Notes under the pieces: model-generated
Told to the model about the DNA's origin: nothing
What the model saw: only the letters and a program-made list of their open reading frames with translations
Databases searched by the model: none
Position numbers and translations under genes: made by a program
Source: Vampirovibrio sp.
GTDB lineage: Bacteria; Cyanobacteriota; Vampirovibrionia; Vampirovibrionales; Vampirovibrionaceae
Direction of reading: 5' to 3'
Length of the DNA stretch: 64,000 nt
Assembly (NCBI RefSeq): GCF_041737375.1
Contig: NZ_JBGSRV010000006.1
Span: 134,022-198,021, forward strand
Shown: positions 1-64,000 of the stretch, in pieces
Layout: each line of letters opens with the position of its first letter
Position numbering within the stretch: position 1 is the stretch's first letter

Positions 1-514
1 CAATCCTACCGAGTGGCATGGCACCAAGGGTTTGGTTAAAGAACCCGATATGCCCACCGCTGAACGAAACGTGGAATTTGATTTGGCCAGCTTTCCTACC
101 CCTTGGTCATTTCAGCCTTTTACGTTTAGCCAGCAAAGCAAAGAATATACGTTTAAGCACTTTCAAGCCAGTAAAATTCCGGGTTTTGTCGTTCGATTGC
201 CTGAAGACAAAGACGGAAAACCGGATTTTCTGGTAGTCAGCCGGATTTGCCCTCACATGGGCTGTGTGTTTAACTTTTTGCCGGATCCTGCGGAGGCAGC
301 GGCTTATAACTATCCTTCCGCCAACAATCCTTTATTCGCTTGTCCTTGCCACTTGAGCGTTTACGATCCGCTTCAGTCTCAGGATGTGAGCGGTAAGTTA
401 TTGGCCGGAAAAGTGGTGAGTGGGCCTGCTCCTCGTCCGCCCAGACAGTTTCAGTTCGATATGGTAGGCTCCAAGCTGGTTATTACCACGCTTGAGGCAG
501 GAGGTATCGCCTAA
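1..514 (+). CDS. Rieske [2Fe-2S] iron-sulfur protein, probably N-terminally truncated by the window edge
   Basis: Both Rieske cluster boxes are present in the ORF (CPHMGC ... CPCHLSVYD). No N-terminal TM anchor is visible, so the gene likely starts upstream of the window. Its stop abuts the start of the cytochrome b gene (taa atg). Confidence 0.8.
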   Translation, partial: NPTEWHGTKGLVKEPDMPTAERNVEFDLASFPTPWSFQPFTFSQQSKEYTFKHFQASKIPGFVVRLPEDKDGKPDFLVVSRICPHMGCVFNFLPDPAEAAAYNYPSANNPLFACPCHLSVYDPLQSQDVSGKLLAGKVVSGPAPRPPRQFQFDMVGSKLVITTLEAGGIA

Positions 515-2017
515 ATGGTAGCCACAAATTCTTTTGACCCCAAAGCACTCCCTGCTCAAGCCGTTAATTGGCTGAAAGAGCGGGTTCAGAAAATCGATCT
601 TTTTGATGAAACCAAAGTCGATTTACAAGCACAGTCTCCCTGGTACCAGTTGGGCGCCTTGTATTACTTGTGCTGGGTTTTGGTTCTCATTACGGGCGTT
701 ATTCTGGTTGCTATCTATCTACCGACCACCGCTCAGGCTTTTAACTCGGTGGATATTATCTCTCACAACGCCTGGGGTTCTATTTTAAGGGGAATGCATA
801 AGTATAGTGGCGACGCCATGATTATCGCCGCTACCCTTCGGGTCTACCGCATGTGGTTTACGGCTGAATACAAAAATAAGGGTGAGTTAACTTTTATTTT
901 GGGTATTTTGTTGTTGGTTATAGCCATGTATTCAGGCTTGAGTGGGTATTTGCTGATTTGGAACCAGCGGGCTTTTTGGGCCACTAAGGTTTTCGCTACA
1001 TTCCCCACCTACCTGGACATTACACCCGCTAACTGGACCTGGCCTTGGGATTTTGCCAATTACAAGGGTTCCTGGTTTATTCCCAACGCGGTTGGGGCGG
1101 TTACCCAGTTAATTGGTAATTTAACCCATCAAGGGTTCAGCACCTCTCAAATTTTAATGGGAGGAAGTTCTATTGGTCAGGCTACCATGACCCGTTTTTA
1201 CTCTCTGCACTTCGCATTATCTTTAATTTTGCTGGTGATTTCTGAAATTTATTTCTACAAAAATCGTTTGAAGCGCATCAACCTCAAAAAACCTTTGGTG
1301 CTTCTGGTGATTGCCATGTTGGTTGTAACCGCCATTATTTTCCCCGCGGAATCTGGTACGCGCGCCAACCCTGAAGTAACCCCTCTGCCTATTTTGTCAG
1401 ACTGGTACTTCCTGGCCTTATACCAATTGCTGAAATACATGGATCCTTACTGGGCCACACTTTGGACTTTGGGTATTCCTTTTGTAACCATTGGTTTGAC
1501 TTTTTTAGATTTTGGTCCTGAGCGCAACTGGTTGAAGCGCCCATTGTTTACAACCATTGGCATTATGGCGGCCATTGAGTTTATGGTGTTCTCCATGTTG
1601 ATTATCGCCAACATGGCTAACATTGAAACGGATCCGCCTTACTGGTTTGGCCATTTGATTTTGATGATCACTATTGGACAGTTCTGGCATTGGAGCATGT
1701 ATAAACAACGTCTTCCAATGACTGTGTGGATGTTATTTAACCTGGCTGCCAGTACGTTTTATCTCTTTTTCTGGCACTTGGTGGTGGAAAACTCCAAGCT
1801 GGCTGGCGCTTTTGGTGGTCACAGCATGATTGCCTGGTTTGAAATGATGTTCCATGGTGCTGCTGTGGGTATTGATTTCACCAACCTGTACTGGAATCTG
1901 CTGTGGTTTGGCTATTCCATCGCACAGATTCTGTTGGCTGCCTTCTTGTTTTGGGTAGACCGGGCTCGTCGTGATGAACGCGCAGGCACCTTGCAACCTG
2001 AAGGAGTGACTGCTTAA
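515..2017 (+). CDS. Cytochrome b (fused cyt b6 + subunit IV-like, with C-terminal extra TM helices)
   Basis: The N-terminal half aligns to cyt b6 helix B-D motifs (GMHKYSGDAMIIAATLRVYRMWF, RFYSLHF). The middle matches the PetD/subunit-IV PEWY-like region (PILSDWYFLALYQLLKY). About 150 further hydrophobic residues follow. It overlaps the next ORF by 1 nt. Confidence 0.8.
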   Translation: MVATNSFDPKALPAQAVNWLKERVQKIDLFDETKVDLQAQSPWYQLGALYYLCWVLVLITGVILVAIYLPTTAQAFNSVDIISHNAWGSILRGMHKYSGDAMIIAATLRVYRMWFTAEYKNKGELTFILGILLLVIAMYSGLSGYLLIWNQRAFWATKVFATFPTYLDITPANWTWPWDFANYKGSWFIPNAVGAVTQLIGNLTHQGFSTSQILMGGSSIGQATMTRFYSLHFALSLILLVISEIYFYKNRLKRINLKKPLVLLVIAMLVVTAIIFPAESGTRANPEVTPLPILSDWYFLALYQLLKYMDPYWATLWTLGIPFVTIGLTFLDFGPERNWLKRPLFTTIGIMAAIEFMVFSMLIIANMANIETDPPYWFGHLILMITIGQFWHWSMYKQRLPMTVWMLFNLAASTFYLFFWHLVVENSKLAGAFGGHSMIAWFEMMFHGAAVGIDFTNLYWNLLWFGYSIAQILLAAFLFWVDRARRDERAGTLQPEGVTA

Positions 2018-2343
2018 TGCCAACCACTTTTTCTAAAAGTGATAGGGAGAAGCCTTTAAATCGGCCAATGTGGTGGTTTTTCTTTCTAATCGCTACGGTT
2101 GCTGCATCGTTTGGCTTCAGGACATTTGGGGCTTTTACCTTGCGTCCGAATCTTTTGAACGCTTTTGTCTGGGCATTGGTAATGGTGCTATTGTTTGTTT
2201 CCATTGCGGTATTGGCTTACGACAGCTACGTTCATGAAAAAGGAAAAGGCAATGTGCAGAAGCCAGTCAGACTTTTTGAATGGATGATTCGGCGTGGTTT
2301 TTTGCTGAGCGTTCGTGCTGAAGATAAAGGAATTACACAATGA
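2017..2343 (+). CDS. Small integral membrane protein (2-3 TM), unknown function, translationally coupled in the cyt b operon
   Basis: Hydrophobic 108-aa ORF. Its start overlaps the cyt b stop (taATG) and its end overlaps the next ORF (ATGA). Confidence 0.45.
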   Translation: MPTTFSKSDREKPLNRPMWWFFFLIATVAASFGFRTFGAFTLRPNLLNAFVWALVMVLLFVSIAVLAYDSYVHEKGKGNVQKPVRLFEWMIRRGFLLSVRAEDKGITQ

Positions 2344-2651
2344 ATGTGTTGAAACGTTATTGGAGAGACCTGGCCGCTCTGCTGATTGCGGTTGTTTCTT
2401 TGGCTGGCCTATGGGTCATGTTTAGTGCCGAAGGTAGCATTTGGCTGGTTAAATTTGTTAATGGCAAACCCCAAGAGCTTTTGGAGCCGGTTGCCATATT
2501 GACTCAGTACAATAAAGTCATTCTTCCCAACCTGCAAAAGTATAGTTGGGCCATTGGCCTGACTTTATTTGCGGTCAGCGTTTCCTATATTTTGCTCGGC
2601 TCGCAAGATGAAATCTATACTGCACTGGATGAGCCGAATTCCAAGAAATAG
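2340..2651 (+). CDS. Small integral membrane protein (2 TM), unknown function
   Basis: 103-aa ORF with two hydrophobic segments and an ATGA overlap with the upstream ORF. Confidence 0.45.
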   Translation: MNVLKRYWRDLAALLIAVVSLAGLWVMFSAEGSIWLVKFVNGKPQELLEPVAILTQYNKVILPNLQKYSWAIGLTLFAVSVSYILLGSQDEIYTALDEPNSKK

Positions 2652-2675
2652 ACGAGCTAAAAAGGAGCCAAGCCC

Positions 2676-3821
2676 GTGTATACCGAACCGTTACAAAAAG
2701 CGACTTTGTGGTTAGAAAAGGGTTTAAATGACCTTTTTTCCCAAAAATATAACCCTTTCTATTATCACGGAGCGTTACCCAACTTTTTTATCTGGGCTTT
2801 GTTTATATCCGGATTGCTTTTGTTTGCTTATTACCAGCCAACACTTGCCACCGCTTACGCCTCTGTCCGATACATTACTTTTGAGCTTCCTTTTGGGAAC
2901 CTCTTTCGTTCTATTCACCGGTACGCCAGTGACGGGATGATGATTTTCGTCATGCTACACATGTTCAGGGTTTGGTTCACCGATCGCTACCGGGAATACC
3001 GCATTGTGCCTTGGGTGACTGGTGTGGTTTTGTTAATCATTACCTTTACCATTGGTTTAACTGGCTATCTGCTAATTTGGGACCAAGAAGCTGTTACCCT
3101 TGCCAATATGACCTTTAACCTGGTGAGCAAGACCCCTTTAATTGGCAGCGCGGTGGCCGAGTTTTTAATTGCCGGTAAAATGATTACCGATTACACGCTG
3201 ACCCGGATGATGTTTTTGCACTTGGGCATTCCCTTGTTCATGATGTTTATGTTGTGGTTACACTACCTGCGTATTACACGGCCGGTTTCAGAGCCTCCTT
3301 TGGCTTTGGTGGTTATGCTGTCGGGTGTTTTGTTTCTTTTTTCAGCGGCCTTTCCGGTTAGTTTGCAAATACTGAACGCCAATGACCCTTTGGCGACCCC
3401 TTCCTTAACCTCTGTCAGCTCTGTGATGAATTTTGATTTGTTGTACGCTTGGCCCCAGTATCTGGCCGCTCAACAAGTGGATCCTTTGCTGGTTGTGCTT
3501 TTGGTGTTGGCTGTTCCGGTCGGGTTGCTTATTTTGCCTTATTTGCAAAAGAAAGCCTTGCGTGATCAGTTTGCAACCGTTGTTCGTGAGAATTGCACGG
3601 GTTGCTCGCTTTGCTATAACGATTGCCCTTATGAGGCCATTGAAATGGTTGATCGTGGCAACGATGGCACACGTTTCAAGCGGCTGGCCGTTGTGGATCC
3701 GGGTCGTTGCGCAAACTGTGGCCTGTGTGTTGGTGCTTGCGCCTTTAAGGCTATTGAAATCCCCCGGCGCGAAACCAACAACGTGTTAGCTGAAATCGAA
3801 GCCGCTTTGACCACTTCTTAA
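2676..3821 (+). CDS. Di-heme cytochrome b N-terminal domain fused to a C-terminal 2x[4Fe-4S] ferredoxin domain
   Basis: Helix-B His pair (IHRYASDGMMIFVMLHMFRVW) and helix-D His pair (FLHLG...WLHYLR) are both at 14-residue spacing. The C-terminus has CTGCSLCYNDCP and CANCGLCVGACA 4Fe-4S motifs. Confidence 0.75.
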   Translation: MYTEPLQKATLWLEKGLNDLFSQKYNPFYYHGALPNFFIWALFISGLLLFAYYQPTLATAYASVRYITFELPFGNLFRSIHRYASDGMMIFVMLHMFRVWFTDRYREYRIVPWVTGVVLLIITFTIGLTGYLLIWDQEAVTLANMTFNLVSKTPLIGSAVAEFLIAGKMITDYTLTRMMFLHLGIPLFMMFMLWLHYLRITRPVSEPPLALVVMLSGVLFLFSAAFPVSLQILNANDPLATPSLTSVSSVMNFDLLYAWPQYLAAQQVDPLLVVLLVLAVPVGLLILPYLQKKALRDQFATVVRENCTGCSLCYNDCPYEAIEMVDRGNDGTRFKRLAVVDPGRCANCGLCVGACAFKAIEIPRRETNNVLAEIEAALTTS

Positions 3822-3833
3822 GAAGGAAAAAGA

Positions 3834-4265
3834 GTGATGACTACTGACAATACAAAACTAATCGGCCTGGTCTGCGAGCGAAGCGTGGATTTTGAAGGCA
3901 AGCTTGATGAACAAGGCAACATGACCGATCATCCTTCTGTCAAAATTATCCGGGTACCTTGTAGCGGTCAAATCCAGCCCATCATGCTGGAAACCGCGTT
4001 AAAAAACGGGGCCAGTGGTACGTTTGCATTGGGCTGCCGGATGGGTGATTGCCACTACCGTGAAGGCAATAAGTTTTGCCGCGATCGGCTGGTGGGCAAG
4101 CGCATGCCTAAGCTTAAGCCCAGCGTAGACAAGCGCAGAGTTCAAGGCTATTGGCTTTCTGCGGTTGAGTACGACAAATTAAGCGAAATGGTTGGTCAAT
4201 TTGTAGAGGATTGCAAAGCATTGCCAGCTCCTGAAGTTAAATCGACCGCTAAGGCAGCGAAGTAA
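3834..4265 (+). CDS. MvhD/FlpD-like [2Fe-2S] electron-transfer protein (methyl-viologen-reducing hydrogenase delta-subunit family)
   Basis: Signature IIRVPCSGQ ... ALGCRMGDCHYREGN ... FCRDR matches the MvhD GC.xGDCHYxxGN cysteine pattern. It starts 12 nt after the cyt b-ferredoxin gene. Confidence 0.7.
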   Translation: MMTTDNTKLIGLVCERSVDFEGKLDEQGNMTDHPSVKIIRVPCSGQIQPIMLETALKNGASGTFALGCRMGDCHYREGNKFCRDRLVGKRMPKLKPSVDKRRVQGYWLSAVEYDKLSEMVGQFVEDCKALPAPEVKSTAKAAK

Positions 4266-4278
4266 GGCATAGGAAGAG

Positions 4279-4395
4279 ATGGATATGGAAGAACGCAAGG
4301 ATATTACGCTTTTCATCAAATATGTCTGGTTTTTTCTCTTTTACTTCGCTTTGATCTTATTGATCGCCAGCTTTGGTATCATTGCAGAGAGCTAG
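4279..4395 (+). CDS. Unannotated 38-aa single-TM peptide (MDMEERKDITLFIKYVWFFLFYFALILLIASFGIIAES)
   Basis: ATG at 4279 is preceded by aggaagag, and the in-frame TAG is at 4393. The ORF lies between mvhD-like and the next membrane protein. Its size and topology resemble the small subunits of b6f-type complexes. Confidence 0.4.
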   Translation: MDMEERKDITLFIKYVWFFLFYFALILLIASFGIIAES

Positions 4396-4411
4396 ATAGG
4401 AGAAGAAGCGT

Positions 4412-4876
4412 ATGTCTAATCATCCAGACCCGCATGAAGGCCATCATTTTGATGTGACTAACGCTGAAGGGCGTTTTCATTGGTTTTTTAAAGAGTTTTG
4501 GCCCATTATTTTGCCGGGCTCGTGCTTTTTGCTTTTGTGCGCCATTCCATTAACCCTGTCCGGGATGCTGCACAATTATTTTAGTGCCTCCGATGTTGTG
4601 TGGGGCGGCTATGGACTTTTATTGATTGCAGAATTCCTGGTGGCGATTGTCATTGTTTGTTTGTTGCCCCATTTACTCGGTGTTTATATGTTGCTGTTGG
4701 CCATTTACGGGCTGGTGCTTGCTGAAAACGGCAATGCCTGGAAGGTGGGCTTTATTAGCGACGGGCATAACACCTGGATGATTAGCAGCATTGCGATTTT
4801 GTTTTTAACTTATCTGGCAATCGGAAATCTGGTTTTCCTGAATTCTTTGCGTAATCAAAGAAAAAGTCGCTTGTAA
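4412..4876 (+). CDS. Integral membrane protein (4 TM) with His-rich N-terminus, unknown function
   Basis: 154-aa hydrophobic ORF with an RBS (ggagaag) upstream. It is the last gene of the putative respiratory operon. Confidence 0.45.
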   Translation: MSNHPDPHEGHHFDVTNAEGRFHWFFKEFWPIILPGSCFLLLCAIPLTLSGMLHNYFSASDVVWGGYGLLLIAEFLVAIVIVCLLPHLLGVYMLLLAIYGLVLAENGNAWKVGFISDGHNTWMISSIAILFLTYLAIGNLVFLNSLRNQRKSRL

Positions 4877-4950
4877 GCGCAATTATTTTTGTGCTACAAA
4901 GGTACCTTAATCTGTGTGTCCATGTGAAAAACTAGGAGATTCCCCTTTCT

Positions 4951-5265
4951 ATGGTTAAGATTCGTTTGAAGCGTCAAGGCCGCAAACACCGTCCGTTTTA
5001 CCGGATCGTGGTTACCGATATTCGCAATCGTCGCGATGGTGCGCCTTTGTCTGAGTTGGGGTACTACAATCCAATCTCCAAAGAATTAAAACTGGACAAG
5101 CAAGCTGCTTTGGACTGGATTAGCAAAGGCGCTCAGCCTAGTGATACCGCTAAAAAGCTGATTGAAAAAGCTGATGAAGGTGGAAACCTGATTAAGCTTG
5201 AGTCAGTTAAGCGGGACAAGCTTTCTAAGAAAGCGGCTGAAAAAGCGAAAGCTACCGCCGAGTAG
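4951..5265 (+). CDS. rpsP: 30S ribosomal protein S16
   Basis: [30 protein letters not shown] is the canonical S16 N-terminus, with a lysine/alanine-rich tail. Confidence 0.9.
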
Positions 5266-5294
5266 TTTTTGCTGCCATCAATCTCGATCATTAA

Positions 5295-5323
5295 AAGAGG
5301 CCTAACAACAGGCCTCTTTTTTA
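5295..5323. terminator. Rho-independent terminator (agaggcc-N8-ggcctct + T-run) between convergent rpsP and the secreted-protein operon
   Basis: Perfect 7-bp stem followed by TTTTTT. A-rich on the 5' side, so it may act bidirectionally. Confidence 0.6.
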
Positions 5324-5360
5324 ATGGGAGTTACAACTTTTGCTTAACTAGCAAACTAAA

Positions 5361-6269
5361 TTAGTTGCCCAGGCTGACGTTTTTTGGGCTTGACTGGTCC
5401 AAAGCGGCAATGGCGGTAGGGCCTACCACTCCACTTAAGGCGGATCGGTTGCTGCTCAGGGCCTGCTCGGCATTCTGAACCTCCTGACGGGCTGATTCCA
5501 TCAGGGATTGCATTAAGGGCTTCAGGGCCTCGGTATCTTTGGTGCTTTTTAATTCGGCCTGCTCGCCGTACTTCAGCATGGTGCTTTGTGCTTCTTGAGC
5601 CAGGCTAAGTCTTTCTTTAGAGTGTTTGTAATTGTAGTACAGGGTGATCAGCTGATTCTGCAGCTCTTCTACTTCTTTGGCCAAAATCACCATATCGGCG
5701 TCAGTCACTCTGGCCAGCGCAGAATCGGTGGGGTTGCCACTCATCAAATCCTGAATCATGCCTGAACCAATCAATCCGGCAGGCGTTCCGGTCCACATAC
5801 TGCCCGCTACACCGCCCAGATGGACCAGACTGCCCAGCATTCGTTTGGAAAAGTTATCGCCTTCCACAGGCTTACCGGTTGCGTCCCTGCGGGACAGTTT
5901 TTCAATGGCGTAGCGAATGGTTCCGCTGCGCTCTACCGCCGCTTCCCAAAGCATGCCGATGTCAGTTAGCGCAAGTTCTTCCTCGTCCCGGACTTCGTTG
6001 TAGATGGTTTTGTCTTCTTGCTCCATATTCTCCGCAAGCTGGTTCATGTTTTTACGGGTTTCGGGGTCCAGCTTTTTGGCGACTTCGTTAATTTCTTTTT
6101 TGGCCGCTTCATCTAAAATGGGCTTGGGTTCAACGGCATGCGTTTTTGAAGATTTGGCGGAAGCTGCCGCTGGCTTGGCTTTGCCTTGTGCCAAAGCACT
6201 AAACGGCAGGCTGATGGCGGTTACCAGTATCAAACTCAGGGCCAAAACCTGTTGGTTGGTTTTTTTCAT
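5361..6269 (-). CDS. Secreted (signal peptide) coiled-coil protein, paralog of the upstream gene; unknown function
   Basis: N-terminal signal MKKTNQQVLALSLILVTAISLPFSALA. It shares a block with the 6266..7525 product (LWEAAVERSGTIRYAIEKL vs LWEATIQKNPVIRFSLEKL, plus following Gly/Met-rich and coiled-coil segments). Confidence 0.45.
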   Translation of the reverse strand: MKKTNQQVLALSLILVTAISLPFSALAQGKAKPAAASAKSSKTHAVEPKPILDEAAKKEINEVAKKLDPETRKNMNQLAENMEQEDKTIYNEVRDEEELALTDIGMLWEAAVERSGTIRYAIEKLSRRDATGKPVEGDNFSKRMLGSLVHLGGVAGSMWTGTPAGLIGSGMIQDLMSGNPTDSALARVTDADMVILAKEVEELQNQLITLYYNYKHSKERLSLAQEAQSTMLKYGEQAELKSTKDTEALKPLMQSLMESARQEVQNAEQALSSNRSALSGVVGPTAIAALDQSSPKNVSLGN

Positions 6270-7525
6270 TGAAACGGGTTCTCCGGGTTTTCTGGCCCTG
6301 CGTTGTGGGTAGCCTGTGAAATATTGAGCGGCTCAATGTGTCTGCTTTCTTGCAGGTGAGGGCCGATTTCCATGGGCTGTGGCAGTTCGTATTTTTTGAA
6401 ATTTTTGTTGTTCTGCACGGTCTTTTTCGGCGTCTTAATCTTGGCGGGCGGAAGTTCCGGGCCAACCATTTCCGTGATTCTGGCGGTGTTGTGGGGTGCG
6501 GCGGTTTCAATGGGCAAGGGGCCTACCAAATCCTCGGATCCAGAGCGGTTGTTGGTCGGCGCGGCGCTTGCTGTGCTGGTGTTTTCAGAGACATGGACGG
6601 CTAACTCCAGTCGGTTAACAGCTTCGGGTCCAGCCAGCCGCTCCAGTTGCACACGGTTTAATTTTGCTTTTTGCCGCAAGGCCGTTTCACTGAGAACCGA
6701 CTGATAGTAGGCGGCTCCTGAGGCCATAATGGCCAAATCGTTTTTGGAGGATAGGGCTTTGGCGTAAATGGCGTTGTTTTTAACGGTCACTTGATGGCTT
6801 TGGGCCAGATTTTGCAAGGTATTTTTGTAATCCTGATAGCTGTGTATCAGTCGCAGTTTCAGTTCATCAATGAGGCTGGCCAGCTGAATTTGCTCTGTAG
6901 CGGACAGGCTGCCTACATTGACCTGGGTTTTACCATTCACCATATTTTGCAAGGCGTTCCCCATGGCCATACTGCCCATGTTTTGGTATACGCTGGCGCC
7001 GGGTAACATGGCGGGAACCATGGTGGCTCCTGAAATCAGCATATTCAGGGTTTTGGTCATAAACCGGCTGGATTGCTTGGTTTGTAGATCGCTGGGGGTG
7101 GCCAGTTTTTCCAAAGAGAAGCGAATGACCGGATTTTTCTGGATAGTGGCTTCCCACAGAGATTCCAAATCGGCTTCATCTACCCTTCTCTGGATTTCCA
7201 GCAAGTTTTCCAGTTGATCGGTTTTAATGTGTACGCTTAAGTCTGTATTGAGCTTTTCTATTTTGGGTGAGGCTTGTAAAACCGGGCTTTGAACGGCGGA
7301 CAAGGCCACAGGCTCCAGTAAGTCCTCACTGCCTGACTCCACGCTTTCAACCAGCTTGGCGTTAATACTGGCCACGGGGGGTAAAAAATCTCGCTCTACC
7401 AAGCCTTTTTGGGCAGGATTTGCCGCAAAGCTACTATTAACTTGAGTAAACAGAATGCTGGCCGCCAAAACGACTCCCATCCATGATTTAACAGGCGAGG
7501 TGGCTGGTGCAGTCGTTTTACTCAT
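6266..7525 (-). CDS. Secreted (signal peptide) protein, tandem paralog of 5361..6269; unknown function
   Basis: Signal peptide, then a Pro-rich N-terminal region. Its C-terminal 250 aa are colinear with the downstream paralog, and the genes overlap by 4 nt (operon). Confidence 0.45.
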   Translation of the reverse strand: MSKTTAPATSPVKSWMGVVLAASILFTQVNSSFAANPAQKGLVERDFLPPVASINAKLVESVESGSEDLLEPVALSAVQSPVLQASPKIEKLNTDLSVHIKTDQLENLLEIQRRVDEADLESLWEATIQKNPVIRFSLEKLATPSDLQTKQSSRFMTKTLNMLISGATMVPAMLPGASVYQNMGSMAMGNALQNMVNGKTQVNVGSLSATEQIQLASLIDELKLRLIHSYQDYKNTLQNLAQSHQVTVKNNAIYAKALSSKNDLAIMASGAAYYQSVLSETALRQKAKLNRVQLERLAGPEAVNRLELAVHVSENTSTASAAPTNNRSGSEDLVGPLPIETAAPHNTARITEMVGPELPPAKIKTPKKTVQNNKNFKKYELPQPMEIGPHLQESRHIEPLNISQATHNAGPENPENPFQ

Positions 7526-7712
7526 CGCGCGATTGGCCTTGTATTTCAGGGGTGCTGGATCCGAATCTGAATAAAGATATTATCCCAATAAAACCGGCCA
7601 ACGGCGACCGATTTCTGAGAGGCTCTATATTCTTCGTAAAAATTAACAAGCCCCTGCTTGTTGAACGTGCGTTTTGTGAGTTAGGACGGGGATTTGGTCA
7701 ATGGGTTCCCAC

Positions 7713-8378
7713 TTACCACTGAGTGACCTCACCGGGGGTTTGAATCACTTGCATGCTGTTTAAATCGCTGGCGTAGTAGTTGCCTGGTTGAATCATGGCG
7801 TCGGAATCATGCCCTTTGCAAGCATAGTGGCCGGGATGCTCCTCTTCCACGAGTTCCAGCTTTGCCAGTTGGCCCATGCCTTTGTGGGCATAGCGATCAA
7901 AAATCATCAGGCGCAAGGGGCCGCCGTGTATGGCGGGCAGGGTTTTACCACTGGCTCTTACGCAAAACAAGGCCCGTTGTGTATATAGGTCTTTCAACGG
8001 CAAATATTCCACATGCCCGCATAAATTGGTTTGCTTGAGGTATTTGGCTTCTGGCTGGGGGCAAACCCGGTGCAACAGTTCTTGCACCACAAAGCCTTCC
8101 CAGGTGTCGCGGTAGGTGTAGCCATCCGCGAATACCAGCCGTCTGTTTTGCTGGATACGGGTAAATTGGGCAAAATCTTTCAAAGAAAAGCTTTGGGGCT
8201 TGTCAACCAGCCCACTCACTTCCATGGCCCATTGGTTTAAATCAACGCTTTTATAACCATCCATATAGCTGGCAGGCCAGTTGGGGAATGGGTTATTGGA
8301 CTTAACGCCCAGCTGGTCCGGCTTATCGGTAACGGAACCCAAGGTTTGATTGTGAAGACTGTAAAACATGAGGCTCAT
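7713..8378 (-). CDS. Molybdopterin-dependent oxidoreductase, sulfite-oxidase family (MsrP/YedY-like catalytic domain)
   Basis: HGGPLRLMI and the surrounding pattern match the Oxidored_molyb domain. No TAT signal is evident. Confidence 0.5.
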   Translation of the reverse strand: MSLMFYSLHNQTLGSVTDKPDQLGVKSNNPFPNWPASYMDGYKSVDLNQWAMEVSGLVDKPQSFSLKDFAQFTRIQQNRRLVFADGYTYRDTWEGFVVQELLHRVCPQPEAKYLKQTNLCGHVEYLPLKDLYTQRALFCVRASGKTLPAIHGGPLRLMIFDRYAHKGMGQLAKLELVEEEHPGHYACKGHDSDAMIQPGNYYASDLNSMQVIQTPGEVTQW

Positions 8379-8552
8379 TTTAGCATAAGCGGCTTAGAGC
8401 CCCCACAGTTTTTCGCCGAAGGAAATTTTTGATTGGGCCGATCCGTGCTTTCCTGTGCTTGAGCTTTGCCTGAAATGAATTTGAACAAAGCGGCTGATTT
8501 TGCATCTCTTCAAAATACAGCGTTTGTTCTATCATAGGATGATACAAAAGTC

Positions 8553-9713
8553 GTGATGAGTGATCCCCCAATCCTCAGGAAACCTCCGCAGGTGTTTATG
8601 AGCCGTTCCGTTTTTAAACGATTAGCCCTTATGGCGTTGTTGGCCATGTTCTCTCAGGTGGTGTTGGCTTCGGCCGCAACGTCGGCCATTACCCCTGATC
8701 CCAGTAATATTCGCATGACCGCGGATAAACAGTCTTATAACTTGCCAGAAAAGAAATATATACTCAGCGGGCATGTCACCGTTGCGTTTCAGGATATGCG
8801 GATTACCGGCAACAAGGCCGAGGTGGATATGGATGCCGCTGGGAAGCCGCAAGTGGCTAACTTTTACAATCGGCCCACCTTCAAGCGCATTAAGCCCAAT
8901 GTGGGTGAAGATAACATTGTGGGCGATGTTATCAAGGTTTATCTGGCCGAAGATCGTTACGGGGCTTTGGGAAACGTGGTGTCTCATATTGCCACCGTGG
9001 CCGCTGCCCCGTTTTTAATTCGCTCCGATGCTCAGGAATTTGACAATAAAAACAAGGTGGTTTCAGCCAGCGGTAACGTAAAGGTGGATTATAAAGGCTC
9101 TCGTGCTTTTAGCTCTATCGCCAACGTTCGCATGAAGCCCGATGGCAAGGCAGACCGGGTTATTTTTTCCGGTGGGGCTAAAATAGAGCAGGAAAACAGT
9201 GTCATTAACGGCGATCGCATTACGGTGATGGTTGATTCCGGGAATTTGATCGCTGAAAATCATGTAACCACCAATGTGAATTTGAAAGAAAGCCCTTCGC
9301 CCATTGCCAAGCCCACCACAACCCCGGCTTCGGCTAAACCCACCAAGGTAATTATTACCTCAGATTATCAGCAGTATGACAAATCATCCGATGTGATGAT
9401 GGCCAGCGGTAATGTCAAAATTCTCTACGATGATTATGTGGCCGTGGGTCCCAAGGCCACTTTTAAGCTGAAGGGCAATGATCTGGATCGCATTTTCCTG
9501 ACCGGACGCCCCACCATTACCGAGCCGGGCCGGGTAATTACCGCCGATAAAATTACCATTACCACCAATCCCAAAAATTTTGACGCGGTAGGCAATGTAA
9601 AAGTGAACTTCAAAACCGAAAACAAAGGCGCTCAGCAACCGGCCGCCACGCCTGCCAAAGGGCCTGCTACGGGTGCTAAAGCCTTGCCCTCCGATGAGGC
9701 CTCGGACTATTAG
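8553..9713 (+). CDS. Periplasmic LptA/OstA-family protein with two tandem OstA-like domains and low-complexity linker/tail
   Basis: Signal peptide. The first ~200 aa are LptA-like (ITGNKAEVDMDAAGKP...). A Pro/Thr-rich linker is followed by a second OstA-like repeat. It lies directly upstream of lptB. Confidence 0.6.
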   Translation: MMSDPPILRKPPQVFMSRSVFKRLALMALLAMFSQVVLASAATSAITPDPSNIRMTADKQSYNLPEKKYILSGHVTVAFQDMRITGNKAEVDMDAAGKPQVANFYNRPTFKRIKPNVGEDNIVGDVIKVYLAEDRYGALGNVVSHIATVAAAPFLIRSDAQEFDNKNKVVSASGNVKVDYKGSRAFSSIANVRMKPDGKADRVIFSGGAKIEQENSVINGDRITVMVDSGNLIAENHVTTNVNLKESPSPIAKPTTTPASAKPTKVIITSDYQQYDKSSDVMMASGNVKILYDDYVAVGPKATFKLKGNDLDRIFLTGRPTITEPGRVITADKITITTNPKNFDAVGNVKVNFKTENKGAQQPAATPAKGPATGAKALPSDEASDY

Positions 9714-9772
9714 TTAGAACGCCCTTCGGTCTTTCTCCGTCTTAATCTGGTTGAGTTTGGAATTCTTGCCCT

Positions 9773-10492
9773 ATGCCCCTCATCGTTGAACATCTTCGTA
9801 AAAGTTATGCCGGTCGTCCTGTGGTCAACGACATTTCTTTCGATATCAATCCGGGCGAGATTGTAGGCTTACTGGGACCCAACGGGGCCGGAAAAACCAC
9901 CACCTTTTATTCCGTGGTGGGCATTGTCAAGCCCAATGGGGGCACTGTCTCGCTGGATGATCGGGTCCTGTCCGGGTTGCCCATTCATGAGCGGGCCAAG
10001 GCGGGTATTGGGTATTTGCCGCAGGAAACGTCGGTCTTTCGCAGCTTAACGGTAGAAGAAAACCTGGCGCTGGTACTGGAATTTCAGCCAATGAGCGCCA
10101 AAGAACGCCAGCAGCGTATTGATACATTGCTGGAGGAGTTCGGAATCACCAAGCTGAGAGCCGCTTCTGTCATCAGCCTGTCTGGGGGGGAGCGACGTCG
10201 GGTTGAAATTGCCCGGGCCATTGCCACCAATCCCAAGTATTTACTGTTGGATGAGCCTTTTACCGGTATTGATCCCATTGCCATTCAGGATATTCAAAAG
10301 TTAATTGTATTGCTGAAAGAGCGGGGACTGGGCATTTTGCTCACCGATCACAACCCTCGGGCCACCTTGTCGGTGGTTGATCGCGCCAATATTATTCACG
10401 ATGGCAAGTTGATTTTCTCCGGTACCAACGTGGCCGTCGCCCAGAATGAAATGGTTCGCCGAACCTATCTGGGCGAAGACTTCAGCTTGTAG
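9773..10492 (+). CDS. lptB: LPS export ABC transporter ATP-binding protein LptB
   Basis: Walker A GPNGAGKTT, signature LSGGERRRVEIARA, Walker B LLLDEP. High similarity to the LptB family. Confidence 0.85.
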   Translation: MPLIVEHLRKSYAGRPVVNDISFDINPGEIVGLLGPNGAGKTTTFYSVVGIVKPNGGTVSLDDRVLSGLPIHERAKAGIGYLPQETSVFRSLTVEENLALVLEFQPMSAKERQQRIDTLLEEFGITKLRAASVISLSGGERRRVEIARAIATNPKYLLLDEPFTGIDPIAIQDIQKLIVLLKERGLGILLTDHNPRATLSVVDRANIIHDGKLIFSGTNVAVAQNEMVRRTYLGEDFSL

Positions 10493-10504
10493 GAGTACGG
10501 AACG

Positions 10505-11635
10505 TTGAGATCGACCAAACTTTTCTCCCTGCTGGACTGGTACTTAGGTAGCCAGCTTTTTTTGATTGTGCTGTTTGCGGTGGTGCTGTTCAGTATTATC
10601 TGGCTGGCCCCGGAAACCTTGTTTAAACTGACCCAGTACGTTTTTGGCGGACAAATCAGCCCTTGGCAGGGCCTGGTGATGTTTTTGCTGCATTTGCCGC
10701 AAGTGTTGCCGCAAACCATTCCCATTGCCGTATTGCTGGGAACCATTATTCTGTTTCAGCGGCTTAGCCAGAACTATGAGCTGGTGGCGTTATTGGCCAG
10801 TGGCATTAGCCCTGCCCGTATTTTAGCGGCAGTACTATGGATTGGCCTGCTGTTTGGCGGGTTTCACGCGGCGGTAAACGAGTGGGTGATTCCTAATACC
10901 GCCAATTGGCTGGAAAAATATTATACGGATGCCGAATTAAAGGACGTGCCTGATCGCAACTTTTTGTTTGTGGAAAAAAATCACGATAAAAAGCTCAGCA
11001 AGTTCTTTTTAATTGGGCAAATCCAGAAGCCGGAATTATCGGATTTTATTATTTTGTACTATACCGATACCCCTCAGGCGGGGGTACAAATTTCTCGAAT
11101 CATTCGGGCCAATACGGGCCGCTGGATGCCCAAAAGCCATCAGTGGGAACTGAAGGATGGTATTGAGTATGTTTTGGATGAGGATGGCGTTTACCACGAT
11201 ATCCGTCAATTCAGTCAGCAACAAATCAGAACGGATAAATACGCCGCCATTTTGCTGGATTACACCCAGCAAAACCCCATGATTATGCCTTGGGGCCAGC
11301 TACGGCAATACATTCGCTTGATGAAAGAAGGCGGCCAGTTGCAGGATGTGCCGTTTTTTGAAGTACGGGTCTGGCAGAAGTGGTCTGCGCCTGTGGCCAC
11401 CATTATTTTTGCCTTGCTGGGCGCTTTGCTGGGCATGGAACGGGTCAGAACCAACCGGGTCTATGGGTTGTTGTTCGGTGTGATTGTGGTCTTTTTCTAC
11501 AGTATTCTGGTGCCGTTTTCCGGTAGTTTTGGTTCGCTGGATTTGATTGCCCCCTGGCTGGTGGCCTGGATTCCTTTAATGGCCGCTATTTTAACTACGC
11601 TTGTATTGCACTCGTTGCGCCCTACACAGGGATAG
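10505..11635 (+). CDS. LPS export permease LptF/LptG (YjgP/YjgQ family)
   Basis: N-terminal TM bundle (LASGISPARIL motif), a central periplasmic beta-jellyroll-like region and C-terminal TMs. Adjacent to lptB. Confidence 0.75.
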   Translation: MRSTKLFSLLDWYLGSQLFLIVLFAVVLFSIIWLAPETLFKLTQYVFGGQISPWQGLVMFLLHLPQVLPQTIPIAVLLGTIILFQRLSQNYELVALLASGISPARILAAVLWIGLLFGGFHAAVNEWVIPNTANWLEKYYTDAELKDVPDRNFLFVEKNHDKKLSKFFLIGQIQKPELSDFIILYYTDTPQAGVQISRIIRANTGRWMPKSHQWELKDGIEYVLDEDGVYHDIRQFSQQQIRTDKYAAILLDYTQQNPMIMPWGQLRQYIRLMKEGGQLQDVPFFEVRVWQKWSAPVATIIFALLGALLGMERVRTNRVYGLLFGVIVVFFYSILVPFSGSFGSLDLIAPWLVAWIPLMAAILTTLVLHSLRPTQG

Positions 11636-11765
11636 CGTTTTTTTCACCGCTTTCCCGTTTTAAATCGGTTTCAGGTTGATCTCGTCCGGGTGGATATGGT
11701 GAGAGTGTTTCAAGATGCTCTAAAATGGAAAAAGCGAGTAAGGGTGAAAGTACCAAGTCGATTGC

Positions 11766-12896
11766 ATGGCTATGTTCAAAAACTATTATCAAGTTTTGGG
11801 GGTGGAAACCTTTGCGGACGCAGAGGTGGTCAGGCAGGCTTTTCGAAAACTGGCCCGGCAACATCACCCGGATTTGAACGCTGGCAATACCCAGGCAGAA
11901 GAACGCTTCAAACAACTTAATGAAGCGTATGAAATTTTAAGCAACCCGGATAAGCGGGCCATGCATGATGCCAGTTTGCAGGCCATGCAGCAAGGCAGCG
12001 CCACTGAAGGCAAAAACGCTTATAAAAAACAGGCGGCTCAGCAGGCTAAAGGAAAAGCTACGCCTCCCCCACCCAGCGAGAAAAAAACCACTGCCCCTCC
12101 TTCCGACAAAACGCCGGAGGACAAAGCGCAAACCAAGGGAAGCACTACCTCTATTAACGATTTGTTTGAATCTTTTTTGAAAAAAGGGTTTCAGGACAAG
12201 TCTAATCAAGCCTCATCCACCGAAGGCGTGTTTAAAACCGGCAAGGAAAGCGGCGGTAAGCCCTCCGAAAAATCCGCTCGGGGCGAGGATGTGCATGTAA
12301 AAACGGTGATTGCCCTTCAGGAAGCCTCAGAAGGGGTGGTTAAAACGGTCAATGTTCAGCATAACGAGCTTTGTCGCCGTTGTTCCGGCACCGGAAAAGT
12401 GAATGGGGCGGTTTGCCCGGTGTGCCATGGGGAAAAGATTTTAATTCGTCTGAAAAAAATTGATGTGCGCATTCCGGCGGGGGTTAAAAACGGTTCCAAA
12501 GTTCGGGTGGCCAAGGAAGGCGGGAGGGGGCAGGGGGGTGCGGAAAGCGGAGACTTGTTTCTGCAAATTGAAATCAGCTTTGATCCGGCCTTACGCATAG
12601 AGGGCATGGATGTTTACGGGGAAGTGCCGATTGCGTTAACCGATGCCGTATTGGGTTGTGAAATTGAGGTCAACACCCTGAATGGGGGCGTTAAAATGAC
12701 CGTGCCAGCCGGTACTCAGCCCGGTAAGGTGTTTCGGCTGAAGGAACGAGGGGTGCAAAGTGGCCTGACGCAGGGGGATCATTTTGTGACCGTGGTGGTG
12801 GTGCTTCCCGATCATTTGTCGGCCCGAGAAAAAGAGTTGTATCAGGAACTGGCCCGGTTGCGTCCTGAAAAGCCCAGCCCCAAAAAGCCTCGCTAA
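11766..12896 (+). CDS. DnaJ-family J-protein (J domain, K/A/P-rich linker, single CxxCxGxG pair, C-terminal substrate-binding domain)
   Basis: YYQVLGV...HHPDLN...AYEILSNPDKRA J-domain with HPD. It has CRRCSGTG/CPVCHGEK, and a C-terminal region similar to DnaJ CTD II. Confidence 0.7.
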   Translation: MAMFKNYYQVLGVETFADAEVVRQAFRKLARQHHPDLNAGNTQAEERFKQLNEAYEILSNPDKRAMHDASLQAMQQGSATEGKNAYKKQAAQQAKGKATPPPPSEKKTTAPPSDKTPEDKAQTKGSTTSINDLFESFLKKGFQDKSNQASSTEGVFKTGKESGGKPSEKSARGEDVHVKTVIALQEASEGVVKTVNVQHNELCRRCSGTGKVNGAVCPVCHGEKILIRLKKIDVRIPAGVKNGSKVRVAKEGGRGQGGAESGDLFLQIEISFDPALRIEGMDVYGEVPIALTDAVLGCEIEVNTLNGGVKMTVPAGTQPGKVFRLKERGVQSGLTQGDHFVTVVVVLPDHLSAREKELYQELARLRPEKPSPKKPR

Positions 12897-12958
12897 AAAA
12901 GTGAATAGCGGGCCTACATCGTTCGGATGATGTTCGCCGCCTGAAAAATCTCCATACT

Positions 12959-13777
12959 ATGGAGGAACGTGGTGAAAGTGTGGAGTATTGCCGGATGAGC
13001 GGGACTGGCCTCAGGGTTGATCGTGGATTGAGAATAATGGGCCTGCTGATGCTGGGGTTGGCGCTAGCGTGCCTACTGACCCCTCCGGCTATGGCCCAGT
13101 TGGGGATTCCTACCGTGGATATTCAGGTAGGCTCTGCCACCAATCCCCAGGAAGTGAGCAAGGGGCTGCAAATTCTGGTTTTGCTCACCGTGCTTACTTT
13201 AGCGCCCGCTATTTTGGTTATGGGCACCGCTTTTACCCGCATTGTGATTGTGTTGTCTCTGGTGCGCCAAGCCATCGGTACCCCTCAGTTGCCACCCAGT
13301 CAGGTGATTATTGGCTTGTCTTTGATTTTAACCTTTTTTGTGATGTCCCCCACCTTCACCCAAATTAACAAGGAGGCGTTTCAGCCTTATTTAAAGGGGC
13401 AAATGCCGCAAGAGCAAGCGTTAACCAAGGCCATGGTGCCGGTTCGAACCTTTATGTTCAAGCAAACCGCGCCCAAGGATCTGGAATTGTTTATGAGTCT
13501 GGCCAAATTAAAAAAGCCCAAAAACCGGGGCGAGGTGCCTACCCACGTTCTGCTGCCCGCTTTTACCATTAGTGAGCTTAAAACGGCTTTTCAGCTTGGG
13601 TTTATCATTTTTCTGCCGTTTTTGATTATTGATATGGTGGTGTCCAGCGTGCTGGTTTCCATGGGTATGATGTTTTTGCCGCCCGCCACAGTGGCCCTGC
13701 CCTTCAAGCTGGTGTTATTCGTGCTGGTGGATGGTTGGCACTTGATTTCCCAGTCGCTTGTCACCGGATTTGGTTAG
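12959..13777 (+). CDS. fliP: Type III export apparatus protein FliP (flagellar-type; SctR homolog)
   Basis: LAPAILVMGTAFTRIVIVLSLVRQAIGTPQLPPSQVIIGLSLILTFFVMSP is the canonical FliP/SctR core. A cleavable signal-peptide-like N-terminus favours the flagellar FliP type. The true start is possibly the internal ATG at 13037. Confidence 0.85.
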   Translation: MEERGESVEYCRMSGTGLRVDRGLRIMGLLMLGLALACLLTPPAMAQLGIPTVDIQVGSATNPQEVSKGLQILVLLTVLTLAPAILVMGTAFTRIVIVLSLVRQAIGTPQLPPSQVIIGLSLILTFFVMSPTFTQINKEAFQPYLKGQMPQEQALTKAMVPVRTFMFKQTAPKDLELFMSLAKLKKPKNRGEVPTHVLLPAFTISELKTAFQLGFIIFLPFLIIDMVVSSVLVSMGMMFLPPATVALPFKLVLFVLVDGWHLISQSLVTGFG

Positions 13778-13787
13778 GAGACAGCGC

Positions 13788-14069
13788 ATGACAGAATCTG
13801 CCTTTATTGATTTATTGCAAAACGCGTTGTGGCTGATTATTTTGCTATCGGCCCCCATGTTGCTGGTAAACCTGATGGTGGGGGTGTCTATCTCTATCTT
13901 TCAGGCGGTTACCCAGATTCAGGAAGCCTCTTTGTCCTTTGTGCCAAAGCTGCTGGCTTCCTTTTTGGTACTCATTCTGGCAGGGCCGTGGATGACCCAG
14001 ATGGTGCTGGATTACTCCAACCAGATTTTTGAAACCCTGATTGAAGTGGCCCAAGCGCCCAAAAAGTAA
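13788..14069 (+). CDS. fliQ: Type III export apparatus protein FliQ (SctS homolog)
   Basis: The 93-aa two-TM protein (MTESAFIDLLQNALWLIILLSAPMLL...) matches FliQ. aggaga RBS 8 nt upstream of the ATG. Confidence 0.8.
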   Translation: MTESAFIDLLQNALWLIILLSAPMLLVNLMVGVSISIFQAVTQIQEASLSFVPKLLASFLVLILAGPWMTQMVLDYSNQIFETLIEVAQAPKK

Positions 14070-14113
14070 CCTCAAAAATTACCCCCAAAAATTACCCAAG
14101 GAGCCTCGTTCAT

Positions 14114-14899
14114 TTGGATTTGAGTCTGCTGACCCTGAATACCGTGATTGGCTTCCTACTGGTGCTGTTTCGCATTGCCGGAATGATGGCCAGCGCCCCG
14201 TTATTCAACATGCACAACATTCCCAATCAGGTTAAGGTGGGTTTTGCGGTTACCATTGCGCTCATTCTGTTTCCCTTGCACGCGGGCAATCTGGTCATTC
14301 CCAAAGATTTAATTCAGTTTGCTCTATTGGCGATTCAGGAAAGTATTTTAGGCATTCTCATCGGCTTTACGGCCAATCTGGTGTTTATTGCCCTGCAAAT
14401 TGCCGGGGAATTTTTTAGTATGCAAATGGGTCTGTCCATCGCCAACTTGCTGGATCCGGTTACCAATACCCAGTCGGCGGTGGTTGGGCAGTTCTTTTTC
14501 TACTTTGCGGCGCTGTTGTTTTTGAATCTGAATATTCACCATGCGTTGATTGTGGGCGTGGATCGAAGTTTCAATGCCATTCCTTTGGGGCATTTTATTG
14601 GGGAAGGGAACTTAACCGGAGGCTTGATGGCGGAACGGTTTATCCGGCTTAGCGGCGATATGTTTATTATGGCCATGATGGTGAGTGTGCCGCTGATGTC
14701 TATATTGATCTTGCTGGAAATCGCGTTGAGCTTTGTGGCTAAAGTAATGCCGCAAATGAATATTTTTATCGTGGGCTTGCCGGTTAAAGTGGGCGGCGGC
14801 CTTTTTGCCATGATGGTTAGCCTTCCTTATCTCAGCACCTTGCTGGGAGAACATTACGCCACCCTCGTCAAGGTCCTGCTGGGCCTTTACAAGACGTGA
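14114..14899 (+). CDS. fliR: Type III export apparatus protein FliR (SctT homolog)
   Basis: Six-TM ~260-aa protein with FliR-like conserved glycine/proline pattern. TTG start predicted, so the start is uncertain. Confidence 0.7.
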   Translation: MDLSLLTLNTVIGFLLVLFRIAGMMASAPLFNMHNIPNQVKVGFAVTIALILFPLHAGNLVIPKDLIQFALLAIQESILGILIGFTANLVFIALQIAGEFFSMQMGLSIANLLDPVTNTQSAVVGQFFFYFAALLFLNLNIHHALIVGVDRSFNAIPLGHFIGEGNLTGGLMAERFIRLSGDMFIMAMMVSVPLMSILILLEIALSFVAKVMPQMNIFIVGLPVKVGGGLFAMMVSLPYLSTLLGEHYATLVKVLLGLYKT

Positions 14900-14916
14900 G
14901 GGGAGGCTAGCAGAAG

Positions 14917-16077
14917 ATGTCTGGAGAAAAGACAGAAAAGCCAACTGGCAAGCGTGTCTCTGACGCGCGGAACAAGGGGCAGGTTGCCAAAAGTCAGGAT
15001 TTTAACGGGGCGCTGGTTTTAATCGCGGTCACCTGGATGATGGGGTCTATGGGACCTTACACCATTAATACCGTTTACGCCCAAATGCAATATTCCTTTG
15101 GCAAGCTGTTAACCAGCCCCATGGCGCTCAAGCCTTTTAGCAAGGAAACCTTTCAGGGGTTGTTTGCCGGTACTCTGGAGTCCATGATTTGGCTGATGTT
15201 GCCCTTTTTGCTATCGGTGTGCGTAATGGCCATTATCTCCAACCTCACCCAGGTAGGCCCCTTGTTTACCATGCAAGCGCTTGCTCCCAAGCTGGACAAG
15301 CTGAATCCACTGAACGGGTTTAAACGCCTTTTTTCAATGCGTTCTGTCATTGAAGTGGTGAAGGCCATTATTAAAATGAGTATTATCGGGGCTTGCGGCT
15401 ATTCGGTCATTCGTGGCCACTTGCAGGAGTTGATGGGGTTGGGCGCCCTGGAAGTACCCACCGCGTGGGGCGTGATTGTGGGCGTGGCAGGCGAAATTGC
15501 CAAGTGGGGCTGTATCTCGTTTCTCATTATTGGTATGGCCGACTGGCGCTATCAGGCTTGGGAGATGGAAAAGCAACTCCGCATGTCCAAACAGGATATT
15601 AAAGATGAGCGCAAGAACATTGACGGCGATCCCATGATGAAAAGCCGCATGCGGCAAATGGGAATGAAGATGATGCGCACCCGTCAGCTGGCGGCAGTGC
15701 CCACCGCCGACGTGGTGATTACCAACCCCACCCACTACGCCATTGCCCTGAAATACGATCCAGACATTGCCCCTGCCCCGGTGGTGGTGGCCATGGGAAA
15801 AGATATATTCGCCCAAAAAATTAAGGAAGTGGCCAAAGAGGCAGGGGTTCCCATGGTGGAAAACAAGCCTTTGGCCCGTGCGCTTTATCCGGTGATTGAG
15901 GTGGAATGCATGGTTCCGCCAGATTTGTTTGTGGCCGTGGCCGAAGTGCTGGCGTTTGTGTTCGCCAAAAACAAGGGACGCAGGATGGCCGCCCAAAAAC
16001 GCTCTAAAGAAGCGGCCCAAAAAGAGGCGGCCCGGAAAGCGGCGGTTCAGAGAAAGCGGGAGGATGCTAGCGAATGA
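14917..16077 (+). CDS. flhB: Type III export switch protein FlhB (SctU homolog)
   Basis: N-terminal 4-TM domain and a cytoplasmic domain with the autocleavage motif NPTH (ITNPTHYAIALKYD). Confidence 0.85.
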   Translation: MSGEKTEKPTGKRVSDARNKGQVAKSQDFNGALVLIAVTWMMGSMGPYTINTVYAQMQYSFGKLLTSPMALKPFSKETFQGLFAGTLESMIWLMLPFLLSVCVMAIISNLTQVGPLFTMQALAPKLDKLNPLNGFKRLFSMRSVIEVVKAIIKMSIIGACGYSVIRGHLQELMGLGALEVPTAWGVIVGVAGEIAKWGCISFLIIGMADWRYQAWEMEKQLRMSKQDIKDERKNIDGDPMMKSRMRQMGMKMMRTRQLAAVPTADVVITNPTHYAIALKYDPDIAPAPVVVAMGKDIFAQKIKEVAKEAGVPMVENKPLARALYPVIEVECMVPPDLFVAVAEVLAFVFAKNKGRRMAAQKRSKEAAQKEAARKAAVQRKREDASE

Positions 16078-18185
16078 GTTCCCCTTTCAAAAACCTGCCT
16101 AAACTGGGCTGGAAAGACCTGCTGAAGCACAACGATGTGCTGCTGGCCGTCGGCATTGTGTTTGTGGTCACCATGATGGTGATTCCCCTTTCGCCCTTTT
16201 TGCTAGATGTGTTTTTGACCCTGAACATTGCCTTATCCGTTACCATTTTGCTGGTCACCTTATACACTCAGGAGCCGCTTCAGTACTCCACCTTTCCCAC
16301 CGTGCTGCTGTTTGCCACCCTGTTTCGTTTGGGCCTTAACGTGAGTACCACCCGCCTGATTTTGCTGTATGGCGAGGCCGGAGAGGTGGTGCATGCCTTC
16401 GGGAACTTTGTCATTGGTGGCAACTACGTGGTGGGTATGCTGATTTTCATCATCCTCATCATTATCAACTTTATTGTTATCACCAACGGTGCGGGCCGGG
16501 TATCGGAAGTAGCGGCCCGATTTACTTTGGATGCCATGCCCGGTAAGCAGTTGAGTATTGATGCCGATTTGAACGCGGGCATGATTGATGAGAAGCAGGC
16601 CAAGCAGCGCCGCCAGAATATTCAGCGAGAAGCCGATTTTTACGGAACCATGGATGGTGCCAGCAAATTTGTAAAAGGCGATGCCATTGCCGCCATTATC
16701 ATTACGGTGATTAACATTGTGGGCGGCTTGATTATTGGTGTTTTGCAAATGGGAATGCCTTTGGAACAGGCCGCCGCCACCTTTACCACCTTATCGGTGG
16801 GGGATGGTCTGGTGTCTCAGTTACCGGCCTTAATTATTTCGGCGGCCACTGGTATTTTAGTAACTCGGGTCAATGATTCTGAAATGTCTCTGGGGGATGA
16901 AATCGGGGGACAAATGTTCCAGAACCCCAAAGTCTTAGCCATTATGGGCGGCCTGATGCTGTTGATGGGTATGGTTCCCGGTTTGCCCAACCTGCCGTTT
17001 TTAGTGGTGGGCGCTTTGGCCATAGGCGGTAGTTTTTTACTGGTTAAAAATACGCGGGAACAGGCCGAAATGAAGGTTTTGGAAGACAGCAAGGCCAAAA
17101 CCGTTCAAAAAAAGAAAACCACCACCGAAAATGTACTGGATATGCTGCAAGTGGAAACCCTGGAGCTGGAGATTGGTTACCGGCTGGTGCCTTTAATAGA
17201 GGCTGAGGCAGGGGGCGATTTGCTGGATCGCATTGCCCAGATTCGTAAGCAAATCGCGCTGGAATTTGGCTTTGTGCTGCCTTCCATTCGGGTGCGAGAT
17301 AATTTGCAGTTGCCGCCCAACCAGTACAACATCAAGCTACGGGGGGTGACCATTGAGCAAGGGGAGGTGATGGCCGATTTGTGGCTGGCTATGAGTACCG
17401 ATCCTGATATTACTGAACCCATTGAAGGCATTGAAACCAAAGAACCCGCTTTTGGGTTGCCTGCCTTGTGGATTGAATCGGATGAGAAAGAGCAGGCCGA
17501 AATGGTCGGCTATACCGTGGTAAGCGCTTCTTCGGTGGTATCTACCCATTTAACCGAAATGATCAAGAAAAACGCCGCCGAAATTCTGGGCCGAGGCGAT
17601 GTGCAGAACTTGCTGGGCAATACCAGAAAGGTGAACGAAAGCCTGGTGGGCGATTTGGTGCCGGATACCCTGACTGAGGCTGAAATCCAGATTGTTTTAC
17701 AAAACCTGTTGCGGGAAAAAGTCAGCATTCGGGATATGGTTACCATTCTGGAAGCCCTCAGCTATCATTGCCGGGTGAGCAAAGAGCCTGACTACCTGAC
17801 CGAGCAGGTACGCATGGCGTTGTCTCGCAGTATTTGCAAGCAGCATCAAAACCCGGATACCGGAGAGTTGCCTGTGGTCACTCTGGACCCCATGGTGGAA
17901 GAGCAAATGGCTCAAGGCTTAACGCAGGATGGGCAAACCCTGGCCATGGGGCCTGCCTTTACCCAAAAACTGTTTGCGGCCCTCAATCAGGAAATTGAAC
18001 GGGTAATCGGTGCCCACGGGGTGCAGCCGGTATTGCTGTGTAACGCCCGTTTGCGGCTGCCGTTTCGTCGCATGATTGATCGGATGCTGCCGCAAATTGC
18101 GGTGTTGTCCTATAACGAAATTGGCCCTAGCGTGAAAGCCACCGCCGTTGGCTCGGTGCGGGTGGATTTGGCCCAGCTCGCCTAG
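16074..18185 (+). CDS. flhA: Type III export gate protein FlhA (SctV homolog)
   Basis: 703 aa with 8 TM helices at the N-terminus, the FHIPEP motif region (GEAGEVVHAFGNFVIGGNYVVG) and a large cytoplasmic ring domain. Overlaps flhB by 4 nt. Confidence 0.9.
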   Translation: MSSPFKNLPKLGWKDLLKHNDVLLAVGIVFVVTMMVIPLSPFLLDVFLTLNIALSVTILLVTLYTQEPLQYSTFPTVLLFATLFRLGLNVSTTRLILLYGEAGEVVHAFGNFVIGGNYVVGMLIFIILIIINFIVITNGAGRVSEVAARFTLDAMPGKQLSIDADLNAGMIDEKQAKQRRQNIQREADFYGTMDGASKFVKGDAIAAIIITVINIVGGLIIGVLQMGMPLEQAAATFTTLSVGDGLVSQLPALIISAATGILVTRVNDSEMSLGDEIGGQMFQNPKVLAIMGGLMLLMGMVPGLPNLPFLVVGALAIGGSFLLVKNTREQAEMKVLEDSKAKTVQKKKTTTENVLDMLQVETLELEIGYRLVPLIEAEAGGDLLDRIAQIRKQIALEFGFVLPSIRVRDNLQLPPNQYNIKLRGVTIEQGEVMADLWLAMSTDPDITEPIEGIETKEPAFGLPALWIESDEKEQAEMVGYTVVSASSVVSTHLTEMIKKNAAEILGRGDVQNLLGNTRKVNESLVGDLVPDTLTEAEIQIVLQNLLREKVSIRDMVTILEALSYHCRVSKEPDYLTEQVRMALSRSICKQHQNPDTGELPVVTLDPMVEEQMAQGLTQDGQTLAMGPAFTQKLFAALNQEIERVIGAHGVQPVLLCNARLRLPFRRMIDRMLPQIAVLSYNEIGPSVKATAVGSVRVDLAQLA

Positions 18186-18269
18186 GTGGAGGATTAAAGG
18201 TGTGAGTAACCGGATTAATTGTTCCAGAAATTATAGGATGGAGATGAACACCCTTTTTCTGAAACCGGA

Positions 18270-18689
18270 GTGTGGTTTGGTATGAAGTTACCCATGAAAG
18301 TTGCTGGCCTGTGCTGGAGCATTACGTTTTTAGTGACCTCAGTGCCGGGTTTTTACCAACAAACCCGGCCTATGGATTTTGCGGCCATCACCACCGAAAG
18401 TTTTTCGGGAATGGCGATTGTGGAAACGCTGGCGGTTAGCCTGCTTGGTTCTTTTGCGGCGGCCATTATCGGTTTTATGATTGGGGATATTCTGTCTAAT
18501 CCCCACGGAACCCCGAATGACAACAAAAAAGAAGGGGCTTCTTCGGGCTTGCCTGCGACGGATGGAAATGGAAATATGGGTTCTCCCGCTGAGTTGGCTT
18601 TGGGCAAAAAGCTTGACGATTTATACCCGGAAGACCCACCGGAGCCGGAATTGGAGGGGGAGCCACCTACTCCTGACACCAGTTCCTGA
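18270..18689 (+). CDS. Hypothetical membrane protein with acidic Pro/Glu-rich C-terminus
   Basis: ORF with two hydrophobic segments immediately downstream of flhA. No recognisable family. Confidence 0.3.
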   Translation: MWFGMKLPMKVAGLCWSITFLVTSVPGFYQQTRPMDFAAITTESFSGMAIVETLAVSLLGSFAAAIIGFMIGDILSNPHGTPNDNKKEGASSGLPATDGNGNMGSPAELALGKKLDDLYPEDPPEPELEGEPPTPDTSS

Positions 18690-18833
18690 TTTCGGTTTGA
18701 ACCGGCCAATTTCCCCTTTTTGGCCAACTGTTGTTATAATGGGGTATTGAGTCAAGGCGATGCTGGAAAAGTATTAAAGCTTTCAGGGTTTCGTCCGATT
18801 TAATAATTACCGTTTTCCCCAAAGGAAAAAGGT

Positions 18834-20765
18834 GTGTTGGAACTCAATTCGCAAGGTTACATGGGTACAGTCGAACCTCCAGGCACTCCAAGGCCAACCG
18901 ATTATCCCGCAACACCGACTTTCATCGGCCCTCGAGATAATGCCTTTCAGCATGCCGAATCCTCCCTATGGGTGGCGTTTCTGGTTAACCTTGCCGTGGG
19001 CGGCATTAAGTTTTTGGCCTGGTGGTTTTCCCGCAGTCCGTCCATGTTTAGTGAAAGTTTGCACTCCTTTGGTGATGCGGTAAACAGTATTGCCCTGATT
19101 TTGGGTAACAAGTTCAGCCAGAAGCCGCCGGATCGAACCCATCCCTTTGGCTATGGGCTGGAAGCCAACGTTTGGGCCTTAGCGGCCTGTGTGTTCTTAA
19201 TTGCCACCTCCGCCTGGGCCATTTCCGAAGGTTTTCATCACCTCACCTCTCCCGATGCCATTACCTTGCAAGGGTATGTGTTATCGGCCACCATTCTAAT
19301 CATCAGTATTGGGTTGGAAATTGTGGCGGTTCGCCGTGCCTCTCAGGCCGTTTTGGAAGAGATGCAGATTAAAACGCAAAATGAATTTCAAACCTTTGCG
19401 CTGGCCTATCGCAACATTAAAAATGTGCTTAGCCCCACCACCCGGTTTGTGTTTTATGAAGACAATATCGCGCTGTTAGGTGCTTTTTTGGCCCTAATCG
19501 CCATCTCCATCTCCTTCTTCTCGGTGGAGTCCGGGTGGATTTCAGCGGAAGCCCTGGAGTCTAATTTGTTTGCGGCTGTATTAACCCGATTTGACGCTAT
19601 TGTGTCCATTGTTATCGGTTTTCTGCTAGCGGGTATGGCCATTTACCTGTTTCGTCATAACCGGGGCATTCTTACCCAAACCTCGGCTTCTCCCAAAGTG
19701 GAGAAAAAAATTACCGATTTGGTCACCAGTATGCACGGTGTCTCCGAAATTCTGGATTTAAAAACCCTGGATCACGGCATTGCCGGCTTGACTATTCACT
19801 TGCAAGTGCAGGTGGATCCTTATATTCAGGTAAAAGACGTGGATGATCTTACGGACCGCATCAAGGACAAGATTCAGGCCCGCATTGCACAGGCTTCTCA
19901 AGTGTTTGTGGAAGTTTTGGCCGATGAATCTGAAATTGAATGGGGCGAAAAGTTTAATTCACTGGTAGAGCAAGGCCGCAAAGAAGGCGTACTGGATGCC
20001 CGCTCCGAAATTTTGCTGAAAAACGTCTACGATTTCAGCGAAGCCACGGTAAAAGACATTATGATTCCCCGGATTGATGTGGAATATGTGGAAGTGGAAA
20101 CCCCGTTGTCTGAAGTGGCCGATTTGATGATAGAAAGTGGCCATTCCCGGTTGCCCGTGTTTAAGGAAAACGTGGATGATCTGGTGGGGCTGGTTCACTC
20201 TCGGGATGTGTTTGACCTGATTCGCAAAAACCAGATGGACACCCCGCTGGCCAATGTGGTTCGGGAAATTGATATTTTTCCTGAAAACAAGGGCATTAGC
20301 GACTTACTGGAAGACTTTAAGCGCAACAAAATCCGCATTGCGGCGGTGGCCGATGAACATGGCGGTTTTGCCGGTTTGGTAACCGTTGAGGATGTGATTG
20401 AAGAGATTATTGGTGAAATTTGGGATGAGCATGAAGAGGAAGAACCCATGTTCACCTTTATGGGAACCAACCGGGTTAAGGTGAACGGCAAGTTTGAAAT
20501 TGAGGATTTAAACGATAAGTTAAACCTCAATATTCCGTTTGATGATTTCAAAACCATTGGCGGCTATGTGTTTGGTGAACTGGGCCGGGAGCCTGAACAG
20601 GGCGATGAAGTGGACTTTGAGGATTTGAAGTTTACAGTAGATGAGGCCGATGGCCCCCGTATCGTGAGCGTGATTATTGATTCCCCGGTGCCCTTCGAGG
20701 TGAAAACGGAAGAATCTGAAACCCGCAACGGCAGAAGCAATGGGGAAATGAAGTCGGCCAGCTAA
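18834..20765 (+). CDS. Cation diffusion facilitator (CDF) transporter fused to a CBS-pair and CorC/HlyC C-terminal domain
   Basis: CDF TMD motifs (HSFGDAVNSIALI...THPFGYGLEA), the CDF cytoplasmic domain, two CBS motifs, and the CorC_HlyC-like terminal domain (GLVTVEDVIEEIIGEI). Confidence 0.7.
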   Translation: MLELNSQGYMGTVEPPGTPRPTDYPATPTFIGPRDNAFQHAESSLWVAFLVNLAVGGIKFLAWWFSRSPSMFSESLHSFGDAVNSIALILGNKFSQKPPDRTHPFGYGLEANVWALAACVFLIATSAWAISEGFHHLTSPDAITLQGYVLSATILIISIGLEIVAVRRASQAVLEEMQIKTQNEFQTFALAYRNIKNVLSPTTRFVFYEDNIALLGAFLALIAISISFFSVESGWISAEALESNLFAAVLTRFDAIVSIVIGFLLAGMAIYLFRHNRGILTQTSASPKVEKKITDLVTSMHGVSEILDLKTLDHGIAGLTIHLQVQVDPYIQVKDVDDLTDRIKDKIQARIAQASQVFVEVLADESEIEWGEKFNSLVEQGRKEGVLDARSEILLKNVYDFSEATVKDIMIPRIDVEYVEVETPLSEVADLMIESGHSRLPVFKENVDDLVGLVHSRDVFDLIRKNQMDTPLANVVREIDIFPENKGISDLLEDFKRNKIRIAAVADEHGGFAGLVTVEDVIEEIIGEIWDEHEEEEPMFTFMGTNRVKVNGKFEIEDLNDKLNLNIPFDDFKTIGGYVFGELGREPEQGDEVDFEDLKFTVDEADGPRIVSVIIDSPVPFEVKTEESETRNGRSNGEMKSAS

Positions 20766-21682
20766 TCGCCTAGTTTTAAGCCTTTGCCCGTATGGGTGGG
20801 TATGCAGGTGGCGGCCAGTTTCAGGTCTTGCCATTCCTCAGGGCTCATCAGCGGTCGTTCATTGAGGCTGGGTGGGGTGTTTAGGATGGCTTGCTCTACA
20901 GAGCGCTGGCGGGTGGGCAGGGCCGGGTGGTCTTCGCCAAATACTTTCCATTGAATTTCCGTCCATAAAGACGCTTTGCCCATATCTTGCTTCATGTTGG
21001 AAAAGGCGGTGGTGTAGCCCATCGGGGTGTATCCGGCTCGTTTTAGCAGGTGAATGGCGTTTACGTCCGCTCGGGCTTCGTCTTTGCGCTCCTGAAAGGC
21101 AAACCATTGAAATGCCGCTGCTGGGGCCGCAATGGAAATAAAGATTCCTTTTAAAAGGCTGCGAGCTTGTAGAAGCCAGGTGCTAGCCTCTTCCAGTACC
21201 AGTGCTGCCGTAGTAGCAAGCCCATAACGCTTTTTGCGGGCTTTGGCGTCTTCAAACTGAACGTGAGAAAGTTCATGGGCCAGCACAAAGGCCAATTCTT
21301 CCGGGGATTTGGCCCGCTTTAAGGTATCCAGATTGAAGATAACCGTACCGTTGCTAAAGGCCGCCGCGTTGTAACTGGGCTTGTTCACAATCTGAATGTT
21401 AAAAGCCTGCTGAATGCCCCCTGCTTTGGCCAATCGGTTGGCAATGCGGGTTAGGGGAATGGTGGCCTCTGGCAGCTCAATGGGTTTGGAGTGCTTTAAA
21501 ACCAGTTCATCAATTTTGCTGGAAGATTTTTTGGGAAGCGGTGTTGGGTAGTCTACATCGCTTTCAGTGGCGGCGTACATGCCAAGGGTGGTTACTGGAG
21601 GCTGTGTTACCCAGACAGGCGGCTGTGGCCGATAAGGTTGGGGTTGGGCTGCGTAAAAATTGCCAAGGCTTGAAATAGACAT
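20762..21682 (-). CDS. Zn-metalloprotease, M48-like (HExxH), with Pro-rich N-terminal region
   Basis: FVLAHELSHVQFED carries HELSH, and a downstream Glu is consistent with the M48/M56 fold. The N-terminus is proline-rich (PQPYRPQPPVWVTQPP). Confidence 0.5.
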   Translation of the reverse strand: MSISSLGNFYAAQPQPYRPQPPVWVTQPPVTTLGMYAATESDVDYPTPLPKKSSSKIDELVLKHSKPIELPEATIPLTRIANRLAKAGGIQQAFNIQIVNKPSYNAAAFSNGTVIFNLDTLKRAKSPEELAFVLAHELSHVQFEDAKARKKRYGLATTAALVLEEASTWLLQARSLLKGIFISIAAPAAAFQWFAFQERKDEARADVNAIHLLKRAGYTPMGYTTAFSNMKQDMGKASLWTEIQWKVFGEDHPALPTRQRSVEQAILNTPPSLNERPLMSPEEWQDLKLAATCIPTHTGKGLKLGD

Positions 21683-21764
21683 AACACCCCACTGAATTAA
21701 ATTGGCTGGTCAATTGATTAAAATGTACTGCGCGGGTGCTGTAAAATCCAGCCTGTTTGAAAAG

Positions 21765-22445
21765 TTATAGGGTTTTTAATGGCTGCCGCTGTGCTGCTAA
21801 TACTTGCATCACTTGTTGGTGCAGGGCTTGCTGACTGTCCAGCGCGTTAAAAATATGGATTCGCTCGGGCTCTTGTTGGGCCAGTGCTAAAAAACCTTCC
21901 CGTACCTTGCGGTGGAATTCCGCTTTTTCGCCTTCCAGTCGATCGGCTTGCCCACGTTGGGTGACCCGTTGGGCCAGAACATGGGGGTCGGCGTCAAATA
22001 ACAGGGTCAAGTCCGGCTTTTTGCCCTGAATGGCAATCTGGTTCAGTTCCTGAATGGTTTCAATGGAGAGCCCTCGCCCATAGCCCTGATAGGCCAGTGT
22101 GGAGTCCATATGCCGATCGCAAAGCACCATTTTGCCTTGCGCCAGCGCCGGGAATACCACTTCATCCATGTGCTGTGCCCGATCGGCGATAAACAACAGC
22201 AGTTCGCTCATGGGGAATACGGTTTGCTTAGAGTGCAGCAGTATTTCCCGCAGCTCCATCCCAAAGGGGGTGCCGCCCGGATTTCGGGTAATCACCACGC
22301 TTTGGCCGCTGGCTTGCAATGCCTGGGCGCACAAGGCCAGCTGGGTAGATTTGCCGGAGCCGTCAATTCCCTCAAACGTGATTAATAAACCCTGTTTTTG
22401 TGTTAAGCCCATGCGCGTATCATCCACCCTGCCAATTGATTGCAA
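21765..22445 (-). CDS. tmk: Thymidylate kinase
   Basis: ITFEGIDGSGKSTQ P-loop, a DRxxxS(T) motif (LCDRHMDST), and a length typical of the family. Confidence 0.85.
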   Translation of the reverse strand: MQSIGRVDDTRMGLTQKQGLLITFEGIDGSGKSTQLALCAQALQASGQSVVITRNPGGTPFGMELREILLHSKQTVFPMSELLLFIADRAQHMDEVVFPALAQGKMVLCDRHMDSTLAYQGYGRGLSIETIQELNQIAIQGKKPDLTLLFDADPHVLAQRVTQRGQADRLEGEKAEFHRKVREGFLALAQQEPERIHIFNALDSQQALHQQVMQVLAAQRQPLKTL

Positions 22446-22483
22446 GCGTTTATTATAAACAAAGCAGGCGGCTGGCGGGGATG

Positions 22484-24196
22484 TTAATCCCGGTTTTTGA
22501 GCGGCAGCACTTTTAGGCGGCGATTGGGCTCATCCCCAATGCTCACACTGGTTAAATGGTGCCTTTCCACCAGCTCATGCTGAATGCGGCGGATATAGGA
22601 GCGTCTGGGGGCCAATTCAATGGCGATTTTTTCAGCCAGCGCCATGTCTACCGCTTCTTGCGCTTCCCGTAAGGCCAGTTCCATTTCATCTTCAAACGGG
22701 GTTTGAATCATTTGTCCGGCAAAAGCGCCTACTTCCGCATCCAGCGCTTCTCTCAGCGCCCGCTGGATTTGGGGCATGGTGTTGGTTTTGGCGTAATACA
22801 CCGGTACTTCGTAATCCTGAGCCAGTTTTAAAATTTTAGAGCCCGGTCGGGCGTTGGCCTTTATGGCAATGACCGCATTGGCGTCGTACACGTTTTTGGT
22901 AATGCGGATGTGGTGCATATTCAGCCGCTCTAAAATACGATCCAGATAGGACTTGCTGACCCCGTAAACAAAAACACGATACTCTTCCTGCCCCACCGGC
23001 AGCGCCGAATCATCCCGGGGATGCTCGGAGAAATCGCCGGGGTTGAAGCTGCCTGCCGGGGGGTCCATCATTTGGGTGGGCATGACTTCAAAGTTGGTTT
23101 TCAGTACTTTGGTGGCCCCGGTTTCAGCGTCCACCCGTCGAATTTCTGGAAACAAGGTCCAGCCCCTCAGCAGGTGATCCACCGCTTCGGCCACATCCGG
23201 GTAAACCGCCAGTGTGTTGCGATCCCGGATTTCAATACAGATGTCAAAAGTCGGCTTTTTGGCTCGCTCCTGAATGGTTTTTTGAGAGGCCCGCCGCTTG
23301 GCTTCCTCATCGCCCAGGGTCACGGTTTGAATGCCCCCGGCCAAATCCGACAACATGGGGTTTTTGACCAGATTTTCCAGGGTGTGCCCGTGGGCGGTGG
23401 CCACCAGAATAACGCCCCGTTCGGCGATGGTGCGGGCGGCCATGGCTTCATCCTCGGTGCCGATTTCATCCACGATGATCACTTCCGGGGTGTGGTTTTG
23501 TACCGCTTCAATCATGGTTTCTTTCTGGCGCTCTCGGTGAGGCACCTGAATACGGCGGGCTCGGCCCACCGCCGGGTGTGGAATATCGCCATCCCCCGCA
23601 ATTTCGTTGGAGGTATCCACGATTACCACCCGTTTTTGAGACTCTCCGGCCAGCAGCATGGCGATTTCCCGGAGCCGGGAGGTTTTGCCCACCCCCGGAC
23701 GGCCCAGCAGCAGAACGCTTTTGCCGCTTTCAATAATATCTTTAATGGGATCAACCGTTCCGGTAACCAGTTTCCCCACTCGGCAGGTCAGGCCTACAAT
23801 ATCGCCTTGCCGGTTTCGCATGGCGCTGATACGGTGCAGGGTTCGGGGGATGCCAGCCCGGTTATCGCTGGTAAAGTAACCCATGTGTTTAACCACATGG
23901 TGGATTTCGTCCAACGTGACCTGTTGTTCGCCCAGTTCCAAAATGTTGCCTTCTGAAAACCGGGCCTCGGCCATGCGGCCCAGATCCATAACAATTTCTA
24001 TCAAGTCATCCAGATCCACCGCTTGAATGGCTCGGCGGAGCCGCTCGGGCAGAATGTCGATGAGTAGTTGGAGATCAGTAGCGATGGCGCTTTCCTCAAA
24101 TAAAACAGGATTGACGGATGGCGGATTCGATACATGGGGTGAGTTTAACGGCTGCAGAAAATTTCTGCTCGCATGTGCAGGCTTTTTCAGAGTCAC
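22484..24196 (-). CDS. AAA-family ATPase with C-terminal R3H nucleic-acid-binding domain (Ycf45/SpoIIIAA-like)
   Basis: Walker A LLGRPGVGKTS, Walker B VIIVDEIG, and a C-terminal R3H-like segment (IAIELAPRRSYIRRIQHELVERHHLTSVSIGDEPNRRLKVLP). Confidence 0.6.
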   Translation of the reverse strand: MTLKKPAHASRNFLQPLNSPHVSNPPSVNPVLFEESAIATDLQLLIDILPERLRRAIQAVDLDDLIEIVMDLGRMAEARFSEGNILELGEQQVTLDEIHHVVKHMGYFTSDNRAGIPRTLHRISAMRNRQGDIVGLTCRVGKLVTGTVDPIKDIIESGKSVLLLGRPGVGKTSRLREIAMLLAGESQKRVVIVDTSNEIAGDGDIPHPAVGRARRIQVPHRERQKETMIEAVQNHTPEVIIVDEIGTEDEAMAARTIAERGVILVATAHGHTLENLVKNPMLSDLAGGIQTVTLGDEEAKRRASQKTIQERAKKPTFDICIEIRDRNTLAVYPDVAEAVDHLLRGWTLFPEIRRVDAETGATKVLKTNFEVMPTQMMDPPAGSFNPGDFSEHPRDDSALPVGQEEYRVFVYGVSKSYLDRILERLNMHHIRITKNVYDANAVIAIKANARPGSKILKLAQDYEVPVYYAKTNTMPQIQRALREALDAEVGAFAGQMIQTPFEDEMELALREAQEAVDMALAEKIAIELAPRRSYIRRIQHELVERHHLTSVSIGDEPNRRLKVLPLKNRD

Positions 24197-24360
24197 TTTC
24201 CCTTTCGAACTTTTTCCCTCTTACTTTCATTATATCGTATGGTTGGATGATTGTCTTAAAATTGGAAAAGCCCTGTTTGAAACTTTACTTTCGATTGGAT
24301 AGTTTCTATTTTCGTTGGTATTGAGGTGGATGATTTGGGTGGATTGCAGGGGAAAGCATT

Positions 24361-25383
24361 TTAGAGGCGCCGGTCTGCGGATCGGCTTTGAAATGCCTGT
24401 GTGATTTGGGTGGCCACCGCTAGCGCCTCTGGTTCGTTCAGATTCCAGACCGCTTGCCGAGCCACGGTTCCCATGCCCGCCCCGGCGATCCATTGATAAG
24501 GCGCTTGTTGCAGCAGGCAAGCTGTTTGTTGGTTAATCCCCCCGGAAATGGTTATGGGAGGCGCTTGTAAGTTGTTTTTCTCAAAAATATGTCTGGCTCT
24601 CACTGCTGCTTCCAAGGCGGGCAAGGAAGCTTCCAAGTGCGTGGTTCCCGACATGGGGAGTCCGTCTATCTGGAGCAGTATGGGCATAGCATGGCGCCGC
24701 TGGGCGGTTTGCACAAAGCTCAGTACTTGCGGGTCATCGGGCTGGTCCAGCCGAAAGCAAAGCGCTACGAGCTTATTGTGTAATAAATGTCCCCAGCGAT
24801 TTAAAAAAGCCTCCAGCATATAGGCATCCACAAAGTGGCTATGGATTTCCACGGCTTCGGTGGCCGGATGCTTCAGCGCTGCTTCAATCTGACTTTCCAC
24901 CTGAAAGGGCAGCAATCGTAAGGCATCGGTGGGGCAGGTGGGAACGCATCGCCCGCAGCCATAACATAGATTTTGAGACACTTCCAGCGCACTGGACAGG
25001 GTAAAGGCTTCTGTGGGACAAACCGGCAGGCAAAGTCCGCAGCCAATGCAGTCGGCTTCGGTCAGTTCGATTTTTCGGAAATGCGGGTCGGCATCCAGTG
25101 GAATGCTGACCATGATCACCGGTTTTGGGCCTTGTACCGATTGCACCGCCCGCCATACGGTTTCAATCAGGGCTGCATCGGGGGCAATGTCAATGCAATC
25201 GACCCCGGCTCGACTGTAGATGTTGCTGAGCTGGGCGATTTTATCCCCTTCCGTAAAGCTACCGCCCCCAATCAGTTTAAAAAAGCGGCGCTCATCCAGC
25301 GCACGAACCATGCGGGCTTGGCTTTCGCTGAGCGAGGGGGGGGATTGGGGTTGGGGTAATGGGAATGCGGAAAATGTCATCAT
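24361..25383 (-). CDS. Iron-sulfur protein with two CxxCxxCxxxCP [4Fe-4S] motifs (LdpA-like)
   Basis: KLIGGGS region, then CIGCGLCLPVCP and CYGCGRCVPTCP. The architecture resembles the cyanobacterial LdpA family; the name assignment is from memory and unverified. Confidence 0.45.
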   Translation of the reverse strand: MMTFSAFPLPQPQSPPSLSESQARMVRALDERRFFKLIGGGSFTEGDKIAQLSNIYSRAGVDCIDIAPDAALIETVWRAVQSVQGPKPVIMVSIPLDADPHFRKIELTEADCIGCGLCLPVCPTEAFTLSSALEVSQNLCYGCGRCVPTCPTDALRLLPFQVESQIEAALKHPATEAVEIHSHFVDAYMLEAFLNRWGHLLHNKLVALCFRLDQPDDPQVLSFVQTAQRRHAMPILLQIDGLPMSGTTHLEASLPALEAAVRARHIFEKNNLQAPPITISGGINQQTACLLQQAPYQWIAGAGMGTVARQAVWNLNEPEALAVATQITQAFQSRSADRRL

Positions 25384-25512
25384 TCCACCTTAGCCAAAGG
25401 AGAGGCTCGGTTCAACATGAGCCCGCCGGGTCATGCTGTTTTTATGGGGGTGTCTTGTTCGCTGAGTGTGGTTTGAGGTATAAAAGGAATTCATCTTCTA
25501 GTCATTTTTCAT

Positions 25513-25588
<76 letters not shown>

Positions 25589-25845
25589 ATATCTAGCGGC
25601 TTTTGTGCTGCTTTTTGTTTTTATAGGGTTCTTTTTGTCGCCGTTTTGTCGCAGTTCATCAAAATATAAAGCAAGCAGCGACTGCAAATTTTATTTACGT
25701 ACTCATTTATATTAATGAGGCGATTAAAAATGTGCAATATTGCCCAGTTGTCATAATATATAGTATGTAATGTGTTCTATTTTTTTGTTCATTGATTTAG
25801 GCTTATTTTACGAAGTATGAGTCTGGTTTTATTTGGGAAAGTGCT

Positions 25846-26592
25846 ATGAAAAAAGAATTGATCGAGCTCTTGAGAAAAAATTTCGAAGAATATGCCCAAA
25901 TGGAGGGAGATGTAGAGTTTTGGTATGCTCGAGATCTGCAACACCTTTTAGACTACGACGAGTGGCGTAATTTTTTAAATGTTATAAACAAAGCCAAAAT
26001 TGCTTGTGAGGTTGTGGGTCAACAAATTGTAGACCATTTTGTTGATACCAACAAAATGGTTGAAATTGGCTCAGGGACAGAAAGAAGTGTGCTTGATATC
26101 AAGCTGACTCGATATGCTTGCTATTTGATCGCTCAAAATGGCGATCCGGGTAAGGGACAGATTGCTTTTGCGCAGACGTACTTTGCCATTCAGACCAGAA
26201 AACAGGAGGTTTTGGAAGCTCGACTATTACTTCAAGAACGACTTCAGGCGAGAGAACAACTTACCGCTAGTGAAACAGAGCTCTCTAAGAATATTTATGA
26301 GCGTGGTGTTGATAGTCAGGGCTTCGGCAACATTCGGAGCAAAGGCGATCAAGCGCTTTTTGGTGGCTACAACACCTCCCAAATGAAAGACAAGTTAAAT
26401 ATCCCCCCACGTCGAGCGCTGGCAGACTTTCTTCCAACCGTGACTATTACGGCAAAAAATCTTGCAACTGAAATTACAAATCATAATGTTAGACGAGATG
26501 ATTTATACGGAGAAGTTCAAATTACGGATGAGCACGTGCAGAATAATCAAAACATCCGAGAACTGTTAGAAAAGAGTGGTATTAAACCATAA
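25846..26592 (+). CDS. dinD: DinD-like DNA-damage-inducible protein (BRO-N/KilA-type domain); C-terminal 20 aa cut off by an in-frame TAA
   Basis: Colinear with E. coli DinD (EFWYARDL..WRNF..., YACYLIAQNGDP, QTYFAIQTR). Sequence after the TAA at 26590 continues in frame as ELPPEEDIKKLERRVKSEEKK, matching the DinD C-terminus. Confidence 0.7.
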   Translation: MKKELIELLRKNFEEYAQMEGDVEFWYARDLQHLLDYDEWRNFLNVINKAKIACEVVGQQIVDHFVDTNKMVEIGSGTERSVLDIKLTRYACYLIAQNGDPGKGQIAFAQTYFAIQTRKQEVLEARLLLQERLQAREQLTASETELSKNIYERGVDSQGFGNIRSKGDQALFGGYNTSQMKDKLNIPPRRALADFLPTVTITAKNLATEITNHNVRRDDLYGEVQITDEHVQNNQNIRELLEKSGIKP

Positions 26593-26776
26593 GAGCTGCC
26601 GCCAGAAGAAGATATCAAAAAGTTGGAAAGGCGCGTGAAATCCGAGGAGAAAAAGTTTTTAAAAGAGGTCAGACCTTTGCTGCCTGTCGTTGACAATTAG
26701 AAAGCGAATATGATTTTGGTAGAGGGCTATTTTTTTAGGCGTTCAAAAAACTTGAATGCGTTCTGTGTTACGGATT

Positions 26777-27493
26777 TCACTTAAAAATGCGTCTTAGGCG
26801 CCATAGAATGAAGCGTTCGGAGGGCAGGGTTTTATCGGTGTTTCTTAAGGTGTCAATCAGGGTGTTGGCTTCCAGTCGCAAGGGGGTGTTTTCTGTGGCT
26901 AACAGCACTTCGGGATAGTGGGCATTCAGCAGTAAAAGCACAATATGGCGGTCTTGTGAGAATTTTAAACGGCCAATAAACCCCAATTGATCCACCCCTT
27001 TGGGTTGAGCAATTTTTAAATTGGCCAACTGATTTTCAGCAGCGTTTGAGCGAAGGGGCTGGATTTTTAGCGAGATGGGGACCGAAAGGGGGCTAGCAAT
27101 TGGCATGGTTGGGCCCGCCTGGGTGAGCAGGGTTTTGGCAAGCCGCCCCAAATCCTCGGTTAAATAAAAAGAACGCTGATCAGCTTGGCGAATGTCAATG
27201 AGGATGACCTGAGACTGGGTTTTCGGGTTCTCTAAAAAAGCGTAAAACCCAACCGCCTCATTGGATGTCGTATTCAATGCTTGAGACGAGGTGGCCTCAT
27301 AAGGGGCGGGTAGGCCATTTGAAAAAATAGCATCCAGTGCGCTTTGATTCACCGGGCTGGATAAATCTGCCCAGCTGCTGGCAATAAGCGCTGCATGCAT
27401 CAGCAGGCCGGTAAAGCCGAGGGTGAGGCATAATTTTTTCATAGTGCCTAATGTATCACATCTTTTTTGAACGATGCCACCCAGGGCAAGCAC
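26777..27493 (-). CDS. Secreted hypothetical protein (signal peptide)
   Basis: MKKLCLTLGFTGLLMHAALIASSWA signal. No recognisable domain. Confidence 0.35.
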   Translation of the reverse strand: MLALGGIVQKRCDTLGTMKKLCLTLGFTGLLMHAALIASSWADLSSPVNQSALDAIFSNGLPAPYEATSSQALNTTSNEAVGFYAFLENPKTQSQVILIDIRQADQRSFYLTEDLGRLAKTLLTQAGPTMPIASPLSVPISLKIQPLRSNAAENQLANLKIAQPKGVDQLGFIGRLKFSQDRHIVLLLLNAHYPEVLLATENTPLRLEANTLIDTLRNTDKTLPSERFILWRLRRIFK

Positions 27494-27645
27494 GGCTGGG
27501 GGCGTTCTGGAAACGGGGCCATAGGCCCGTTGTTTCTGTTTGTTTGGAGAAAGCGGGGCATTCCGTTAGAATCAAACGCAAGCCCACTCGATTATTCTCA
27601 ACGAATGGATACTTTTACACGCGCTATTTTAATAAGGATGTAAGC

Positions 27646-28080
27646 ATGACCGATTATACGTTTGATATGCCCAAAGTGGTAGACACCCTGAACCGCATTG
27701 TGGAAATGGAACTGGCGGGTGTGGTTCGCTACACGCACTATTCCTTTATGGTGTTTGGCCCTAACCGTATTCCCATTACCTCCTGGCTGCGCGATCAGGC
27801 CAGTGAGTCTCTGGTTCACGCTCAGGAAAGCGGTGAGTTGATTACTTACCTGGGAGAACACCCATCGCTGGGCATTGGACAGCTCCTGGAAACCCACAAG
27901 CACGATATTTTCAGCATTCTGGAAGAGTCTCTCATTCATGAGTCCCGCCAAATGCAGCTGTATCAGGATTTGCTGGATTTGGTAAAAGACAAATCGGTGA
28001 TGTTTGAGGAGTTTGCCCGCCGCATGGTTGCCGAAGAGGAAACCCACATTGGCGAAGTTCGTAAAATGATGCGCAAGTAG
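27646..28080 (+). CDS. bfr: Bacterioferritin (ferritin-like diiron protein)
   Basis: VVDTLNRIVEMELAGVVRYTHYSFMVFG...EHP...EESLIHESRQ...EEETHIGEV follows the bacterioferritin helix/ligand pattern. The ORF track begins at 27451, but the ATG at 27646 fits the family length (144 aa). Confidence 0.7.
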   Translation: MTDYTFDMPKVVDTLNRIVEMELAGVVRYTHYSFMVFGPNRIPITSWLRDQASESLVHAQESGELITYLGEHPSLGIGQLLETHKHDIFSILEESLIHESRQMQLYQDLLDLVKDKSVMFEEFARRMVAEEETHIGEVRKMMRK

Positions 28081-28099
28081 AGCCTCCTCACTAAAAAAT

Positions 28100-28138
28100 G
28101 CCACCCGCACCCGTCTCACTGGCGGGTGCTTTGGTTTA
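28100..28138 (+). terminator. Rho-independent terminator after bfr (cacccgc-N12-gcgggtg + ctttggttt)
   Basis: 7-bp GC-rich stem followed by a U-rich tract. Confidence 0.5.
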
Positions 28139-28173
28139 AAAGCGGCAGTGGCCATGGCATGCCAAACAACCCC

Positions 28174-28207
28174 TTGACAGCAAAGTGGCAGTCTCGGCTA
28201 CTATATA
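28174..28207 (+). promoter_or_regulatory. Putative sigma70-type promoter of the trp operon (TTGACA ... TACTAT/TATATA)
   Basis: Exact TTGACA hexamer at 28174-79 and an A/T-rich TAcTAT -10 candidate ~19 nt downstream, ~35-40 nt before the leader ORF. Spacing is slightly long. Confidence 0.35.
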
Positions 28208-28241
28208 GTAGAATTAAAATCAGTTTAAAAAATAAGTATGG

Positions 28242-28340
28242 ATGATGATGCGTTTCCTGCAATCCCAACCGGCCAATTTAACACAGTGGTGGTGGCTTCG
28301 CCTAACTACTGGCCTGCCGTGCTGGGTTGATTGTCGTTAA
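28242..28340 (+). CDS. trpL: trp operon leader peptide (MMMRFLQSQPANLTQWWWLRLTTGLPCWVDCR) with three consecutive Trp codons
   Basis: A 32-codon ORF has TGG TGG TGG at 28287-28295 plus a fourth Trp. It lies 110 nt upstream of trpE and is followed by a terminator hairpin. Confidence 0.6.
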   Translation: MMMRFLQSQPANLTQWWWLRLTTGLPCWVDCR

Positions 28341-28373
28341 TCATCGTCATTCCTTCCCCACATTCCCAAGAGA

Positions 28374-28400
28374 GCAGGCCGCCGAGCCTGTTTTTGTGTT
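28374..28400 (+). terminator. Putative trp attenuator (caggc-N6-gcctg followed by TTTTTGTGTTTT)
   Basis: GC stem directly followed by a U-tract, placed between the leader peptide and the trpE start. Confidence 0.5.
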
Positions 28401-28453
28401 TTATTCCCATTTTTTAGTTTTCAAGTTTAAATTTTAAGCCATCGGAGTCCATT

Positions 28454-29920
28454 ATGCCCCTGACCATAGAAAGTTATCTCTCGGATACGGAAACCCCGGT
28501 GTCACTCTTTCATCGGCTCAACCTGTCTTTTCCCCTCATGTTTTTATTTGAAAGCACCGATGGCGATAACCGGGTGGGCCGCTTTTCCATTTTGGGGCTG
28601 GATCCGGTGTTGAGCTTTCGGCTGAAAAACGGAACCGCCATGATCCAAAACCATCGGGATGGTACCGAGCGGCTGGAATCTTGTACCGATCCCATGGCCC
28701 GCTTAAAAGCCTTGCAGGCCGAAACGCTGCCTGATATCACCCCGCTGCCCGCCTCGTTTGCCGATCTGCCGTTAAGTTCCGGCTGGGTGGGTTATATGGG
28801 TTATGGCACCACTCAGTACTTTGAGCAGATTCCTCAGCCGGAACAGGATGTGCTGAACGTTCCTGATATTTACATGGCCCTGTATGATTCGGTGATTGTG
28901 TTTGATCATTTGTACCGTCGCATTCATGTCATTTCTCACCGGGCCGAATTGGGCGCTCAGGCCCTTTTAAGCACCATTCAAACCGCCTTGCATCGGGAAA
29001 AACATGAGTTGCGCTTGCTGGCCTTGCCCGATATATCGGATGAGCGGGTGTTTGATTCGGTGCAATACGCTACCCCCAAGCCTCGCTTTCTGGAAGCCAT
29101 TCGACAAGCCAAACAATGGATTGTGGAAGGGCAGATTTTTCAAATTGTGCTGGCCCAGCGGTTCTCTCTACCGGTTCAATGCTCCACGCTGGATATTTAT
29201 CGCACGGTCACTGCCATCAATCCCTCCCCCTATGCATATTACCTCAAGTTCCCAGAGTTTACCTATCTGGGTTCTTCCCCAGAAACGTTTATACGCAGCC
29301 GAAACGGTCAGGTGACCTTGAAAGCCTTAGCCGGCACCCGGCCCCGAGGCACTTGCGAGCAAAGCGATCGGGCCTTGACCGATGAACTAAAAGCCAGCCG
29401 TAAAGAAATGGCGGAACACCGGATGCTGGTGGATCTGGGTCGAAACGATATGGGCCGCATCTGTCAGCCGGGAAGTATTGCGGTGGGGGAAATCGCCCAA
29501 ATTTTACGCTATACCCATGTCATGCATCTGGCCACTGAAATTCAGGGAACCTTAAAAGCGGGGTTAAATGGGTATGATGCCCTGAAATGTTGCTTTCCCC
29601 GTGGCACCGTGAGTGGGGCGCCTAAAATTCGGGCCCTGCAATTGCTGGCCAAACTGGAGCCAGAGCAGCGGGGTGTTTATTCCGGGATGGTGGGTTACAT
29701 TGATGCCAATGGCAACGCGGATGGGGCCATCGCCATTCGTTCCGCCCTGATTCAGGATGGCATGGCCCATATTCACGCAGGCGCAGGCATTGTGCATCAC
29801 TCGGAGCCTGAGGCGGAGTATGAAGAAACCCGAAATAAGGCAAAAAGCATGGTAAAAGCCATTCTGATGGCGGAAAGGATGAACGCCGATGTTAGCGCAA
29901 CGCCCCGTGGTGATTATTGA
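28454..29920 (+). CDS. trpE: Anthranilate synthase component I
   Basis: Chorismate-binding family C-terminus (GTVSGAPK, GAGIVHHSEPEAEYEETRNKA) and length of 488 aa. Confidence 0.9.
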   Translation: MPLTIESYLSDTETPVSLFHRLNLSFPLMFLFESTDGDNRVGRFSILGLDPVLSFRLKNGTAMIQNHRDGTERLESCTDPMARLKALQAETLPDITPLPASFADLPLSSGWVGYMGYGTTQYFEQIPQPEQDVLNVPDIYMALYDSVIVFDHLYRRIHVISHRAELGAQALLSTIQTALHREKHELRLLALPDISDERVFDSVQYATPKPRFLEAIRQAKQWIVEGQIFQIVLAQRFSLPVQCSTLDIYRTVTAINPSPYAYYLKFPEFTYLGSSPETFIRSRNGQVTLKALAGTRPRGTCEQSDRALTDELKASRKEMAEHRMLVDLGRNDMGRICQPGSIAVGEIAQILRYTHVMHLATEIQGTLKAGLNGYDALKCCFPRGTVSGAPKIRALQLLAKLEPEQRGVYSGMVGYIDANGNADGAIAIRSALIQDGMAHIHAGAGIVHHSEPEAEYEETRNKAKSMVKAILMAERMNADVSATPRGDY

Positions 29921-30491
29921 TAATTACGATTCGTTCAGTTACAACCTGTATCAGATGACACAGGTGGAAACTGAAGCCCCGGTAAAGATTTACCGGAATG
30001 ATCAAATTGATTTTGCCACCTTGCTGGCCAAAAAGCCGCAACGGGTCATTTTATCTCCCGGCCCCGGAAACCCGGCCATTGCAGCCGATTTTGGGGTTTG
30101 CGCTGATATTATTCAAAATCAGGCGGCGCTGGATTGTCCGGTTTTGGGGGTGTGTCTGGGGCATCAGGGCATTGCGCATTATTTGGGTGGCCGGGTTATT
30201 GCGGCCCCGGAAATCGTGCATGGCGAGAGCCGTTCCATGCAATGCGTAAGCGATAGTGGGTTGTTTAAAGATGTCCCTACAGTGTTTGAGGCCATGCGCT
30301 ATCATTCCCTGCTAGTGGATGAAAGCACCCTGCCGGAGGGGTTGGAAATTACGGTTCGAGATCTGGAAACTGCCATTCCTATGGCCATGCAGCATCGCAC
30401 CCGGCCCATTTTTGGCATTCAGTTTCACCCCGAATCCATTGGCACCCCTTATGGCAAACAGATTCTAAGGAATTTCCTGAACCTATGCTAA
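29889..30491 (+). CDS. trpG: Anthranilate synthase component II (glutamine amidotransferase)
   Basis: Class-I GATase motifs (GVCLGHQ, HPES). It overlaps trpE and trpD. Confidence 0.85.
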   Translation: MLAQRPVVIIDNYDSFSYNLYQMTQVETEAPVKIYRNDQIDFATLLAKKPQRVILSPGPGNPAIAADFGVCADIIQNQAALDCPVLGVCLGHQGIAHYLGGRVIAAPEIVHGESRSMQCVSDSGLFKDVPTVFEAMRYHSLLVDESTLPEGLEITVRDLETAIPMAMQHRTRPIFGIQFHPESIGTPYGKQILRNFLNLC

Positions 30492-31474
30492 ACCGTCAGG
30501 AGCTTCGCCAGCTCATTCATCTGGAATATTCGGAAGCGGATACCTTGCATTGGCTGGGGCAATTAACGCCCGAGGCAATCACCCCCGCTTTATTTTCCGA
30601 TGCGCTGGCTTGTCTGGAGGAAACCGTCTTGCCGGTTGCGCTTCCGGCGATGCCTGTGATGGATTGTTGTGGAACCGGTGGCAGTGGGCTGCCGCATTTT
30701 AATACCTCCACCACGGTGGCCTTTATTTTGGCGGCGGCGGGCGTGCCCGTCGTTAAATTTGGCAACCGGGGCTTGAGTAGCCTGAGCGGTAGTTTCGATT
30801 TGCTGGCCCAATTGGGCTTTTCAGCGCCACTGGATTTACGGCGAATTCCTGAAGGGCTGGCGCATTGTGGACTGGTTTTTCTATTTGCGCCGCAGTGCTA
30901 TCCTCAGTTGGCCCCCTTTAATCAATTGCGCCGTCAGCTTAAAACCAGAACCCTGTTTAACTTTTTGGGGCCATTGTTAAATCCGGTGAAACCAGCTTAT
31001 CGGTTGCTGGGCGTTTCTCATCCGCTTATGCAAACCCAAATGGCCCATTATTTGGCCAGCACCGGCGTTTGTCAGCGAGGCTGGATCGCTTGCGGGGAAT
31101 CCGGGCTGGATGAGCTGGAAATTGCTGCTCCCACCCGTGTTTTTGAGATTCAAAAAACGCACTATCAGGAAATGACCATTCCGCCTTTTGTAATAGAAAC
31201 TGAAACAGAAAATAATCCAGCTCTTCACCCTATCGGCCCACATAACCCGGTGGAGAATGAGGCCATTTTGATGCGCTTGTTTCAAAATCAGGATCAGCAA
31301 TCTCCTTACTATCAAATGGTGTGTTTCAATGCGGGAGCGGGCCTGTTGATTGCCGGAAAGGCAAGTTCTCTGGCGGCGGGGGTGCAAGAGGCCAAAGCCT
31401 TGCTGCGGGGTGGAAAAGCGTTGGAAAAATTGAATGAATGCCGGAGGTTTTATGAATCGTTTTCCACCCGGTAA
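30485..31474 (+). CDS. trpD: Anthranilate phosphoribosyltransferase
   Basis: The CCGTGGSG P-loop-like motif (DCCGTGGSG) and the family length. Confidence 0.85.
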   Translation: MLNRQELRQLIHLEYSEADTLHWLGQLTPEAITPALFSDALACLEETVLPVALPAMPVMDCCGTGGSGLPHFNTSTTVAFILAAAGVPVVKFGNRGLSSLSGSFDLLAQLGFSAPLDLRRIPEGLAHCGLVFLFAPQCYPQLAPFNQLRRQLKTRTLFNFLGPLLNPVKPAYRLLGVSHPLMQTQMAHYLASTGVCQRGWIACGESGLDELEIAAPTRVFEIQKTHYQEMTIPPFVIETETENNPALHPIGPHNPVENEAILMRLFQNQDQQSPYYQMVCFNAGAGLLIAGKASSLAAGVQEAKALLRGGKALEKLNECRRFYESFSTR

Positions 31475-32249
31475 GGTACTGGATACCATTGTGGCCCACA
31501 AAATTCAGGAGGTGGCCGCACGCAAGGCCCAGCTTCCCTTGGCAGACTTTCTACCGCAGCTGCAGAAAATTACCTCTCAACCTTTGGAAACCGCCATTCG
31601 GCAATCGGCGGGTAAAAGCGCTTTTATTTTAGAAATCAAACCGGCCTCGCCCTCTGCGGGCCAATTGAAAGCTACTCTGGATTTAGATCCGTTACTGGCC
31701 CTGTACACGCAGTATGGGGCCGCCATTTCGGTACTAACCGATCAAACTTATTTTGGAGGGAGTTTGGGGTTACTGCAACAGGTGGCGAAGCAGGTTTCTT
31801 TGCCGACCTTGTGCAAGGATTTTGTGATGGATCCCTATCAGGTTTATGAAGCCCGAAAAGCAGGGGCCCAAGCGGTTTTACTGATTGTGAAAGCCCTCAG
31901 TGATTCGCAGTTGAGCCTGCTGAATCAGTTGATTTTGGACTGGGGCATGACCCCCTTGATTGAAGTGCAGGATGAAGCGGAAGTGGATCGGGCTTTGGCG
32001 GTGAACCCGTCGATTTTGCTCATTAATAACCGGGATCTGCAAACGCTGACCATGGATCTCTCCACCACCCATCGGTTGGCGCCCCGTATTCCAGATTCTG
32101 TTTTAAAAATTTCGGCCAGCGGCATGCAAACGCGGGAAGATATTTTGCGGCTTCAGGATTATTGCGATGGCTTTTTAATTGGCTCTACCCTCATGCGGGA
32201 GCCGACCCCCCTGGCGTTGGAAAAAAAGTTACAGGGCCTACTGACATGA
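31434..32249 (+). CDS. trpC: Indole-3-glycerol phosphate synthase
   Basis: IGPS TIM-barrel motifs (LEIKPASPS, LINNRDL). Confidence 0.8.
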   Translation: MNAGGFMNRFPPGKVLDTIVAHKIQEVAARKAQLPLADFLPQLQKITSQPLETAIRQSAGKSAFILEIKPASPSAGQLKATLDLDPLLALYTQYGAAISVLTDQTYFGGSLGLLQQVAKQVSLPTLCKDFVMDPYQVYEARKAGAQAVLLIVKALSDSQLSLLNQLILDWGMTPLIEVQDEAEVDRALAVNPSILLINNRDLQTLTMDLSTTHRLAPRIPDSVLKISASGMQTREDILRLQDYCDGFLIGSTLMREPTPLALEKKLQGLLT

Positions 32250-32938
32250 CCCCACCTGTGGTTAAAATTTGCGGAATTACCAATGTGTCCGATGCCATGG
32301 CCGCCATTCAAGCGGGTGCGGATTGGCTGGGCTTTATTTTTGTACCAGACACGCCCCGGTTTATTACCGTGGAAACTGCCCAGGCGATTCTGCAAGCGGT
32401 GCGATCCCAAAGTCCCCCAACACAATGTGTAGGGGTGTTTCAAAATGCCAGTGCGGAAACCATTCAAGCGCATTGGGCTGCCTTGGGGCTGGATCAAATT
32501 CAGTTGCACGGCGATGAAACGCCTGCCTTCTGCGAGCAATTACCCGCTCCGGTGATCAAAACCCTGTTGCTGCAACCACATTTATCTTTCTCAAATTTGA
32601 GCACCACCGCAATGGCTTACTTGCAAGCGAACAATGTGAAAACCCTACTGCTGGATTTACCCAAAAACAGTGCGGTGAAAGCGGTGGGAAGCTTGCCTGA
32701 TGCTGTGGGCTTAAGGTCGTTTTTATCCACCTTTCCCAGTTTGTTGGCGGGGGGGGTAACGGCGGATAATCTCCAGAGCGTATTGGAGCAATTTCAGCCG
32801 GTGGGGGTGGATGTGGCCTCTGGGGTTGAACAAGCGCCCGGACAAAAAGATGTAGAAAAGATGAATCGTTTTTGCCAAATCATTCAAAATTTTAAATCGC
32901 AACCCAACCATGGAGATCCTTTGTCATGCAATCCCTAG
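32246..32938 (+). CDS. trpF: Phosphoribosylanthranilate isomerase
   Basis: [12 protein letters not shown]... is a PRAI N-terminus. The ATG at 32246 overlaps the trpC stop (ATGA). Confidence 0.75.
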
Positions 32939-34110
32939 GTTTTTTTGGCCCCTATGGGGGCATTTATGTACCAGAGCTGTTAATGCCAGCCCTGGAAGAA
33001 CTGGAAGCCGCCTTTTTGAATATTCAAGATGATGCGGATTTTCTGGCGGAATATCAATCGTTGCTGAAGCATTATGCAGGTCGTCCTACACCGCTGTATG
33101 AGGCCAAAAATTTATCTAAATTGTATGGCGCGCGTGTTTTTTTAAAGCGGGAAGACTTGCTGCACGGGGGCGCTCATAAAACCAACAATGCCATTGGGCA
33201 AGCCTTGCTGGCAAAAGCCATGGGGAAAACCCGGCTGATTGCCGAAACCGGGGCTGGTCAACACGGTGTCGCCACGGCCATGGCCGGTGCCTTGCTGGGC
33301 ATGAAAACCGAAGTGTACATGGGCGCCGTAGATATGGAGCGCCAGCAACCCAATGTATTTCGGATGCGGTTGTTGGGGGCCACGGTTCATGCGGTGGAAA
33401 CCGGTTCCAAAACCTTGAAGGATGCCATTAATGAGGCCCTTCGAGATTGGGTCAGCAATTTGGGAGATACCTATTACCTCATTGGCACGGCTGCCGGGCC
33501 TCATCCTTACCCCACGCTGGTGCGCTTTTTTCAGCAGGTAATTGGAGAAGAAGCCCATCAGCAAATGCTGGCCCAGGCGGGTCGATTGCCGGATAAAGTA
33601 GTGGCCTGTGTGGGTGGGGGCTCCAATGCCATTGGTATTTTTCAGGGGTTTAGAAATACCTCGGCCCAATTGATTGGGGTGGAACCCGCTGGTTTGGGCT
33701 TGGAGACGCCTCATCACGGGGCGGTTTTGGCCAAGGGAACGCTTGGTTGTTTGCATGGCATGAAAAGTTTGGCGTTGCAGGATAGGGATGGTCAGGTTCA
33801 TGAAACCTATAGTATGGCTGCCGGACTGGATTACCCGCTGGTTGGGCCGGAGCATGCCTATATGCAATCCACGGGGGAAGCCACTTATGTTTCCGCTACC
33901 GATGCCGAGGCACTGGCTGCTTTTCATACGCTGGCCAAAGCGGAAGGGATTTTGCCCGCTCTGGAAACCTGCCACGCATTGGCGTACGCTGAGGTGCTGG
34001 CCAAAACCATGTCTCCCGATCAAATTATTTTAATTAACTTGTCGGGTCGTGGGGATAAAGATCTGCATCAGGTAATGGCCCAACAGGAGAACGCTCATGT
34101 CCACGCTTAA
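32926..34110 (+). CDS. trpB: Tryptophan synthase beta chain
   Basis: The PLP-lysine region [16 protein letters not shown], the GGGSNAIG motif, and 394 aa. Confidence 0.9.
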
Positions 34111-34918
34111 ACTGCAAAATCAGCAGCGTTATGAAAAACGATTCGCGCAATTAAAACAGGAAAACCGGCATGCCATGATTCCGTTTATTTTGTTAGGCTG
34201 GCCCAACCCGGAAGTTTGTTTGAGCATGATTGATGCCTTTATCGCAGGCGGGGCCAGCGCTTTGGAATTGGGGATTTCTTTCAGCGATCCGGTGGCGGAT
34301 GGTCCACTCATTCAGCAAGCGGCCCGTGAAACCATGGATGCTGGCTTTGATGTGGATCAGGCGATTGTATTGATTCGAAAAATTCGGGAGAAACACCCGG
34401 AAACGCCCATCAGTTTACTGGTTTATTACAATTTGGTGTTGGCCCGTGGGGTGGAAAAATTTTGTAGCGATATCGCCGCCGCAGGCGTGGATGCGCTTTT
34501 AATTGCCGACTTGCCGGTGGAGTGCATCGCTGAAATCAAGCCTGCCATAGATGCTTGTGGCCTACAGCTCACTTCTTTAATTTCCACCCTCACTGATCAG
34601 AGCCGCTTGCCAAGCATTGTTGAACACTCAGGCGGGTTTTTATATGCCGTTTCCCGCTTGGGCGTAACGGGTGTGGAGGAACGCTATGATTCAGGTCTGG
34701 GCGAGTTGTTGAGCCGGGTTCGCGCTTACTCGGATTTACCGGTTTGTGTGGGCTTTGGTATTTCCCAGCGGACGCATGTGGAGGCCATGGTGAAGCTGGG
34801 AGCGGACGGCGTAATTGTAGGCTCTTCCGTGATGTCAAAAATTAAGGCCTTGGCCCCGGCGTATGCCACGGCGTCCATCGTGTCTTATATTCGGGATCTA
34901 TCAGCGCCCGTTGTTTAG
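34097..34918 (+). CDS. trpA: Tryptophan synthase alpha chain
   Basis: TrpA TIM-barrel motifs ([20 protein letters not shown]). Overlaps trpB. Confidence 0.85.
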
Positions 34919-34940
34919 TGTCATAAAACAATTTACGCTA

Positions 34941-34996
34941 GGAAGCGGGCCAGTGTGTAACCAGCCCGCTTCCCAGTGGTTTGTGAGTGTTTTTTA
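34941..34996. terminator. Hairpin (ggaagcgggc-N13-gcccgcttcc) between convergent trpA and the beta-helix protein gene; possible bidirectional terminator
   Basis: 10-bp perfect inverted repeat, with a U-tract about 18 nt downstream on the plus strand and T-rich on the minus side. Confidence 0.4.
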
Positions 34997-36277
34997 TTTA
35001 CTGGCGGTTGACTGTTGGGGCCCAAAGGCGGAACCATTGACCTGATTGTTGTTATAAACCACATTGGTGCTGCCAGAGGTATAGCCAATGTATTTTTTAT
35101 TGGCAATGTTGCTTAGCTTGTTACGGGTAATGGTTAACCCTGCAATATTGCCATTAACTTGGGCAATGGCTGGGTTGCCCGATGTGTTTGTGATGCCGTT
35201 GAAGGTATTGTTATCGAATTTTACGTTTCTTGCGTTTACCTTCACGCCGTTGGCATAAGGTTCTGTACTGAAACGTAATCCTTTTCCAGCGTTTGTTATC
35301 ACGTTATCGGCAACGGTGTAGTTTTCACCCCAGTTGAAGGAACCGGTGGCATTGGTATTGTTATAAATATTCATGGCAAATTCTTGAATGTTCTGGAGCT
35401 GGTTGCCACGAATTTCGACGTTGTTATAGTTGTTGAGTTCAAGCCCATAATGACTGCCACCATTGATTCGGTTGTTCAGAATTTTAATGTCTTTGGCCCC
35501 AGCCGTTCTGCTTGCGAATTTAATGGAGCCTCTCAGGTTGTAGAACACGTTACTTTGCAGCAAGAAATTTTGAGTGCCGCCATGCAGGGTATCAGTGGTG
35601 GTGGTAGAGAGCTGGTAGATATTGTTAAACAAATTATTCAGCACTTGTGTATTGCGGCTGTTCACGCCCCGAATGGGATCCCGCTCATGGGTGGCTACCC
35701 GCAGGGCGCTGTTGCCGAAATTGAAAAATCCGTTATTTTTAATGACCACGGTATCGCAAGAACCGAAATAAATGCCCTGATCAGACCATACCGGGTCGCT
35801 GTTCTTGGTGTAATTCGTGGTGCCGTAAAACTGCATACCTGCCACGGATACATTTTTACTGTAGGTGATGTGCATTAAATATTCGCCGCCAGTGGCCGAA
35901 TTCCAGCCGGGGTTTTTAATGAGCTGGGCTGGGCTGTTCAGGTTGGAGAGAAAATTAACGTTTTGCAGGTTGCGAACGGTTAACTGGTTGGTTACAAAGT
36001 ACTTGCCCGGTGCCATGTTTACGGTCCATACCCGGCTTTTGTCTTTTAGGGTGGCCAAATAATTGAGGGCGTTTCTCAAGTCCGTGGTGGTGGCGCTAGG
36101 GGTGCTGCCGGGGGAAATGCCGATGCTTCTGGCGCCCGCGTCGAGCTGGTAAGCAAACGCGCTTTGCTGTACCAACACCAAACCGACCAGGCAGGCTAAT
36201 GAAAGGCTGAGAGATTTTTTCATTGTTGACTCCATCATTGATAATTCGTTGCAAGGCCGGAAGAAGCTGACCCGCAA
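34994..36277 (-). CDS. Secreted right-handed parallel beta-helix repeat protein (pectate-lyase-like fold; possible polysaccharide lyase or adhesin)
   Basis: Signal peptide followed by ~8 periodic Asn-rich beta-helix coils (NNxF/NN motifs, e.g. VIKNNGFFNFGNS, LNNLFNNIYQ, ILNNRINGGSHYGLELNNYNNVEIRGN). Confidence 0.55.
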   Translation of the reverse strand: MRVSFFRPCNELSMMESTMKKSLSLSLACLVGLVLVQQSAFAYQLDAGARSIGISPGSTPSATTTDLRNALNYLATLKDKSRVWTVNMAPGKYFVTNQLTVRNLQNVNFLSNLNSPAQLIKNPGWNSATGGEYLMHITYSKNVSVAGMQFYGTTNYTKNSDPVWSDQGIYFGSCDTVVIKNNGFFNFGNSALRVATHERDPIRGVNSRNTQVLNNLFNNIYQLSTTTTDTLHGGTQNFLLQSNVFYNLRGSIKFASRTAGAKDIKILNNRINGGSHYGLELNNYNNVEIRGNQLQNIQEFAMNIYNNTNATGSFNWGENYTVADNVITNAGKGLRFSTEPYANGVKVNARNVKFDNNTFNGITNTSGNPAIAQVNGNIAGLTITRNKLSNIANKKYIGYTSGSTNVVYNNNQVNGSAFGPQQSTASK

Positions 36278-36659
36278 GCGAGAGGGGAGGGATCGTTAAG
36301 CTACAGATTACTGACAAACCCAGGTGAAAGTTAGATAAAGCCGAGCTTCCATCGACAGTAGGTCACTCATTCCAGTGCGAAAGTAAATGGGTTCTTTTGT
36401 TTTTATAATTGCTGGGGCAATGTGCTGTCAAACTCAGGCATGGAAATTATTTGGCGGGCAATGTGGTCAGATGGGGCTTCATTTCTGGGCTTAAGGCTAT
36501 TTTATTTTTTTTGGGCTAAATACTTCAAATCAAGTAGAAAGTCTCTGCCCTATACGCAAACAGCGGAGGTTCCCAACTGGAAAAAATAATGGAATTTTTG
36601 CTGTATTTTAAAAATCCAATAGATTTCATGGCGATAACCTCGTTAAAATTTTAGGGATG

Positions 36660-38804
36660 TTATTTACCGTAGAAGTCTCTCAGGATAACTCCAAACGGTG
36701 TAGACCCCATGCGTTGAATTTTTTGGGCGGCCAGTGCCATATGGGAAGCTTCCGTTTCACCATTGGTCAGCAGTAGCAATCCATCCACATAACTGGCCAA
36801 TATGGCGCAATCGGGTGCTTTTAAAATGGGGGGCGCGCTGATTAAAACCCAGTCATAATCCGTTTTCAGTACATTTAAAAGCACATCAAAACTTTTGGCG
36901 TTTAAAAATTCAAAGGTGCTATCCATAACCAGTCCCGCATTCAGGTATTCTAGCTGGGCATGGAGGCCTGAGGGGGTAACTGCTTCGTTGACCAGTTTCA
37001 AGACGTCTTGCACTTGTACATCGCTTTTACGATAAAGCAATTCGGAGACGCCATTAATCAGTTCGGGCAAACCCCGTTCGTAATCCAGGCTGTGATTGAA
37101 GGCTTCGTGCAGGCCCGGATGTCGGAAATCGGCATCAATCAACAATACTCGATCGCCCCCTTGAGCCAGACAAATGCCTAAATTCGCTAAAATAACGGCA
37201 TGCCCTTTTTCGCCTAAAATTTGGGAAAAAACCAACGCGTTTTTTTGCAACGTATTTTTTCGCATTTTAAGATTGAAGGCTACATCCTGATAGGCTTGAA
37301 TTGTCTTCGAATCGAGATCTGGATCGGTGATCTCCAGGCGGGCCCGGCTTCGATAGTAACGCCATTGCTCATGCGTTAGCCAGGGAATGGAACCGACAAT
37401 TGGCAAGCCCAAATCCTGTTCGATGGATTCAGGACAAAGCCGCCGGTGCTTGGCCACTGCCTGACCCACCACGGCCACAGAACTTATAACCAGACCGGAA
37501 AGTGCCGCCAGTAAAATAACTTGCCAGCGTACCAGCCCCGTCGGCTTCTGAGGCAAATTGGGCGGGGCAACGACTATCAGATTTTGATGGGCCATGGCGC
37601 TGGGCGCCACGGGAGGGAGGATGACCTTTTGGGTATGAGTTGTTGGGTGCAGTTTTGGTTGTTGAGGGTGGGTTGTTAAAGCAAGGGTGGCATGGGATGT
37701 AGCGGGTTGATGGCTCGCCGGTTTTTGAATTTGATGATATTGCGCCCGCAGTGTTCCCAAACGAGAGCGTAAAGCGGTGGCCTCGGCATCGGCTAATACC
37801 AGTCGGCTTACCAGTTCTGTACGAACTCGATCTTTAATAACACCTGTGGCAGCAGAAGAAGATTGAGGCACATGCCCAATGGTTATAATTTGCTGGTCGG
37901 TAACTTGTGATTTCAGCGCCTCAATTTTACTTTGCAGCCGAATCATGTCCGGGTTGGTTGGGGCGTACACCAAGGCTTTGGCGCTGTAGTCCTTTTGTGA
38001 GTCATGGAGTTGATCTTGTAGCGTGTTCAGCCTGTGATCCTGGCCTTTGGCAACGGCCTGCATCATACTTTCTAAACTCGATTTCCCGATTTTTAACTGC
38101 TGGCGAATGCGTGTTGATTCCGCCTGTTTTTGCGCCAAATCCGCTTGCGTAATTTTAATTTGTGAATCCAGACTGCTCAGCTGTTGTGCTTGCCCATCCC
38201 GCTCAGCCGGGATTCCTAAATGATTGGACATGCTTTGAGCGGCTGTTATTTTTTGCTGAAGAGCCGCCAAAGCCATATCGGCCTCATGAGTTTGCTCGGC
38301 CAGCATGTTTGAGGGCTGCCCGCCTTCCTTTTTAAAAAGTGGGCCAGCTACCGTTACATAGGATTCCAGATACAAGCGGGCCAGCTTTTGAGCGCGCAAC
38401 GGGGTATTGGCTTTGGCTGTCAGCGTGATAAAACCGGTTTCTGGCGTGCGCTTGGCACTCAAGACATTTCCAGAAAAATGGCTGATTTTAAGGCCCTTAA
38501 GTTCTGTTTTTTCTGTTTGAAGGCGTTGCGCCACCTGATTTAAAACCAGCTCGCTGTTGAGTAATTCTTCCTGATTTTTATAAGGGTTTAATACGGATCC
38601 AGTGGGCTGATCGCTTAAATCTAACATTATCTTGGCGGTTGACTGATAAGAGGCCTGAAAGCAAGCCCAGTGTAACAGGCCCGCTGCTATCGCTAATAGT
38701 AGGCTGGTTCCTGTAATCCAAAGCCAGTGCCGAGACAGGGCCTTTTGGGCAAAGGCCGCGTCAATTTTTGATTCGCTGTAATAGGCTTTGTGATCCGATA
38801 GCAC
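36660..38804 (-). CDS. Polysaccharide co-polymerase / BY-kinase-like protein (Wzc family) with degenerate Walker A
   Basis: N-terminal Wzz-like TM plus periplasmic coiled coil, a second TM, and a C-terminal CpsD/MinD-like domain with Walker A' (VLLIDADFRHP) and B (VLISAPP). The Walker A reads GEKGH instead of GEGK[ST], and there is no C-terminal Tyr cluster. Confidence 0.6.
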   Translation of the reverse strand: MLSDHKAYYSESKIDAAFAQKALSRHWLWITGTSLLLAIAAGLLHWACFQASYQSTAKIMLDLSDQPTGSVLNPYKNQEELLNSELVLNQVAQRLQTEKTELKGLKISHFSGNVLSAKRTPETGFITLTAKANTPLRAQKLARLYLESYVTVAGPLFKKEGGQPSNMLAEQTHEADMALAALQQKITAAQSMSNHLGIPAERDGQAQQLSSLDSQIKITQADLAQKQAESTRIRQQLKIGKSSLESMMQAVAKGQDHRLNTLQDQLHDSQKDYSAKALVYAPTNPDMIRLQSKIEALKSQVTDQQIITIGHVPQSSSAATGVIKDRVRTELVSRLVLADAEATALRSRLGTLRAQYHQIQKPASHQPATSHATLALTTHPQQPKLHPTTHTQKVILPPVAPSAMAHQNLIVVAPPNLPQKPTGLVRWQVILLAALSGLVISSVAVVGQAVAKHRRLCPESIEQDLGLPIVGSIPWLTHEQWRYYRSRARLEITDPDLDSKTIQAYQDVAFNLKMRKNTLQKNALVFSQILGEKGHAVILANLGICLAQGGDRVLLIDADFRHPGLHEAFNHSLDYERGLPELINGVSELLYRKSDVQVQDVLKLVNEAVTPSGLHAQLEYLNAGLVMDSTFEFLNAKSFDVLLNVLKTDYDWVLISAPPILKAPDCAILASYVDGLLLLTNGETEASHMALAAQKIQRMGSTPFGVILRDFYGK

Positions 38805-38929
38805 AGCTTATCTCTTCCTTAACCTGAGTGTTGTAAAGTCAGCCAAGCGCTCCATCAATCCGCTACGACATACCCCTTTCATTTAAACGGTTTCCGGTGG
38901 ATTCGGTATCGTATGGATGAAGGAATGTC

Positions 38930-40048
38930 TTAATAGTGGTGGATCACGCTTGCGCCTAACAGTCCAAAAAAGTAGGGTTGGGTCATGCTGCCCAGCAGGC
39001 GAAAGCCCCGCTCCAGCCAAGCGGCTTTGGAATCGGGAATATAAACCACGTCTCCCGGCATCAGCGCCATGTTGAATTGGTTGCGATTCACCACCCAGCG
39101 TTTAAACCCGTCTTTGGCATCTGGCCTTTGAATGATGATGGCATCCCGTTTGGACAAGCCCGGTACAAAGCCGCCCGCTTTGGCAATGGCGGCGTTTAAG
39201 GAGTTATGGGTGGGATCCATTTGAATTTCACCTTGCGCTTTGACGGCACCCAGCACAATCACTGGAAAGGTGTCTCTAAAATAGGTGGAATGGCTGAGTT
39301 GCCGGAACGTGATGGCATCCATGGGTGCTGTGGCTTCTGGAACCATCACCGTATCTTCTGGCAACAACCAGATATCTTTTCCGGTGCCGGTTAAAAAATC
39401 CTGCAGGTTAAATGTTTGTTGTTCACCGGTGGAGGTATGACGGATCTGAATATGGGCAATGTCGGCATTGGCCTTAACGCCGCCTGCTTTACCCAGAACG
39501 TTGCTGATGGTGGTTTCTATGCCTTGTTGCACCGTGCTGTTTTCCGGGGTGGGAATGGAGGTTGCCACCCGGTTAAACTGATAGGTGCCAGGATGTTGCA
39601 CCGCCCCATTCACATAAATCATGGCGGGCCGCATCGATTCTACGTCAATGCCAATGCGGGGCTCCAGAAGATAAAGCTTGAACTCTTCGGTCAATAAGGT
39701 TTGTAATGCCTGAATGTCTGTGCCGGAAAGCTGATGCTCGCCAAAGGGGTGAATGGTGGCAAACCCATCGGGGCGAATCGTCACGCTTTGGTTGAACTGA
39801 TCCAGATCCTGAATTTTGATGCCAATGCGATCGCCCGGCCCCAAGGTATAGCGTGAAGACTGATTGGCCACCCGGCCACGCACCAGACTGACGGGCAGCG
39901 TTACGCCGCCCAAATCCTGAATGCTCAGGTTGGCTGGTTGATCATTGGCTGCCATTGTAAATGGCATGGTTAACAGGCTGATGGTTAAGGACATGCCAGC
40001 CCAGAACCAGAAGCCATTCAGCTTTTTGGTCACAGTTTCTTTCTCCAA
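38930..40048 (-). CDS. Polysaccharide export outer-membrane protein (Wza family: Poly_export + SLBB domains)
   Basis: Signal peptide, a PGDRIGIKI Poly_export motif and repeated SLBB-like segments. Confidence 0.75.
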   Translation of the reverse strand: MEKETVTKKLNGFWFWAGMSLTISLLTMPFTMAANDQPANLSIQDLGGVTLPVSLVRGRVANQSSRYTLGPGDRIGIKIQDLDQFNQSVTIRPDGFATIHPFGEHQLSGTDIQALQTLLTEEFKLYLLEPRIGIDVESMRPAMIYVNGAVQHPGTYQFNRVATSIPTPENSTVQQGIETTISNVLGKAGGVKANADIAHIQIRHTSTGEQQTFNLQDFLTGTGKDIWLLPEDTVMVPEATAPMDAITFRQLSHSTYFRDTFPVIVLGAVKAQGEIQMDPTHNSLNAAIAKAGGFVPGLSKRDAIIIQRPDAKDGFKRWVVNRNQFNMALMPGDVVYIPDSKAAWLERGFRLLGSMTQPYFFGLLGASVIHHY

Positions 40049-40200
40049 TAGAAATGCCCTTCTAATGGGTATTATGAAACCCTGATTCCCGTCACCGATT
40101 CCCCCAGATTGAGGATTCCATTTTTGCGAATTGGCGGATTGAAAGCGTTATTTTGGAGAGGCAGCCCATTCATCGGTGCATCTCTCCAGTCATCCATGAA

Positions 40201-40238
40201 AAAACCCGCTACTGGTTTAGTCGTAGCGGGTTTTTTTA
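40201..40238 (-). terminator. Rho-independent terminator downstream of the pirin gene (cccgctac-N9-gtagcggg flanked by A- and T-runs)
   Basis: 8-bp perfect stem. An A7 tract on the plus strand (T-run on the minus strand) makes it fit the minus-strand pirin transcript. The T7 on the other side makes it potentially bidirectional. Confidence 0.65.
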
Positions 40239-40242
40239 GAGG

Positions 40243-40977
40243 TTAAACAAGGGGTTGATGGGGTCTTAACTCAAAAAGTAACACTTGCGAATCCGGCTCC
40301 AGCCCGGTCACTCGTAGAGGGTCGCCGTGGTTGGAAAAGCCCAGCGCGTCTCCCGATTCCAGAATTTGATCCGCAATTTCGACAGCGCCCGTGGCCACAT
40401 GCAACCAGTAACTCCGCTTGGCATCGAGGTCAAATCCGGCTTCTTGATCTCGATCCAGTTTGGCGAGATAGATGGCCGCATCTTGATGGATCAACACCGA
40501 TTCCGGCGAAGGGTGGCGAGAGGCAATGGGTTGAAACTGCCCCGACTGGCTGAGGGAAAAGGCTTTTTGTTCGTAACCGGGTTGCAAGCCTTTGCTTTCT
40601 GGGGTAATCCAGATTTGAAGCAGGTGTACTTCTTCGGTGGCCGATGGGTTGAATTCACTGTGCAGCACGCCGGTGCCTGCGGTCATGCGCTGAATTTCCC
40701 CGGGTCGAATCATGGAGCCATTACCCAGATTATCCTTATGCTCCAGCTCGCCTTTGAGTACCACGGTGACGATTTCCATATCCCGGTGTCCGTGGGTGGA
40801 AAATCCCCCACCGGGCTTGACCCGATCGTCATTAATGACCCGCAAGTCACTAAAATTCATGAACCGAGGCTCATAATAATCCCCGAAGGAAAAGGTGTGG
40901 AAGCTTTCCAACCAGTCAATCCGGGTATGGCCCCGTTCATGGCGGTTGCGATAAAGGGTGGTGGTGGTTGCGTTCAT
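40243..40977 (-). CDS. Pirin-family protein (bicupin)
   Basis: Pirin N-terminal cupin metal-binding motif HGHRDMEIVTVVLKGELEHKD...GN...IRPGEIQRMTAGTGVLHSE. Confidence 0.8.
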   Translation of the reverse strand: MNATTTTLYRNRHERGHTRIDWLESFHTFSFGDYYEPRFMNFSDLRVINDDRVKPGGGFSTHGHRDMEIVTVVLKGELEHKDNLGNGSMIRPGEIQRMTAGTGVLHSEFNPSATEEVHLLQIWITPESKGLQPGYEQKAFSLSQSGQFQPIASRHPSPESVLIHQDAAIYLAKLDRDQEAGFDLDAKRSYWLHVATGAVEIADQILESGDALGFSNHGDPLRVTGLEPDSQVLLFELRPHQPLV

Positions 40978-41027
40978 GGGAGGCGTCTCCAGTCTTTTTT
41001 TGAGTTTAGAGGGTGGCCTATCTTACG

Positions 41028-41480
41028 TTAGGCCGCCTGTTTGGCGGTTTGCGACTGGCGAGAGAATGTTCTTAGCAGCCAGTAATCCACTGAAAATTTA
41101 CCGGGACTGTTCAGCAGAAACAGCAATGAACCTGCCAGATACACGCTTGCCAATTCGCTGGAACCGGTCTGAGCGCCAGTGGCCACAAAAGGATCGCCGC
41201 CGGGAATATGAACCAGACCCAGCGCACCAATCATGGTGCCAAACAGCAGCAGGCTGGCTAGCGGGGTTAGCAGACCTAAAATCAGGGCGATGCCGCCCAA
41301 CAGCTCGGAATAAGCGGCGACTGCCTGCAAAATGCCGGGGAGGGCATCACCCATCCAGCCAAAGGCGTTTTGGGCTTTGGGCAAGCCGTGAAAAATGAAA
41401 GCCGCCCCCATCACCACCCGAAAGCCTAACAGGCCCAGCGATGGTAGGGTTTTGGTTTGAAAATAAGGGCTAATATTCAT
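41028..41480 (-). CDS. DoxX-family membrane protein
   Basis: 150 aa with 4 TM. The FIFHGLPKAQNAFG motif is typical of DoxX. Confidence 0.6.
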   Translation of the reverse strand: MNISPYFQTKTLPSLGLLGFRVVMGAAFIFHGLPKAQNAFGWMGDALPGILQAVAAYSELLGGIALILGLLTPLASLLLFGTMIGALGLVHIPGGDPFVATGAQTGSSELASVYLAGSLLFLLNSPGKFSVDYWLLRTFSRQSQTAKQAA

Positions 41481-41510
41481 GGGTATCTCCTTTATGAGGT
41501 TTTAATGGGT

Positions 41511-42038
41511 TTATAAAAGACCATTGGCTTGCTTGCCCAATTTTTTAAGCAGGTTAATCAGTAAAGTTTTTTCATCTTGATCCAGCCCACGGGTGGCTTG
41601 CTCTAGCGCTTCCACGTGTTTTTTAAAAAAGCGCTCAATTAAATCCTGCCCAGCTTCGGTCAGGTTCACCAGCCGAATGCGGCGATCGGTTGCGGATGCT
41701 TGGCGCTGAACCAGTCCACGTTTTTCTAGCCGATCAATGGCGGTGGTGATGGAGCCGCTGGTGAGCTGAACTTTTTCGCCAATTAAATGAATGGGCATTG
41801 CGCCTTTGTGCAATAGGGCTTCTAGCGTGGCAAAGTCTGAAAAACAAAGCCCTGAGGATTCAATGCTTTTTAAGTCATGCGCAGTAATGGCCTGCGTGGC
41901 TTTTCGCATCACCGTCCACAGGTGAGCGCTTAGGTAAGGCTCAATTTCAGGGTTGTAGGGCGTTGACATGGTGACTGCGCTATTCGTATTTAACTTGATA
42001 TCAAGATACTTTATTTCAAGCCAAATAACAACCCCCAA
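41511..42038 (-). CDS. MarR-family transcriptional regulator
   Basis: Winged-HTH segment SFSDFATLEALLHKGAMPIHLIGEKVQLTSGSITTAIDRLEKRGLVQRQASATDRR. Confidence 0.7.
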   Translation of the reverse strand: MGVVIWLEIKYLDIKLNTNSAVTMSTPYNPEIEPYLSAHLWTVMRKATQAITAHDLKSIESSGLCFSDFATLEALLHKGAMPIHLIGEKVQLTSGSITTAIDRLEKRGLVQRQASATDRRIRLVNLTEAGQDLIERFFKKHVEALEQATRGLDQDEKTLLINLLKKLGKQANGLL

Positions 42039-42064
42039 GCGGGCCTATTTTTGAAGCGGATTCT

Positions 42065-43153
42065 CTACTTTAATTTCCCCGCAAAGCAGATAATATTCTC
42101 TCGGATTACCTGTTTATCGGGGATGTCCGGGTAGGCTTTCAGCGCCGCCTCAATGGCGTTGGCGGGTTGGCCCAAGCCCTCATAGCACAGGCTTAAATAG
42201 TGGTAAGGTTTCCAGCTGTAATCTTCTTCCACAATCAGGCCCGCATCAGGTTTTTGGCAGGTGGTGGCGGCGTTTAGCAGTGGAATGGCTATGTTAAAAT
42301 CCTGATGGCGGTAATGAATGATCCCGAGGTTTAATAATGCTTCCGCCCTGCTGCCATTGATTTGGATGGCTTGATAGCCCAGACTCAATGCCTCTGGATA
42401 ACGATGCAGCTCCATACAGCACAGCATGGCCAAATGCAGGGCCTGATATTGGCTGATTGGCTCGGTTTGGTTCAGGCGCAGGTGTTGTTGAAAGGCTTCA
42501 ATGGCTTCCTCGGGGCGGTTGTGTTGCCGGAGTTCCTTGCCATAGTAATACCAGTTTCTTGGAGATTGATCGCCTTGTTCAATCAATCGCATCAACATTT
42601 TCAGGTTGCGATCACTGGAACGTTCCACGTACTGGGCGGGTTTGTGGTGCTCTACGGCAATATCCAGCCGGTTCAGTACTCTGGCCTCATCCGGCAATAC
42701 AAACGCTTCATGAATGGGAAACTGCCAGCTGCCTCCCGCCGCGCGTCTCAGCAGGCGTTCTCTTGGCATGGAAATCAGGCATTCCCCCTGCCCGTCAAAC
42801 GCAATTTGATAGCTGCAAATCACGGCGTCAATCTCTGCGTTCAGGCCACTGTGTTTTAAATCCAGCAGTTTTTGCTGATGGCTCTCGTTAATCAGGTCAT
42901 CGGCATCCAGCCAAAGAATCCAGTCGCTAGAGCAGTGCGAAAAGGCATGGTTTCTGGCGGCGGCAAAGTCGTCAATCCATTCAAAACAAAACACCCTGGC
43001 CCCGAAAGATTCGGCCAGTGCTTGGGTGCCATCGGTAGAGCCGGTGTCTACAATCACCAGTTCATCGCATAAGTGCTTCACCTGAGACAGAATGCGCCCC
43101 AGCACTTGCGCTTCATTTTTAACAATCATCGCCAGAGACAGGGAAACCGGCAT
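42065..43153 (-). CDS. Family-2 glycosyltransferase with C-terminal TPR repeats
   Basis: GT2 N-terminus (LSLAMIVKNEAQVL...IVDTGSTDGT...LWLDADD) and TPR-like helical repeats in the C-terminal half. Confidence 0.7.
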   Translation of the reverse strand: MPVSLSLAMIVKNEAQVLGRILSQVKHLCDELVIVDTGSTDGTQALAESFGARVFCFEWIDDFAAARNHAFSHCSSDWILWLDADDLINESHQQKLLDLKHSGLNAEIDAVICSYQIAFDGQGECLISMPRERLLRRAAGGSWQFPIHEAFVLPDEARVLNRLDIAVEHHKPAQYVERSSDRNLKMLMRLIEQGDQSPRNWYYYGKELRQHNRPEEAIEAFQQHLRLNQTEPISQYQALHLAMLCCMELHRYPEALSLGYQAIQINGSRAEALLNLGIIHYRHQDFNIAIPLLNAATTCQKPDAGLIVEEDYSWKPYHYLSLCYEGLGQPANAIEAALKAYPDIPDKQVIRENIICFAGKLK

Positions 43154-43237
43154 AAAGAAACCTTTCCATGAGTGGTGTCTCTTAGCTTAAAAAATTGTAC
43201 ACCCTTCGGTAACCCTTGAATGGTGTAAATAAAAACG

Positions 43238-43843
43238 CTAGCGGGCGTTCCGAAAGTTAGAGCTGCGGAGTCCCGCTACTGGACTGTGGGTTATTTCTGT
43301 TGCCACTTTGGCGCGATCAGAGCGGCTTTTTTCCAAGGCTATATTTAAGTCCAAATGCTTTTGCACCATGGCTTGAAATGCCTCAGGCACCTGAGCGAAA
43401 TCTTCGTAGGGAATTTTAAGCAAAAAGGCGGCCTTTTGTAGCGCTCCGCTCTCGGATCCCGCCAGGTAGTAAAACCCTTGCCAAATCTGCTGCAACACAA
43501 ATTCGTTTTCTTGCAGACATTGATGACAGTGATCAAAAATAGTGGCCTTGAAAATTTTGCCGCATTGGCCGCAGTTTTTGATTTTTTCCGAGGTGGTATG
43601 CTGCATGCGAGACTGCTGCAAACAGAAGTTGAACATTTGCTTGATGAAATTCCAGGCCTCTTGTTCGGTATTGAACAGGTAAGGGGCTTTGTTTTCGCCT
43701 TGCCAGCCCGGTTTGAGCAGCTGTTTGTTTTCCCCGTTTTCCATTAACAGGGCAACGCTCCAGCCTTCCCCCAGTCTCACAACATTGAGGGGAAACGGTT
43801 TTTTGGATTCTGCTTTATCGTCTGACGGTTGCACTTCGCTCAT
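43238..43843 (-). CDS. Hypothetical protein with CxxC...HCHQC zinc-ribbon-like motif
   Basis: 201-aa ORF containing CGQCGKIFKATIFDHCHQC. No recognised family. Confidence 0.3.
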   Translation of the reverse strand: MSEVQPSDDKAESKKPFPLNVVRLGEGWSVALLMENGENKQLLKPGWQGENKAPYLFNTEQEAWNFIKQMFNFCLQQSRMQHTTSEKIKNCGQCGKIFKATIFDHCHQCLQENEFVLQQIWQGFYYLAGSESGALQKAAFLLKIPYEDFAQVPEAFQAMVQKHLDLNIALEKSRSDRAKVATEITHSPVAGLRSSNFRNAR

Positions 43844-44045
43844 AAATCGCTTTCAAGCTTATTACCCTACCAATGCCCGCATCATGCTTTTATGAAACAG
43901 GCTTTGGCCTTTCGATGCAAAACGTTTACAAAGTATTTTGGAAGCCGCTTTAGGAACTGGGTTTTTGAAAGGGATGCCGCGCTTGTGTCTATGTGCGTCC
44001 TGTTATAGCCTTAAAAGGTGTTAACGCTATCATTAGGAAGTAATT

Positions 44046-44345
44046 GTGATGCATATTATTGTAGATTTATGCGTAGTGCCATTGGGGGTAGGGGTTTCGG
44101 TTTCGCCGTATATTGTGGCTTGCGAAAAGATTTTGAAAGCGGCTGGCCTGAAAACAAACCTGCATGCTTACGGCACCAATATTGAAGGCGAATGGGACAC
44201 TGTTTTTGCAGCCATTAAACAATGCCATGAAACCATTCACGCCATGGGCGCCCCCCGAATCACTACCACCATTAAACTGGGGTCCCGAACCGATCGGCTG
44301 CAAACCATGGAAGATAAAATTCGCAGCGTACAAGAAAAGCAGTAA
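44046..44345 (+). CDS. MTH1187/YkoF-family (DUF77) small ligand-binding protein
   Basis: MHIIVDLCVVPLGVGVSVSPYIVACEKILKAAGLKT...YGTNIEGEW is the characteristic ferredoxin-like-fold family signature. Confidence 0.65.
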   Translation: MMHIIVDLCVVPLGVGVSVSPYIVACEKILKAAGLKTNLHAYGTNIEGEWDTVFAAIKQCHETIHAMGAPRITTTIKLGSRTDRLQTMEDKIRSVQEKQ

Positions 44346-44460
44346 AATTGGCGGCCTGATTTTCTGTGGCGTGATTTTCTTTTTGGGCTTGCTTTCAGGA
44401 TTTGAAAACAGGGTCTTTAAAAGCCTGTCGGCCACTACTACACTGGTGTAAGATAGAGCT

Positions 44461-45807
44461 ATGAAAAAAAGCTGGCTAATTATAGGGTGTTTGGCACTGG
44501 CCTTATTGGCTGCCGTGTGGTGGCTGCGTGGGCAAGAAGCGCTGGTGCCTGCCATCCAGCTGCATCGAGAGGATGTAACTGCCACCCTGACGGTGACCGG
44601 TGAAGTGCGTGGGGATACCACCGTTAGTTTTAGCCCGCCCGTCACCGCTAAAATTACCCGAATTTTAGTGGATGAGGGTGATCGGGTGCAAAAAGGGCAG
44701 TTGCTGGCCCAGTTGGAAAATCGGGAAACCAGAGCCAAAGCGCAACAGGCTCAGGCCCAGGTGAAACAGGCTAGGCAAGCGTATGCCAATGTGGCGCAAG
44801 GAACCCGTCCCGAACAGGTGTTATATCAGGAGCAACGATACGCCGAATCTACCCAAAGGGTTGAGCAGGCAGCCGCTGCGTTGGCAGTGGCAAAGGCGCA
44901 AGCCGTGGATGCGGGCAAGAATGCCCAGCGCTTTCAGCAGCTGTTCAAGCAGGAGTTGGTGAGTACTCAGGAGTATGAGGCGGCTCAACTGCAGCGGACC
45001 GTCAGTCAAAAAACGGTGGAGCAGCGTCAGGCGGATGTGGTTGCTGTTAAGCGGCAACAATCACAAGTAGCCGCCCAATTGCAGGAAGCACGCAATGGCC
45101 CCACCCGTCCCCAGTTGGGCGAAGCCCGAGAAGGGGTAACTGTGGCTCAAGACAACGCCAATGCCGTTTTGGCCCAGTTAAACGATTATAAAATGGTCAG
45201 CTCGATTTCAGGGGTGGTTTTGGAGCGTTTTAAAGATCCCGGCGATTTGGGGCGGCCAGGGGACGCCATTTTAAAAATCGTCAATCCAGAAACCCTGGAA
45301 GTGGTTTGCTCCGTTGAGGAAAAAGATTTGGCCAAGGTGCGGGTTGGGGATTTAGCCTATGTGGTTCTGGATGCTTTGCCGGATGTCGGTCTACAGGGCA
45401 AAGTCCGCAGGGTGGGCAGTCAGGTAAACCCGGATAATGGTACGGTGGAAGCTCGGGTGATTTTGTTGCCCTCGGCGTGGAGCAAGCTTAAAACGGTCGG
45501 GTTTTTACCGGGCATGACCGCTGATGTGAACGTGATTACGGGTCACTTGAAGCAAGCACTGGTTATTCCTGCTGCTGCCGTTAAAAATGAGAATGGGCGC
45601 TGGTTTGTTTATTTGTTACGGGAAAAGCGCTTTGTGAAACAGTTTGTGCAGGGGGAGCGCATTTCCATTGAGAATTTTCGGGTGGCGCAGGGCTTGAAGG
45701 AAGGGGATTGGATCGCTGCTTTGGCCAATGAAAAATTGCTGGAAAAGCGGAACGTCAAGCCCGTCAAAGCCACCGAGCAATCCGCTGCCCCTCCGGTGAG
45801 TCGATAG
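44461..45807 (+). CDS. Efflux periplasmic adaptor subunit (HlyD/MacA family)
   Basis: N-terminal anchor, a long Gln/Ala coiled-coil hairpin, and beta-barrel/MP domains (VRVGDLAYVVLDALPD..., ALVIPAAAV). Confidence 0.75.
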   Translation: MKKSWLIIGCLALALLAAVWWLRGQEALVPAIQLHREDVTATLTVTGEVRGDTTVSFSPPVTAKITRILVDEGDRVQKGQLLAQLENRETRAKAQQAQAQVKQARQAYANVAQGTRPEQVLYQEQRYAESTQRVEQAAAALAVAKAQAVDAGKNAQRFQQLFKQELVSTQEYEAAQLQRTVSQKTVEQRQADVVAVKRQQSQVAAQLQEARNGPTRPQLGEAREGVTVAQDNANAVLAQLNDYKMVSSISGVVLERFKDPGDLGRPGDAILKIVNPETLEVVCSVEEKDLAKVRVGDLAYVVLDALPDVGLQGKVRRVGSQVNPDNGTVEARVILLPSAWSKLKTVGFLPGMTADVNVITGHLKQALVIPAAAVKNENGRWFVYLLREKRFVKQFVQGERISIENFRVAQGLKEGDWIAALANEKLLEKRNVKPVKATEQSAAPPVSR

Positions 45808-45816
45808 AACGAAAGG

Positions 45817-47097
45817 TTGTTCATGGCTGGTCTGTTTACCCATCAATTGCCGGTGGAGTTGTATCTGGCCAAGCGGTATGTGTCCGCTAACCCGAAACAA
45901 TCCCTGATTATTATGTTGGCCGTGGGTATTGGGGTGGCGTTAATTGTATTTATTCCTTCCATTAACCTCAGTTTTTTTCAATATTTTCTGGATAAAACTG
46001 TGCAAAATTCGGCGCACATCAACCTGACCCGAGAGCTGGACACCATGCCTCGCAATCAGGTTTTGCTCAAGCAGGCGTTAAGCGCTCAGGGCGAAACGGG
46101 GCGCATTCTTTTTTCGGATCAAACCAGTACCCGCCGTCGCAATATCAACGCTTATAAACGGTTGTTATCCGAGTTGGAAAAATTTCCGGGCATCCTTGCG
46201 GTGGCCCCCAGCGTACGGGATCAGGTTATTGTGGTAAAAGGCAGTCAAAATCAGGCGGCCACCCTGCAAGGCATTATGCCTGCCCTGGAAAATCAGGTCA
46301 ATCAACTGGAAACCGATGTGGTAGAAGGCAATTTGATGGCCATGGGCCCTAACGATGTTTTTTTAGGCAGCGCTTTGGCCGAGGAATTGAATGCCGGGGT
46401 TGGCGATCGGGTGCAACTGATTACCCCTTACGGCAGCCGGAGTTACAAGGTGGCTGGCCTCATTAAATCCGGGGTTTACCAGCAGGATTTAACCAAGGTT
46501 TTGCAACCGTTGGAATCGGCGCAAAATTTACTGGATTTGGATAATGAAATTACCAATGTCAGCATTAAAATCACCGACATTTATCAGGCAGAAAACATGG
46601 CCCGTCAGCTGGCTGATTTGTATCAGTTAAAAGCCCGCAGCTGGATGGAAGACAACAAGATTTTTCTGGATCAGATTAATAATTTTCGCATTATTATTGC
46701 GGTCATTAACTTTTTAATTGTGTTTGCCGCTGCCACCAGTATTACCAGTATTTTAATTATGGTGGTCGCTTCCAAATCCAGAGAAATCGGAATTTTAAAG
46801 GCAATGGGGGCCTCTCCGCAAGTGATTATGCGCTTATTTATCGCTCAAGGCATCGGGTTAAGCATTATGGGCACCATGGCCGGTTTTGTGGGGGCTTATG
46901 GGTTGATTACTTTATATAACGTAAGTCCCTTGGCCAAAGGGGAAACCATTTTGGGCATTGAACGACCACCCACCGTCATGAATTTGGAGTACGCCTTGCT
47001 GGCTCTGGTTTACGCTTTAATTAGCAGTGTGCTGGCCAGCTTGTTTCCGGCCTGGAGGGCTAGCCGTCTGGATCCTGTAGAAGCAATTAATCAATAG
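45817..47097 (+). CDS. ABC transporter permease, FtsX/MacB-like (large periplasmic domain + 4 TM)
   Basis: An N-terminal TM, a ~220-aa periplasmic domain, and three C-terminal TM segments with the FtsX signature (EIGILKAMGAS). Confidence 0.75.
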   Translation: MFMAGLFTHQLPVELYLAKRYVSANPKQSLIIMLAVGIGVALIVFIPSINLSFFQYFLDKTVQNSAHINLTRELDTMPRNQVLLKQALSAQGETGRILFSDQTSTRRRNINAYKRLLSELEKFPGILAVAPSVRDQVIVVKGSQNQAATLQGIMPALENQVNQLETDVVEGNLMAMGPNDVFLGSALAEELNAGVGDRVQLITPYGSRSYKVAGLIKSGVYQQDLTKVLQPLESAQNLLDLDNEITNVSIKITDIYQAENMARQLADLYQLKARSWMEDNKIFLDQINNFRIIIAVINFLIVFAAATSITSILIMVVASKSREIGILKAMGASPQVIMRLFIAQGIGLSIMGTMAGFVGAYGLITLYNVSPLAKGETILGIERPPTVMNLEYALLALVYALISSVLASLFPAWRASRLDPVEAINQ

Positions 47098-47103
47098 GGC
47101 TTT

Positions 47104-47796
47104 ATGGCAGAACCTGTTTTATTGCGAATTGAAAAATTGAGTCGTGTTTACGGCGATGTTCAACCTGTTTATGCTTTAAAAGAGGTCAGTTTAACCATTC
47201 AGCAAGGCGAGTTTTTAAGCGTGGTGGGGCCCAGTGGATCTGGAAAAAGTACGTTTATGAACGTGATTGGGTTACTGGATAAACCATCCAGCGGTTCTCT
47301 GAAATATCTGGATGAAGAGACGGCGGATTGGTCCGAGCAGCGCCGTTCCCGCTTTCGAAATCAGGAGATGGGCTTTATTTTTCAGGCCCATATGTTATTA
47401 CCTGAGTTTACGGCTTTGGAAAACGTGATGATGCCTTTGCGGATTGGAAAAAATTTAAATGCGAAAAGCAAAGCCAAGGCTCAGGAATTGCTGATACGCA
47501 TTGGCTTGGGGGACCGCATCCACCATCGTCCGGGGCAATTGTCGGGTGGGCAAAATCAGCGGGTGGCCATTGCCAGAGCCTTGGTAAACCGTCCTAAAAT
47601 TGTGTTTGCCGATGAGCCAACCGGGGCGCTGGATTCACAAACCAGCTTGGCGGTGTATGAGTTGATGCGTGAAATCCATCAGGATGAGCAAGTGACCTTT
47701 GTGATTGTGACCCATGAACAGGCCCTTTCCGGTAAAACCGATCGCGTGGTTCACTTGCTGGACGGCACCATTCAGTCCGATGCGCTTCAGGTTTGA
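47104..47796 (+). CDS. ABC transporter ATP-binding protein (MacB/LolD-type)
   Basis: Walker A GPSGSGKST, LSGGQNQRVAIARAL and Walker B VFADEPTGALD. Confidence 0.85.
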   Translation: MAEPVLLRIEKLSRVYGDVQPVYALKEVSLTIQQGEFLSVVGPSGSGKSTFMNVIGLLDKPSSGSLKYLDEETADWSEQRRSRFRNQEMGFIFQAHMLLPEFTALENVMMPLRIGKNLNAKSKAKAQELLIRIGLGDRIHHRPGQLSGGQNQRVAIARALVNRPKIVFADEPTGALDSQTSLAVYELMREIHQDEQVTFVIVTHEQALSGKTDRVVHLLDGTIQSDALQV

Positions 47797-47841
47797 TTAT
47801 TCTAGAGTTTTTTTCGTAAAAATAAAAAATTTCATAACAGC

Positions 47842-47868
47842 AAAAAACCTCCGGCTTAAACGGAGGCC
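47842..47868 (-). terminator. Intrinsic terminator (cctccgg-N7-cggagg) with U-tract on the minus strand, immediately 3' of the tRNA-like fragment
   Basis: A 6/7-bp GC stem. The A6 run at 47842-47 becomes T6 on the minus strand, directly after the hairpin. Confidence 0.5.
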
Positions 47869-47879
47869 TTCAAAAAAAG

Positions 47880-47960
47880 TGGTCGGGATGACAGGATTTG
47901 AACCTGCGACCCCTTCGTCCCGAAGGATGATCTTGAAAACCGACTTCCCGAAAGGGTTTC
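47880..47960 (-). other. tRNA 3'-half-like fragment (variable-arm hairpin, T-arm GCAGGTTCAAATCCTGT, acceptor 3' strand, discriminator, CCA) without matching 5' half; probable att-site remnant
   Basis: The minus strand reads ...CCTTCGGGACGAAGGGGTCGCAGGTTCAAATCCTGTCATCCCGACCA. This carries the canonical T-loop and CCA end. No complementary 5' acceptor strand (CGGGATG) or D/anticodon arms are found. Confidence 0.5.
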
Positions 47961-48166
47961 CAGGATCCTTGTGGACTTTTCAGAAATTTTACGTCGCAAA
48001 AAATCACTTTTACGCCCCAGATTTCTAAAAGTTGATCCTGATTCTTTATACCACATCAGCGTTTAGAGAATACTCTACATATACCTGTCGACACAAGCGC
48101 GACATAAAATTTCAGGTTTGAGCACTTTGGTAAAGCAGTTGTCTGTTCTTTTTTTCAATCGAGGGG

Positions 48167-48508
48167 TTAGAGTGTTAGCTGCACTTTTATGATTTGCTCA
48201 ACTGTCGCAAGGTCTTTTCTGGAGAGCGTTCCAAGTTGGGTCTTTAGACGTTCTTTGGCTGCCGTAGTGAGTTGACTGGCGATGGCTTTGCTTTGAATGC
48301 CGTCAATGGTAACCAGGCACTCTGCCGGGTAGAGTTTAGTGATTTTGCTGCTTAAGGGGATTACTTGGACTCGGTTTAGATATCGATTGGATTCGTCATT
48401 GCTGATGATGACCGCTGGTCGAGTTTTTTGAATCTCTCCGCCCAGTGAAGGGTCAAAGGCTATCCACCATACTTCGCCCCGTTTAGGATGGTTCACGGAC
48501 GTCCCCAA
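48167..48508 (-). CDS. Type II toxin, MazF/PemK-family endoribonuclease
   Basis: RGEVWWIAFDPSLGGEIQKTRPAVIISND matches the PemK/MazF N-terminal motif. It overlaps the upstream small antitoxin gene. Confidence 0.7.
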   Translation of the reverse strand: MGTSVNHPKRGEVWWIAFDPSLGGEIQKTRPAVIISNDESNRYLNRVQVIPLSSKITKLYPAECLVTIDGIQSKAIASQLTTAAKERLKTQLGTLSRKDLATVEQIIKVQLTL

Positions 48509-48710
48509 TCAAGCTGTTAGACCATTCTAGGGCTTCTTTTTCTTGAGCTTCATCTTCCGAGGCCATCCGGTAACCTTCGGCAAGACCGCTGCGCACAACA
48601 TGTGGCCGCGCTAAATCTTCCAGGAATTGACTGATATTGCCAGGCCCTACAACCGCCTGCAGACCTTCATAGACATCTTCGGTAACCGTGATGGTCAACT
48701 TACGTTTCAT
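48483..48710 (-). CDS. Type II antitoxin (MazE/PemI-like partner of the MazF-family toxin)
   Basis: A 75-aa acidic-tailed protein overlapping the toxin start by 26 nt. The TA-typical arrangement is the main support. Confidence 0.5.
   Translation of the reverse strand: MKRKLTITVTEDVYEGLQAVVGPGNISQFLEDLARPHVVRSGLAEGYRMASEDEAQEKEALEWSNSLIGDVREPS

Positions 48711-64000: not shown

Follow-up and report, generated by a model that had tools for sequence, protein, structure and literature searches.

Aerobic Melainabacteria have already been reported to carry a 'complex III-IV operon' (PMC6349859; bioRxiv 10.1101/531145, citing Soo 2017). The published accounts speak of a 'complex III/IV combination' and use petB/petC annotations (Matheus Carnevali et al., 2019, PMC6349859; bioRxiv 10.1101/531145; the V. 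chlorellavorus genome, PMC4451040). The accessible portions of these three sources mention neither the loss of haem bH ligands, nor a cytochrome b-ferredoxin fusion, nor an FlpD gene. The Vampirovibrio locus described here is this same Melainabacteria/Vampirovibrionia operon, in which genes for a C-family (cbb3) oxidase are contiguous with those for a Rieske protein and cytochrome b. What seems to be undescribed is the loss of the bH ligands in its first cytochrome b (b1), and a second one (b2) with four His, helices A-F and a 2x[4Fe-4S] domain on the cytoplasmic side, encoded just ahead of an MvhD-type [2Fe-2S] protein. The fused b2 plus FlpD proteins that other phyla encode beside heme-copper oxidase genes without a Rieske gene also seem to be undescribed.

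Extent and identity of the operon

The locus opens the window, which is the whole 64-kb stretch of DNA that was analysed. Judged by sequence and gene order, aerobic Vampirovibrionia (Melainabacteria) have a 13-gene complex III-IV operon, and positions 1-4876 hold its distal two-thirds. The full order is ccoN, ccoO-cytochrome c, ccoS, p58, dihaem cytochrome c, Rieske, cytochrome b1, two small transmembrane (TM) proteins, cytochrome b2::2x[4Fe-4S], MvhD-like [2Fe-2S], p38 and p154. The window holds the following part.

2..514, + strand: Rieske [2Fe-2S] subunit, 3' part (open frame from base 2; Pfam Rieske; cut by the window start)
515..2017, + strand: cytochrome b1 (Pfam Cytochrome_B, 1.1e-24, and Cytochrom_B_C, 2.4e-06)
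2017..2343, + strand: sm108, small membrane protein (overlaps the b1 stop; positional homologue in Vampirovibrionales loci)
2340..2651, + strand: sm103, small membrane protein (overlaps sm108; two hydrophobic segments by hydropathy scan)
2676..3821, + strand: cytochrome b2::2x[4Fe-4S] (Pfam Cytochrome_B, 4.8e-33, and Fer4_7, 4.7e-10; NCBIfam matches)
3834..4265, + strand: MvhD/FlpD-type [2Fe-2S] protein, cytoplasmic (Pfam FlpD, 1.2e-23)
4279..4395, + strand: p38, 38-aa single-TM peptide (one predicted TM segment)
4412..4876, + strand: p154, 154-aa multi-TM protein, last gene of the operon (homologues in part of Vampirovibrionales)

An earlier note on this DNA had listed the same eight ORFs, and both their coordinates and their domains were recovered; Pfam HMM searches bore out the domain calls, including FlpD at 3834..4265 and Cytochrome_B at 2676..3821. 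The tight packing that it described also holds, with starts and stops that abut or overlap at the Rieske/b1 (TAA-ATG, 512-517), b1/sm108 (TAATG, 2015-2019) and sm108/sm103 (ATGA, 2340-2343) junctions. A site scan did not find the inside of the cluster enriched in promoter- or terminator-like sites.

The window start interrupts the Rieske gene, whose frame stays open to base 2. The ORF at 32..514 scores 22.3 bits against Pfam Rieske (cut-off 20.3), and about 46 N-terminal codons, including a Tat-like signal and membrane anchor, lie outside the window. Full-length relatives have 216-221 aa (the complete form in L002 has 216) and a twin-arginine-like N-terminus, NRRxFLK. The boxes CPH[ML]GC and CPCH[LF]SV[YF] are present without exception in 33 homologues.

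What lies upstream can be read from relatives. In every syntenic relative with enough 5' flank, about 30 loci, the Rieske gene is preceded by ccoN, ccoO-cytochrome c, ccoS, a small ORF and a dihaem cytochrome c gene, the ccoNO and dihaem cytochrome c genes being directly upstream and in the same orientation. About 30 Vampirovibrionales and Obscuribacterales loci share this gene order, among them that of V. chlorellavorus NCIMB 11383, whose cytochrome b2-ferredoxin protein is 91% identical to that of the window, and it is unchanged in a 47%-identical lineage (L086). By its gene order and predicted products, the operon thus hard-wires a Rieske/cytochrome b quinol oxidase to a cbb3 oxygen reductase at the genetic level.

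This bears on the earlier proposal of a complex III variant that has no cytochrome c and delivers electrons only to low-potential soluble FeS carriers. It rested in part on the window containing no cytochrome c gene. This is literally so across the 64 kb, where CxxCH occurs only in short ORFs and in an open frame of 382 aa at ~12414 that coincides with the position of a DnaJ-family gene in L002. However, the absence is an edge effect, because the window begins within the Rieske gene. The note had itself named a c-type cytochrome immediately upstream as one half of what would speak against it, and this is what the flanks of the relatives contain. Moreover, both CxxCH motifs of the dihaem protein are kept in 31-32 of 32 sequences. 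For the relatives, a complex III lacking cytochrome c is ruled out by the upstream dihaem cytochrome c and ccoNO genes, and for the window it is very improbable indeed. Since c-type cytochrome and cbb3 genes lie upstream in the relatives, the locus is the reported complex III-IV (cbb3) operon, and the idea that it feeds FeS carriers "rather than" a cytochrome c has to be given up.

Cytochrome b1

Cytochrome b1 joins a b6-like N-domain and a subunit-IV-like C-domain in one chain and has the Qo-site motif SDWY. It was therefore fair to call it full-length as far as its domains go, but both canonical bH/bn haem ligands are missing. Alignment to cytochrome b6 structures leaves only the two bL/bp His, and the ligand pattern H-R/K-H-Y, with Arg/Lys and Tyr at the bH/bn positions, recurs in 34/34 loci (the gene is readable in 33 of them; in L001 the helix-B region is missing). 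SDWY and both bL His are invariant across these loci. Cytochrome b1 is therefore predicted to carry a single haem, although a non-canonical, Tyr-ligated haem may occupy the bH site.

The Arg-variant b1 forms a discrete family. A search of 1.84 billion database representatives returned 29 cluster representatives at E<=1e-30, and the next 111 matches are all canonical HHHH+PEWY proteins. Genes for b2 and FlpD lie downstream of every Arg-variant b1 with a readable flank (34 loci and L086). L087 matches the start of the b1-b2-FlpD pattern, and its sequence ends within the third ORF.

Cytochrome b2 and its partner proteins

Cytochrome b2 has six TM helices (A-F), four haem His and a C-terminal 2x[4Fe-4S] ferredoxin domain. 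Across 63 sequences the four His and eight Cys show little or no variation. In its ef-loop an Asp occupies the position of the PEWY Glu and is near-invariant (at least 90% of aligned sequences), and hhalign pairs TM5-loop-TM6 with helices E-F of b1 (probability 92%). The AF2 model is compact (pLDDT 83.7, pTM 0.81), and Foldseek aligns ~290 columns of b2 to full-length cytochrome b. The N-terminus of b6-type cytochromes is on the n-side. With such an N-terminus, six TM helices and a C-terminal tail containing 12 K/R, the FeS domain should be cytoplasmic. Conserved ligands and predicted topology thus show b2 to retain both haems and to lead, on the cytoplasmic side, into two [4Fe-4S] clusters and then one [2Fe-2S] in series. 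The likeness to QmoC/HdrE-C drawn earlier serves as a working analogy but not as family membership; the membrane part is a PF00033 bc-type cytochrome b, as the note itself had said.

Of 69 sequences of the FlpD-type protein, 66-69 keep each of C14, C43, C68 and C73, and the protein aligns collinearly with the MvhD portion of HdrA2. Its translation may begin at the ATG at 3837. No HdrA, FNR or hydrogenase partner is encoded in the operon or among the window ORFs examined.

None of the four small proteins matches a Pfam family significantly; the hydropathy scan gives one strong hydrophobic segment in the 38-aa peptide and 1-3 in the other three, fewer than the four TM helices once ascribed to p154. 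sm108 and sm103, the latter less well conserved in Vampirovibrionales, are likely extra subunits. L086 and L087 have a pair of small ORFs in this slot (86/85 and 84/84 aa). p38 is kept directly 3' of FlpD in Vampirovibrionales, Obscuribacterales and L027; its gene-caller start in L001 is equivalent to 4285. p154 has homologues in L002, L004-L015, L018, L020 and L021, is absent from L003/L016 and Obscuribacterales, and does not resemble the 172-aa protein 3' of the fused gene in Proteobacteria.

Possible electron paths

How might two cytochromes b work together? In the bc1 dimer, electrons reportedly pass between monomers from bL to bL. In our working model b1 and b2 would be paired like the two monomers of that dimer, and quinol would be oxidised at the Qo site of b1. 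One electron would pass from the Rieske protein via the dihaem cytochrome c to cbb3 and O2. The second would cross the membrane from haem bL of b1 to bL and then bH of b2 and leave through the FeS wire to a cytoplasmic acceptor. Alternatively, the wire would run in reverse, from a cytoplasmic reductant to the oxidase. Proteins of other phyla that unite cytochrome b, ferredoxin and FlpD in one chain speak for it, as does QiKO, an engineered b6f without bH that still oxidises quinol (PMC3112540). The model as a whole is tentative, at a little under an even chance. Thermodynamically, it would be demanding to drive a quinol electron onto low-potential FeS centres against the membrane potential, and the missing HdrA, FNR or hydrogenase partner also counts against the model.

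A further objection comes from where else b2-FlpD occurs. In other phyla cytochrome b, ferredoxin and FlpD are a single fused polypeptide with thousands of members (structure model of the fusion, pTM 0.76), encoded in COX2-COX1-SCO1/SenC(-UbiA) clusters without Rieske or b1. Two Vampirovibrionales MAGs (L017, L019) carry the module on its own. Therefore, it is not intrinsically part of complex III. Perhaps the operon encodes two independent machines. The Rieske protein, mono-haem b1 and dihaem cytochrome c would form a 'broken Q-cycle' quinol:cytochrome c oxidoreductase that sends both electrons to the high-potential chain. b2-Fd-FlpD would be a general accessory of heme-copper oxidases that takes electrons from ferredoxin or a similar donor in the cytoplasm and passes them across the membrane to the oxidase's p-side donor site. 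Both the fused genes and the solitary modules favour this arrangement, as does a Burkholderiaceae paralogue in which cytochrome b is fused to an FNR-like NAD(P)H module, pointing to flow from cytoplasm to membrane. Furthermore, the QiKO b6f, although it lacks bH, sustains growth (PMC3112540). However, b2 and FlpD follow every readable Arg-variant b1, it would be puzzling for b1 to retain both bL ligands so strictly if bL had no outlet, and flow from n-side to p-side would dissipate membrane potential. Two separate machines are a serious but unlikely alternative.

The fused gene of other phyla lies between SCO1/SenC (copper chaperone) and UbiA (heme O synthase-like), with hemerythrin-like genes adjacent, and the Vampirovibrio operon includes the maturation gene ccoS/FixS. 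This suggests another, non-catalytic role for b2-Fd-FlpD in the maturation, repair or sensing of heme-copper oxidases; it might, like CcoG, be a reductase that supplies Cu(I) or reduces a cofactor during assembly. There is a precedent, as CcoG, a membrane 2x[4Fe-4S] protein, is said to be a cupric reductase for cbb3 assembly. However, b2 has no CcoG homology (Pfam Fer4_5/Fer4_18-type domains are unmatched), its gene sits amid structural genes with translational coupling, and a di-haem transmembrane wire with a Qo-like loop and a near-invariant Asp would be elaborate for a chaperone. Such a role is rather improbable.

Comparison with known systems

As the earlier note had claimed, a bc-type cytochrome b with cytoplasmic FeS domains and an MvhD-like protein does not match textbook bc1 or b6f. 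In contrast to bc1/bcc complexes with dihaem cytochrome c and bc1-cbb3 supercomplexes (PDB 8smr, 7q21, 6hwh), the Qo-bearing cytochrome b of Vampirovibrio lacks bH ligands, and its second cytochrome b lacks helices G-H and has cytoplasmic FeS domains. No chain in the solved structures combines cytochrome b with a ferredoxin domain.

There are also likenesses to cytochrome b6f. The best PDB sequence match of both b1 (1e-27) and b2 (1e-31) is a cyanobacterial or plastid cytochrome b6, and the host organism belongs to the sister class of the oxygenic cyanobacteria. However, the heme-ci Cys is missing (Q in b1, Y in b2), b1 is unsplit, the His spacing in helix D of b2 is of the bc1 type (H-x13-H), cytochrome f is absent and the small subunits have no Pfam match to PetG, PetL, PetM or PetN.

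Heterodisulfide reductase systems likewise have a protein of the FlpD fold family with the four Cys, and the order of ferredoxin domain and FlpD is collinear with residues about 571-772 of HdrA2 (HdrA-MvhD). They differ in that the Vampirovibrio operon encodes neither an HdrA flavoprotein core nor HdrBC nor an Mvh hydrogenase, and that FlpD is preceded by a membrane cytochrome b.

The fused 'hydrogenase iron-sulfur subunit / cytochrome b N-terminal domain' proteins are homologous over their full length to b2 plus FlpD (~30-34% identity), whereas Vampirovibrio has two split genes that travel with a cbb3 oxidase and Rieske/b1. The order COX2-like, COX1, SCO1/SenC, fused gene matches the published order norSY-senC-orf1 of the sNOR cluster of ammonia oxidisers (PMC4940428, PMC4964001), in which orf1 may correspond to the fused gene. 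No function has been published for this orf1.

Anammox bacteria reportedly have Rieske/cytochrome b complexes with NAD(P)-oxidoreductase subunits. These complexes and the QiKO b6f mutant (PMC3112540) share with the system proposed for Vampirovibrio a Rieske/cytochrome b Qo site whose low-potential electron is not returned to a Qi site. However, the anammox complexes use an FAD/FeS NAD(P) oxidoreductase and multihaem c, whereas the Vampirovibrio subunits are different, and QiKO is an engineered ligand knockout, whereas Vampirovibrio combines a natural loss with a second cytochrome b. A quinol-oxidising cytochrome b minus one haem, together with a second cytochrome b wired to intracellular FeS proteins, would have no equivalent in textbook complex III.

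Operon layout and the missing cytochrome c

All eight reading frames that the earlier note had proposed are present on the + strand with unchanged coordinates, and they are as tightly packed as it had described (junctions of TAA-ATG, TAATG and ATGA, otherwise gaps of 12-24 nt). Its domain calls are upheld by Pfam and NCBIfam searches, which give the following assignments.

32..514, + strand, Rieske protein (Pfam Rieske); frame open as far back as base 2
515..2017, + strand, cytochrome b1 (Pfam Cytochrome_B plus Cytochrom_B_C)
2676..3821, + strand, cytochrome b2 (Cytochrome_B plus a 4Fe-4S dicluster domain, Pfam/NCBIfam)
3834..4265, + strand, FlpD (Pfam FlpD, 1.2e-23)

The four small operon proteins match no Pfam or NCBIfam family. 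Hydropathy reveals hydrophobic segments in three small operon proteins, with one segment in the 38-aa peptide (p38). Promoter- or terminator-like sites are no more frequent within the cluster than in shuffled sequence. The Rieske boxes CPHMGC and CPCHLSVY are present and unchanged across 33 homologues. In relatives the full-length Rieske protein has 216-221 aa and an N-terminal twin-arginine-like signal (NRRxFLK).

The upstream half of the operon can be read from relatives, in which the gene order is as follows.

ccoN (COX1), ccoO with an extra cytochrome c domain, ccoS/FixS, a 58-aa ORF, dihaem cytochrome c, Rieske, b1, two small ORFs, b2-ferredoxin, FlpD, p38, (p154), rpsP

The same order is found in L002 (a contig whose b2 is 95% identical to that of the window), in L003 and in approximately 30 further loci of the genome collection, including V. 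chlorellavorus NCIMB 11383 (L005). L002-L016, L018 and L020-L036 carry the window genes in collinear order, the synteny of the Melainabacteria complex III-IV operon. The dihaem cytochrome c of these relatives is a lipoprotein-like protein of 350-390 aa in which the motifs CVKCH and CAVCH are both conserved. This alters the meaning of the earlier observation that no cytochrome c1/f gene is present. Literally it is correct, because there is none in the 64 kb. However, the window cuts the Rieske gene, and all syntenic relatives have the dihaem cytochrome c directly upstream of it. Therefore, the absence is most probably an edge artefact.

Two other features of this gene neighbourhood can be mentioned. 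The CcoO (FixO) protein of L002 (4614..5654) has an additional C-terminal mono-haem cytochrome c domain, and no separate CcoP gene was seen in the L002 operon. Within the window, a 221-aa molybdopterin-oxidoreductase-domain protein (7713..8378) adjoins the Pfam-less frames 5361..6269 and 6266..7525 (5361..8378, - strand), and this trio also follows rpsP in L002 and L003.

A Qo-bearing cytochrome b without haem bH ligands

The four histidines of a bc-type cytochrome b are all found in b2, whereas b1 keeps only two. Alignment to solved cytochrome b6 structures shows that the two that remain are the first His in each of helices B and D, and that they ligate the p-side haem (bL/bp). The second His of helix B is replaced by Arg and the second His of helix D by Tyr, and both positions are those of the n-side haem (bH/bn) ligands. 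The ef-loop motif P-E/D-W-Y of the Qo site is present in b1 as SDWY, which is invariant in 35 sequences.

The ligand pattern H-(R/K)-H-Y is shared by 34 loci, which belong to Vampirovibrionales, Obscuribacterales and one MAG labelled Chloroflexota. Because this pattern and SDWY recur across the 34 loci, b1 is a conserved variant and not the quirk of one genome. The idea that it is a decaying pseudogene is ruled out by the strong conservation of both the substituted residues and the remaining protein across two orders. Judged from its sequence, b1 is a variant under selection, and haem bL is the only haem that it is predicted to bind. A non-canonical haem ligated by the Tyr at the bH site would be a possible alternative.

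The b1 family is small. Of the 1.84 billion cluster representatives covered by a HMMER scan, only 29 reach E<=1e-30. Representatives with H-(R/K) in helix B extend to about E 1e-24, with SDWY or xDWY, and the 111 next-best matches are canonical cytochromes b with HHHH and PEWY. The Arg variant of b1 is linked with b2. A distant b1 member with 47% identity (L086) lies within the same full operon, and in L087, which has a further such member, two 84-aa ORFs and then a cut gene come after b1.

Cytochrome b2 and FlpD

All four His of b2 are invariant in 63 sequences, with H-x13-H spacing in both pairs, and the eight Cys of its two CxxCxxCxxxC motifs are conserved. In profile-profile comparison (probability 92%, E 5e-7) its TM5-loop-TM6 region corresponds to helices E-F of b1 and their ef loop. 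The ef loop of b2 itself is degenerate (FDLLY), with Asp D254 at the acidic position of PEWY in at least 90% of aligned sequences; the fused proteobacterial relatives discussed below have LDWFY here. An AlphaFold model built from 31 sequences (pLDDT 83.7, pTM 0.81) has six long membrane helices and a ferredoxin fold. Foldseek aligns approximately 290 columns of b2 with full-length cytochromes b of bc1 complexes, and no PDB chain joining a cytochrome b and a ferredoxin domain was found. The N-terminus of b6-type cytochromes lies on the n-side. Together with the six helices that follow it and the K/R-rich tail, this places the b2 FeS domain in the cytoplasm.

HMM searches bear out both the presence of Cytochrome_B in 2676..3821 and the MvhD/FlpD-like identity of 3834..4265, the latter with 83.8 bits against a Pfam cut-off of 22.3. 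Its Cys residues C14, C43, C68 and C73 are kept in 66-69 of 69 homologues, and FlpD has no signal sequence or TM segment. The b2 ferredoxin domain and FlpD match consecutive stretches of HdrA2 (residues 571-642 and 652-772). Therefore, the cytoplasmic part of the system resembles an HdrA C-terminal ferredoxin domain plus MvhD.

A fused cytochrome b-ferredoxin-FlpD family in other phyla

In other phyla the cytochrome b, ferredoxin and FlpD are one polypeptide, usually of about 510-720 aa and at times longer. The hosts are Rhodospirillales, Delta- and Zetaproteobacteria, Burkholderiaceae, Gemmatimonadota, Acidimicrobiia, Chloroflexota, Myxococcota, Acidobacteriota and Spirochaetales, and a search with a Burkholderiaceae query adds cultured Burkholderiales. 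Zeimonas arvi, Quisquiliibacterium transsilvanicum and Burkholderiaceae FT117 are cultured bacteria with the fused gene. In tblastn, b2 has 28-34% identity to the fused proteins over residues 6-380 or so, with FlpD following on within one ORF. The family comprises at least 5538 proteins at E<=1e-10 among 8000 candidates scored. Because this is a Rosetta-stone fusion, the sequences argue firmly that b2 and FlpD work together.

The neighbours of the fused gene were read from Pfam scans and pre-annotated contigs, since ORF clustering was too noisy in high-GC loci (spurious ORFs). They form a heme-copper oxidase cluster and not a Rieske/cytochrome b complex. The order is COX2-like, COX1, (UbiA), SCO1/SenC, the fused gene, a 170-aa ORF and hemerythrin, and NirS, NosR/ApbE or Crp-type genes are often nearby. 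Examples near NirS and NosR are as follows.

5834..11520 in L083/L084, fused-gene cluster
4838..11465 in L085, fused-gene cluster
L038 and L039, fused-gene clusters

p154 was considered as the counterpart of the 172-aa protein encoded downstream of the proteobacterial fused gene, but the two have no similarity.

Some loci depart from these arrangements. In a Zetaproteobacteria MAG (L040, 3992..7254) the fused gene is present in two tandem copies. A Burkholderiaceae MAG (L045, 4166..6268, - strand) encodes a single protein with a cytochrome b N-domain, Fer2, FAD_binding_6 and NAD_binding_1. Here an FNR-like NAD(P)H module is joined to a bc-type cytochrome b, 3.5 kb from a cytochrome b-ferredoxin-FlpD gene. 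Finally, two Vampirovibrionales MAGs (L017, 9044..13866, and L019) carry b2-ferredoxin, FlpD and p38 with no III-IV operon around them and away from oxidase genes; split rpoC1/rpoC2 and the gene of a 241-aa Pfam-less protein lie upstream.

Where might the second electron go?

Cytochromes b dimerise, and for bc1 it is established, not least by the 'bus-bar' experiments, that this brings the bL haems within electron-transfer distance. Without haem bH or a Qi site, b1 would need another outlet for its bL electron, and among the remaining operon proteins b2 alone provides b haems. For these reasons, the best model is that b1 and b2 would form a hetero-oligomer. Quinol would be oxidised at b1. One electron would pass from the Rieske protein through the dihaem cytochrome c and cbb3 to O2. 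The other would go from bL of b1 to bL of b2, and then through bH of b2 and the 2x[4Fe-4S] domain to the [2Fe-2S] cluster.

What if b1 needs no outlet? The operon might then encode two independent machines. An engineered Chlamydomonas QiKO b6f that lacks bH and ci still supports growth (PMC3112540), so b1 could function even with no outlet for that electron, as this explanation would have it. Alternatively, the hetero-oligomer could have its FeS wire reversed, feeding a cytoplasmic reductant towards the oxidase. Reverse flow is a better fit to the Rieske-less heme-copper oxidase contexts and to the FNR-fused Burkholderiaceae paralogue. By analogy with CcoG or SenC, b2-FlpD might even serve in assembly or repair, although this is a weaker alternative.

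The hetero-oligomer can be extended to a broader proposal, which we offer tentatively and think rather unlikely to hold as a whole. The operon would encode a natural heterodimeric complex III in which b1 gave up haem bH and the Qi site, and the low-potential electron would reach a cytoplasmic acceptor by way of a partner cytochrome b and its HdrA/MvhD-like FeS wire. Coupled to a high-affinity oxidase, the complex would act as an electron-bifurcating module based on quinone, and many heme-copper O2/NO reductases, among them the sNOR of nitrifiers, would have the same wire as a subunit. The earlier note had envisaged a complex that feeds soluble FeS carriers in place of a c-type cytochrome. An FeS branch does exist on a bc-type cytochrome b, but the premise that there is no cytochrome c was most probably wrong.

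To our knowledge, every Rieske/cytochrome b complex is held to have the two-haem, two-site Q cycle as its invariant core. Here, in a conserved natural lineage, the cytochrome b with the Qo site has lost its bH ligands, and a second cytochrome b with an FeS wire has been recruited. It is this combination that is the surprise for bioenergetics; the mechanism is what we infer from it. It provides a natural test case for three matters that are otherwise studied only by engineering mutants: electron transfer between monomers (the 'bus-bar'), the dispensability of the Q cycle and the possible delivery of electrons from quinol oxidation to the cytoplasm. The locus belongs to the sister class of the oxygenic cyanobacteria and therefore bears on the evolution of b6f and its n-side ferredoxin link. 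The cultured hosts V. chlorellavorus, Zeimonas arvi and Quisquiliibacterium transsilvanicum make the question experimentally tractable.

Other observations in the window

A 340-aa 2x[4Fe-4S] protein (24361..25383, - strand; Pfam LdpA_Fe-S-bd and LdpA_C) is a homologue of LdpA, the cyanobacterial circadian-input redox sensor, in a non-photosynthetic Vampirovibrio. Around 54000..58000 the GC content is 0.38-0.40, compared with about 0.49 elsewhere in the window. Genes in this stretch encode an ankyrin-repeat protein (54010..55128, - strand) and a ClpB-like AAA protein (55993..57663, - strand). It may be an acquired island or an effector locus in this Chlorella predator.

Comparison with known systems

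The locus is already known as the Melainabacteria complex III-IV operon. Oxygen reductases beside petB/petC have been described in aerobic Melainabacteria (PMC6349859), V. chlorellavorus has been credited with complexes I-IV and a cbb3 oxidase (PMC4451040), and the part of bioRxiv 10.1101/531145 that summarises Soo 2017 refers to a complex III-IV combination. The accessible Melainabacteria papers give no detail beyond this combination or the petB-petC level, and no published description of the Rieske/b1/b2-FlpD architecture was found in the accessible literature. The only trace is an appendix table (PMC8756737) that contains one fused Chloroflexi protein without comment.

The complex has no solved structural counterpart. 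In a canonical Rieske/cytochrome b complex the Qo-bearing subunit has four His, unlike b1. Nor is it a b6f. At the position of the haem-ci Cys of b6 (Cys35), b1 has Q and b2 has Y, b1 is a single chain including Cytochrom_B_C whereas b6 and subunit IV are split, and cytochrome f is absent. The likeness to QmoC/HdrE-C that the earlier note had drawn does not amount to family membership, because those proteins combine a NarI/HdrE-type cytochrome b with HdrC-like FeS, and the cytochrome b here is of the wrong type. No HdrA or Mvh hydrogenase lies beside FlpD among the operon genes of the window, L002 or L003.

The thousands of sequences of the fused module stand beside heme-copper oxidase/NOR-like genes, probably including the nitrifier sNOR cluster (for the sNOR family see PMC11214002). 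No Nitrosomonas names are found among the matches to the Burkholderiaceae fused-protein query. The spread of the module among oxidase/NOR-like clusters means that its function may matter for N2O-relevant respiration. One lead comes from gene order only, which matches between the fused-gene cluster and the norSY-senC-orf1 cluster of ammonia oxidisers (PMC4940428, PMC4964001, PMC3764937). Perhaps orf1 is the fused cytochrome b-ferredoxin-FlpD protein.

Follow-up and report, generated by a model that had tools for sequence, protein, structure and literature searches.

The first cytochrome b of the analysed DNA, a Vampirovibrio sp. stretch of 64,000 nucleotides referred to here as the window, lacks two of the four canonical heme-ligating histidines, and its sequence suggests that this protein (cb1) binds one heme only, the p-side heme bp/bL. 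The loss of the n-side ligands is a trait of the whole cb1 family and not a lesion. Sequence and gene context together make it, in our judgement, somewhat probable that the quinol-oxidising, one-heme cb1 forms an asymmetric cytochrome b pair with an obligate second cytochrome b (cb2Fd), along with a Rieske protein, small subunits and an MvhD-like protein. The structurally known bc1/b6f complexes are, to our knowledge, all symmetric homodimers with two b hemes per cytochrome b. No description of the ligand loss in cb1 or of the combination of cb1, cb2Fd and MvhD was found in the openly accessible full-text literature that was searched. The genes at the start of the window are as follows.

2..514, forward strand: Rieske [2Fe-2S] protein (Pfam Rieske match; frame 2 open from nucleotide 2)
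515..2017, forward strand: cb1, fused cytochrome b of 500 amino acids (Pfam Cytochrome_B and Cytochrom_B_C, alignments, AF2 model)
2017..2343, forward strand: sm1, small membrane protein of 108 amino acids with 2 predicted TM helices (ORF list, TM prediction)
2340..2651, forward strand: sm2, second small membrane protein of 103 amino acids with 2 predicted TM helices and no His
2676..3821, forward strand: cb2Fd, di-heme cytochrome b with a C-terminal 2x[4Fe-4S] ferredoxin domain
3834..4265, forward strand: MvhD/FlpD-like [2Fe-2S] electron-transfer protein (Pfam FlpD, 83.8 bits)
4279..4395, forward strand: unannotated single-TM peptide of 38 amino acids ending FYFALILLIASFGIIAES (recurrence after MvhD in relatives)

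The open reading frame of cb1 lies exactly where the original prediction had placed it (515-2017, forward strand), and its product combines a b6-like part, a subunit IV-like part and a C-terminal extension in a single polypeptide. Stop and start codons overlap or abut from the Rieske gene through sm2: the Rieske stop TAA abuts the ATG of cb1, cb1 and sm1 share a TAATG overlap with translational coupling, and sm1 and sm2 an ATGA overlap. The Rieske gene, the only one in the operon, is truncated at its 5' end by the window edge, and its N-terminal membrane anchor lies upstream of the window; the full-length relatives have 188-220 amino acids, each with one N-terminal TM helix. In the boxes that hold its cluster, CPHMGC and CPCHLSVY, it aligns with the bc1 Rieske protein of P. 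aeruginosa (8smr_C). A second, canonical cytochrome b was looked for within the 64-kb window and none was found. The MvhD-like protein matches PF02662 and carries the Cys motifs for a [2Fe-2S] cluster, 'rvpCsG' and 'GCxxGdCHy' being conserved in the alignment with MvhD 5odc_D. The 38-residue peptide is probably a further subunit.

The ligand positions of cb1 were mapped by phmmer against the solved cytochrome b6, by MAFFT with cb2Fd of the window as an internal control and by pairwise BLOSUM62 alignments, and the three agreed. The first His of both helices is retained (His95 and His232), and the downstream partner is replaced by Arg109 in helix B and Tyr246 in helix D; none of the alignments with cytochromes b/b6 places a His at 109 or 246. 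In the phmmer alignment, helix B of cb1 reads 'rgmHkysgdamiiaatlRvyrmwf' against 'rsiHrwsasmmvlmmilHvfrvyl' in b6, and helix D reads 'rfyslH.falslillviseiYfy' against 'rfyslHtfvlplltavfmlmHfl'. The codons concerned are given below.

797-799, forward strand: His95, retained ligand of heme bp/bL
839..841, forward strand: Arg109 (codon CGG), at the helix-B ligand position of heme bn/bH, equivalent to b6 His100
1208-1210, forward strand: His232, retained ligand of heme bp/bL
1244-1246, forward strand: Glu244, invariant across the cb1 family
1250..1252, forward strand: Tyr246 (codon TAT), at the helix-D ligand position of heme bn/bH, equivalent to b6 His202

As the structures of cytochromes b6f and bc1 have established, the two lost positions are together the axial ligands of one heme, the n-side bn/bH, and the retained His95 and His232 are those of the p-side heme bp/bL. 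The original prediction had spoken of a lost His pair; the loss of two histidines was borne out, but they do not form a pair on one helix, the missing residues sitting in helices B and D. As it had also proposed, cb2Fd keeps all four histidines at spacings of exactly 14 and 14 (His81/His95 and His182/His196). Where a canonical di-heme cytochrome b of bc1/b6f has four ligating His, cb1 has His95 and His232 only. The wider proposal, that a mono-heme or otherwise ligated cytochrome b may be combined with a di-heme cytochrome b-ferredoxin fusion and that the Q-cycle path would thereby be altered, agrees with all of the sequence-level tests.

The substitutions are strongly conserved. Among the close homologues of cb1, His is found at position 95 in 120/120 and at position 232 in 121/121, while position 109 is Arg in 100 and Lys in 21 of the 121 and never His. 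Position 246 is Tyr in 120 of them and Trp in one, and Glu244 is present in every one. In the deep cb1 family, helix B shows the pattern H-R/K-R and position 246 is occupied by Tyr, His, Arg or Phe; the deep-branch members with His at 246 (P0247, P0250-52 and P0255) could hold a five-coordinate heme. Altogether, the n-side ligand substitutions are shared by 121/121 close homologues and 20/20 deep members of the family, and no related locus departs from them. The canonical cytochrome b representatives recovered in the same homologue search have His at position 109 with three exceptions. A pseudogene or a sequencing error was ruled out as the source of the substitutions by this family-wide fixation and by the intact frames.

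The p-side half of cb1 has the features of a quinol-oxidising cytochrome b. The p-side heme-packing motifs T/S60-G61 and T/S143-G144 are kept, and the invariant Qo elements comprise the block 138-164 and 'LPILSDWYFLA'. The Qo motif itself is SDWY (residues 295-298), in which D296, W297 and Y298 are invariant and the first position is Ser, elsewhere Pro; this motif is absent from the text of PMC4122944. A Qo motif with an adjacent Rieske iron-sulfur protein is thus present, the Rieske gene abutting that of cb1. The AF2 model (pLDDT 81, pTM 0.80) has about 11 TM helices, and its top Foldseek matches are bc1 cytochromes b, with TM scores of 0.55-0.58 normalised to the target. The protein belongs to the Cytochrome b/b6 superfamily by PF00033 (87.8 bits, cut-off 27.2) and PF00032 (28.2 bits, cut-off 20.7). 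Narrower assignments were rejected. The NCBIfam cytochrome b6 model (PRK03735) gives 116 bits against a cut-off of 325, and cb1 is not of the split b6 type, being a single fused protein without the CxGG Cys. The b-type cytochrome of selenite/tellurite operons, ExtP (NF040969, cut-off 290), scores 116 bits with cb1 and 147 with cb2Fd, and the curated SoxC and QcrB families score far below their cut-offs.

The partner cb2Fd has 6 TM helices with His81, His95, His182 and His196, and a ferredoxin domain at about residues 300-367 with 8 invariant Cys; the even number of helices places this domain on the cytoplasmic side. All of its heme-packing motifs are kept (T/S115-G116 and T/S129-G130). It lacks a PEWY-type motif, having WPQY instead, and also lacks helices G and H. 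Its sequence is identical to that of P0121, a database entry that comes from a contig of Vampirovibrio sp. With 79 bits between them, cb1 and cb2Fd are not close paralogues.

The operon of the cb1 family brings together Rieske, cb1, cb2Fd and the MvhD-like [2Fe-2S] protein, usually with a cbb3 oxidase directly upstream; in relatives, genes for a di-heme cytochrome c and cbb3 oxidase lie just upstream of the stretch matching the window. A cb2Fd gene accompanies the cb1-type gene in 27/27 loci with enough flank, and MvhD comes after cb2Fd in all 24 loci that extend far enough. The slot of sm1 and sm2 is filled in the related loci examined by one or two small ORFs of 72-133 amino acids. The 27 loci come from Vampirovibrionia (Melainabacteria), Holophagaceae, Sysuimicrobiota, Armatimonadota, Caldisericia and unclassified MAGs, at least five phyla; this list is a lower bound, the scan of a genome collection having covered the best 80 of about 600 matches, none of them above about 52% identity. 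GCA_030429585.1 is one of the complete genomes that have the operon. In Caldisericia, the order is Rieske, cb2Fd, MvhD, FeS, HydB/AsrA-like, HydG/AsrB-like (FAD/NAD(P)H) and cb1, so that cytoplasmic redox modules sit between both cytochrome b genes, and the HydG/AsrB-like subunit is an NAD(P)H-binding flavoprotein. The 38-residue peptide recurs after MvhD in many loci from four phyla. Three cb1-type proteins (P0250 of locus L006, P0251 and P0255) carry it as a C-terminal fusion, which links cb1 with the far end of the operon.

In an asymmetric pair of this kind, quinol would be oxidised at the Qo site of cb1; the first electron would pass from the Rieske protein to the di-heme cytochrome c and on to the cbb3 oxidase, and the second would go to heme bp of cb1. 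Since cb1 would have no bn or Qi, the second electron would cross the bp-bp bridge into cb2Fd and reach its heme bn, which may be in electronic contact, on the cytoplasmic side, with two [4Fe-4S] clusters and with the [2Fe-2S] cluster of MvhD. This Fe-S arm would end at a cytoplasmic redox partner, for which the Caldisericia version offers its NAD(P)H-binding flavoprotein module. It may serve as an outlet for the low-potential electron or, on the other hand, let electrons of NAD(P)H or ferredoxin in to heme bn and a Qi site. The one-heme state of cb1, its dimerisation with cb2Fd, electron transfer between the two subunits and whatever part the Fe-S arm plays are what we infer here. Intermonomer bL-bL electron transfer on the catalytic time scale is established in cross-inactivated bc1 (PMC7908018, section 3.3). 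The reduction of a ferredoxin-level acceptor against the membrane potential is marginal by a simple thermodynamic estimate, and this renders the output direction of the arm doubtful. It speaks against the asymmetric pair that a cytoplasmic partner for MvhD is missing from the Melainabacterial operon; an NAD(P)H/FeS partner module was looked for in the window and in the loci of Melainabacteria, and none was found.

A far-reaching version of the proposal can be entertained tentatively and is rather unlikely to hold in all its parts. It would make these complexes an ancient, multi-phylum, obligately asymmetric class without Qi in cb1, physically coupled to cbb3, in which all low-potential electrons from the Qo site would be forced along bp-bp, bn, Fe-S and MvhD to an acceptor, for example NAD(P)+ via a HydBG/AsrAB-like module, or in which the arm would feed in electrons from NAD(P)H or ferredoxin. 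If true, there would exist in nature a complex III-IV that bifurcates electrons from quinol or, in the other case, is assisted by ferredoxin or NAD(P)H.

The n-side site of cb1 might still hold a second cofactor with non-canonical ligation or none, making the protein functionally di-heme: a heme on Tyr246 or on Lys/Arg109, a five-coordinate heme, or a ligand-free one like heme cn. Helix-A Gly47, which packs against heme bn, is invariant, as is Arg112, the Arg that normally binds the heme bn propionate, so something planar or anionic could still occupy the site. Around it, the polar residues D28, D31, E32, E244 and R254 are invariant or nearly so; moreover, the close family shows high conservation of both Tyr246 and Tyr248, and the His246 of some deep-branch members points the same way. 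Nevertheless, no ligand is constant, position 246 varying among Tyr, His, Arg and Phe and position 109 between Arg and Lys, and for this reason alternative ligation of an n-side heme is unlikely. Arg, moreover, is not known as an axial ligand of heme. The n-side heme-packing Gly of helix C is relaxed (Ala in 62, Gly in 20 and Ser in 16 sequences) and lacks a preceding Thr or Ser, and covalent binding of the heme cn type was rejected because neither cb1 nor cb2Fd has a Cys at the CxGG position, Gln45 of cb1 aligning with b6 Cys35. Substitute His ligands were also sought: columns 205 (87%), 392 (82%) and 421 (62%) vanish in the deep branches, no further invariant His was found among close homologues in the cb1 family or the small subunits, and sm1 has a single His, at a helix end. 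A second cofactor in cb1 is accordingly improbable in our view, and cb1 is very unlikely to be a mere scaffold, degenerate and without redox activity, or a paralogue in decay. The two missing ligands and the low scores with the NCBIfam b6 and ExtP models would suit such decay, yet conservation is extreme, with 102 columns invariant among 98 sequences that reach down to 45% identity; the bp ligands, p-side packing motifs and Qo block do not vary at all, no locus has a broken reading frame, and the family persists across phyla.

A different division of labour would place two separate enzymes side by side, and this too we consider unlikely, if less so than a second cofactor. In that case a homodimer of cb1, joined by Rieske, cytochrome c and cbb3, would be a pared-down quinol:cytochrome c/O2 oxidoreductase with no Q cycle, heme bp merely buffering the second electron until it ends on the Rieske cluster or at the other Qo site, and cb2Fd with MvhD would be an independent quinone-linked cytoplasmic oxidoreductase. 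That cb1 and cb2Fd are no recent paralogues fits with such independence, and the 'PDWF-FeS clade' of Magnetospirillum and Turneriella, cytochromes b with 4Fe-4S and MvhD domains and no Rieske protein (PMC4122944), indicates that the arm can stand alone. The strict synteny in all 27 loci from at least five phyla argues for joint function, as it includes operons with cytoplasmic modules between the cytochrome b genes, and so does the fusion to cb1 of the peptide encoded elsewhere after MvhD. A cb1 homodimer would also leave the bifurcated electron without an exit, yet it is the Qo and bp elements that are most strongly conserved in cb1.

The asymmetric pair of cb1 and cb2Fd can be set against several known systems. 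With the canonical bc1/b6f cytochromes b (PDB 2zt9_A, 1vf5_A and 2qjp_A), cb1 shares the fold, the domains, the adjacent Rieske gene, the conserved Qo block, the D-W-Y motif and the ligands and packing motifs of heme bp. It differs from them in both bn/bH ligands (R/K109 and Y/H/R/F246), in having SDWY in place of PEWY/PDWY and in being accompanied by a second, different cytochrome b (27/27 informative loci). In comparison to b6, it lacks the CxGG Cys for heme cn and is fused instead of split, with a variable C-terminal extension. A natural cytochrome b homologue with the helix-2 heme bn His replaced is already found in the cyanobacterial subfamily K, whose heme number and function are described as obscure (Dibrova et al. 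2017, PMC5600118). The members of subfamily K have just four helices and a short chain, Glu or Gln for the His and no helix-1 glycine, and occur beside a normal b6f complex (PMC5600118), whereas cb1 has 500 amino acids, Arg/Lys109, the invariant G47, its own Rieske protein and a dedicated di-heme partner; by length, residue 109 and G47 it falls outside the published definition.

The domain combination of cb2Fd and MvhD, a bc-type cytochrome b wired to a cytoplasmic Fe-S/MvhD unit, is that of the PDWF-FeS clade, in which the cytochrome b itself carries the 4Fe-4S and MvhD domains, the Qo motif is PDWF and the cluster has no Rieske gene (Kao & Hunte 2014, PMC4122944). The published description of that clade sets cb2Fd apart from it, as cb2Fd has MvhD as a separate gene, WPQY, six helices and an operon with Rieske and cb1 (usually also cbb3). 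The anammox Rieske/cytochrome b complexes (Kustd1480-85 and Kuste4569-74) are accompanied by a cytoplasmic NAD(P) oxidoreductase, and the proposal summarised in PMC12954380 is that their low-potential electrons run into a cytoplasmic redox module and not to Qi alone. The Caldisericia version of the cb1 family resembles them in its NAD(P)H-binding HydG/AsrB-like subunit. On the other hand, the anammox complexes have b6 with subunit IV, multiheme cytochromes c and cytoplasmic modules that differ from those of the cb1 family, and the text consulted on them contains no mention of a mono-heme or a second cytochrome b. In cross-inactivated bc1, the electron passes from Qo of one monomer over the bL-bL bridge to the n-side of the other (PMC7908018), the route that cb1/cb2Fd would impose; those are laboratory constructs of a homodimer, whereas cb1/cb2Fd would owe an asymmetry of great age to nature and have it fixed in the genes.

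A recent, authoritative review finds the bL-bL bridge, with its 'H-shaped' electron transfer, 'unclear but intriguing' in its physiological meaning (PMC7908018). If the proposal is true, a one-heme cb1 with a full-chain cb2Fd would make cross-dimer transfer obligatory and would be a ready-made test system for this question. The Fe-S/MvhD arm bears on whether bifurcation at the Qo site can drive cytoplasmic reductions, as proposed for anammox, and on whether n-side electron input can assist the Q cycle. For b6f in cyclic flow, ferredoxin has been proposed to give such assistance. Further, the cb1/cb2Fd operon stands for complex III in the aerobic, non-photosynthetic lineage that is sister to Cyanobacteria. 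Melainabacterial complex III is annotated as 'b6f-like' in arguments on the origin of aerobic respiration, and its real architecture therefore affects those arguments. A Melainabacterial complex III/IV fusion operon was reportedly described by Soo and colleagues in Science in 2017. The 'complex III/IV fusion' operon of Matheus Carnevali et al. (2019, PMC6349859), with petB/petC-like genes beside a C-type (cbb3) oxygen reductase, is the same locus type as the cb1 operon; its proteins are annotated there as cytochrome b6f subunits, and the passages around 'cytochrome b', 'complex III' and 'Rieske' leave the missing ligands unmentioned.

The two cytochromes b of this locus, cb1 and cb2Fd, are encoded in one operon of the following genes:

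2-514, +, Rieske [2Fe-2S] protein, its N-terminus cut off by the window edge
515-2017, +, cb1, a 500-aa cytochrome b
2017-2343, +, small membrane protein 1, two helices
2340-2651, +, small membrane protein 2, two helices
2676-3821, +, cb2Fd, a 381-aa cytochrome b with a 2x[4Fe-4S] ferredoxin domain
3834-4265, +, MvhD/FlpD-type [2Fe-2S] protein (MvhD)
4279-4395, +, previously unannotated 38-aa single-TM peptide, MDMEERKDITLFIKYVWFFLFYFALILLIASFGIIAES, found in the present analysis

From the Rieske gene through the second small protein, stop and start codons abut or overlap (TAA directly followed by ATG, TAATG, ATGA) and the later intergenic gaps measure 24, 12 and 13 nt, so that the genes from Rieske to peptide form a single tightly coupled transcription and translation unit. 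Only one Rieske gene is present in the operon.

In cytochrome b6, His86 and His187 ligate the p-side heme (bp/bL), and His100 and His202 ligate the n-side heme (bn/bH). The original prediction held that cb1 keeps the first histidine of each helix pair and has lost its partner, and this was borne out when phmmer was used to align cb1 with cytochromes b6 of solved structure, in which His95 corresponds to b6 His86, Arg109 to His100, His232 to His187 and Tyr246 to His202. The same four assignments were obtained from MAFFT, with cb2 as internal control, and from pairwise alignments, none of the three methods placing a histidine at the n-side positions. Hence, cb1 lacks both axial ligands of the n-side heme, with both p-side heme ligands retained. 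The four histidines predicted for the second cytochrome b were also recovered in cb2Fd at 14-residue spacing (His81/His95 and His182/His196), and the CxGG cysteine of heme cn was absent from both proteins in the alignment to solved b6. A one-heme state of cb1 is very probable, and the proposed combination of a mono-heme or differently ligated cytochrome b with a di-heme cytochrome b-ferredoxin fusion is supported at the sequence level.

Among 121 close homologues of cb1 (45-88% identity), His95 was found in 120/120 and His232 in 121/121, whereas position 109 was Arg in 100, Lys in 21 and His in none, and position 246 was Tyr in 120 and Trp in one; Glu244, Arg112 and Tyr248 were invariant. In an exhaustive search with HMMER over 1.84 billion cluster representatives, the cb1-type family stood sharply apart as ~25 clusters (E <= 1e-31), in which helix B always reads H-R/K-R and the helix-D position is Y, H, R or F; the canonical cytochromes b ranked under them were H-H with three exceptions. 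The p-side [T/S]G pairs of cb1 (T/S60-G61 and T/S143-G144) are kept; at the position of its n-side helix-C glycine, 62 of 98 sequences have Ala, 20 have Gly and 16 have Ser, the preceding Thr/Ser being absent, and in cb2 the heme-packing motifs are invariant on both sides. Loss of the n-side ligands is a selected trait of the family. No further invariant histidine was found in the close-homologue alignment of cb1, and the small subunits cannot provide its heme ligands. Since the Qo-site block (quinol-oxidising; aa 138-164) and the segment 'LPILSDWYFLA' are invariant and the p-side site is kept, cb1 looks like a functional quinol-oxidising subunit with a functional heme bp. Its AF2 model (pLDDT 81, pTM 0.80) shows the cytochrome b fold with three additional C-terminal helices.

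The position 246 is His in some deep-branch members, which counts against the one-heme reading. G47, the helix-A glycine packing against bn, and Arg112, the usual heme-propionate partner, are still invariant and argue against full loss of the bn site. The would-be bn/Qi (quinone-reducing) region of cb1 is surrounded by a charged cluster of Asp28, Asp31, Glu32, Arg/Lys109, Arg112, Glu244 and Arg254:

596-610, 839-850, 1244-1246 and 1274-1276, +, codons of the charged cluster

These residues are invariant or nearly so even in the deepest branches (Asp28 in 18/20 and Arg/Lys at 109 in the deepest alignment), and Glu244 occupies what we take to be the place of bovine Met194, a residue lining the Qi pocket. 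These charges may form a salt-bridge network that fills the pocket, may give the Fe-S arm (the cb2Fd 2x[4Fe-4S] domain and the MvhD cluster) a surface to dock on, or may hold another cofactor. A Trp-rich p-side insertion of ~40 aa ('PANWTWPWDFANYKGSWFIPN…'; aa ~167-207, window ~1015-1135) separates the cd helices from helix D and breaks the Pfam match of cb1 into two stretches. It is found in Vampirovibrionales-type members and is shorter or missing in several deeper branches, and some other branches carry unrelated insertions at this site.

The partner cb2Fd is identical to a protein on a Vampirovibrio sp. contig, and the window derives from a Vampirovibrio-like genome. It has WPQY in place of a PEWY-type motif and only six helices; as an even number of helices precedes its ferredoxin domain, this domain is predicted to face the cytoplasm. 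His31 of cb2Fd (window 2766-2768), located where helix A begins on the n side and one residue past the b6 heme-cn cysteine position, is invariant in the close family and may be a candidate Qi-site residue. It is not universal, as Sysuimicrobiota, Armatimonadota and the unclassified MAG L026 have Thr at this position and one Caldisericia locus has Leu.

The two cytochromes b are complementary and also co-occur. A four-His, eight-Cys cb2Fd accompanies the cb1-type gene in 27/27 loci with sufficient flank, five loci too short for this count being left out, and MvhD occurs in 24/24 loci whose sequence reaches far enough. The spread was surveyed with one genome per GTDB species (best 80 of ~600 matches) and contig look-ups. 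Among the matches listed, cb1-type genes were found in Vampirovibrionia (Vampirovibrionales, Obscuribacterales and Caenarcanales), Holophagaceae, Candidatus Sysuimicrobiota, Armatimonadota (Candidatus Fervidifonticultor), Caldisericia, one MAG with an Anaerolineae label and unclassified MAGs. Relatives have ccoN, ccoO, a pair of small ORFs and a di-heme cytochrome c gene ahead of the Rieske gene, and by synteny these should lie just upstream of the window. The Melainabacterial 'complex III/IV fusion' of earlier work, annotated as b6f-like, is this type of locus (PMC6349859). The cbb3 oxidase encoded by ccoN/ccoO is optional, since the Armatimonadota order is di-heme c-Rieske-cb1-small-cb2Fd-MvhD with no cbb3 genes nearby. 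Across loci L001-L032, the cb1 extension past helix H (aa ~397-500 here) measures 76-244 aa where cbb3 lies directly upstream and <=40 aa in loci without it (L018, L020-22, L026, L027); this co-variation suggests that the extension may be a III-IV contact element.

The 38-aa peptide ('…ILLIASFGIIAES') recurs 3' of MvhD in loci from four phyla and is joined to the cb1-type C-terminus in the homologues P0250 (locus L006), P0251 and P0255. By this Rosetta-stone argument, cb1 and the distal operon genes would build a single complex.

As cb1 offers a Qo site and bp, cb2Fd offers both hemes without a PEWY-type motif and there is one Rieske protein, a cb1:cb2 pair would be the simplest working arrangement. 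In this model, cb1 would supply the Qo site and bp, with bn and Qi absent, cb2Fd would supply bp and bn, and the pair would mirror the monomer arrangement of a bc1 dimer. [quoted passage not shown] This heterodimer with cross-transfer is moderately favoured. From bn(cb2), the electron could reduce quinone at a cb2 Qi site, or leave through both [4Fe-4S] clusters and the MvhD cluster for a partner in the cytoplasm; alternatively, electrons would enter through the arm. By our rough thermodynamic estimate, export against the membrane potential would be marginal for ferredoxin-level acceptors and borderline for NAD(P)+-level ones, and inward transfer to bn/Qi would be easy with NAD(P)H or ferredoxin as the donor. 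What the arm does, and which way electrons run in it, is a matter of speculation.

Two Caldisericia MAG loci carry a variant operon:

L027 3700-9982 and L032 121-6508, Rieske-cb2Fd-MvhD-FeS protein-HydB/ShyB/AsrA-like FeS subunit-HydG/ShyC/AsrB-like FAD/NAD(P)H/[2Fe-2S] subunit-cb1

In this order, the two cytochrome b genes flank a cytoplasmic NAD(P)H-linked module, which gives the cb1 family a connection with pyridine nucleotides within an anaerobic lineage. The Qo motif is PDWY, and neither oxidase nor cytochrome c genes were detected close to the two operons.

The nearest precedent for the ligand loss is cyanobacterial cytochrome b 'subfamily K', of obscure function, in which the helix-2 His is replaced by Glu/Gln; unlike cb1, it is short and has neither the helix-1 glycine nor a dedicated partner (PMC5600118). 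The arm is most closely matched by the 'PDWF-FeS' clade of cytochrome b with 4Fe-4S and MvhD domains, which is reported without the Rieske protein (PMC4122944) that the present operon encodes. The cytoplasmic end of the low-potential branch is nearest to the anammox Rieske/cyt b complexes with NAD(P) oxidoreductase (PMC12954380), and the proposed electron route to engineered cross-inactivated bc1. None of these four joins a one-heme Qo subunit to a two-heme Fe-S-fused partner, and no description of such a pair was found in openly searchable full texts, the subscription literature being outside this scope. At the sequence level, the system is a widespread, conserved Rieske/cytochrome b variant of real interest to bioenergetics.

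Beside the operon, a 154-aa multi-TM protein without a family match (4412-4876, +) precedes rpsP (4951-5265), and a 221-aa molybdopterin-oxidoreductase-domain (MsrP/sulfite-oxidase-like) protein is encoded at 7713-8378 (-); neither is conserved beside the operon in relatives. Farther along, a low-GC island (54000-58000, -; GC 0.38-0.40 vs ~0.49 elsewhere) and two ordinary genes were noted:

16074-18185, +, FlhA (FHIPEP, flagellar export)
25513-25588, +, tRNA-Thr(CGT)
54010-55128, -, ankyrin-repeat protein, in the island
55185-55982, -, uncharacterised protein, in the island
55993-57663, -, ClpB-like AAA+ ATPase, in the island

The island may reflect horizontal acquisition or a host-interaction role.

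Follow-up and report, generated by a model that had tools for sequence, protein, structure and literature searches.

Among the described leaders closest in design to the one reported here is E. coli (enterobacterial) trpL (RF00513), which combines a short ORF bearing tandem Trp codons, a hairpin that contains those codons, a segment able to pair with the 5′ arm of the terminator, and an intrinsic terminator before trpE. In E. coli the last Trp codon lies about 18 nt from region 2, as in the Vampirovibrio leader described below. Trp attenuators of actinobacteria, among them Corynebacterium glutamicum trpL and Streptomyces venezuelae trpEG, were found mainly through comparative genomics and have limited experimental support (survey PMC1262725, cited in PMC4833913). 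The Bacteroid-trp leader (RF01692; listed in PMC2864571) is a phylum-specific Trp leader outside the Proteobacteria that was discovered computationally. Sinorhizobium meliloti trpL is likewise a classical Trp attenuator, located upstream of trpE(G), and trans functions have been demonstrated for its RNA, rnTrpL, and its peptide, peTrpL (PMC6614838, PMC7298713). For cyanobacteria, a 2016 survey reported 'no reliable data' on attenuation (PMC4833913).

We analyzed a 64,000-nucleotide stretch of DNA from a MAG of Vampirovibrio sp., a predatory relative of cyanobacteria; this stretch is referred to as the window. An earlier note had read a leader with tandem Trp codons in this DNA as a trp attenuator and had placed it outside the Proteobacteria and Actinobacteria, where such systems are best documented. 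Both points held: each component is present and conserved in syntenic relatives, and the organism belongs to the Melainabacteria. Comparative and folding analyses make it very probable that a ribosome-mediated leader-peptide transcription attenuator controls trpEGDCFBA in Vampirovibrio sp. The mechanism is a textbook one; the novelty is a class-wide family in the Melainabacteria, for which we found no published description of a trp attenuator.

The leader shares with E. coli trpL all of the elements listed above, but it has no detectable sequence or structure homology to it, and the Rfam model is silent at E = 10. There are three Trp codons in the run rather than two, the antiterminator is bipartite (AT-1 and AT-2), and the entire ORF is predicted to fold into a rod closed by a helix between the start-codon region and sequence just past the stop. 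The leader, unlike that of E. coli, has no evident Shine-Dalgarno sequence, and its stop codon comes 21 nt past the region 2 core, whereas that of E. coli lies just before region 2, so that a terminating ribosome would leave region 2 unmasked. The actinobacterial attenuators are similar in being lineage-specific, with WWW-type runs upstream of trpE; they differ in phylum and are unrelated in sequence, and the melainabacterial family is class-wide with recurring GCAGGC variants. The RF01692 covariance model, which represents another lineage and another structure, has no match to the Vampirovibrio leader.

The features given below from position 28107 onward lie on the + strand. A full trp operon with overlapping genes had been proposed, and NCBIfam models confirm seven genes with overlapping ends, in the order trpE, G, D, C, F, B, A. 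These are trpE (28454-29920; anthranilate synthase component I, E = 2e-144), preceded by a GGAG Shine-Dalgarno sequence at 28443-46; trpG (29889-30491; TIGR00566) and trpD (30485-31474; TIGR01245), each over its cut-off; trpC (31434-32249; indole-3-glycerol phosphate synthase models, E to 1e-76); trpF (32162-32938 as the longest ORF; PRAI models, E = 9e-54); trpB (32926-34110; TIGR00263, 597 bits); and trpA (34097-34918; TIGR00262, 257 bits). Since the family match of trpF starts at residue 33, its true start is probably near 32258. An NCBI 'Vampirovibrio sp.' protein matches the TrpE of the window at 100% identity, although an exact-sequence look-up of this TrpE returned no record. On the 5′ side, the trp control region is limited by the terminator (28107-28129; 9-pair stem, from a terminator scan) of a ferritin-like gene (27451-28080; Pfam Ferritin match).

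The TTGACA hexamer reported ahead of the leader was found at 28174-79 by direct reading of the sequence and is the putative −35 element of the trp promoter. A candidate −10 hexamer, TACTAT, follows after 19 nt (28199-28204), which would place the transcription start near 28211. This probable promoter, TTGACA-N19-TACTAT, is unlisted by an E. coli-type scan, which covers spacings of 16-18 nt. CTTGACA is unchanged in L001-3, L172 and L175-L180, with unconserved flanking sequence, and TAnnAT (once TAnnAG) occurs at 19-nt spacing in most Vampirovibrio-like loci, with spacers that vary in sequence; L179 has no clean −10 match at N19.

The leader ORF, read from the sequence and the ORF list, extends from 28242 to 28340 and encodes MMMRFLQSQPANLTQWWWLRLTTGLPCWVDCR, ending in a TAA stop codon at 28338-40. 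Its length of 32 codons agrees with the earlier note, which had put it 110 nt from trpE; the gap between the leader stop and the trpE start is 113 nt. Three ATGs are in frame (28242, 28245 and 28248), of which the third may be the start, and initiation there would leave 13 codons ahead of the WWW run, equal to the number in V. chlorellavorus. No clear Shine-Dalgarno sequence for the leader ORF was found in the window. The three consecutive TGG codons (28287-28295), a candidate stall site, and a later fourth (28323-25), which falls within an AT-2 strand, are present as originally described. A second ORF (28238-28330; MDDDAFP...), shifted by −1 from the Trp frame, overlaps with the leader ORF. 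The Trp frame is the one kept by relatives: L010 and L022 carry additional TGGTGG pairs in this frame, L183 has a WWWW run, and most related loci show an uninterrupted frame between a plausible start codon and a stop. An in-frame ATG is missing in 8 of 33 genome relatives, most of which would require TTG or GTG; a start candidate could be spotted by eye in most ATG-less leaders, and L024 has none near the Trp codons. Gene callers annotated the leader ORF in none of the recovered contigs that carry gene calls.

Matches to TGGTGGTGG are not rare in the window (9 versus 0.7 expected), and the WWW triplet is therefore no proof by itself. TGGTGG is unchanged across 33 aligned leaders. Given these copies, and since small ORFs are everywhere, the locus could be read as an ordinary intergenic terminator next to a fortuitous small ORF. 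Conservation of the leader ORF in syntenic relatives was among the features on which the original proposal had been made to depend. A WW/WWW ORF and a terminator precede the operon in 43 of the 43 melainabacterial loci having enough upstream DNA. In 32 of 33 genome loci the WW/WWW ORF lies 150-320 nt upstream of trpE; in the 33rd (L006) and in L185, which represent two lineages with a DAHP-synthase gene as first gene ahead of trpE, the leader is found upstream of that gene. Ten more metagenomic relatives also have a WW/WWW leader, and in every related locus the leader ORF is followed by a terminator. The upstream neighbor gene varies (ferritin, response regulator, aminotransferase), which indicates that the leader element travels with the trp operon. 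Judged by comparison, the above-chance signal is the combination of elements kept in relatives, rather than the triplet. That this combination persists in 43/43 loci of two orders despite changing neighbors, with covariation in both terminator and antiterminator, reduces the probability of a chance assembly to a negligible level, and we regard that reading as already refuted by the conservation data.

Covariance models connect leaders within the genus and across the order and, more weakly, reach the sister order; in the window they give a single match, and in control loci of other phyla none. A scan of the window for run-containing small ORFs, together with two covariance models, detected no second attenuator.

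The GC hairpin and U-tract noted after the ORF correspond to an intrinsic terminator, with a stem at 28370-28395, then GTGTTTTATT, and a T-rich tail to about 28405. In the window its core is only 5 bp (C75-G90 to C79-G86, loop CGCCGA), extended by GAGAG × UUUUU, and the predicted stability is about −13 kcal/mol with the A-U/G-U extension included. Residues 28374-80 (GCAGGCC) have two predicted roles, as the 5′ arm of the terminator and as the 3′ strand of AT-1 (region 3). The 5′ strand of AT-1 is the region 2 core GGCCUGC (28311-28317), which is complementary to 28374-80, and AT-1 forms in folds of truncated RNA and in ribosome-stalled folds. AT-2 pairs UGGG (28323-28326) with CCCA (28357-28360), the latter assigned by homology with the CCCAG of relatives (alignment A8, columns 80-84); the energy model picks a second CCCA, at 28365-68, as the partner. 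The Trp codons are found in hairpin H4 (28285-28310), a '1:2' or possible pause hairpin present in the MFE fold, in which 28285-94 pair with 28299-28310. An alternative antiterminator over the WWW codons had been anticipated. The predicted antiterminator would use residues 28374-80 of the terminator, but it does not overlap WWW: the WWW codons are held by H4, which abuts the antiterminator strand. In the window H4 shares just 1 nt with region 2, so that the putative anti-antiterminator is weaker here than in L001 or L172, and sequestration of region 2 would depend on the rod topology described below.

Covariation was examined in alignment A8, comprising 12 Vampirovibrionaceae leaders aligned by plain MAFFT, in which slid controls for AT-1, AT-2 and H4 were 31-49% paired. 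The terminator is paired in 97.5% of cells with 3 compensatory pairs, AT-1 in 97.6% with one pair that runs C-G / U.G / U-A, and AT-2 in 93.3% with 2 compensatory pairs. H4 is paired in 88% of cells, and 9 of its 10 pairs vary yet stay paired. The region 3 motif GCAGGC is invariant in A8 and its variants recur across the class, most lineages having CCGCAGGC; the AT-1 core gives little covariation within the genus because it is almost invariant there. A separate alignment of 23 Obscuribacterales sequences was fitted to the terminator only. It showed 90.3% of terminator cells paired with 5 compensatory pairs, and 76.8% of antiterminator cells paired with 4 compensatory pairs, as compared to 24-46% for slid controls; 0 of 500 shuffles were as good as the antiterminator. 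Column 131 (G/A) of this alignment covaries with both of its partners, one in region 2 (C/U) and one in the terminator 3′ arm (C/U). A corresponding three-way change occurs in L183 (CCACAGGC, CCUGUGG and GCCUGU). Three-way covariation among region 2, region 3 and the terminator 3′ arm is thus seen in the alignments of both orders, and it supports both of the predicted alternative helices. With a truncated alignment of the class, RNAalifold recovered only a 5-bp helix between the Trp codons and region 2, owing to a one-column offset between the two orders, and z-scores for the region 2 × region 3 duplex were modest (mean −2.3), since long interior loops inflate the shuffles.

Strong class-wide conservation of region 3 and of the C-terminal half of the peptide would also be explained if, in addition to classical attenuation, either product of the leader, the terminated RNA or the peptide, acted in trans. 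There is precedent in Sinorhizobium rnTrpL and peTrpL (PMC6614838, PMC7298713), and 5 of the 7 differences between the window and L172 leaders, counted by eye, are at third codon positions. The conserved nucleotides, however, coincide exactly with the ones able to pair both with region 2 and with the terminator 3′ arm, and this dual pairing constraint alone suffices to slow the change of region 3. Across nine Vampirovibrio-like leaders, substitutions showed no excess at third codon positions (10/30, p = 0.57), and protein-level selection on the leader peptide was rejected on this basis. The conserved peptide motifs, TGLP.W and PGK..PGW, fall on antiterminator nucleotides, and in the absence of a third-position excess RNA pairing explains them. 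An additional function in trans is, in our estimation, unlikely.

For the attenuator itself, acting in cis, we propose the following sequence of events, in which leader translation, stalling, kinetic competition and the part played by the rod and its closing helix P0 are inferred. Transcription would begin at about 28211 and a ribosome would initiate on the leader ORF, of 30-32 codons. When charged tRNA-Trp is scarce, the ribosome would stall at WWW (28287-95), covering the 5′ strand of H4 and separating the 5′ half of the leader from the 3′ half. Region 2 (28311-17 plus UGGG at 28323-26) would then be free just past the leading edge of the ribosome and, once they are transcribed, could pair with GCAGGCC (28374-80) and the upstream CCCA. 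This antiterminator would use up the 5′ arm of the terminator, allowing RNA polymerase to continue into trpE. With plentiful Trp, the ribosome would pass over region 2, reach the stop codon (28338) and be released, and the vacated ORF would be expected to refold in order, H4 first, then H3 and H2, and finally P0 (28240-50 × 28342-52). Region 2 would be held in or insulated by the rod, the terminator (28370-95) would form, and transcription would stop in the T-run.

The energetics of this switch were modeled by excluding from pairing all RNA 5′ of the leading edge of a stalled ribosome. In the window, the predicted advantage of the terminator fell from 11.7 kcal/mol to 3.6, 0.9 and 0.8 with stalls at W1, W2 and W3, respectively; it was partly restored one codon past the last optimal position (4.1 kcal/mol at R) and reached 9.2 kcal/mol two codons past it. 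Once upstream RNA was removed, the antiterminator became the MFE structure. Over 33 loci the mean advantage dropped from 12.3 to about 7 kcal/mol, with a shift of more than 2 kcal/mol in 31/33, and in 31/33 the Trp codons were ≤1 kcal/mol from the best possible stall codon, although many loci are related and such counts are not independent. Equilibrium folding with simple footprint masks gave a different picture. Starved and replete states were not separated, and the terminator won in the full-length RNA in every state. Under this mask model truncated RNA formed the antiterminator even when the ribosome was placed on the stop codon, and for the window the terminator advantage was smallest with the ribosome at that position (4.8 versus 10.6-11.8 kcal/mol). 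In these models, the switch arises only if a helix cannot enclose the ribosome, or if release and rod folding are fast.

The shift in fold balance predicted for a ribosome at the stop codon, and the location of that codon well past region 2, might point to TnaC-like nascent-peptide arrest that senses free Trp, or to translational control, in place of stalling through tRNA-Trp starvation; many relatives also have a Trp near the peptide C-terminus (..GW or PGW-stop). Yet an arrest at high Trp would tip the balance toward the antiterminator, the opposite of what a biosynthetic operon requires. Several lineages (L005, L043, L007 and the L018 group) lack the C-terminal motif, and conservation sits on RNA pairing strands, with no protein-level purifying selection on the peptide. 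As for control of translation, the terminator hairpin with its T-run sits 58 nt 5′ of trpE and therefore cannot occlude the trpE Shine-Dalgarno sequence. We consider these alternatives very unlikely.

A weak or absent leader Shine-Dalgarno sequence, the lack of ATG codons in some relatives, and a UGG that is readable as a T-box specifier would all suit an RNA switch operated by a protein or a tRNA (TRAP-like, T-box-like or dependent on an unknown factor), with the small ORF left untranslated. Rfam searches at gathering score of the window and 18 relatives identified tRNAs only, and Trp_leader (RF00513), RF01692 and T-box (RF00230) were unmatched, as was any other Rfam leader family; a permissive scan of 28050-28520 (E up to 10) returned only chance matches to unrelated families. 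TRAP targets were defined as about 9-11 (G/U)AG repeats, 2-3 nt apart, overlapping the antiterminator. Such arrays are absent: 28200-28453 contains 7 scattered (G/T)AG triplets, with no run of even three at 2-3 nt spacing. Moreover, the Trp frame is open in most loci, extra Trp codons arise in frame, and the Trp codons occupy the energetically optimal stall position. A switch of this kind is accordingly assigned a very low probability, below that of a peptide-arrest mechanism.

In the MFE fold the leader ORF is spanned by a rod, closed by P0. The 5′ strand of P0, GGAUGAUGAUG (28240-28250), spans all three start codons and pairs with CAUCGUCAUUC (28342-28352), just 3′ of the leader stop codon; the inner helices are H2 (28259-64 × 28329-34) and H3 (28269-73 × 28321-25). 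Start-by-stop helices recur in relatives with differing sequences, and in permutation tests of cognate versus non-cognate strands they were significant (p = 0.0003-0.006). The z-score of the rod/ORF-region fold was −2.5 in the window and averaged −0.7 over loci; as the strong value in the window is not general, the rod and P0 are retained as supported but secondary. A more ambitious interpretation is that the melainabacterial trp attenuator is a distinct architecture, conserved since before the Vampirovibrionales/Obscuribacterales split, in which the anti-antiterminator is the ORF-wide rod rather than a local 1:2 hairpin. We offer this tentatively and consider it somewhat doubtful. If it were true, termination would need ribosome release followed by ORF-wide refolding, which would also block re-initiation on the leader, and the effect of stalling would be to break the rod apart physically. 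Leader-peptide attenuation would thereby be documented for the first time in the Cyanobacteriota/Melainabacteria, and whether oxygenic cyanobacteria lost it would become the question. The start-by-stop helix over the ORF is, in any case, a directly testable variation on the classical design.

Our results would extend leader-peptide attenuation to the non-photosynthetic lineage that is sister to cyanobacteria, the Melainabacteria (Vampirovibrionia), in the form of an RNA family that is found in every related locus examined in two orders, is absent from Rfam and is invisible to annotation. Its three-way covariation constitutes clean comparative evidence for alternative RNA structures. V. chlorellavorus itself makes only 15 amino acids (PMC4451040), and Trp-responsive control of a retained pathway would suit alternation between feeding on algal prey and free existence.

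Metagenomes were also searched. A protein scan with the TrpE N-terminus found nothing, and a DNA-pattern scan returned 120 stretches, among which the only real leaders were L172, a close relative, and L146, a metagenome contig assigned to the Desulfobacterales. The TrpE of L146 is 100% identical to a protein from a 'Deltaproteobacteria bacterium' MAG and 39% identical to that of the window. Its leader, which precedes a trpE operon, resembles the Vampirovibrio leader in its WWW ORF, its GCCUGC × GCAGGC antiterminator scheme and its terminator, but it came to light only through a search pattern that required WWW/GCCUGC/GCAGGC-type motifs, and the Vampirovibrionaceae covariance model R2 gives no match to it. 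The L146 leader is best read as convergent.

The trp control region occupies positions 28085–28460, between a ferritin-like gene (27451–28080; Pfam Ferritin match), to which a terminator found by scanning at 28107–28129 belongs, and trpE, which starts at 28454. Direct inspection of the sequence bore out the elements that an earlier note had read as a Trp attenuator: a TTGACA hexamer (28174–79), a 32-codon leader ORF ending in TAA (28242–28340; peptide MMMRFLQSQPANLTQWWWLRLTTGLPCWVDCR) with three consecutive TGG codons at 28287–95 and a fourth at 28323–25, and a stem-loop followed by a T-rich tail (28370–95). The leader stop lies 113 nt before trpE, the leader has no clear Shine-Dalgarno sequence, and NCBIfam matches confirmed the full operon that the note had described, in the order trpE, G, D, C, F, B, A with overlapping ends. 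When window positions 28174–28204 were compared with their equivalents in ten Vampirovibrio-like relatives (L001-3, L172, L175-L180), the promoter-like pattern TTGACA-N19-TAnnAT (once TAnnAG) recurred in most loci around an unconserved spacer sequence, with no clean -10 match at the 19-nt spacing in L179; the spacer is longer than the 16–18 nt of the E. coli consensus. TGGTGGTGG occurs nine times in the window, always on the + strand (1779, 12793, 15782, 28287, 35596, 36085, 40959, 49968 and 49971), versus 0.7 copies expected from shuffles, and codon or repeat usage within genes is one possible cause of the excess. Because this sequence alone is commonplace in the window, the case for an attenuator rests on context and conservation.

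The leader ORF is kept in syntenic relatives. A WW or WWW ORF lies 150–320 nt upstream of trpE in 32 of 33 melainabacterial genome loci with upstream sequence, and ten further relatives (L172, L175-L180, L183-L185) carry the leader, with TrpE proteins 64–91% identical in those contigs that include the gene (L172 stops short of it). In the 33rd genome locus, L006, and in L185, the Trp leader and terminator (1934–2090 and 1146–1300, respectively) precede a DAHP-synthase gene (2081–2989 and 1339–2190) which itself lies directly before trpE; in these two Vampirovibrionaceae lineages the attenuator would also govern entry to the aromatic amino-acid pathway. A hairpin and T-run follow 55–125 nt past the Trp codons at every locus, and additional Trp codons, where found, are in frame (L010, WWTWW; L022, WW..WW; L183, WWWW). 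The gene 5′ of the leader element differs from relative to relative, which argues that the element belongs to the trp operon. Gene callers left the leader ORF unannotated in all eleven contigs retrieved from Logan / JGI (L175-L185), and the leader family is invisible in current annotations.

In its minimum free energy fold the free leader forms a rod, in which the ORF is doubled back on itself, and then the terminator. The rod consists of P0 (28240–50 with 28342–52), which joins the start codons to the post-stop region, H2 (28259–64 with 28329–34), H3 (28269–73 with 28321–25) and an apical hairpin containing the Trp codons, H4 (28285–94 with 28299–310). Directly 3′ of H4 lies GGCCUGC (28311–17; region 2), the perfect complement of GCAGGCC (28374–80; region 3), which forms the core of the terminator 5′ arm. 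A second antiterminator helix pairs UGGG (28323–26) with a CCCA placed at 28357–60 by homology and at 28365–68 by the energy model. The last Trp codon is separated from region 2 by 18 nt, a spacing comparable to that in E. coli trpL, and the leader stop codon lies past region 2. In one Obscuribacterales locus (L012:2754-2774) a TAA stop falls right before region 2 (WWRKSQ-stop), an E. coli-like placement, whereas in all other relatives the ORF continues across region 2; stop-codon placement in the leader is therefore evolutionarily flexible.

Both alternative helices are supported by covariation. In an alignment of 23 Obscuribacterales sequences, made with a model informed of the terminator only, the antiterminator was 76.8% paired with four compensatory pairs (slid controls, 24–46%), even though seven sequences are shifted by one column, and the terminator was 90.3% paired with five. 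One region 3 position (G/A) covaries with its partners in both region 2 (C/U) and the terminator 3′ arm (C/U), a three-way change that supports the two helices together and is seen again in L183 (CCACAGGC, CCUGUGG, GCCUGU). Among 12 Vampirovibrionaceae leaders aligned with plain MAFFT, paired cells amounted to 97.6% for the first antiterminator helix, with the series C-G / U.G / U-A at one pair, 93.3% for the second (two compensatory pairs) and 88% for H4 (one), against 31–49% in slid controls; the terminator reached 97.5% with three compensatory pairs (controls, 38–57%). The peptide motifs TGLP.W and PGK..PGW are translated pairing strands, and leader substitutions show no third-position excess (10/30), so the peptide sequence is probably irrelevant except for its Trp codons.

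Simple equilibrium folds in which the ribosome footprint was kept unpaired did not discriminate the states: the terminator always won at full length, the antiterminator formed in every state of truncated RNA, and in the window it came closest to the terminator when the ribosome was at the stop codon. A second model assumes that a stalled ribosome bars the RNA on its 5′ side from pairing with the RNA on its 3′ side. Here the terminator advantage in the window, 11.7 kcal/mol in the free leader, shrank to 3.6, 0.9 and 0.8 kcal/mol with stalls at the first, second and third Trp codons, and the minimum free energy structure switched to the antiterminator. Across 33 loci the mean advantage fell from 12.3 to ~7 kcal/mol; the shift exceeded 2 kcal/mol in 31 loci, and in a scan of every codon as stall site the Trp codons fell no more than 1 kcal/mol short of the optimum in 31, these being model energies and counts over related, non-independent loci. 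One codon past the last near-optimal position in the window, the advantage was partly restored (4.1 kcal/mol), and two codons past it was back to 9–12 kcal/mol, because region 2 enters the ribosome. In the second model, region 2 would be kept apart from region 3 while a ribosome stands at the stop codon, and the rod would fold again once the ribosome is released.

In most Vampirovibrionales, and in a Desulfobacterales metagenome contig (L146), the sequence around the leader start codon is base-paired to that at, or shortly beyond, the stop codon. The strands differ in sequence at each locus (5′ and 3′, respectively: window, GGAUGAUGAUG and CAUCGUCAUUC; L001, AUGCUUUCAA and UUGAAAGCAU; L180, CGAAUGAAC and GUUCAUUCG; L006, UGGAAACG and UGUUUCCA), and cognate strands pair better than non-cognate ones (permutation test, n = 15: p = 0.0003 counting Watson-Crick pairs alone, 0.006 with G-U allowed). 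The helix is not evident in L176 or L179, and in Obscuribacterales it is inconsistent, with a mean fold z-score of only -0.7. We infer that it forms the base of an ORF-wide anti-antiterminator, and it may also block re-initiation.

Taken together, the conserved WW/WWW ORF and terminator and the covarying terminator/antiterminator uphold the earlier reading: the trp leader is very probably a classical-type Trp leader-peptide attenuator. Its architecture is peculiar in the stop past region 2, two-part antiterminator, ORF-wide rod, lack of a clear Shine-Dalgarno sequence and 19-nt promoter spacer, features with putative functions. No Rfam family, including Trp_leader, Bacteroid-trp and T-box, was found at gathering score for the leader in the window and 18 relatives, a permissive scan of the window's leader (E up to 10) gave chance matches only, and no TRAP-type repeats were found in it. 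Two covariance models constructed for this analysis connect the genus Vampirovibrio, other Vampirovibrionales and, weakly, Obscuribacterales; they match the window once, and no match was found in control loci of other phyla. The leader represents a new RNA family, found at all of the related loci that were examined, which span two orders of the class. The Desulfobacterales MAG contig (L146:6989-7132; Ga0316576_10001046) carries an analogous WWW leader, MYRKPNTRMSSWWWQADITGPADGSSCV. The pairing logic is again GCCUGC x GCAGGC, and there is a strong terminator ~320 nt ahead of trpE; the Vampirovibrionaceae model does not match this leader, so it is probably convergent. Our literature search turned up no account of attenuation in Melainabacteria, and a 2016 survey reported 'no reliable data' on attenuation in cyanobacteria (PMC4833913); the probable attenuator lies in a lineage with no prior description of the mechanism.

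An NCBI 'Vampirovibrio sp.' protein matches the window's TrpE at 100% identity, and the TrpE of V. chlorellavorus matches it at ~80%. The lineage is Candidatus Melainabacteria, order Vampirovibrionales. V. chlorellavorus reportedly synthesises only 15 amino acids, Trp among them (PMC4451040). Among TPA soil MAGs (L004, L014, L015, L016, L023, L009), several are labelled oxygenic cyanobacteria (Oculatellaceae, Drouetiella, Planktothrix) and one 'Actinobacteria bacterium'; their trp operons and leaders have near-identical counterparts in Obscuribacterales or Vampirovibrionales MAGs, and these labels look unreliable. Elsewhere in the 64-kb window, the sole Rfam match is a tRNA-Thr (anticodon CGU; 25513–25588, + strand), which precedes the trp leader by ~2.6 kb. 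GC content drops to 0.38–0.40 at 54001–58000, versus 0.487 overall, and ORFs >150 aa are few in the last 6 kb (58000–64000); both segments could represent foreign or degraded DNA.
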